Origin: Candidatus Altiarchaeota archaeon
GTDB lineage: Archaea > Altiarchaeota > Altiarchaeia > IMC4 > SCGC-AAA252-I15
Length of the DNA stretch: 25,574 nucleotides
Assembly (NCBI GenBank): GCA_043804895.1
Contig: JAZDIN010000017.1
Coordinates: 1 to 25,574, forward strand
Direction of reading: 5' to 3'
In this document: positions 1 to 25,574 of the stretch, piece by piece
Numbering within the stretch: position 1 is the first letter of the stretch
Layout of the letters: every line of letters begins with the position of its first letter
Notes under the pieces: model-generated
Told to the model about the DNA's origin: nothing
The model's database searches: none
The model's input: only the letters and a program-made list of their open reading frames with translations
Position numbers and translations under genes: made by a program

Positions 1-72
1 ATTCAATACTACATCCTTTCAGACGCTTCTTTACCAGCCAATAACGCTGGTCAACTGACAGTACAACCATAA

Positions 73-138
73 ACTATCCCTCCTGAGTTATCAACATTGT
101 TAACCAACTTAACAATGTCGGACATCAGGTGGGATAGT
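73..138. repeat. Long imperfect inverted repeat / stem-loop
   Basis: ACTATCCC(73-80)/GGGATAGT(131-138), CCTGA(82-86)/TCAGG(125-129) and ACATTGTTAA(94-103)/TTAACAATGT(109-118) close a CCAAC loop; lies downstream of the tiaS stop. Confidence 0.75.
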
Positions 139-205
139 ACATGAAAAGCCAAGGGAGCTTACAAAGGGTGAGAAGATTGAGAGGCTCATTGGCGAGTACG
201 ATTCC

Positions 206-1432
206 TCAAGGGATTGAGGATCCTTGCATGAAGGCTGGTTTGCTGAGGTGTCTTCTTGAGCCTGGAGGGGCATCATATATGCCTGGCATCAATTCTCTAA
301 CTTTTTGACTTATTTTTGTTTTTTCCTGACTTACTTTTTTATGGCATTTTCTGCACTTGTAACCCTTATCCTTTCCAGAGGAAGTCATCCTTTTACCACA
401 GCACAACGGCGGCTCCCTTTGAGTTAGTTCAGCAAGGGATTTGACTTCAATCTTCTCAAGGTTGATTGTGCCAGGATATTTTCCTACCCCCCCGCATGCT
501 AGTACACGGTCCCCAGGCAGGAGCAGTCCGACAGCCTTCCTGAACACACCGGAAGGTTTATATGCAGCGCAGTCTATCGAACCTGAACCATCCTTTAACG
601 TGAAAATGACATGGCCGCCAGGTAAAATCTTAGGCTTAGAAGACACGACACCATCCACGATAACGCAATCATAAGACCTTATTTTTGATATCTCCTTCCT
701 TCTTAGGTGGGCGTCTGTGGCTTGGTTTGTCTCGAAGAGTTGTGTGCATTCTATGTCCTCTAGAGGTCTTACCATATTCCATGCCGCAAGGACGTCGTGT
801 TCGGTGACTCCCCTGATGCCACAGAATATGGGATCACGCCCTTTAGGGGTTATTAGTATCCGCCTTTTTTTGGCGTCTAGGTTATCAAATACTCGCGGGT
901 ACATGGAAATATCCATGTCAACCACAGACTGTCTATCTATCCTGCGTGGCTTACCGTAGTTCTCAGGCCTGCGGTAGGCTATGAGTTCGTAAGTTCTGTC
1001 TCCGTTTAACCCCAACGCCGCCAAGGCACCGATGATGCCCCTCCCATTTTTGAACTTATGTATAGTTACGTTAGCTGAGGGGGCGACTTTCTCAGCTTCC
1101 TCGATGGAGACTAGCTCAGAAACTGCCTTCCTGTAGAATCTGTTAAGTTGCTCAGGAATTTTATCAGATTCTAGGAATGCGACACCTGGATTCGTGTTCT
1201 CATCAGTTAGCATGGAGTATTCTTTCACGTAGGATAAGACGACCTTTTCAGCATCCTCGGCTTCTGTTTCGAATGCTATTGCTCCGTTCCCTCTTGTCTT
1301 ATATGGTATGTTAGGGTTGAGTCTCACTAGTTTTGGAGTTTTTTTTACGTTCAACCGCTGACATAGCTTGGCTGCTAGGTATGTTGTGCACATCCCGGTG
1401 TTAGAGTCTGTGTCGTCTATTCCGATTAACAT
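206..1432 (-). CDS. tiaS: tRNA(Ile2) agmatinylcytidine synthase
   Basis: N-terminal IGIDDTDS..GMCTTY; LVRLNPNIPYKTRGNGA; GRGIIGALAA; FETNQATDAH; OB fold (GGHVIF); C-terminal Zn ribbon and RRHLSKP. Confidence 0.96.
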   Translation of the reverse strand: MLIGIDDTDSNTGMCTTYLAAKLCQRLNVKKTPKLVRLNPNIPYKTRGNGAIAFETEAEDAEKVVLSYVKEYSMLTDENTNPGVAFLESDKIPEQLNRFYRKAVSELVSIEEAEKVAPSANVTIHKFKNGRGIIGALAALGLNGDRTYELIAYRRPENYGKPRRIDRQSVVDMDISMYPRVFDNLDAKKRRILITPKGRDPIFCGIRGVTEHDVLAAWNMVRPLEDIECTQLFETNQATDAHLRRKEISKIRSYDCVIVDGVVSSKPKILPGGHVIFTLKDGSGSIDCAAYKPSGVFRKAVGLLLPGDRVLACGGVGKYPGTINLEKIEVKSLAELTQREPPLCCGKRMTSSGKDKGYKCRKCHKKVSQEKTKISQKVRELMPGIYDAPPGSRRHLSKPAFMQGSSIP

Positions 1433-1470
1433 TTTAGTCTAGTATATATGTGCTGTAGGAATTAAATGAG

Positions 1471-1557
1471 GAGTGTGACTTATTTTTGTGATTTATTTAT
1501 TTAGTAAGTCATGAAAGTATGTCATGAAATATTTGGTGACTTATTTTCATGACTTAT
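1471..1557. repeat. AT-rich array of six 13-bp iteron-like repeats (consensus TTTCATGACTTAT) in three tandem pairs
   Basis: TGAC/TTTA cores at 1476 and 1489 (forward); GTAAGTCATGAAA 1504-1516 and GTATGTCATGAAA 1517-1529 (reverse); TTTGGTGACTTAT 1532-1544 and TTTCATGACTTAT 1545-1557 (forward); exact 13-bp spacing within each pair. Confidence 0.85.
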
Positions 1558-1613
1558 ATTATGTGGTTTTTTCATGTTTTTAAAAGATTAAACTAAAGTA
1601 TTTGTCAGACACA

Positions 1614-2759
1614 ATGAACCGAGAAGAATATTACACAAAGCTAGGGTGGAGAAAAAGCCCTTTCATAAAGTCCACATCCCTTGAGATACCAATAATAAAC
1701 AGGGTAAAGGAGTATGAGGCAGTGTGTGAATGCATAGGCGGGTGGGATAGGATAATGCTTATCACAGCCCCGATAGGCTACGGTAAAACGACGTTCATGA
1801 ACCAGTTAGTCATGAACAAGCCGAGGGGAGTGAGATATGCCATAGCCTTCAACGCATACGAACCTGTAGAAGAGGCCATGCCCAGGATAAAGAACGAGCT
1901 TTCTCTCATCAAAAGGCTGTTCTACAAGGCAGACAGGACAACGTTCGGGGAGATATTGCAGGAGAAGTTGGGGGAGGAGAAGATGCTCTTATTATTTGAC
2001 GAAGCCCAAGACTATGAGACAGACCTGTTCAAATGGCTAAGGATATTGAACGACCGCTGCAATAACCTTTTTATGGTATTTTTAGGCCTCCAGGGGCTTG
2101 AAGACAAGATAACGTCCGAGGCGAGTTTCAGGGACAGAAAGTCTAAATCCATAGTCCTGAGGCCTTTTGAGGTTGAGGAGTTGGAGGCGATTGCCAGGGA
2201 GAGGATACGGTGGGCTGGGGGGAAAGGCATTAAGCCATTCACTGAAGACGGGCTTAGGAGGCTTTGTGAGTCATGCGACCATGTTCCGAGGCAGCTTCTT
2301 GAGAATGGGCAGAGGGTGATTGAGGAGTGCGCAGGGAGGGGGTTTTTTTCTGCTGACGCTAATCTTGTTGAGGATGTGTTGGGGGGGCTAAGCCAGAAGA
2401 CGGTTAAAAAACAGGTTATAGAAGCTCCTGTTGAGGTTATGGGAGGGGACAACAGTGTTGTTGGGGGGGGTTATGGTTTTATGAAGGACCTTTCACCCAC
2501 CCAGCAGGAGATTGTGACGTTTCTTTTAGAGCGAGAATCTATGAGCATATCTGAGCTTAGCGATAGGCTGAAGAAGGACATAAGGAGCATTGGGTCGTTG
2601 ATACGCAAGCTTAGGGGTTTAAACCCTTCTGAAGTAGATAGAAAGCCTGGCGTACCTTATCCAGTGATAGTCAGAAAGGGGAAGGAAGTTCGTATGGGGC
2701 GGTTGCAGTATGTTTATGCGCTTTCTGATAATGCAAGGCGATTGTCTGCTAGGAAGTGA
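1614..2759 (+). CDS. AAA+ ATPase (ExeA/AAA_22-like) with C-terminal winged helix-turn-helix
   Basis: N-terminal YYTKLGWRKSPF; Walker A APIGYGKTT; Walker B LLLFDEAQ; ExeA-like LRPF..E....RIRWAG...PFT..........VPR; C-terminal LSPTQQEIVTFLLERESMSISELSDRL (HTH) plus wing ..QYVYAL. ATG 1614 preferred over TTG 1602. Confidence 0.8.
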   Translation: MNREEYYTKLGWRKSPFIKSTSLEIPIINRVKEYEAVCECIGGWDRIMLITAPIGYGKTTFMNQLVMNKPRGVRYAIAFNAYEPVEEAMPRIKNELSLIKRLFYKADRTTFGEILQEKLGEEKMLLLFDEAQDYETDLFKWLRILNDRCNNLFMVFLGLQGLEDKITSEASFRDRKSKSIVLRPFEVEELEAIARERIRWAGGKGIKPFTEDGLRRLCESCDHVPRQLLENGQRVIEECAGRGFFSADANLVEDVLGGLSQKTVKKQVIEAPVEVMGGDNSVVGGGYGFMKDLSPTQQEIVTFLLERESMSISELSDRLKKDIRSIGSLIRKLRGLNPSEVDRKPGVPYPVIVRKGKEVRMGRLQYVYALSDNARRLSARK

Positions 2760-2878
2760 TTTTTAGAATAGGGCTTATAAGTGGCTCTAGCCAACTCTCA
2801 CATACCTGGAATTTTTATATCTGTAGGATATATATATAGACATATGTTAGATATATTAAGATTATCTAGGGATGGGCT

Positions 2879-3040
2879 ATGAGTAAGAAGATACTAGTGA
2901 CTCTGACAGACGAACAACACGTAAAATTACAGAAGTCAACAGCACTCGGAGAGACAGACGCTGAAAGACTAAGGAACAGTTTCCTAATATATGACAACCT
3001 AAAAGACTTGCTTGAAGTCATAAAGAAGCTTAAAGAATAG
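2879..3040 (+). CDS. Small ribbon-helix-helix (CopG-like) DNA-binding protein, 53 aa (not in ORF track)
   Basis: Manual translation MSKKILVTLTDEQHVKLQKSTALGETDAERLRNSFLIYDNLKDLLEVIKKLKE; alternating beta strand KILVTL, then TDEQ helix and GETDAE..RN, typical of archaeal CopG-like RHH proteins; fills the intergenic gap. Confidence 0.75.
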   Translation: MSKKILVTLTDEQHVKLQKSTALGETDAERLRNSFLIYDNLKDLLEVIKKLKE

Positions 3041-3049
3041 GAAAGTAAG

Positions 3050-4357
3050 TCACGGATTTAGGTCAAGTACTTTCTCAGAGGCGATACTCCCAGCAGTAAT
3101 CTCGCCAGTAACATTCTCCAACATGAGACTCTTAGCCCCCTCAAGACCCTTAGCTTTACCCAAAGCCCACATCAACTTGACATACGCCGTCTCAGGAAGC
3201 ATATCCTCACAATAGACGACACCCCTCAAAGACACCTCCCTGAGATTGCTGTACACATGCGGATTCACCCTGCCGAACAAACACTGAGTCGTCATGGCAA
3301 CCAATATACCAGAACCAACCATCTTCTCAATTGCAGGCAGGAGGGAGGTTTCCTTGATATTGGTCGGGACGTGACCTAATGCAGTACCCTCAAGGACAAC
3401 ACCGCTAACACCTTTACCCATATAGTAGTCGAATACGCCAGGGTCCATGCCAGGATACACTTTCACAAGAGCAACCCTCTCATCAAGTCTGGAATCGACT
3501 GTGACCTTAGAATCAGATCGCTTAGGCAGGCTATGAGTCAGCCAATCAACACGGCCGTCAGGGTGTATCCTAGCAGCCGGTGAAGCATTTACAGACAGGA
3601 ATGCATCACGTCTTGTGGTGTGCATCTTCCTAACCTTTGTGCCCACATGCGCCAGACAGAAGTTGTCTGACATGCTACCGTGCATGACAAGGTATACGCC
3701 TGCGACGTCTGAGCTGGCGAATGTGACAGAGGAGTAGAGGTTCAAGAAGGAGTCTGCTGACCCCCTGTCCGTTGACCTCTGGGCTCCTGTGAGCACGACA
3801 GGCTTCCCCAACCCCCTTAAAAGGAAGGATAACGCAGCAGAGGAGTAGTGCATAGTGTCTGTGCCATGGGTGACGACAACGCCCGAAGCGCCAGAGTTGA
3901 GCTCCCTAGCGACTGCTTCAGCGATTTTGACCCATAATTTGGGATTCATGTCCTCGCTCATCACGTTTAACACAGACTCAACCTTTATGTTAGCGATGTC
4001 ACTGAGCTCTGGCATCATCTCCAGAAGCTTATCAGCAGTGGATGAAGCGTGGACGCCGCCAGTCTGATAGTCTATCCTAGAGGATATCGTCCCGCCAGTG
4101 GACAGGATTGCTACGAGAGGTTTGGACTTGTCCTGGGGGGGGTTGGAAGTGACAGCCTGCTTGACTCTCTCAGGCCCCCCTAAAGCTTTAACAGACTCTA
4201 TCTTTGACTTAGGAAGCCCTATATCATAGCCGCTGTCAAGTTTCAGGGTAATGCGATCACTATCAGCCGAATCAGGGCGCGGCATTAAAATGCCAAAATA
4301 CGTTTTGCCTTCGAATCTGACCTCTACCTTGTCCCCTGGCTTAGCCACACCAACCAT
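3050..4357 (-). CDS. gatD: Glu-tRNA(Gln) amidotransferase subunit D
   Basis: N-terminal KLDSGYDIG domain; STGGTISSRIDYQTG; HGTDTM; GAQRSTDRGS; RKMHTTRRDAF; DMLPETAYVKLMWALG. Confidence 0.96.
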   Translation of the reverse strand: MVGVAKPGDKVEVRFEGKTYFGILMPRPDSADSDRITLKLDSGYDIGLPKSKIESVKALGGPERVKQAVTSNPPQDKSKPLVAILSTGGTISSRIDYQTGGVHASSTADKLLEMMPELSDIANIKVESVLNVMSEDMNPKLWVKIAEAVARELNSGASGVVVTHGTDTMHYSSAALSFLLRGLGKPVVLTGAQRSTDRGSADSFLNLYSSVTFASSDVAGVYLVMHGSMSDNFCLAHVGTKVRKMHTTRRDAFLSVNASPAARIHPDGRVDWLTHSLPKRSDSKVTVDSRLDERVALVKVYPGMDPGVFDYYMGKGVSGVVLEGTALGHVPTNIKETSLLPAIEKMVGSGILVAMTTQCLFGRVNPHVYSNLREVSLRGVVYCEDMLPETAYVKLMWALGKAKGLEGAKSLMLENVTGEITAGSIASEKVLDLNP

Positions 4358-4498
4358 CTTCTGAAACCCTTGATTAAATCATCGTCAAGGCCGATTAAAT
4401 ATACCTGGAAGGAAGGACCTTCTGGTTGGTTAAATCGCCCTTTAGGACAGTAATATCAGACGTTTGATTCTTATAGTGTTGTTGCATATAATTAGACC

Positions 4499-4657
4499 AT
4501 GGTTAAGAAGTGCAGTACCTGCGGGAAGGAGGCTATTTTCAGGTACAGTGAATTCACATGCCCAAGCTGCGGGGGGGAGAAGATTGTGAGGTGTGAGTCG
4601 TGCAGGACGCTCGCAGCCAAGTACACTTGCAGTAAATGCGGCTTCAGCGGGCCTTAA
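4499..4657 (+). CDS. Small Zn-finger protein, HVO_2753/DUF1610-like, 52 aa (not in ORF track)
   Basis: MVKKCSTCGKEAIFRYSEFTCPSCGGEKIVRCESCRTLAAKYTCSKCGFSGP: four CxxC motifs with F-CP-CG, RC--CR and C-terminal CGFxGP signature. Confidence 0.9.
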   Translation: MVKKCSTCGKEAIFRYSEFTCPSCGGEKIVRCESCRTLAAKYTCSKCGFSGP

Positions 4658-4660
4658 GGG

Positions 4661-5236
4661 ATGAGGGTTATAAGGGCGGATCCGGTTGATTCTGATGATA
4701 CCGCCATATTGGAGGCTGCTAGTGTTGTTTTAGGTGGCGGCGTTATCGTTTATCCTACTGATACTGTTTATGGGATAGGGTGTGTTCTTGGGGAGTTGGC
4801 TGTTAGGAGAGTTTATGCCATCAAAGGGAGAGGCTCAGTCTCTCCGTTGAGTGTGGCGTTTTCGAGCGTCGAGGAAGTTAGGCACTACACCAATATGACA
4901 CGAAAGCAGGAGGAGTACGTCAGAAAGGAGCATACGAATGGGATGACATTCATCCTTGAGAAGAAGGAAATCCCGGATTATGTGACTGCAGGACTAAAGA
5001 CTGTCGGGGTCAGGATACTGGACAATAACGTATGCCGGAAGCTCATACAAAGAACTGGCCCCCTGATTACGACAAGCGCTAACCTGTCTGGTGGTAGGGC
5101 CCCGACAAGGGTTGAGGAGATTGACAGAGAAGTAGCTGAGAACGTCGACCTGATACTTGACGGAGGGCCGTGCAAAATAGGCAGGCCATCGAGGGTAATA
5201 GACCTCACCCGAGGATATGGGGTCCTCCGGGATTAA
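4661..5236 (+). CDS. tsaC: Threonylcarbamoyl-AMP synthase (single-domain TsaC/YrdC form)
   Basis: YPTDTVYGIG, IKGR, TTSANLSG and PSRVIDL motifs; no Sua5 C-terminal domain. Confidence 0.92.
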   Translation: MRVIRADPVDSDDTAILEAASVVLGGGVIVYPTDTVYGIGCVLGELAVRRVYAIKGRGSVSPLSVAFSSVEEVRHYTNMTRKQEEYVRKEHTNGMTFILEKKEIPDYVTAGLKTVGVRILDNNVCRKLIQRTGPLITTSANLSGGRAPTRVEEIDREVAENVDLILDGGPCKIGRPSRVIDLTRGYGVLRD

Positions 5237-5318
5237 GCCTGCACTTGCGAGACTTTATGTCAAATGCTATGCAGGACGAATTGCACACCCGACCGGCAGT
5301 GATGTTGCATTTGTCCAT
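5205..5318 (-). CDS. Putative 37-aa Cys-rich microprotein (not in ORF track)
   Basis: MDKCNITAGRVCNSSCIAFDIKSRKCRLNPGGPHILG; ATG 12 nt after the nadC stop on the same strand; four Cys; overlaps the tsaC 3' end. Confidence 0.4.
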   Translation of the reverse strand: MDKCNITAGRVCNSSCIAFDIKSRKCRLNPGGPHILG

Positions 5319-5330
5319 TTACCGTATTTA

Positions 5331-6182
5331 TTAGTTGATGCTCTTTAAAACCTCAAGGCTGAAATCCAAAGCCTCAGCAGAATGAGTCAGTCGCCCAACA
5401 GAAATCCAATCAACGCCAGTCATGCCGTATGCGCCGAGGTTATCCAAAGTCACGCCCCCGGAGGCCTCAAGAAGCACTCTACGCCGTAATCCCTTTTTCT
5501 CAAGCAACGCCACAGACTTCCTGATGCTACTTGGCTGCATGTTGTCGAACATTAGTATATCAGCCCCGGACTTCGCTGCCGCCAATGCATCCTTGACTGA
5601 GGCTACCTCGATTTCCACCTTATACTTTTTCTTAGCATTGCTTGCAGCATCCAACGCGCGCCTCACATCACAGTCGAACAACCTAAGGTGGTTGTCTTTT
5701 ATCAGCACCATGTCGTATAGGCCCATCCTATGCGGCAGTCCGCCGCCTAAGACGACCGCCCTCTTCTCAAAGTATCTGAATCCTGGAGTCGTCTTCCGGG
5801 TTGCGGCGACCTTGGCCTTGGAGCCTGCCTTACGCAACTTATCGGCGTACTTTCTCGTCAGTGTCGTTATTCCACTCATCCTAGAGAGGATGTTCAACGC
5901 AGTCCTCTCAACAGAGAGTATGTCCCTAGCCCTGCCCTCTAACGTTAAAACCACTCGACCACGCCGCACCACCCCCCCATCCTTGACATGCGAGCGGACC
6001 TGGATATGATGGGTTTTGAACAAAATCTGAAGCTCATGGACTCCGGACACGAAACCAGACGAGTTAGATATGATGACAGCCTTCACGCGCTTGTTAGGAG
6101 TGAAAGAGGAACTCACGTCACCACTGCCAACGTCCTCACGCAACATAACCTCAACGCGCTTCCCAAGCCCACGGTCATCCAT
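5331..6182 (-). CDS. nadC: Nicotinate-nucleotide pyrophosphorylase (quinolinate phosphoribosyltransferase)
   Basis: EDVGSGDVS, ERTALN, TRKTTPG, HRMGLYDMVLIKDNH, EASGG, LTHSA. Confidence 0.96.
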   Translation of the reverse strand: MDDRGLGKRVEVMLREDVGSGDVSSSFTPNKRVKAVIISNSSGFVSGVHELQILFKTHHIQVRSHVKDGGVVRRGRVVLTLEGRARDILSVERTALNILSRMSGITTLTRKYADKLRKAGSKAKVAATRKTTPGFRYFEKRAVVLGGGLPHRMGLYDMVLIKDNHLRLFDCDVRRALDAASNAKKKYKVEIEVASVKDALAAAKSGADILMFDNMQPSSIRKSVALLEKKGLRRRVLLEASGGVTLDNLGAYGMTGVDWISVGRLTHSAEALDFSLEVLKSIN

Positions 6183-6197
6183 GACTTATTAGAAATC

Positions 6198-6294
6198 AAT
6201 GACCACAGCCTTTAGGCTGTGGTATGATCCTGGTAGAGCAGAAGGAGTATATAAGCATTCATCCACAGTCTAAAAACTATGGTCTTCTGCTCTA
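6198..6294. mobile_element. IS200/IS605-like palindromic end remnant (MITE-like)
   Basis: Perfect hairpin ACCACAGCC-TTTA-GGCTGTGGT (6202-6223); degenerate copy CCACAGTC-TAAA-AACTATGG (6263-6282) nested in inverted repeat TAGAGCAGAAG (6234-6244)/CTTCTGCTCTA (6284-6294); resembles recalled subterminal hairpins of tnpB-type elements. Confidence 0.5.
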
Positions 6295-6309
6295 TCTTGG
6301 ATAAAGAGC

Positions 6310-6579
6310 CTATCGCTCGGATGATTTCCTAGTCGCTGGAGGCTTCTGAACGAGTATTATGTCCCCGACCTCAACAACCTCGTCGTAGCTGATGCTGTCC
6401 TCCTGCAGTACCTTCCTAACATCGTCACTGGAAAGGCCTCCACCCCTGAAGGATTTCAGGCAAAGGCGCATTATCTCGCCTTTGTCGAGGTTCAAGATGA
6501 CATCCTCGACTTTGCCGACATACATCGCCTTAACAGTATAAATGTCCATTCCATATAATTCTGACAGTCGTTTGCTCAT
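6310..6579 (-). CDS. PRC-barrel domain protein (possibly CdpB-like cell division protein)
   Basis: RLSELYGMDIYT..AMYVGKVEDVILN...ISYDEVVEVGDIILV PRC-barrel pattern; ATG 6579 with GGTGTGAT upstream. Confidence 0.85.
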   Translation of the reverse strand: MSKRLSELYGMDIYTVKAMYVGKVEDVILNLDKGEIMRLCLKSFRGGGLSSDDVRKVLQEDSISYDEVVEVGDIILVQKPPATRKSSER

Positions 6580-6782
6580 TGTAATCACACCGGGCACTGG
6601 TAAACTAATAACTAATAATATGAAGACAACTTAAAAAGGGATAGTATCCGTTGTGGCTTTGAATATGTGGGGATTGCCAGGCTAGTTGGGTGCCAACGAC
6701 GCTAGGGGGGTGGGGGGGCAGTTCCAGTATTCGCGCAGTATTGTGGATGATTTATAGTGTATGAGACATATTCCTTACCAGG

Positions 6783-7823
6783 ATGGCAGCACCAATAGAC
6801 CTTGAGACTATGCTCTTTATCCTGATAGCAGTGGTTATGGCAGTCCTAACCTTGAAGTCGATAGTCATAATACGACCATTCGAACGCGGCATCGTAGAGC
6901 GCCTGGGCCGCTACAGCAGGACCGTCGGGGCAGGGGTGAACATAATACTCCCGTTCATGGAGAACATATATCGCATTGACATGAGAGAGGCGTTGATTGA
7001 CATACCAACCCAGGAGGTCATCACAAAAGACAACGTACGTCTCACTGTTGACGCAGTCATCTACTTCAAGGTTATTGACCCGTTCAGAGTTATGTACAAC
7101 GTCGCGATGTTCGAGGATGCGATAAGCAAGCTAGCTTACACTAACCTAAGGAATATAATGGGGGAGATGGTCTTCGACCAGGTGTTGGCGAGTAGGGATA
7201 AGATAAATGTGGAGCTGCGGAAGATATTGGATGAGATAACAGACCGGTGGGGTGTGCGCGTTACGAGGGTTGAAATCCAGGACATACTACCCCCCCAAGA
7301 CATTGTCGAGGCTATGGGCAGGCAGATGAAAGCGGAACGAAGTAAGAGGGCGACTATACTCGAGGCTGAGGGGGTGAAACAGGCGGCGATACTTAGGGCT
7401 GAGGGTGAGAAGGAAGCAGATATACTTTCAGCGCAGGGTGAAGCCCAGGCCATAGAGACTGTCGCGGATGCTGAGCGGAAGAAGAAGGTGTTGTTGAGCG
7501 AAGGCGAAGCCAGGGCCATATCGAAGGTGTTCAATGCGATACATGAGGGTAAGGCAACTAAGGAAATACTGATGATAAAGTACTTGGAAGCCTTGGAGAA
7601 GATGGCTGATGGCAAGGCGACGAAGATTTTCATGCCTGTTGAGACGAGTGGGATGTTAAGTGGCGCGGCAGCATTAGGGGAGATGTTAAGAGGGGAGAGG
7701 GATGAGCCTAGGAAGCTTGAGGGGCCAAGCCTACAGTCTGCAGGCAGTGATGAGAGGGGGGGTGAGGAGGGGGATGGGGTTCTATTTAGTGGTAAGAAGG
7801 GGGATAAGAGGGGTAAAAGTTAG
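6783..7823 (+). CDS. SPFH/band 7 (stomatin/QmcA-like) membrane protein
   Basis: N-terminal TM segment; VERLGRY; QEVITKDNV; WGVRVTRVEI; QMKAER.KRA.ILEAEG coiled coil; YLEAL. Confidence 0.93.
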   Translation: MAAPIDLETMLFILIAVVMAVLTLKSIVIIRPFERGIVERLGRYSRTVGAGVNIILPFMENIYRIDMREALIDIPTQEVITKDNVRLTVDAVIYFKVIDPFRVMYNVAMFEDAISKLAYTNLRNIMGEMVFDQVLASRDKINVELRKILDEITDRWGVRVTRVEIQDILPPQDIVEAMGRQMKAERSKRATILEAEGVKQAAILRAEGEKEADILSAQGEAQAIETVADAERKKKVLLSEGEARAISKVFNAIHEGKATKEILMIKYLEALEKMADGKATKIFMPVETSGMLSGAAALGEMLRGERDEPRKLEGPSLQSAGSDERGGEEGDGVLFSGKKGDKRGKS

Positions 7824-7831
7824 GCACTACA
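7818..7831 (+). repeat. Dispersed 14-bp repeat AGTTAGGCACTACA (copy 1)
   Basis: Exact reverse complement of the copies at 13167 and 22276; supplies the SPFH TAG stop. Confidence 0.85.
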
Positions 7832-8146
7832 TCATTTCTTGAAGAATAAGGAGAGGACCTCTTTCATATCCTCCTGGCTCAAGTTCTGCCTTTCAAGTGA
7901 TTTTTTAACCATTAGGTAATCCTTCATAGTTTTCAGGGCATTCTTCTCAAGAGGTTGTGTTATGTTAGCGCGGGTGTATAAGAGAACATCCTCGATCAAC
8001 CCCGACTTGAGATGCCCCAACAGGTTGTCACAGTCGTGTGGGTTTAGCACGGTCTCGTCGCGCAATTGCATGATTATGGATGAGACACTAGCGTATGCCT
8101 TCACCAACTCGGAGAGGTCTGCTTTGATGTTCTCGCGTGAGTCCAT
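7832..8146 (-). CDS. Hypothetical helical protein
   Basis: 104-aa ORF starting 3 nt after the ferredoxin stop; no family recognised. Confidence 0.7.
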   Translation of the reverse strand: MDSRENIKADLSELVKAYASVSSIIMQLRDETVLNPHDCDNLLGHLKSGLIEDVLLYTRANITQPLEKNALKTMKDYLMVKKSLERQNLSQEDMKEVLSLFFKK

Positions 8147-8149
8147 TAT

Positions 8150-8350
8150 CTACTTCTGAACCATTGTTATAGCCTCGACTGGACATGAGGCGACACAGGC
8201 ACCGCATTCGATGCATGCGCTCTTGTTCTTGAGTATAGACTTCTTACCCTTCTTACTGTCTTTCATCTCGTACACGTTAGGGTTTGCCGGGCACACGCTG
8301 ACGCAAGCACCGCATCCTATGCACTTATCTTCATTCACTTCTGTTGGCAT
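8150..8350 (-). CDS. 2x[4Fe-4S] ferredoxin
   Basis: CIGCGACVSVCP and CIECGACVASCP; GAGGTG RBS upstream of ATG 8350. Confidence 0.93.
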   Translation of the reverse strand: MPTEVNEDKCIGCGACVSVCPANPNVYEMKDSKKGKKSILKNKSACIECGACVASCPVEAITMVQK

Positions 8351-8410
8351 TTTATGCACCTCATTTGAATGTTTTTAATTAATACGACAACCTCTTAAAA
8401 AATACTTAGG

Positions 8411-9196
8411 CTACCATTTGCCATGCTCTGACGTCTTCTTTGCCTCAACAACGACGAACTCAGATGGTTTGCCGTTGTTCCACATATTCGTTATTTCAAC
8501 CACCTTCTTCAATGACTCAACATCCTTCTCAATTGAGTAGTGTGGGCGAGCCTTGATGCGATCCATTAACTTAATAACATCCACGCGCGTGTCCACGCAG
8601 CCATCCCTCTCCAAGACAACTCCCTGCGCAGGCAAACGATAGGAATTCATCTTATCAACGCCTTCCTTGACTTCCATGTTACATCCGACACCAATTATCG
8701 CTTTAGGTTTGTACTTTTTCACCATTCTCTTTATGAGCGAGCCGCCAGGAGCGATGAAGAACTTATACCCTAATGATTCAGCCTCCTCCTTCACTGCGCC
8801 TATCCCGCATCTGCCGCAATTGAGGCATTTTATCCCCTCAGGTGTCAGCGGAGCCTGGCAGTTCGGGCTTCTAAGGCACTGCGGCAGGAACATCGCACGA
8901 TCATTGTAGGGTGTCTTCTCAAACCGCTCCTTATACAGTATGTTGTGGACCGCAATCACCATCTTACCAACGACATCCTCCTCAACGCCAAAGAGGCGCA
9001 GGAGATATGTGGTTGGAGCCTCAACAAGGTTGAGTATGAAGGAGGTTATGGTGGGTATGATTATCTGGCGAGTCTTAAGGAATATGATGGCCAACGCCAC
9101 CCCAACAACGACTAGCAAAGCGACTGCTAAACCAGCTAATATCAACAACCCGCCTAGAAGGAGGGCAGCTCCCAACAACATCGTAGTGGCTTCCAT
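8411..9196 (-). CDS. DUF116 family membrane-anchored Cys-rich protein
   Basis: N-terminal TM segments; LPQCLR..C.A.....G..C..CG.C; APGGS; IIGVGC; GCVDT. Confidence 0.85.
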   Translation of the reverse strand: MEATTMLLGAALLLGGLLILAGLAVALLVVVGVALAIIFLKTRQIIIPTITSFILNLVEAPTTYLLRLFGVEEDVVGKMVIAVHNILYKERFEKTPYNDRAMFLPQCLRSPNCQAPLTPEGIKCLNCGRCGIGAVKEEAESLGYKFFIAPGGSLIKRMVKKYKPKAIIGVGCNMEVKEGVDKMNSYRLPAQGVVLERDGCVDTRVDVIKLMDRIKARPHYSIEKDVESLKKVVEITNMWNNGKPSEFVVVEAKKTSEHGKW

Positions 9197-9234
9197 TTTA
9201 AGGGTATAAGATACCGGAGAGCATGCTTAAATAC

Positions 9235-9816
9235 TCAGTAGTCTATGCCATATCTTGAACGGATACCCTTCGTGAATGGGTGCTTAATCCGCTTCATATA
9301 GGTGACATAATCAGCTTCGTCTATGAGTTCTTTTGGGGCGTTCCTTCCCGTTAAGACCATCTCAACAGAAACTTTCCTAGATTTTATTAGCTTCAACACC
9401 CTTACTACTGATGTAAGTTTCCTGCTGAGAACGTTGTTTATCTCATCAAGGATGACAACATCATATTTACCTGAACTAACAACCTTTTCAGCAAGCTCTA
9501 ACGCCTCCTCTACCTTCTCTCTCTCCTCCTTCCTACTTAAAAAACAGTCCTTGCAGTTGCCGCACTCCATGCCCCCCATCTTCATCTCTTCGCTATAGGG
9601 GCAAGGCTTCCCAAACTGCTTGACTTTGAATGTTGGCAGCATCTTTTCAGCAGCCTCAACCTCTCCTGCGTGTCCGCCTCCCTTGAGGAACTGTATCATG
9701 TAGACTGACATACCATGCCCTATAGCCCTTGTGGCAAGCCCTACAGCAGCTGTTGTCTTACCCTTCCCCTCGCCGGTGTACACATGCACGAGGCCTTTTC
9801 TCTTATTCTTTGGCAT
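9235..9816 (-). CDS. cobO: Cob(I)alamin adenosyltransferase (CobA/CobO/BtuR type) with Cys-rich insert
   Basis: VYTGEGKGKTTAA, QFLKG, ILDE, LTGR, KHPF..G....GIDY. Confidence 0.92.
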   Translation of the reverse strand: MPKNKRKGLVHVYTGEGKGKTTAAVGLATRAIGHGMSVYMIQFLKGGGHAGEVEAAEKMLPTFKVKQFGKPCPYSEEMKMGGMECGNCKDCFLSRKEEREKVEEALELAEKVVSSGKYDVVILDEINNVLSRKLTSVVRVLKLIKSRKVSVEMVLTGRNAPKELIDEADYVTYMKRIKHPFTKGIRSRYGIDY

Positions 9817-9819
9817 TTT

Positions 9820-11961
9820 CTATCCTGTGTGACACACAGAGAAGCTACAGTTGTGGCATATGCTGCATCCCTCCTCTGAGGTCAGGGGGCCCCCACATTC
9901 AGGGCACTTCTGCTCCGGTGCAAGCACCTTTTTTACTGACTCTATGTTAAGGACTTGGTTGCTCCTGCTTCCATCCCTGTATATCGTAACTCCCTTACAG
10001 CCAAGATGGTAGGCTAGGAGATATACTTTTCCTACCTCCTCAGTGGTCGCATGCCCGGGGAAGTTGACTGTTTTAGAGACTGCATTGTCGACATGCTCCT
10101 GGAACGTAGCCTGCATTCTCACATGCCATTCGGGGGTTATGTCGTGGGCTGTCACGAATATCCTACGCACGTCTTCTGGTATCTCGACCATGTCTTGTAT
10201 AGACCCTCGTTTGGCTATCTTCCTCATCAAATCCTCGTTGTAGAATCCTCGCTCCTTCGCAATCCTCTCAAAGAGAGGATTAACTTCGATCATCTCTGTG
10301 TTGTCAAGGATGTTCCTGATGAAGGATATGGCGAAGAGAGGTTCTATCCCCCCAGAGCAGTTTGCTATTATGCTTATCGTCCCGGTCGGGGCTATCGTCG
10401 TTGTAGTCGCATTCCTCAATACCTTAAACCCCTTGTCCGGCCAGATGCTCTTCTTGAAGTTGTGGAATGACCCCCTCTTCCCCCCCAACTCCGCCGAAGC
10501 CTTCTTCGACTCATAATCTATGAATGATATCACCTCAGAGGCTATTTTGATGGCTTCCTCGCTGTTGTATGGCACGCCCAACTCAACTAACATGTCCGCG
10601 AACCCCATCACCCCCAAACCCACCTTCCGGTTGCTTTTCACCATCTTATCTATCTGATCTAGTGGGAACTTGCTAGCGTCTATCACATTATCCAGGAAAT
10701 GTATCGCGGTGTGGATGACCTTCCTCAACCGCTTATAGTTTACTTCCCCTCCATCAACCATCTTCGCTAGATTTATCGAGCCCAGATTACATGCCTCATA
10801 AGGCAATAATGGTTGCTCACCACAGGGATTAGTCGACTCTATCTCCCCAAGCGTTGGTGTGGGGTTGTCGCGGTTTATCCTATCCAGGAAAATGATACCA
10901 GGTTCACCATTTTTCCAGGCCATGGTAACTATCAGGTCGAAGACAGTTCTGGCGCCTATCCTGTTCACTGACTTCTTGTTCTTAGGGTTTTTGAGGTCGT
11001 ACTCCTGGTTTGCCTCAACAGCCTTCATGAAGTCTTCGGTCAATCCGATTGAGAGGTTGAAGTTGTTCAATACATCCTCCTTCTCCTTTGCGACTATGAA
11101 GTCCAGGACATCAGGGTGGTCAACGCGTAGTATGGCCATGTTGGCTCCGCGCCGGGTTCCACCCTGTTTTATGACTTCTGTCGCGGCATTGAACACGTTC
11201 ATGAAGGAAAGTGGACCTGAGGCGACACCACTTGTTGAGGCTACTATGTCCCCCTTTGGCCTGAGTTTTGAGAAGCTGAATCCAGTCCCCCCTCCGCTTT
11301 TGTGTATCAATGCCGTGTTCTTTATAGCCTCGAATATGCTCTCCATACTATCCTCGACTGGGAGCACAAAACAAGCAGAAAGTTGTTGTAGCTCACGGCC
11401 TGCATTCATTAGGGTGGGGCTGTTTGGGAGGAATTCAAGTGTTGACATCATCTGATAGAATTCCCTCACGGTCTTTTTAACATCAGCATCCTTGTCGTAC
11501 AACAACTCTGTATTTGCAATGTTGTTTGCGACTCGTTGGAACATCTGTTTTGGGGTCTCGACAACCTTGCCGTTCTCATCCTTGACTAGGTATCTCCTCT
11601 CCAAGACTTTGACCGCGTTCAAAGACAGTTTTATGTCGTCTTCGACCCCCATCATCGATTTAGCTTCCCGTATCTTTTTCCTCTCCTCCCTATAGAGTAT
11701 GTAGGCTTTAGCTATACCCGGCCCCGCGCTTTCTATAAGGACTTCCTCAACAACATCTTGTATGTCCTCGACTGTTGGAATGTTGTGCCACTCCTTCTTC
11801 CCCAGGTTTTTAGTGACCTTTTCTGCTAATTTTTCAGCTTCCTCTCCATCTCTCCCCTCTAGTGAGGATATGGCCTTGTGTATGGCGTCGACGATCTTCT
11901 GTTTGTTGAATTTTACAACCTTACCATCTCTCTTCCTAACCCTAGAAATCATACCAACCAA
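9820..11961 (-). CDS. nrdJ: Adenosylcobalamin-dependent (class II) ribonucleotide reductase with N-terminal ATP cone and C-terminal Zn ribbon
   Basis: VRKRDG ATP cone; PNSPTLMNAG; SACFV; QGGTRRGANM; TNPCGEQPL; CNLGS; TIAPTGT; CPECG...EEGC..C..C. Confidence 0.96.
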   Translation of the reverse strand: MVGMISRVRKRDGKVVKFNKQKIVDAIHKAISSLEGRDGEEAEKLAEKVTKNLGKKEWHNIPTVEDIQDVVEEVLIESAGPGIAKAYILYREERKKIREAKSMMGVEDDIKLSLNAVKVLERRYLVKDENGKVVETPKQMFQRVANNIANTELLYDKDADVKKTVREFYQMMSTLEFLPNSPTLMNAGRELQQLSACFVLPVEDSMESIFEAIKNTALIHKSGGGTGFSFSKLRPKGDIVASTSGVASGPLSFMNVFNAATEVIKQGGTRRGANMAILRVDHPDVLDFIVAKEKEDVLNNFNLSIGLTEDFMKAVEANQEYDLKNPKNKKSVNRIGARTVFDLIVTMAWKNGEPGIIFLDRINRDNPTPTLGEIESTNPCGEQPLLPYEACNLGSINLAKMVDGGEVNYKRLRKVIHTAIHFLDNVIDASKFPLDQIDKMVKSNRKVGLGVMGFADMLVELGVPYNSEEAIKIASEVISFIDYESKKASAELGGKRGSFHNFKKSIWPDKGFKVLRNATTTTIAPTGTISIIANCSGGIEPLFAISFIRNILDNTEMIEVNPLFERIAKERGFYNEDLMRKIAKRGSIQDMVEIPEDVRRIFVTAHDITPEWHVRMQATFQEHVDNAVSKTVNFPGHATTEEVGKVYLLAYHLGCKGVTIYRDGSRSNQVLNIESVKKVLAPEQKCPECGGPLTSEEGCSICHNCSFSVCHTG

Positions 11962-12024
11962 GTTTTATGGGGTGAGAGAGAATATATAATGCTAGCTCCC
12001 CTGAAGGTTTTTATATTCGTTTGA

Positions 12025-12267
12025 CTACACAGATTCAACCTTTTTCACACCAGGAACCTCTTTCTTCAGAGTCATCTCGATTCCGTGTTGGAGGGTCATC
12101 TGACTCATCGGGCAGCCGTGGCATGCTCCCTTAAGTTTGACTTTTACGACACCCTCCTTGCTGACCTCGACAAATTCCACATCCCCCCCATCCATCTGCA
12201 ACATTGGTCTTACCTTCTCCAACGCTTTCTTAACCTCCTCTTTCATTACATCAACCTCGTATATCAT
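12025..12267 (-). CDS. Nfu/NifU C-terminal-type Fe-S carrier protein
   Basis: VRPMLQMDGGDVE...LKGACHGCPMSQMTL; the true start may be the internal MKEEV. Confidence 0.92.
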   Translation of the reverse strand: MIYEVDVMKEEVKKALEKVRPMLQMDGGDVEFVEVSKEGVVKVKLKGACHGCPMSQMTLQHGIEMTLKKEVPGVKKVESV

Positions 12268-13166
12268 CTGTAACCTGCGATTATTAGCGGTAGCAGTATG
12301 CTCGTGTCACCGTAGACTGTGGCGGTTCTACCCTTCCCCTTAATCTTACCCCAACTTTTACCCTCCTTCGGGTGGGCTCCAGAGAGGCTTCCATCATATT
12401 CCTGGGCGGTTGTAATGTAGACTGCGTAGTCTAGGCCGCCTCTCATTAGGTTCGCGCCTATCAGGTGGTGTTTTGATATCCCCCCGCCAAGTACTATACC
12501 CCCCGTCTGTTTGGCGGCGAATACGATGTCAGCTAGTTGATGGAAGTCTTCGGCCGTGTCCATTATGAATTCCCTGTGTTTCTGCTTGAAGAAGAAGAGG
12601 TGCATCCCGATAGCTGAGTCCACCATACCTGGGCAGAATACAGGTATTTTTTTCCTGTAGCATGTGTTTAGGAATGAGTGTTTTGGGAGTATGCTACCTA
12701 TGTAGTTGTTGAGTTCTGATGGTGTGAATACATTGGTTTTTTTCTCCATATGTGTGAATACTCTCCTCATCTTCCGCTCCAATAGCATATACCTGTCGTT
12801 TGGGACTAGTATATTACCTATCCTATTCACCCCTTTCCTATGGAGTTCTATGTCGTCTGCGTTGAAGCTGCCGAGCAAGTATGGTTTGTAGGAGCGTATT
12901 ATGTCGTGGTCTATACTACCCCCGCTCGTGATAACTGCGTCTGCAAGGCCTTCATCAACCATCTGTGTCAGCACACCGCGAAGGCCCGAGGCCATCATAT
13001 TGGCTGTGAACGCCAGGAATATGGTCGCGTCGGCTTCTCTCATCTCCCTTATGATACCCACTGCGGCTTTTAGCTCACTAGCCTGAAACCCTGTACTGCC
13101 TAACTTTCCAACCAGCTCCCTGGCGCTGTCCCTACCAGCGACTCTAATATCCTTAACCTTATCCAT
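12264..13166 (-). CDS. dhs: Deoxyhypusine synthase
   Basis: GFQA, FTANMMASGLR, NRIGNILVPND.Y, LGGGISKHH, DGSLSGA, SWGK (active-site Lys). Confidence 0.93.
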   Translation of the reverse strand: MDKVKDIRVAGRDSARELVGKLGSTGFQASELKAAVGIIREMREADATIFLAFTANMMASGLRGVLTQMVDEGLADAVITSGGSIDHDIIRSYKPYLLGSFNADDIELHRKGVNRIGNILVPNDRYMLLERKMRRVFTHMEKKTNVFTPSELNNYIGSILPKHSFLNTCYRKKIPVFCPGMVDSAIGMHLFFFKQKHREFIMDTAEDFHQLADIVFAAKQTGGIVLGGGISKHHLIGANLMRGGLDYAVYITTAQEYDGSLSGAHPKEGKSWGKIKGKGRTATVYGDTSILLPLIIAGYR

Positions 13167-13212
13167 TGTAGTGCCTAACTCTCCTTATCCCCAACCCATA
13201 CGTAGTGCCTAA
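13167..13212 (-). repeat. Dispersed repeat copies 2 and 3 (TGTAGTGCCTAACTC 13167-13181; GTAGTGCCTAA 13202-13212)
   Basis: Two same-orientation copies in the nadX-dhs gap. Confidence 0.85.
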
Positions 13213-13216
13213 TCCC

Positions 13217-14038
13217 TCAATTCCCTATCTTCACACTCCCACTCAACTGCTTGAGGACAGAGATTGCGGAGAGTACTGCAAGGTGGGAGGTTCTCGGGTT
13301 CGCTGGAGATGGGACGTTTGAAGTCCTCGTCGTAATCTCCCCGAAGTCCCCCCGGACTGTTATCTCATGTACGTTCCTATCTGTGCTCGGGTCAGCGATT
13401 ATTCTCACTCTCGCATTCCTTCCTGAAGCAAGCGAGACTACTGCCGAGACGTTGATGTTCTTTGGGAACATTTTCACAGCATGTTGGGCGTCTCCCTCAA
13501 ACACAACCATCGGCTTAGTTATACCCTCCAACCTGATTCCCTTATCCAGGAGGTATTTTGCATCCTTCAACCCTGCCGGCGGTTTAGTAGTGGTTAACAT
13601 AACCTCCTCTATCCTCCCACACGAACCCGCCATCACGCCGTCAACCCCGGCTAATGCGCCGGATGGAAGGTAAATCCTAGACCCAGACTTTGAAGCTGCA
13701 CGCGTCAGCCCTTCCATCAAATTCCTATCAAGCAACGGCCCAACGCTCATTACTAGTATACTCTTACCCCTCTTCACCGCTTCAGGGGCATATTCCCTGA
13801 CTGCCTGCTGGCTTGCAGCCTCAATGATGACGTCACAGGATTTTAGCAATGGAGGGAATGATGCCACTACCTTGGGTTTGTGTTTGAGCTCTGTTGAGAG
13901 CTTCTTTGCTTTCGCTACGTCTATGTCAAAGACGCATGTAAGCTGCCCATATATCTCACCTCTGTCGAACGCCTTGGCTATGGCGGAGCCCATGGCCCCG
14001 CATCCAACCAAACCGAAACGAATTTTCACCCTCATCAC
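13217..14038 (-). CDS. nadX: L-aspartate dehydrogenase
   Basis: GCGAMG Rossmann motif; EAAS; SGALAGVD; KPP; FPKNINV; NVHEI; NPRTSHLA. Confidence 0.93.
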   Translation of the reverse strand: MMRVKIRFGLVGCGAMGSAIAKAFDRGEIYGQLTCVFDIDVAKAKKLSTELKHKPKVVASFPPLLKSCDVIIEAASQQAVREYAPEAVKRGKSILVMSVGPLLDRNLMEGLTRAASKSGSRIYLPSGALAGVDGVMAGSCGRIEEVMLTTTKPPAGLKDAKYLLDKGIRLEGITKPMVVFEGDAQHAVKMFPKNINVSAVVSLASGRNARVRIIADPSTDRNVHEITVRGDFGEITTRTSNVPSPANPRTSHLAVLSAISVLKQLSGSVKIGN

Positions 14039-14044
14039 CCTCTA

Positions 14045-15412
14045 TTAGTACGTCCTGTTAAATATCAAGTCTGCGAGATATACCCCCCATGCCTTCAACG
14101 AGTCAGTTAGTTCGCCTGCGTTCTTCGCGTTTTTCATCCTGAGTGCGATGTGTCTCGGGTTGAGATAAAACCTCTTAGACTGCCTGTAAGCGAGCGCATC
14201 TATGTCTGAGCGAACTACCCCCTCAGGTAAAAAATAAGGCACACCTGCATTACCCCTCATATAACCCACCCAATAATTCTCGCGTATCAGGCCTTTACTC
14301 ACGCAATAATCCATCAGCCTTGTGTTCGGTAGTACTATCGTCATAGCATACCCGTAGCTGTCCGGTTTCAGGCTGTTCGTGAAGGATATCGTCCTTTCCA
14401 TATCCCTCCTGGTTTCCCCAGGGAACCCGACCATGATGTACGCCCTAGTCATAATCCCTGCCTCCCTACAACCCTTGAAGGCTTTAACATATGCCTTGTC
14501 TGGCACATTCTTACCTACTAAAGCCCTAATCTCCTCGCTACCAGACTCCACCCCAAAGCTTATGTGCCTGCACCCCCGTTTGCCCATATACCTGAGCAAT
14601 TCCCCCTCAACCATGTCGGCGCGCGTCGTGCAGGCCCAAGAGAGATTGTACTCCTCCATCAAATCCGCAATCTCCATAGTGTGTTGTCTGTCTAATGTGA
14701 AGACATCATCAGCAAAATCTAATGAAATTAAGCACCTCCCCCTACTCATACCCTCCACTTCACCCCTAATACTATCCAACCCCCTCTTCCTGTAAGGTGT
14801 GCCAGCCATGCCACAGTACATGCAGTTGCATGGGCATCCCCTCGAGGCCATAATCGGCACGAAGCGGTACCTTTTTTCATCGAAGAGGTGCCTCGCAGGG
14901 TATGGCAGGTGGTTTATGTCATTGACTAGCCCACAATTGATTATCCCCGATACTCCATCACCTCCATCAATTACCCCCTTACAGTACTCGGCAAAGGAGT
15001 AATCAGCCTCTCCGCTGAAGCAGACGTCAGCCCCCAGAAGCAGCGACGAGCCAGTGTCAGCCCCGATATGCGGGCCACCAACCGCTATCTTCGGAATAGT
15101 AGAAGTACGGCCCCCCTCCCTAACTTCATCTATTAGCCTCTTGACGAATCGCAGGCTCAGACTTGTGACTGAAATACCGAGGACTTTAGGTTTAGCATCA
15201 AGGATTCTCCTGGCCAACCCCCCAACATCAACCTTTTCCACACTGCAGTCAATGACTGAAACGGAAATGCCACTCTCCTCAAGCACGGCCGCCAGGTAGG
15301 CCACACCCAAGGGAATTGAGGTGAAATACGCCCCTCCGTGGAACATGACATCCTCATACGGCGGGTAAACCAGAACCACCTCTGGTCGAACACTAGACTC
15401 CAACCCCCTCAC
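14045..15412 (-). CDS. B12-binding domain radical SAM enzyme
   Basis: PLGVAYLAAVL; VGGPH; GEAD; SRGCPCNCMYC (CxxxCxxC); FGVESGS; GFPGET; GTG start overlaps the upstream TGA. Confidence 0.9.
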   Translation of the reverse strand: MRGLESSVRPEVVLVYPPYEDVMFHGGAYFTSIPLGVAYLAAVLEESGISVSVIDCSVEKVDVGGLARRILDAKPKVLGISVTSLSLRFVKRLIDEVREGGRTSTIPKIAVGGPHIGADTGSSLLLGADVCFSGEADYSFAEYCKGVIDGGDGVSGIINCGLVNDINHLPYPARHLFDEKRYRFVPIMASRGCPCNCMYCGMAGTPYRKRGLDSIRGEVEGMSRGRCLISLDFADDVFTLDRQHTMEIADLMEEYNLSWACTTRADMVEGELLRYMGKRGCRHISFGVESGSEEIRALVGKNVPDKAYVKAFKGCREAGIMTRAYIMVGFPGETRRDMERTISFTNSLKPDSYGYAMTIVLPNTRLMDYCVSKGLIRENYWVGYMRGNAGVPYFLPEGVVRSDIDALAYRQSKRFYLNPRHIALRMKNAKNAGELTDSLKAWGVYLADLIFNRTY

Positions 15413-16881
15413 CCATAACTTCTGTCCGCCCGGTTCTTGTCAACGACCATGGAGCTGTCTTTGTTCATGCCGTTCCACAGGCTGCCGTAGCGTTCCTGAA
15501 GCTGGTGTTCGATCGACTTAGATTCCTTAAGGCTTTTTATGATATGCTTAGACTCTATGTACTCGCTGCCTTCGACAACAGCAAGGTCGCCTGCCATCCT
15601 AACTGCGCCACCCAAGTCCCTAAGCCTCAGGGTGATGGCGTTTTTCGCACCGTCAACGTCATTGGCTCTTGTGACTGCCTCCTCGACCAAGAGCCTGATA
15701 ACATCAGACTTCGCTGGGGGTATCCTCCCGTCCATTGCTATCTCCTGGGCTGCGAACCGGAGTATCTTGTCCCTATTCTCTGGGGTGTCCTCCATGCTAG
15801 TGTCCAAGAGTATCTCGTACCCGTTCCCGATTATCCTGGAGCGAAGTGGAGGCAGAATCCTCCCCACATCGCTTATGTTGCACGCCCCAACGAAGAGGAA
15901 ATCACAAGGCACGTTCTCAACCTTGACTGAAGCTCCGGCTGATTGTGGATTCCTGCCTGTTATCGGGAACTTCTTCTCCTGCATCGCAGTGAGTATGAAA
16001 TTCTGAAGATGGTCTAGGTGCGGGAGTTCGTCTATGAACAGCACACCTTCATGGGCCTCGTGTATCGCCCCAGGTACGACTCGAATGTACGCCGGAGTCC
16101 CTATCTCAGGGTGCATGCCGTAGGGGTCGTGCCTGACGTCCCCTAAAAGTTCGGTCTCGCTCGCCCCGCTCATGTGCACGAAATTCTTCCTATCAAGCGG
16201 GATGATGACGTTCCTCATGTCCTTGTCGTTGAGCTTCCTTACCTCCTCTAAGGCATTCTTGTCAAGTACCTTCACCATACCATTCGCAGTCCTCTGGTAG
16301 ACTATTACCTCCTCAACACCATCGGAGCCAATCCTGGAGGTGTGAACCTCAGTCTCAGGCTTCATAGGTCCAACCTCAAAGACCTCGCTGAGCATGCTGT
16401 TTACTGGATTCTGTTTCATCCTCTTAACCAGCCTGCTATACTTGCCTGACCCGCACTGCGGGCACGTCAGATAGTCGACCGCGCTTAATGCGCCGCAGCT
16501 TGAACACCTGAAGCCAAGCCGCTCAGCGACAAAAGAAGGTACCTCCATAGGATAAACCACTCGCCCGCCTGCTATCCCTCTCCTCAAAGCTATAGCCTCA
16601 AGTTCAGCCCTGCCTACCACCTCAACAAGAGGCCTATTCGGGTTCTTGGGGTTATGGACTATGCTAACCTGCTGTTGGGGGGTGGGAAGCTGGCTAGCTA
16701 AAGCCTGAGCCAACATACTCTTACCAACCCCCGGCGGGCCCACAAGAAGAAGGTTCCTGCGCTGTTTAATAGCTATCCTGACCTTACTGACTGCCGTCTC
16801 CTGGCCTATGATGCGCTCTATGGGGTCAGCTGGGATGCTGACGTCCCTCGTTGATTCTACGTTGTCCAACAGCATGTTCAC
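15409..16881 (-). CDS. Archaeal LonB-type AAA+ ATPase lacking the protease domain, with Zn-finger insert
   Basis: IIGQE; Walker A GPPGVGKS; LLGDVRHDPYG; GAIHEAHEGVLFIDE; VPCDF; LRSRI.GNGYE; LRLRDLGG; CSSC..CPQC insert; ends without a Ser-Lys protease domain. Confidence 0.85.
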   Translation of the reverse strand: MNMLLDNVESTRDVSIPADPIERIIGQETAVSKVRIAIKQRRNLLLVGPPGVGKSMLAQALASQLPTPQQQVSIVHNPKNPNRPLVEVVGRAELEAIALRRGIAGGRVVYPMEVPSFVAERLGFRCSSCGALSAVDYLTCPQCGSGKYSRLVKRMKQNPVNSMLSEVFEVGPMKPETEVHTSRIGSDGVEEVIVYQRTANGMVKVLDKNALEEVRKLNDKDMRNVIIPLDRKNFVHMSGASETELLGDVRHDPYGMHPEIGTPAYIRVVPGAIHEAHEGVLFIDELPHLDHLQNFILTAMQEKKFPITGRNPQSAGASVKVENVPCDFLFVGACNISDVGRILPPLRSRIIGNGYEILLDTSMEDTPENRDKILRFAAQEIAMDGRIPPAKSDVIRLLVEEAVTRANDVDGAKNAITLRLRDLGGAVRMAGDLAVVEGSEYIESKHIIKSLKESKSIEHQLQERYGSLWNGMNKDSSMVVDKNRADRSYG

Positions 16882-16942
16882 TACTACTTTAGACCTGAGT
16901 TAAAATATAGTGTGCGGCGTAGGTGGCTACGCCGCAAATGGA

Positions 16943-18121
16943 CTAAATCGCAGGACTCCCTCGTTCGGTAAGGATTGCAATGTTGTACGTGCTCTTGATG
17001 TCAGCTGCGGTGTTCACCCCAATGAGCGCCTTAACTTCGCTTCCTCTTGCAGCATCCACAAGACGCTGGGTTACTATCCCATCCAAGACGACGAACGCCG
17101 GCTGAACCCTCCCGAGCGTGTTGATCAAATCCTTGATCTCCACCTCCGTTATCAGGGTCTTGTCCTTGTCGAACAGCTTAGCGCTTAGCTTCCCCTTAAC
17201 CCCCGCCAACTCGCTTAACAGGCTCTCTGGGCTGACCTCCTGTTCAGGAGCGACTGCGACGTCGTCCCTGAACTCGTCCTTGAAGTCCTCCCTCCTCGGC
17301 CTGCCGTTCCTCATCTGGTCTGTTGGGACCTTCTTCCTCAAGGCCATTATAATCTCCTTCTTCCCAAGGTCCTCAACCTCCTTCCCTGGGGGTGCCTTAG
17401 CGACGAAATCCACATCAGCCACTTGGGCGAGCTCCTTGAGTATCATCTCACCACCCCGGTCACCGTCGACGAACGCTATGGTGGTCTTGCTCTTGCTTAT
17501 CTCAGATATCACCTTAGGTATGTTGGTGCCGCCGACTGCTATGGCATTCTTTATCCCACACTTCAGGAGAGTCAAGACATCGGCCCTGCCTTCAACAAGT
17601 ATCACGGAATCTGACTCCTCTATGGACGGCCCAGCAGGCAGCCCCTTGTAAACCGTTATCTCGCTCAACTGCACCGACTTCCTGACCTCATCGACTAACT
17701 CCATGCTTTCAGGAATCTCCTCATGCATGAGCTTCCTCAGTATCTCCTTAGCGCGGTCAGCCATAACTTTCCTCTTGCTGGTTCTGGCATCCACGACATT
17801 CGTAATCCTGATGTGCGCGTTGCACGGCCCCACCCTATCGACTGTCTCCAATGTGGCAGCTATAATGGATGTCTCGACCATGTCCAGGCTCGACGGCACA
17901 ATGACAGTGCCCGTCGACTTCCCACTCTTGGTCTTGATATCAACCTCAATCCTACCAATCCTTCCAGTCTTCTGCAAGTCCCTCAGCTCAAGCTCCTCCC
18001 CAAGGAGGCCTTCAGACTGACCGAACAAAGCCCCGACCACGTCTGGTTTCTCAACGACGCCGTCTATCGAAATCTCAGCGTATATGTTATATTTGATTGT
18101 ATCTGCTGGCGCTTTTGACAT
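16943..18121 (-). CDS. dnaG: Archaeal DnaG (TOPRIM; exosome-associated in characterised archaea)
   Basis: [73 protein letters not shown]. Confidence 0.96.
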
Positions 18122-18146
18122 ATTTTCACCTCTTTTTTCGTTACCT

Positions 18147-18247
18147 ACAGCAAATCAAGCCAAGAAGAGAGTGCAACAAACGACCGCCATGTCGCCTGCG
18201 CATTTACACATCTCAGATGAACGATTGAATGTGAATCTCTTGACTGT
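18147..18247 (-). ncRNA. Putative structured RNA (three-way junction) upstream of dnaG
   Basis: Minus strand: closing stem AAGAGA/UCUCUU, hairpin CACAUUCA..UGAGAUGUG, hairpin UGCGCAGGCGAC-AUGGCG-GUCGUUUGUUGCA, outer ACAG/CUGU; folded by eye only. Confidence 0.5.
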
Positions 18248-18291
18248 GAAATTACTGCATACTTTTACGCAATCCTGGCTTAATAAGCCAC

Positions 18292-18591
18292 TCACCTTGC
18301 CACCCCCTCAGCCAAACCCTCTAAAACGGACTTCAAACCATCCAAATCCATCTTTTGGATTCGGATAGTCTTCCTCTTGGATTTTCCGCCCGCGACTATC
18401 TCACAAGCCCCGAACACTGGCTTAAGCAGTCTGACAACACATTTGTTTGCTTTGCCATTTTCCGCTGGCTTCGAGGTCTTAACCTTCACGACCCCGTCGA
18501 CGTACCTTACTGAATCCTCTTTTGCAGAGGCGGTCACATGCACGTCAAGAAAGACACCGTCTTTGGAAGCCCTGGCCGAAGGCGCATCCAC
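18292..18591 (-). CDS. DUF167 (YggU/UPF0235) family protein
   Basis: VHVTASAK...VKVK..PAENGKAN...IVAG.KS..K. Confidence 0.88.
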   Translation of the reverse strand: MDAPSARASKDGVFLDVHVTASAKEDSVRYVDGVVKVKTSKPAENGKANKCVVRLLKPVFGACEIVAGGKSKRKTIRIQKMDLDGLKSVLEGLAEGVAR

Positions 18592-18592
18592 T

Positions 18593-18856
18593 TTATACCG
18601 AATTGGCCCTTATGACCTCGTCCAGTACGCGTAGGAATGCGTTCTGCTGAGCCTCGTTCAGTGGCACACGTCCGCCTTCCTCGATTCTCAGGTCGTTGTT
18701 GTCTGCTACGATTACAAGAGCCCTTGAGACTGGCACGCCAAAAATCTTCTGAAGCTCTGCGTTATCGTTTAGGTCGCTTATTATGTTGTCCAGCACGTCC
18801 ATGTATATCCCAACCCTGTCTGGGTTGATAGGTGCTGGTTGCTCTTTGTCACCCAT
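18593..18856 (-). CDS. Hypothetical protein
   Basis: 87 aa; GAGGTGA RBS upstream; abuts the DUF167 gene. Confidence 0.75.
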   Translation of the reverse strand: MGDKEQPAPINPDRVGIYMDVLDNIISDLNDNAELQKIFGVPVSRALVIVADNNDLRIEEGGRVPLNEAQQNAFLRVLDEVIRANSV

Positions 18857-18923
18857 TTTTTCACCTCAAATTTTTGATATTGAATACCTTGAAGTATATT
18901 GGTTGCTGCTATTTAAAAGACCA

Positions 18924-20027
18924 TCATGTTACTATCTCATCCAGCCTCTTCAGCCTGGTCGCCTCCTTAATCTCCCTTGCAATCCTTTTGCCCATGTACA
19001 TCGGCTCGTCGTACATGAGGTACATGTAGGGGTTAGTGCCTATGAGGGCGTTGCAGCCTGCCACTATCCTGCTTGAAATCTCAAACGCGACTATCTCGAG
19101 GTTCTCCCTTATTATCGTCTCCATGCAGAAGGCTCCGATAAGCCCAGGCGGGGATATCCTCTTGCTTTCCCTCACAATCCGTTCTCCCATGTCAAAAACC
19201 TCATCCAACAGGGACTCCCTGAGGACCATCGGGAAGTTGCCGACTATGCTGAAGGACGGGCTGATCTCCTGCTCAAGCTGTTCTGGGACTGGAATCCTGA
19301 ACACCCCATCGACGCTGCTCTCATACCTCTTGTCAACGCCTAGGAACTCGGTCACACCCTTCAAGGGGCTGTGGAAGTAATGCGGGTAAACGTTGACTCC
19401 GATGATATACTCCTGGATGTAAGGGTTCCTAGCATCATCCTCTGTTATGAGCCCCTTTTTTAGCATCATCTTAATCTTCTTCTTGTACGCATCCTCGCTG
19501 TCGACGACAAAGTACCCCTTACCCCCCTTCGCCCCCGGGAATTTCACGAATGCGAGGTCTTTGATGTCCTTCGGCGAGTCGAATATCCTCGGAACCTTAA
19601 GCCCTGCTCCCCTCATCCACTCATGTTGTTTTATCCTGGAAGTCTCAACCTCAAGGAGCTTCCTGTTACCCATTATCGGGACTCTAAGCTCCTCCATCTC
19701 CTGCTGGTCAATGTAAGCGTTGAAGGAGCCGTGCGGTATCACAATGCTGTTCAACTTCCTCAGCTTCTCCTGAACCCTCTCAGATGTGATATCCTGTAGC
19801 TTATCCAAAATGATGTACTCATCCCCTAGGCCGAACCTACGATACAACTTATCACGGCCTTTAGCGCAGACACAGACCGTCCTGAAGCCCTCCTCCCGGG
19901 CTCCCTTGAAGATGTTCAACGCAGAATGGCTGCCGATAGTCGCGACCGTAATCCTCTTAGAATCATACCCCCTCAGAATCCGGCCCACCTCACCAACACC
20001 AACCATTAAAACATTATGGAAAGACAC
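18924..20027 (-). CDS. purP: FAICAR synthetase (formate-dependent, ATP-grasp)
   Basis: ATIGSHSALNI..GAREEGF; IPHGSF; GAKGGKGYF; DKRYES; VGNFP.VLRESLL; FEISSRIVAG; the start may be the internal MVGVG. Confidence 0.92.
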   Translation of the reverse strand: MSFHNVLMVGVGEVGRILRGYDSKRITVATIGSHSALNIFKGAREEGFRTVCVCAKGRDKLYRRFGLGDEYIILDKLQDITSERVQEKLRKLNSIVIPHGSFNAYIDQQEMEELRVPIMGNRKLLEVETSRIKQHEWMRGAGLKVPRIFDSPKDIKDLAFVKFPGAKGGKGYFVVDSEDAYKKKIKMMLKKGLITEDDARNPYIQEYIIGVNVYPHYFHSPLKGVTEFLGVDKRYESSVDGVFRIPVPEQLEQEISPSFSIVGNFPMVLRESLLDEVFDMGERIVRESKRISPPGLIGAFCMETIIRENLEIVAFEISSRIVAGCNALIGTNPYMYLMYDEPMYMGKRIAREIKEATRLKRLDEIVT

Positions 20028-20117
20028 AAATTTAAGGATGTTATAAAACTGTCCCAGGCAAAATACACCCCTCTAACGGCCTTTTGCACTTATTAGAAGG
20101 GCATTCCCAGTTTACTA

Positions 20118-21059
20118 ATGATGGAGAAGCGTATAACTGGAAGGGAAGCTAAGAAAGAGGATGACAGCAGTGAATTAGGTATTTTAGAACAGTCTATGAG
20201 AAAAATTAGGCTTTATGGCCCGACCGGAAGGAGAATACTCAAAATATATGAGACTTCCTCTAAGGATGGTGAAACGCGGGTGACTTATAATGTCTATGGT
20301 GGTAACGTTTCCTTAAACCCTGAAAGATACCCTATTTATGCTCAGTATGCTCGTTCACCAACTCAAATGGCCATCCGCTCGTGTATGGTGGATGCTGCTG
20401 TAAAATACTTCAAAAGCAAAGGAGCCACGCATCTAGATTGTCTTGATGCTGGTTTTGGGACTGGGGCAGTGGCCGAATCTTTTATTGAAGTCGGAAAAAA
20501 ATTGGGCGCCTCGGTGACTGTTATTGGGGTGGATAACTCAGAAGAGATGTTCAGAAAAGCAAGACAAACTTTTTCTAAGAATCCAGCGGTCAAAGTCTTT
20601 AAAGATGATATCCTGGATTTATCCGAACTTGACGCAGAATCGATTGACATAATAGCGTGTAATGCAACAATCCACCACCTGAAAGGAGATAAAAAACTAG
20701 CAGCATTGTCTAGGTTCCGGCGTGTGCTCAAGCCAGGGGGCCTTCTACTCCTTGGGGAGTACGATGTAGATGCTGAACCGTCAATAATTTATGGTCCGGA
20801 TGGTCGTCCTGCATTAGAAGAACAACGTCGTGAAAATATTATACGAGTATGTGATGGCGTATATGAAGAAGTCAAGAGTGGGTTTGGTGCTGAGACGTCT
20901 ATGCGAATGGACATAACCACAGACGATGCAATTGATGGTGTTACTGAATATCCAAAGAGTTCCAGATGGTGGCTGGAAGCCCTAAAGGATGATGGGTTCA
21001 AAAAACCAGAAATCGTCAAAACTATCAACGGCATGGTCGTGATAAAAGCCGAAAAATAG
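20118..21059 (+). CDS. Class I SAM-dependent methyltransferase
   Basis: LDAGFGTG motif I; GVDNSEEM; IHHL; RVLKPGGLLLL. Confidence 0.85.
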   Translation: MMEKRITGREAKKEDDSSELGILEQSMRKIRLYGPTGRRILKIYETSSKDGETRVTYNVYGGNVSLNPERYPIYAQYARSPTQMAIRSCMVDAAVKYFKSKGATHLDCLDAGFGTGAVAESFIEVGKKLGASVTVIGVDNSEEMFRKARQTFSKNPAVKVFKDDILDLSELDAESIDIIACNATIHHLKGDKKLAALSRFRRVLKPGGLLLLGEYDVDAEPSIIYGPDGRPALEEQRRENIIRVCDGVYEEVKSGFGAETSMRMDITTDDAIDGVTEYPKSSRWWLEALKDDGFKKPEIVKTINGMVVIKAEK

Positions 21060-21068
21060 AAACAACTC

Positions 21069-22226
21069 CTAGGTCACGATATCCTTTAATCTATTCTGTT
21101 CCACGGCGTCTCTGACCATTCTAGCGGTCCTTCTGCCAGTGCTCATGTTTGTGCGCCAGAGGCTGTTTGCGTATGGGTGGCCTACTGCGACGTGGACGTT
21201 GGTTCCGCCTCCGATTCTGGGGGCGACGTCGTATATGTGGAAGTTTAGGTCTTTGTCAACGCAGGTTTGTAGGCAGTATGCTCCGATGATTCCTGGGCTG
21301 TAGTGTTCCTGTGTGGCTTTCACATACTTCTCGGCGAGTTCGAACGCATTCTCAAGAAGCGATTCCCTGAGTGTGGAGGAGTTGTGGCCGCAGACGGTGT
21401 ATTCCGGAATCTCCTGGGCTGTCCCGGATAGGCTCATCTGCTGTGGCGCAGGCAATCTGACGTGGCCGTCCAAGCTAGTCTCAAACCTCCAGTCCACACC
21501 CAAGAGCTCGATTTTCGGCAGCTCCTCTTCCAAGGGATTGTAGAAGAAGTCGAGGTTGAATACCGGGCCGATGACGTATTTTTCAATTCTCGCTGAGGCG
21601 AGGTCTTCTTTCGTTATTACTCCTCCCCTGACGAGGTCGTTTGCCTTCCTCTTGTATTCGCTTTGGCTTGAAGCTGTGAAGAAGCCGCGCTCAAGTTTCT
21701 TCTTTGCGTGGTGTAGTTTGATTATGCAAAGCTCGTCGATGTCCTTCGGGTCTTGGACTTTCTCAGGGAACGGGAGGCCAGCTTTTTCCAACAGCCAATA
21801 GTAGTCCTGTTTGCCGCCGCGTTCCTCAGTCCTTAGCATGTTCCTTGAGCCGACGATGGGAACCTTAAAACCGTCTTCGATGACGCCCATGCTTATGTAA
21901 GAACTGAACGAGCGGTTCGGGACGAAGAGGACGCTTTTGGTCCTCATCTTCTCCTGCTCTCCCTCCTCAACCATCTGGCTGAACTTACCGTAGGTCTTGG
22001 CCTCATCAACCACCCCCCTCACAACCTTCCCCTCAACCCTTTTCGACTTGAAGTACTGTGTGTAAGTCCTCTCTCTCCCCCTTTGGCAGTACAGCACGGT
22101 ACGGAAACCCTCCTCAACCGCCCCCTCAGCCACATCCAAGGCCGAATGCGAGGCCAAGACTCCAATTCTCAGATTACTATTATCATATTCTTCTATGATA
22201 CCCCAAATGGTTTCCCTATCAATCAT
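21069..22226 (-). CDS. PurP-like paralog (ATP-grasp, second subfamily)
   Basis: ASHSALDV..GA.EEGF; VPNRSF; LERGFF; DWRFETSLDG; LRESLL; DVAPRIGGGTN. Confidence 0.9.
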   Translation of the reverse strand: MIDRETIWGIIEEYDNSNLRIGVLASHSALDVAEGAVEEGFRTVLYCQRGRERTYTQYFKSKRVEGKVVRGVVDEAKTYGKFSQMVEEGEQEKMRTKSVLFVPNRSFSSYISMGVIEDGFKVPIVGSRNMLRTEERGGKQDYYWLLEKAGLPFPEKVQDPKDIDELCIIKLHHAKKKLERGFFTASSQSEYKRKANDLVRGGVITKEDLASARIEKYVIGPVFNLDFFYNPLEEELPKIELLGVDWRFETSLDGHVRLPAPQQMSLSGTAQEIPEYTVCGHNSSTLRESLLENAFELAEKYVKATQEHYSPGIIGAYCLQTCVDKDLNFHIYDVAPRIGGGTNVHVAVGHPYANSLWRTNMSTGRRTARMVRDAVEQNRLKDIVT

Positions 22227-22275
22227 CTTCCTCTTAAGCTATTGGCTTACAGCCTAAAAATCTCCCAACAGGCCA

Positions 22276-22290
22276 TGTAGTGCCTAACTC
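22276..22290 (-). repeat. Dispersed repeat copy 4 (TGTAGTGCCTAACTC)
   Basis: 15/15 identical to 13167-13181; lies just downstream of the DUF2723 stop. Confidence 0.85.
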
Positions 22291-22305
22291 CTCTTCCGGA
22301 ATACA

Positions 22306-24441
22306 TCACACTGTCTCAGTCTTATTGGTTTTTATCTCAGCGATCTTCCCTGCGATATCCCCTGCTTTCGGGTCGCCTGGGTTAAGTTTCAGATACTCCC
22401 CCCACACTAGCGCAGCCTCATCAGGCTTTCCGGTGTTGTAGTAAACCAATCCTAAGTCGAAGTATGCCTTGGCATAACTGGGGTCAGTCATTATAGCCTG
22501 CTTATACTGTCCAACAGCGTCATCGTATCTGCCCAGGTCAACTAGCAAAACAGCCAAATTAGTCCTAGCCTTAAGGTACGTGGGGTCCAACTTCAAAGCC
22601 TTAAGATATTCCGTCCCTGCAGCATCCCTATCACCCTTAAGTGCATAGGTGTATCCCATGTTATTATGGACTTTTACGCTGTTGGGGTCAATCTCTAGTG
22701 CCTTCTTGAACTCTCCGATGGCATCATCATACTTGCCTTCTCCAATGAGCAAATTCCCCAAATCATACCTTACTTCAACACTGTCAGGGATTATGCTAAC
22801 AACCTCCCTCAAAAGCTTTTCAGCCACGGTCTTGTTTGTGTCAAAATACCTGTCAGCAAGCCTAAGATAATACACTGACCTGATGTCCCTGCTCATATAA
22901 TCTAAGTAGATGCTCGCATTCCACACCTGCCTGAAGTCGTATAGCATCCAATAGTTCCTGTCAGGTAGACTCTCGCCAGCTCCAACGACCCGGTACAAGA
23001 GCCCCGTCTGCCTGAAGATATACCCCTCAAATACCGTATCTGGCTTGCTCGTATAATACACCGGCCCCCCCCTCTCTATAACATTCAACTCTACAGCCTT
23101 CCTCCTCTTCTCATGAGTCTCCTCACTAAGCCAAACATAATCGTCACCATAAAGGCTGTGACTTAAAAGGCCGTTCTCCTCGTACATCGTAACGTCAGGC
23201 CTTACCTTCTCTACGAGGAGCAAGTAGTTGAGAGGCATAACCTCGTTATCCCCTTTGGCGAATATCACCGCATCTTGATCGACAGTCCTCAGAATGTTCA
23301 TCCCATAATCGTACGCCAGCAGGTTCCCTGACTTGTCGCTCACATAATAGTTGGAGGAAATGATCAAGGCCGCGACTGCCGCGGAGGCTGCATATTGTAG
23401 TCTAACGTCCTTCGACCAACTCCTCAACCACTTGAAAAGTTCCGTGAAACCGAACCCAGACCAGACGCCGAGCACGATGATGCTTGGTATGCAGAATGTC
23501 GTAATCTCAAGCGAGACGTCATTCAGAAACAGGGCATACGCCAAATCCGCTGCAACCATAAGCGCCGTGTAGTTAAGGAAGACGCGATTCTTCCTCCAGT
23601 GTCTGTAAAACCCAACCAACACGAGCACACCAGCCACTGAAAACTGCTGCAGATAGTGGTAAATGAGGCCCACAAACCTGGTAAAAATATCAGAAGCCGT
23701 GAGTGTGAGGACATATGTCCTCCTATGCACTGAACCCGTGACATGGTTGATGAACCGTCCGACAGTGTTCGGATTCCCCCAATTGTAGACCGGATTGCTC
23801 AAGGCACTCAAAGGCAAATACAAGTACAACAGCAAAGGCGCAAGAAAAGATGCTGCAAGCAGCCTCAAATCAACCTTACCCCAAACTCTCCTATTCCCAG
23901 ATAATGCAAGATACACGAACGCTGGCAGGTAAAGGGCGATAGAGATATGGTTCGCCAGACCTAACCCGAAAACCAAAGCAATGTAAAACAAACCCATACC
24001 CCCCCTATCCTCCCTCCACCTTAAGGTCAGCCACAACAACAGCGCCACAAAAAAACCGTTAATACTATACGCCTCAGCGACAGTAGCCTGATCCCACAAC
24101 GCCATGGAAAAGGCAACCAACAATCCCCCCCCAAAACCAGCAGCCCAAGATTTAGTCAGAATCCTAATGCTCAAACACACCAACATCGCGGCCGCGGCGG
24201 CGAACACAGCGCTCATGAGATTATACCTGTAAGCCACAGAACCGACAGGAAGAAGAGAAAAAACCCTCCCAACCACCATGTATAACGGGTAGCCCGTGGG
24301 GTGGGCTACACCGAACGTGTAAGAGGCAGTAATGAAATCCCCACTATCTCCATTATACACTGTAGGGCACAATGTCAGCACATAAAAAAACAACGACGCA
24401 GCAAAAACAACCAAAACAGCGGCCCTACCACCCAAATCCAT
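22306..24441 (-). CDS. DUF2723 (TMEM260-like GT-C glycosyltransferase) with C-terminal TPR repeats
   Basis: GDSGDF; VAHPTGYPLY; AEAYS; GLANH; YLPL; NWGNP; GDN; multiple TM segments; about four TPR repeats. Confidence 0.88.
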   Translation of the reverse strand: MDLGGRAAVLVVFAASLFFYVLTLCPTVYNGDSGDFITASYTFGVAHPTGYPLYMVVGRVFSLLPVGSVAYRYNLMSAVFAAAAAMLVCLSIRILTKSWAAGFGGGLLVAFSMALWDQATVAEAYSINGFFVALLLWLTLRWREDRGGMGLFYIALVFGLGLANHISIALYLPAFVYLALSGNRRVWGKVDLRLLAASFLAPLLLYLYLPLSALSNPVYNWGNPNTVGRFINHVTGSVHRRTYVLTLTASDIFTRFVGLIYHYLQQFSVAGVLVLVGFYRHWRKNRVFLNYTALMVAADLAYALFLNDVSLEITTFCIPSIIVLGVWSGFGFTELFKWLRSWSKDVRLQYAASAAVAALIISSNYYVSDKSGNLLAYDYGMNILRTVDQDAVIFAKGDNEVMPLNYLLLVEKVRPDVTMYEENGLLSHSLYGDDYVWLSEETHEKRRKAVELNVIERGGPVYYTSKPDTVFEGYIFRQTGLLYRVVGAGESLPDRNYWMLYDFRQVWNASIYLDYMSRDIRSVYYLRLADRYFDTNKTVAEKLLREVVSIIPDSVEVRYDLGNLLIGEGKYDDAIGEFKKALEIDPNSVKVHNNMGYTYALKGDRDAAGTEYLKALKLDPTYLKARTNLAVLLVDLGRYDDAVGQYKQAIMTDPSYAKAYFDLGLVYYNTGKPDEAALVWGEYLKLNPGDPKAGDIAGKIAEIKTNKTETV

Positions 24442-24477
24442 CTTATAAAATAAGCAGACCAGGCCTATAAAACCCGA

Positions 24478-24666
24478 CTAACGCCTCTCATCCCAGTTGA
24501 AAATATTCCTCCCCTTCAACACCCTCTCAACATCCTGGTGAGATCTCACATCCACATTCCCGTGGAACCTACTATTAACCCCCGAAACCATCTCACCCAC
24601 ACACAACCTGAACTTATTCGCTGCAATAAACTTCAACTCCTGATAAGCCCACATCCTACCATCCAT
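24478..24666 (-). CDS. Small hypothetical protein (62 aa)
   Basis: MDGRMWAYQELKF...; same strand and G-rich coding bias as the neighbouring gene; no family recognised. Confidence 0.45.
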   Translation of the reverse strand: MDGRMWAYQELKFIAANKFRLCVGEMVSGVNSRFHGNVDVRSHQDVERVLKGRNIFNWDERR

Positions 24667-24782
24667 ATAAGGCAAAAAATAACACAACAAACCTTAAAAA
24701 CACACAACAAACTCTTTTATCATCGAAAACGCAGAACACCCCTGCATTGATGTAGGGGATAAATGCGATAATCCGCGTTTTC

Positions 24783-24870
24783 GTGACGCGACCTAGCCCA
24801 CAGGCTAGGGCGTGTGTCTGAGCTTTGCTCAGCCACATAAATACCCCAGCCTAGGGCTGGGGAATATTTA
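24783..24870 (-). mobile_element. IS200/IS605-like non-autonomous palindromic element
   Basis: Three hairpins: CCTAGCC/GGCTAGG (24792-24809), CTGAGC-TTT-GCTCAG and CCCCAGCC-TAG-GGCTGGGG (24844-24862); the minus strand ends ..GGTCGCGTCAC, like an IS200/IS605 right end. Confidence 0.5.
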
Positions 24871-24904
24871 TCCTAAGCCTGCCTTAATGATATGCCAATA
24901 ACAT

Positions 24905-24943
24905 GGGCCTGTAGCCTAGTGGATAAGGCGACAGCCTTCTAAG
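24905..24943 (+). tRNA. tRNA-Arg(UCU) 5' half only
   Basis: Acceptor GGGCCTG, TA, D arm GCCT-AGTGGATA-AGGC, G, anticodon stem ACAGC, loop CT-TCT-AA (anticodon 24938-24940); no T arm or exact CAGGCCC found nearby. Confidence 0.8.
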
Positions 24944-25200
24944 AACCTTCTAAGGTTCCAAGAAAGCGCCAATAGGCGCTTTCAGGATGCTGTCAGGCTA
25001 ATAAGCCTGACTTGCATCACGAATGAGCCGTCTTCGACGGCTCTGAGCGGGGAAAAGAAGGCTCCAAAAGAGGATAAGGTTTTTCTTTTGGGGATGAAAC
25101 ACCTTTTCTTTCGAAAAGAAAAGGGGTTCCTGAGCCATTTCGGCGTCCCCGAAGGGGACGGCACTTTGTGGGACATGCCGCTTCGCTTCAGCCCCGGATG
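24943..25200 (+). ncRNA. Multi-hairpin structured element following the tRNA half (intron-like)
   Basis: At least seven hairpins, e.g. 24962-24983, 24986-25018, 25025-25043, 25064-25091, 25102-25124, 25144-25160, plus long-range AGCGG/CCGCT and GGCTC/GAGCC pairings. Confidence 0.65.
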
Positions 25201-25256
25201 TGGGACCTTTTCCTTTTAAAAAAGGGGTTAATATATGTTGTTTTCTTTATTTTTAT

Positions 25257-25574
25257 ATGCGTTGGCGTTTTTTGCTGCTGTTTTTGCTTGGCGTTGCGAT
25301 TATGCTCGGCGTGTTCGCTTACAGCGGTCCTGAGGAGGTCGTCAGGAGTTTGCTGAATTTTAATTTCCAGTATTTTATGGTGTTGCTTGGCTTGCAGGGT
25401 TTCCTCATGTTTTTGTGGGCGGTGAAGTGGCGCGTGGTATTGCGGCATTCCAAGGTTTCTTTCAGGAATGTTTTGCTGGTGTCGTTTGCAGGCTATTTTG
25501 CCAACAATCTTACACCGGTGAACATGGCTGGCGGAGAGCCCTTGATGGCTTACCTGCTTCCTAAGGTTGACAGG
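25257..25574 (+). CDS. Lysylphosphatidylglycerol synthase TM / UPF0104 flippase-like protein (5' part, runs off window)
   Basis: Manual translation MRWRFLLLFLLGVAIMLGVFAYSGPEEV...WAVKWRVVL...GYFANNLTPVNMAGGEPLMAYLL; N.LTP...GGEP motif. Confidence 0.85.
   Translation, partial: MRWRFLLLFLLGVAIMLGVFAYSGPEEVVRSLLNFNFQYFMVLLGLQGFLMFLWAVKWRVVLRHSKVSFRNVLLVSFAGYFANNLTPVNMAGGEPLMAYLLPKVDR

Follow-up and report, generated by a model that had tools for sequence, protein, structure and literature searches.

Where is the rest of a tRNA gene whose 5′ half alone is present? The window (the whole stretch of DNA analysed, 25,574 nt, which is the complete contig C17 of a 71-contig, 1.58-Mb Altiarchaeota-like MAG, G000) carries near its end the 5′ exon of a tRNA-Arg(UCU) that leads into a chain of hairpins (Table 1). 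A preliminary description of the sequence had pointed to this 5′ half and seven hairpins, two of them with AATA loops, and to the tandem duplication of CCTTCTAAG (24935-24943 and 24946-24954), the complementarity of AGAAGGCT (25056-25063) to AGCCTTCT (24933-24940), the word CAGCCCCG at 25189-25196 and the lack of a T arm or 3′ exon, and all of these were found as described. In the window, no T arm or acceptor 3′ strand lies between the tRNA 5′ exon and the next gene: ARAGORN (bacterial mode) called 0 tRNA genes, Rfam 15 gave 0 matches at gathering score, and a pattern search for a T arm plus acceptor strand returned nothing usable. The four Rfam matches in 24300-25574 are chance-level (E 0.6-9) and far under the thresholds. 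CAGCCCCG was considered as a decayed acceptor strand and rejected, having no T arm in front of it.

The 5′ exon sits in a setting that can be compared with those of related genomes, whose complete Arg(UCU) genes have a front part 96-98% identical to it. A TATA-like box lies ~33-42 nt before the mature 5′ end, a spacing shared with other tRNA genes of this MAG, and by-eye comparison suggests that it may act as the promoter of the 5′ exon. Divergently from the tRNA runs a small conserved ORF of 70 aa (24478-24690), which matched no family in a Pfam search and has homologues in four of the five genomes searched. In G006 this homologue is likewise divergent from a complete Arg(UCU) gene, and because G006 thus shares the arrangement of the window, the window locus is taken to be the orthologous Arg(UCU) locus; in G004 and G015 the homologue is found downstream of tRNA-Arg(UCU). 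The tRNA itself is needed, since AGA and AGG make up 17.5% and 50%, respectively, of the Arg codons in long ORFs. The hairpin stretch between the small ORF and the tRNA (24784-24852) is repeated on contig C4 (78297-78374; 69-78 nt) at 90-93% identity, and its hairpins have shorter matches in G032, G036 and G040. On contig C29, a 16-nt copy of the 5′ end of the tRNA lies within a 195-aa ORF; as a second 5′ exon this copy was rejected as a chance occurrence (a 20-mer with three or fewer mismatches is expected ~0.1 times).

Table 1. Features of the window and, below them, features of other contigs and of related genomes that are referred to in the text.
Feature	Position	Strand	Basis or remark
Small conserved ORF, 70 aa, divergent from tRNA	24478-24690	-	ORF list, homologue search
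Hairpin modules upstream of tRNA, two or three hairpins	24784-24852		
A/T-rich TATA-like box	24863-24872	+	upstream 60 nt of 18 other tRNA genes, by eye
tRNA-Arg(UCU) 5′ exon, nt 1-37	24905-24941	+	sequence inspection, comparison with relatives
Acceptor 5′ strand GGGCCTG	24905-24911	+	
D arm	24914-24929	+	
Anticodon stem 5′ strand ACAGC	24931-24935	+	
Anticodon loop CTTCTAA, anticodon TCT	24936-24942	+	
Intron, first 190 nt, six-hairpin mosaic	24942-25131	+	folding, z = -8.66
Hairpin	24943-24958		
Hairpin, AATA-containing loop	24962-24983		
Hairpin, AATA loop	24992-25011		
Hairpin, TTC loop	25025-25043		
Stretch common to window and C20 end, 72/73 identical	25059-25131	+	sequence comparison
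Hairpin	25062-25093		
Polypyrimidine/hairpin/polypurine element copy, ~50 nt	25081-25129	+	nhmmer
Hairpin, CGA loop	25102-25124		
Sequence after shared stretch, absent from C20	25132-25235	+	no tRNA features
Hairpin, GAA loop, beyond shared stretch	25144-25160		
LPG_synthase_TM-family membrane-protein gene, start; runs off contig end	25257-25574	+	ORF, Pfam
Upstream tRNA 5′ copies (approximate)	C2:23155-23195; C11:54090-54130; C33:4790-4830		
G016 Arg(UCU) intron, 79 nt	at 37/38		
G006 Arg(UCU) intron, 105 nt	at 37/38		
G002 (same genus) Arg(UCU) intron, 141 nt	at 37/38		
G017 Arg(UCU) intron, 201 nt	at 37/38		chain of hairpins
Partial 3′ copy, G006	C1 ~253330-253440		
Partial 3′ copy, G017	4915-5075		
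Partial 3′ copy, G002	~840-750	-	

The MAG was searched for a T arm with the complement of the acceptor strand of the window behind it, and in the 1.58 Mb one match had all the expected parts, at the end of contig C20 on the minus strand. The 3′ exon found there consists of A38, GCTGT, a 5-nt variable loop, the T arm ACGGG-TTCGAAT-CCCGT, the acceptor strand CAGGCCC and discriminator G. Its GCTGT complements ACAGC of the window, and the acceptor and anticodon strands of the window pair perfectly with it (12/12 stem positions). T6 of the window pairs with A67 of C20, in the same-genus genome G004 the pair is C6-G67, and this compensatory difference argues that the two halves are co-adapted; overall, the 3′ exons of C20 and G004 differ only at acceptor-strand positions 67 and 70. 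The two contigs also have a stretch of intron in common, 73 nt long, in which the sole mismatch is A at window position 25114 (T in C20). Identity with the window reaches the last base of C20, and between the shared 73 nt and the 3′ exon (nt 38-73) C20 carries 7 nt, CGAAGGA. The 3′ half that the preliminary description had suggested looking for, with a leader that pairs with the region, does exist, as a perfect 3′ exon, but its visible leader is not complementary to the window. Both the 5′ exon and the matching 3′ exon were found only once in the MAG. With the Rfam tRNA model run over the whole genome, the C20 piece scores 21.9 bits and the 5′ exon of the window is missed. The protein gene on the C20 side has a homologue in G001 only among the relatives searched, and there it does not adjoin the Arg(UCU) gene. 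Very probably, the window carries the 5′ exon and 190 of the ~197 intron nt of tRNA-Arg(UCU), with the remainder on C20, and the gene made up of these two pieces is the only such gene detectable in the genome.

The window and C20 pieces were concatenated by script into a joined form of 272 nt, which in an unconstrained fold (-128.5 kcal/mol) adopts the acceptor stem, D arm, anticodon stem and T arm of a tRNA, with a 197-nt intron at 37/38 in which the hairpins form an intron domain. At the junction, the helix ACAGC/GCTGT is followed by the 3-nt bulge GA↓A, which holds the 3′ splice site, and by a 4-bp central helix CTTC/GAAG. On the far side of the central helix three extra nucleotides (CTC) lie between GAAG and GGTTC, the latter pairing with the intron's first GAACC, so that the 5′ bulge TA↓A either faces three unpaired nucleotides (a 3x3 internal loop) or adjoins a 2-bp helix. 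The strict junction, GAACC...GGTTC-GAAG, is present in G006 and G002. The joined form would accordingly be spliced from a near-canonical bulge-helix-bulge (BHB), with a 5′ cut site that is predicted to be looser than in these relatives. A single homologue of the splicing endonuclease EndA is encoded in the MAG (contig C1; 183 aa, domains tRNA_int_endo_N and tRNA_int_endo), and it has the length of a short one-subunit enzyme. Of the four readings in the preliminary description the giant intron comes closest; imagined to continue past the window, it is, in the joined form, a BHB-type intron of ~197 nt at 37/38, and it does not run off the window.

The Arg(UCU) gene was located in 12 related genomes, of which 11 could be parsed, the gene of G005 being cut by a contig end. 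All 11 parsed genes are contiguous; seven are without an intron and four have one at 37/38, with lengths from 79 to 201 nt. A contig end lies within 350 nt of the gene in 5 of the 12 relatives, which indicates that this locus often breaks assemblies. Downstream of the gene in G002, G006 and G017 there is a partial copy of its own 3′ end, comprising a T-stem strand and the acceptor strand, and hairpin modules either separate these copies from the gene or interrupt their T loop. The copies look like the att-type repeats of past integrations, and the Arg(UCU) locus is evidently a trouble spot for recombination as well as for assembly. Aligned with the pseudo-3′ region of G006, window positions 25121-25240 score 37 (shuffle maximum 36); this alignment depends on a single hairpin and was not counted. 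Partial copies of another kind are seen in the MAG itself, where Phe, Lys, Ile and other tRNA genes have a copy of their first ~14-18 nt at 100-190 nt upstream; these 5′ copies run into a shared non-tRNA word, which is CAGCCTTACTATGCACGGTTGG in two cases.

The portion of the intron present in the window has a structure far beyond chance. Segment 24942-25131 folds at -90 kcal/mol, compared with -53.6 +/- 4.2 kcal/mol for shuffled sequences (n = 200), none of which folds as well (z = -8.66). Its first part, 24942-25058, matched nothing in the 40 relatives searched, which fits a fast-evolving intron rather than a functional RNA. A long (~100 nt), structured BHB intron is known from the tRNA-Trp gene of Haloferax volcanii, where it carries a box C/D guide RNA. 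The intron described here resembles it in being a long structured BHB intron in a tRNA gene, but has no C/D boxes and no Rfam match, and consists of repeated, mobile-looking hairpins. We infer that it is a collection of small hairpin modules together with one polypyrimidine/polypurine element that has spread through the tRNA introns of the lineage, and no function is attributed to it.

In this element of ~50 nt, a pyrimidine tract is joined by a short linker to a hairpin, one of whose arms is pyrimidine and the other purine. With nhmmer, copies were found at 11 loci in the MAG, including contigs C2, C4, C24, C30, C48 and C56. Seven of the 11 lie within intron-bearing tRNA genes called by ARAGORN, where they directly follow the 5′ splice site and are oriented opposite to the window copy, which adjoins the 3′ splice site. 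The copy on C30 follows an anticodon-loop-like word in a gene not called by ARAGORN, and among the remaining loci one is in a tRNA-tRNA spacer and two are the copies of the window and C20. A tRNA on the minus strand, as an explanation for the reversed element, was sought by eye, and the upstream sequence has no D arm or acceptor features. Since both orientations relative to transcription occur, the element is best described as a selfish or DNA-level sequence that is tolerated in introns, and in our reading it is not a working part of the tRNA. The tract and arms are mirror/direct repeats of each other, a layout that would allow a three-stranded fold (triplex). Part of a 601-nt query is matched in 34 of 41 genomes (G000 included), and most of the matches cover the element, of which the relatives have numerous copies.

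Beyond position 25131 the window departs from C20. The following stretch, 25132-25235, contains one hairpin (25144-25160), CAGCCCCG and, at 25196-25229, a degenerate second copy of the element (alignment score 34; shuffles 14.2 +/- 2.7, maximum 26), and is followed by the start of a gene for a membrane protein. The contig ends 443 nt past the breakpoint at 25131/25132, and these 443 nt hold the start of the LPG_synthase_TM gene and no recombinase or mobile-element gene. Homologues of the LPG_synthase_TM protein in the relatives are 35-41% identical and probably paralogues, and the linkage is not settled by them. How far the path of the window across the breakpoint can be trusted depends on the assembly. 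In the MAG 31 contig ends overlap another contig by exactly 141 nt, from which we deduce an assembly k of 141. As the 73-nt repeat is shorter than this, the window path past 25131 is probably supported by reads, which argues against a simple repeat-collapse artefact. No 141-nt overlap in the MAG involves the end of C20, and a graph path from there to the window contig does not survive. An exact 55-nt match at the C20 end was considered as the mark of k = 55 and discarded, other overlaps that differ from 141 nt being of arbitrary length (32-139). Imperfect overlaps with other contigs are also found at several contig ends (for example C3/C14, C11/C40, C63/C71, C9/C57 and C29/C38), extending over hundreds of nt with scattered mismatches or matching for ~100 nt before diverging, and suggest strain heterogeneity within the MAG. 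A metagenome scan with the C20-type junction word gave 0 matches, and one with a 5′-exon/intron word gave one contig, which is the complete gene of G017 with its 201-nt intron; the records scanned may lack near-identical ones, and neither result bears on this genome.

In our judgement there is about an even chance that the locus is one cis-spliced tRNA-Arg(UCU) gene, imperfectly assembled as the result of an assembly or strain artefact. The gene would then be transcribed as one precursor, in which the exons would form the cloverleaf and CTTC of the anticodon loop would pair with GAAG at the 3′ end of the intron; the 183-aa splicing endonuclease would cut after 24941 and before A38, and an RNA ligase would join the two exons. 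The 3′ exon would be absent from the window since the locus was not assembled in one piece, and the window past 25131 would come from a strain variant or from a further copy of the repeat. The contig may have captured a strain-level or minor arrangement, with the intact gene present in the population. An assembly break, which the preliminary description had named as a refutation of its observation, is in effect what was found, with intron and 3′ exon divided between contigs. A single cis gene is supported by the unique 3′ exon on C20 and its 72/73 overlap with the window, by the fold of the joined form and the co-adaptation of the halves, by the contiguity of the gene in all 11 parsed relatives at a locus prone to break assemblies, by the complete gene that G006 has in the divergent arrangement of the window, and by the presence of EndA, the need for an Arg(UCU) tRNA and the single copy of each exon. 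It is weakened by the passage of the window from the shared stretch into unrelated sequence, probably backed by reads, by the difference between the copies at 25114 and the lack of a 141-nt overlap at the C20 end, by the extra CTC that loosens the 5′ splice site relative to G006 and G002, and by the short one-subunit length of the single EndA.

The same probable read support (k = 141 against a 73-nt repeat) speaks for a gene that a rearrangement at the repeated intron element has physically divided and that is trans-spliced at the BHB junction, as in Nanoarchaeum equitans, which we think unlikely. Separate transcription of a 5′ half with a ~290-nt trailer and of a 3′ half with its leader, followed by annealing, is an equally doubtful part of that scheme. 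The T-run at 25206-25217 could end the transcript of the 5′ half, the MAG has one 5′ and one 3′ exon that are both intact and compensated, and split tRNAs are known in archaea according to the available part of a review (PMC4033280). RNAcofold favours a dimer over the monomers by 15.4 kcal/mol, and its 72 intermolecular pairs take in the acceptor and anticodon stems, but the gain comes from palindromic hairpins that are equally able to pair within one molecule. The split half proposed in the preliminary description may still apply, because the window leaves the intron at 25131/25132 for a protein gene, yet the visible 80-nt leader is 72/73 identical to the trailer instead of complementary to it, with only 5 bp (GAACC/GGTTC) at the junction. 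Further, no promoter is visible for the 3′ half, C20 ending 80 nt upstream, all 11 parsed relatives have contiguous genes, and with an intron that evolves fast, 72/73 identity speaks for a single locus or a very recent event and not for an established split. We likewise consider unlikely a very recent split at the repeated element, in which the essential tRNA would be made by trans-splicing two transcripts that still share the intron module.

We also doubt, to a similar degree, that the copy in the window is a leftover 5′ fragment from recombination or integration at this tRNA and that C20 marks the site of the complete gene, whose own 5′ exon would be unassembled or unbinned. As the identity extends to the last base of C20, the duplicated stretch may exceed 73 nt; contigs under ~2.9 kb are absent from the MAG, which is 88.7% complete; and partial tRNA copies are common, as 5′ pieces before the Phe, Lys and Ile genes and as 3′ pieces downstream of Arg(UCU) in G002, G006 and G017. 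The available text of PMC3293823 also offers a precedent in which the copies differ by a single base. But it is the window locus, and not C20, that is syntenic with the complete G006 gene through the small divergent gene, no second 5′ exon is found in the MAG, the following 443 nt lack a recombinase or mobile-element gene, and a near-identical second copy of more than 141 nt should break the window contig, which is unbroken. Finally, the decayed tRNA gene and the new tRNA-headed structured RNA that the preliminary description had also put forward would leave the C20 piece unrelated to the window. The window without a 3′ exon and the very stable hairpin region would fit either of them, but both halves are intact and mutually compensated, with perfect pairing at 12/12 stem positions and the compensatory change at 6-67. 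Relatives moreover have functional genes to which the 5′ exon is 96-98% identical, the tRNA is needed (AGA being 17.5% of Arg codons), and 24942-25058 is not conserved in the 40 relatives searched, all of which makes a decaying pseudogene or a new structured RNA highly improbable.

For a single cis-spliced gene, a close parallel is found in the BHB introns of archaea at 37/38, which the intron here resembles in starting after nt 37, in its CTTC/GAAG helix and GA↓A bulge and in the accompanying endonuclease gene. Archaeal tRNA introns are relatively short, mostly under 100 nt, according to the available part of a review (PMC4033280), whereas that of the joined form has ~197 nt, a mosaic of repeated modules and three extra nucleotides, in a gene that is non-contiguous in the assembly. 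The split tRNAs of Nanoarchaeum equitans and some Thermoproteales are similar in having their halves on different DNA, with the break at the intron position of the anticodon loop and a BHB-like junction possible between the halves. As far as the same part of the review describes them, known split tRNAs anneal via complementary leader sequences (PMC4033280); here, by contrast, the visible leader duplicates the trailer sequence, and the 3′ half stands at a contig end. In Caldiarchaeum subterraneum, the text available of Sugahara et al. 2012 (PMC3293823) describes tRNA-Thr-F, -I and -II, with a 1.8-kb recombinase-bearing element and alternative arrangements that were shown by fosmid clones. In that text, tRNA-Thr-F is like the present case in that the 5′ piece of an intron-bearing tRNA gene lies apart from the matching remainder in a composite genome that derives from a natural population, and in that the parts they have in common are near-identical, differing by one base in the intron (PMC3293823). 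The same portion of the paper presents a complete tRNA-Thr gene that keeps its own 5′ part, whereas here a second 5′ exon was not found, no mobile-element gene is visible and the arrangement is known from contigs alone.

No description of tRNA introns in Altiarchaeota was found in the literature searched. In the available part of Bird et al. 2016 (PMC4975002) the word "intron" is absent, and its Table 1 gives only 18-24 tRNAs for Alti-2-type genomes, a number that fits under-detection. With introns allowed, ARAGORN calls only 26 tRNAs in the present MAG, not all of them correctly, and standard tools clearly under-annotate the tRNAs of this lineage. The wrong calls include a "Stop(tta)" that resembles Gln(UUG) and a false Ser(cga) with a 256-nt intron, and the introns called by ARAGORN run up to 151 nt (Arg GCG), with 134 nt in Thr GGU and 118 nt in Met.

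If the gene were split, it would be the first split tRNA in Altiarchaeota and a snapshot of the step from an intron-containing to a split gene, before complementary leaders evolve, and the route by which intron-bearing tRNA genes are proposed to become split could be tested directly in a natural population. If the gene is instead a single cis-spliced one, the locus is mostly a caution that in this lineage long, intron-laden tRNA genes evade standard finders and break assemblies, and for "half tRNAs" in such MAGs the other contig ends should be checked before split genes are called. The analysis documents, for Altiarchaeota, tRNA introns of 140-200 nt that are built of repeated hairpin modules.
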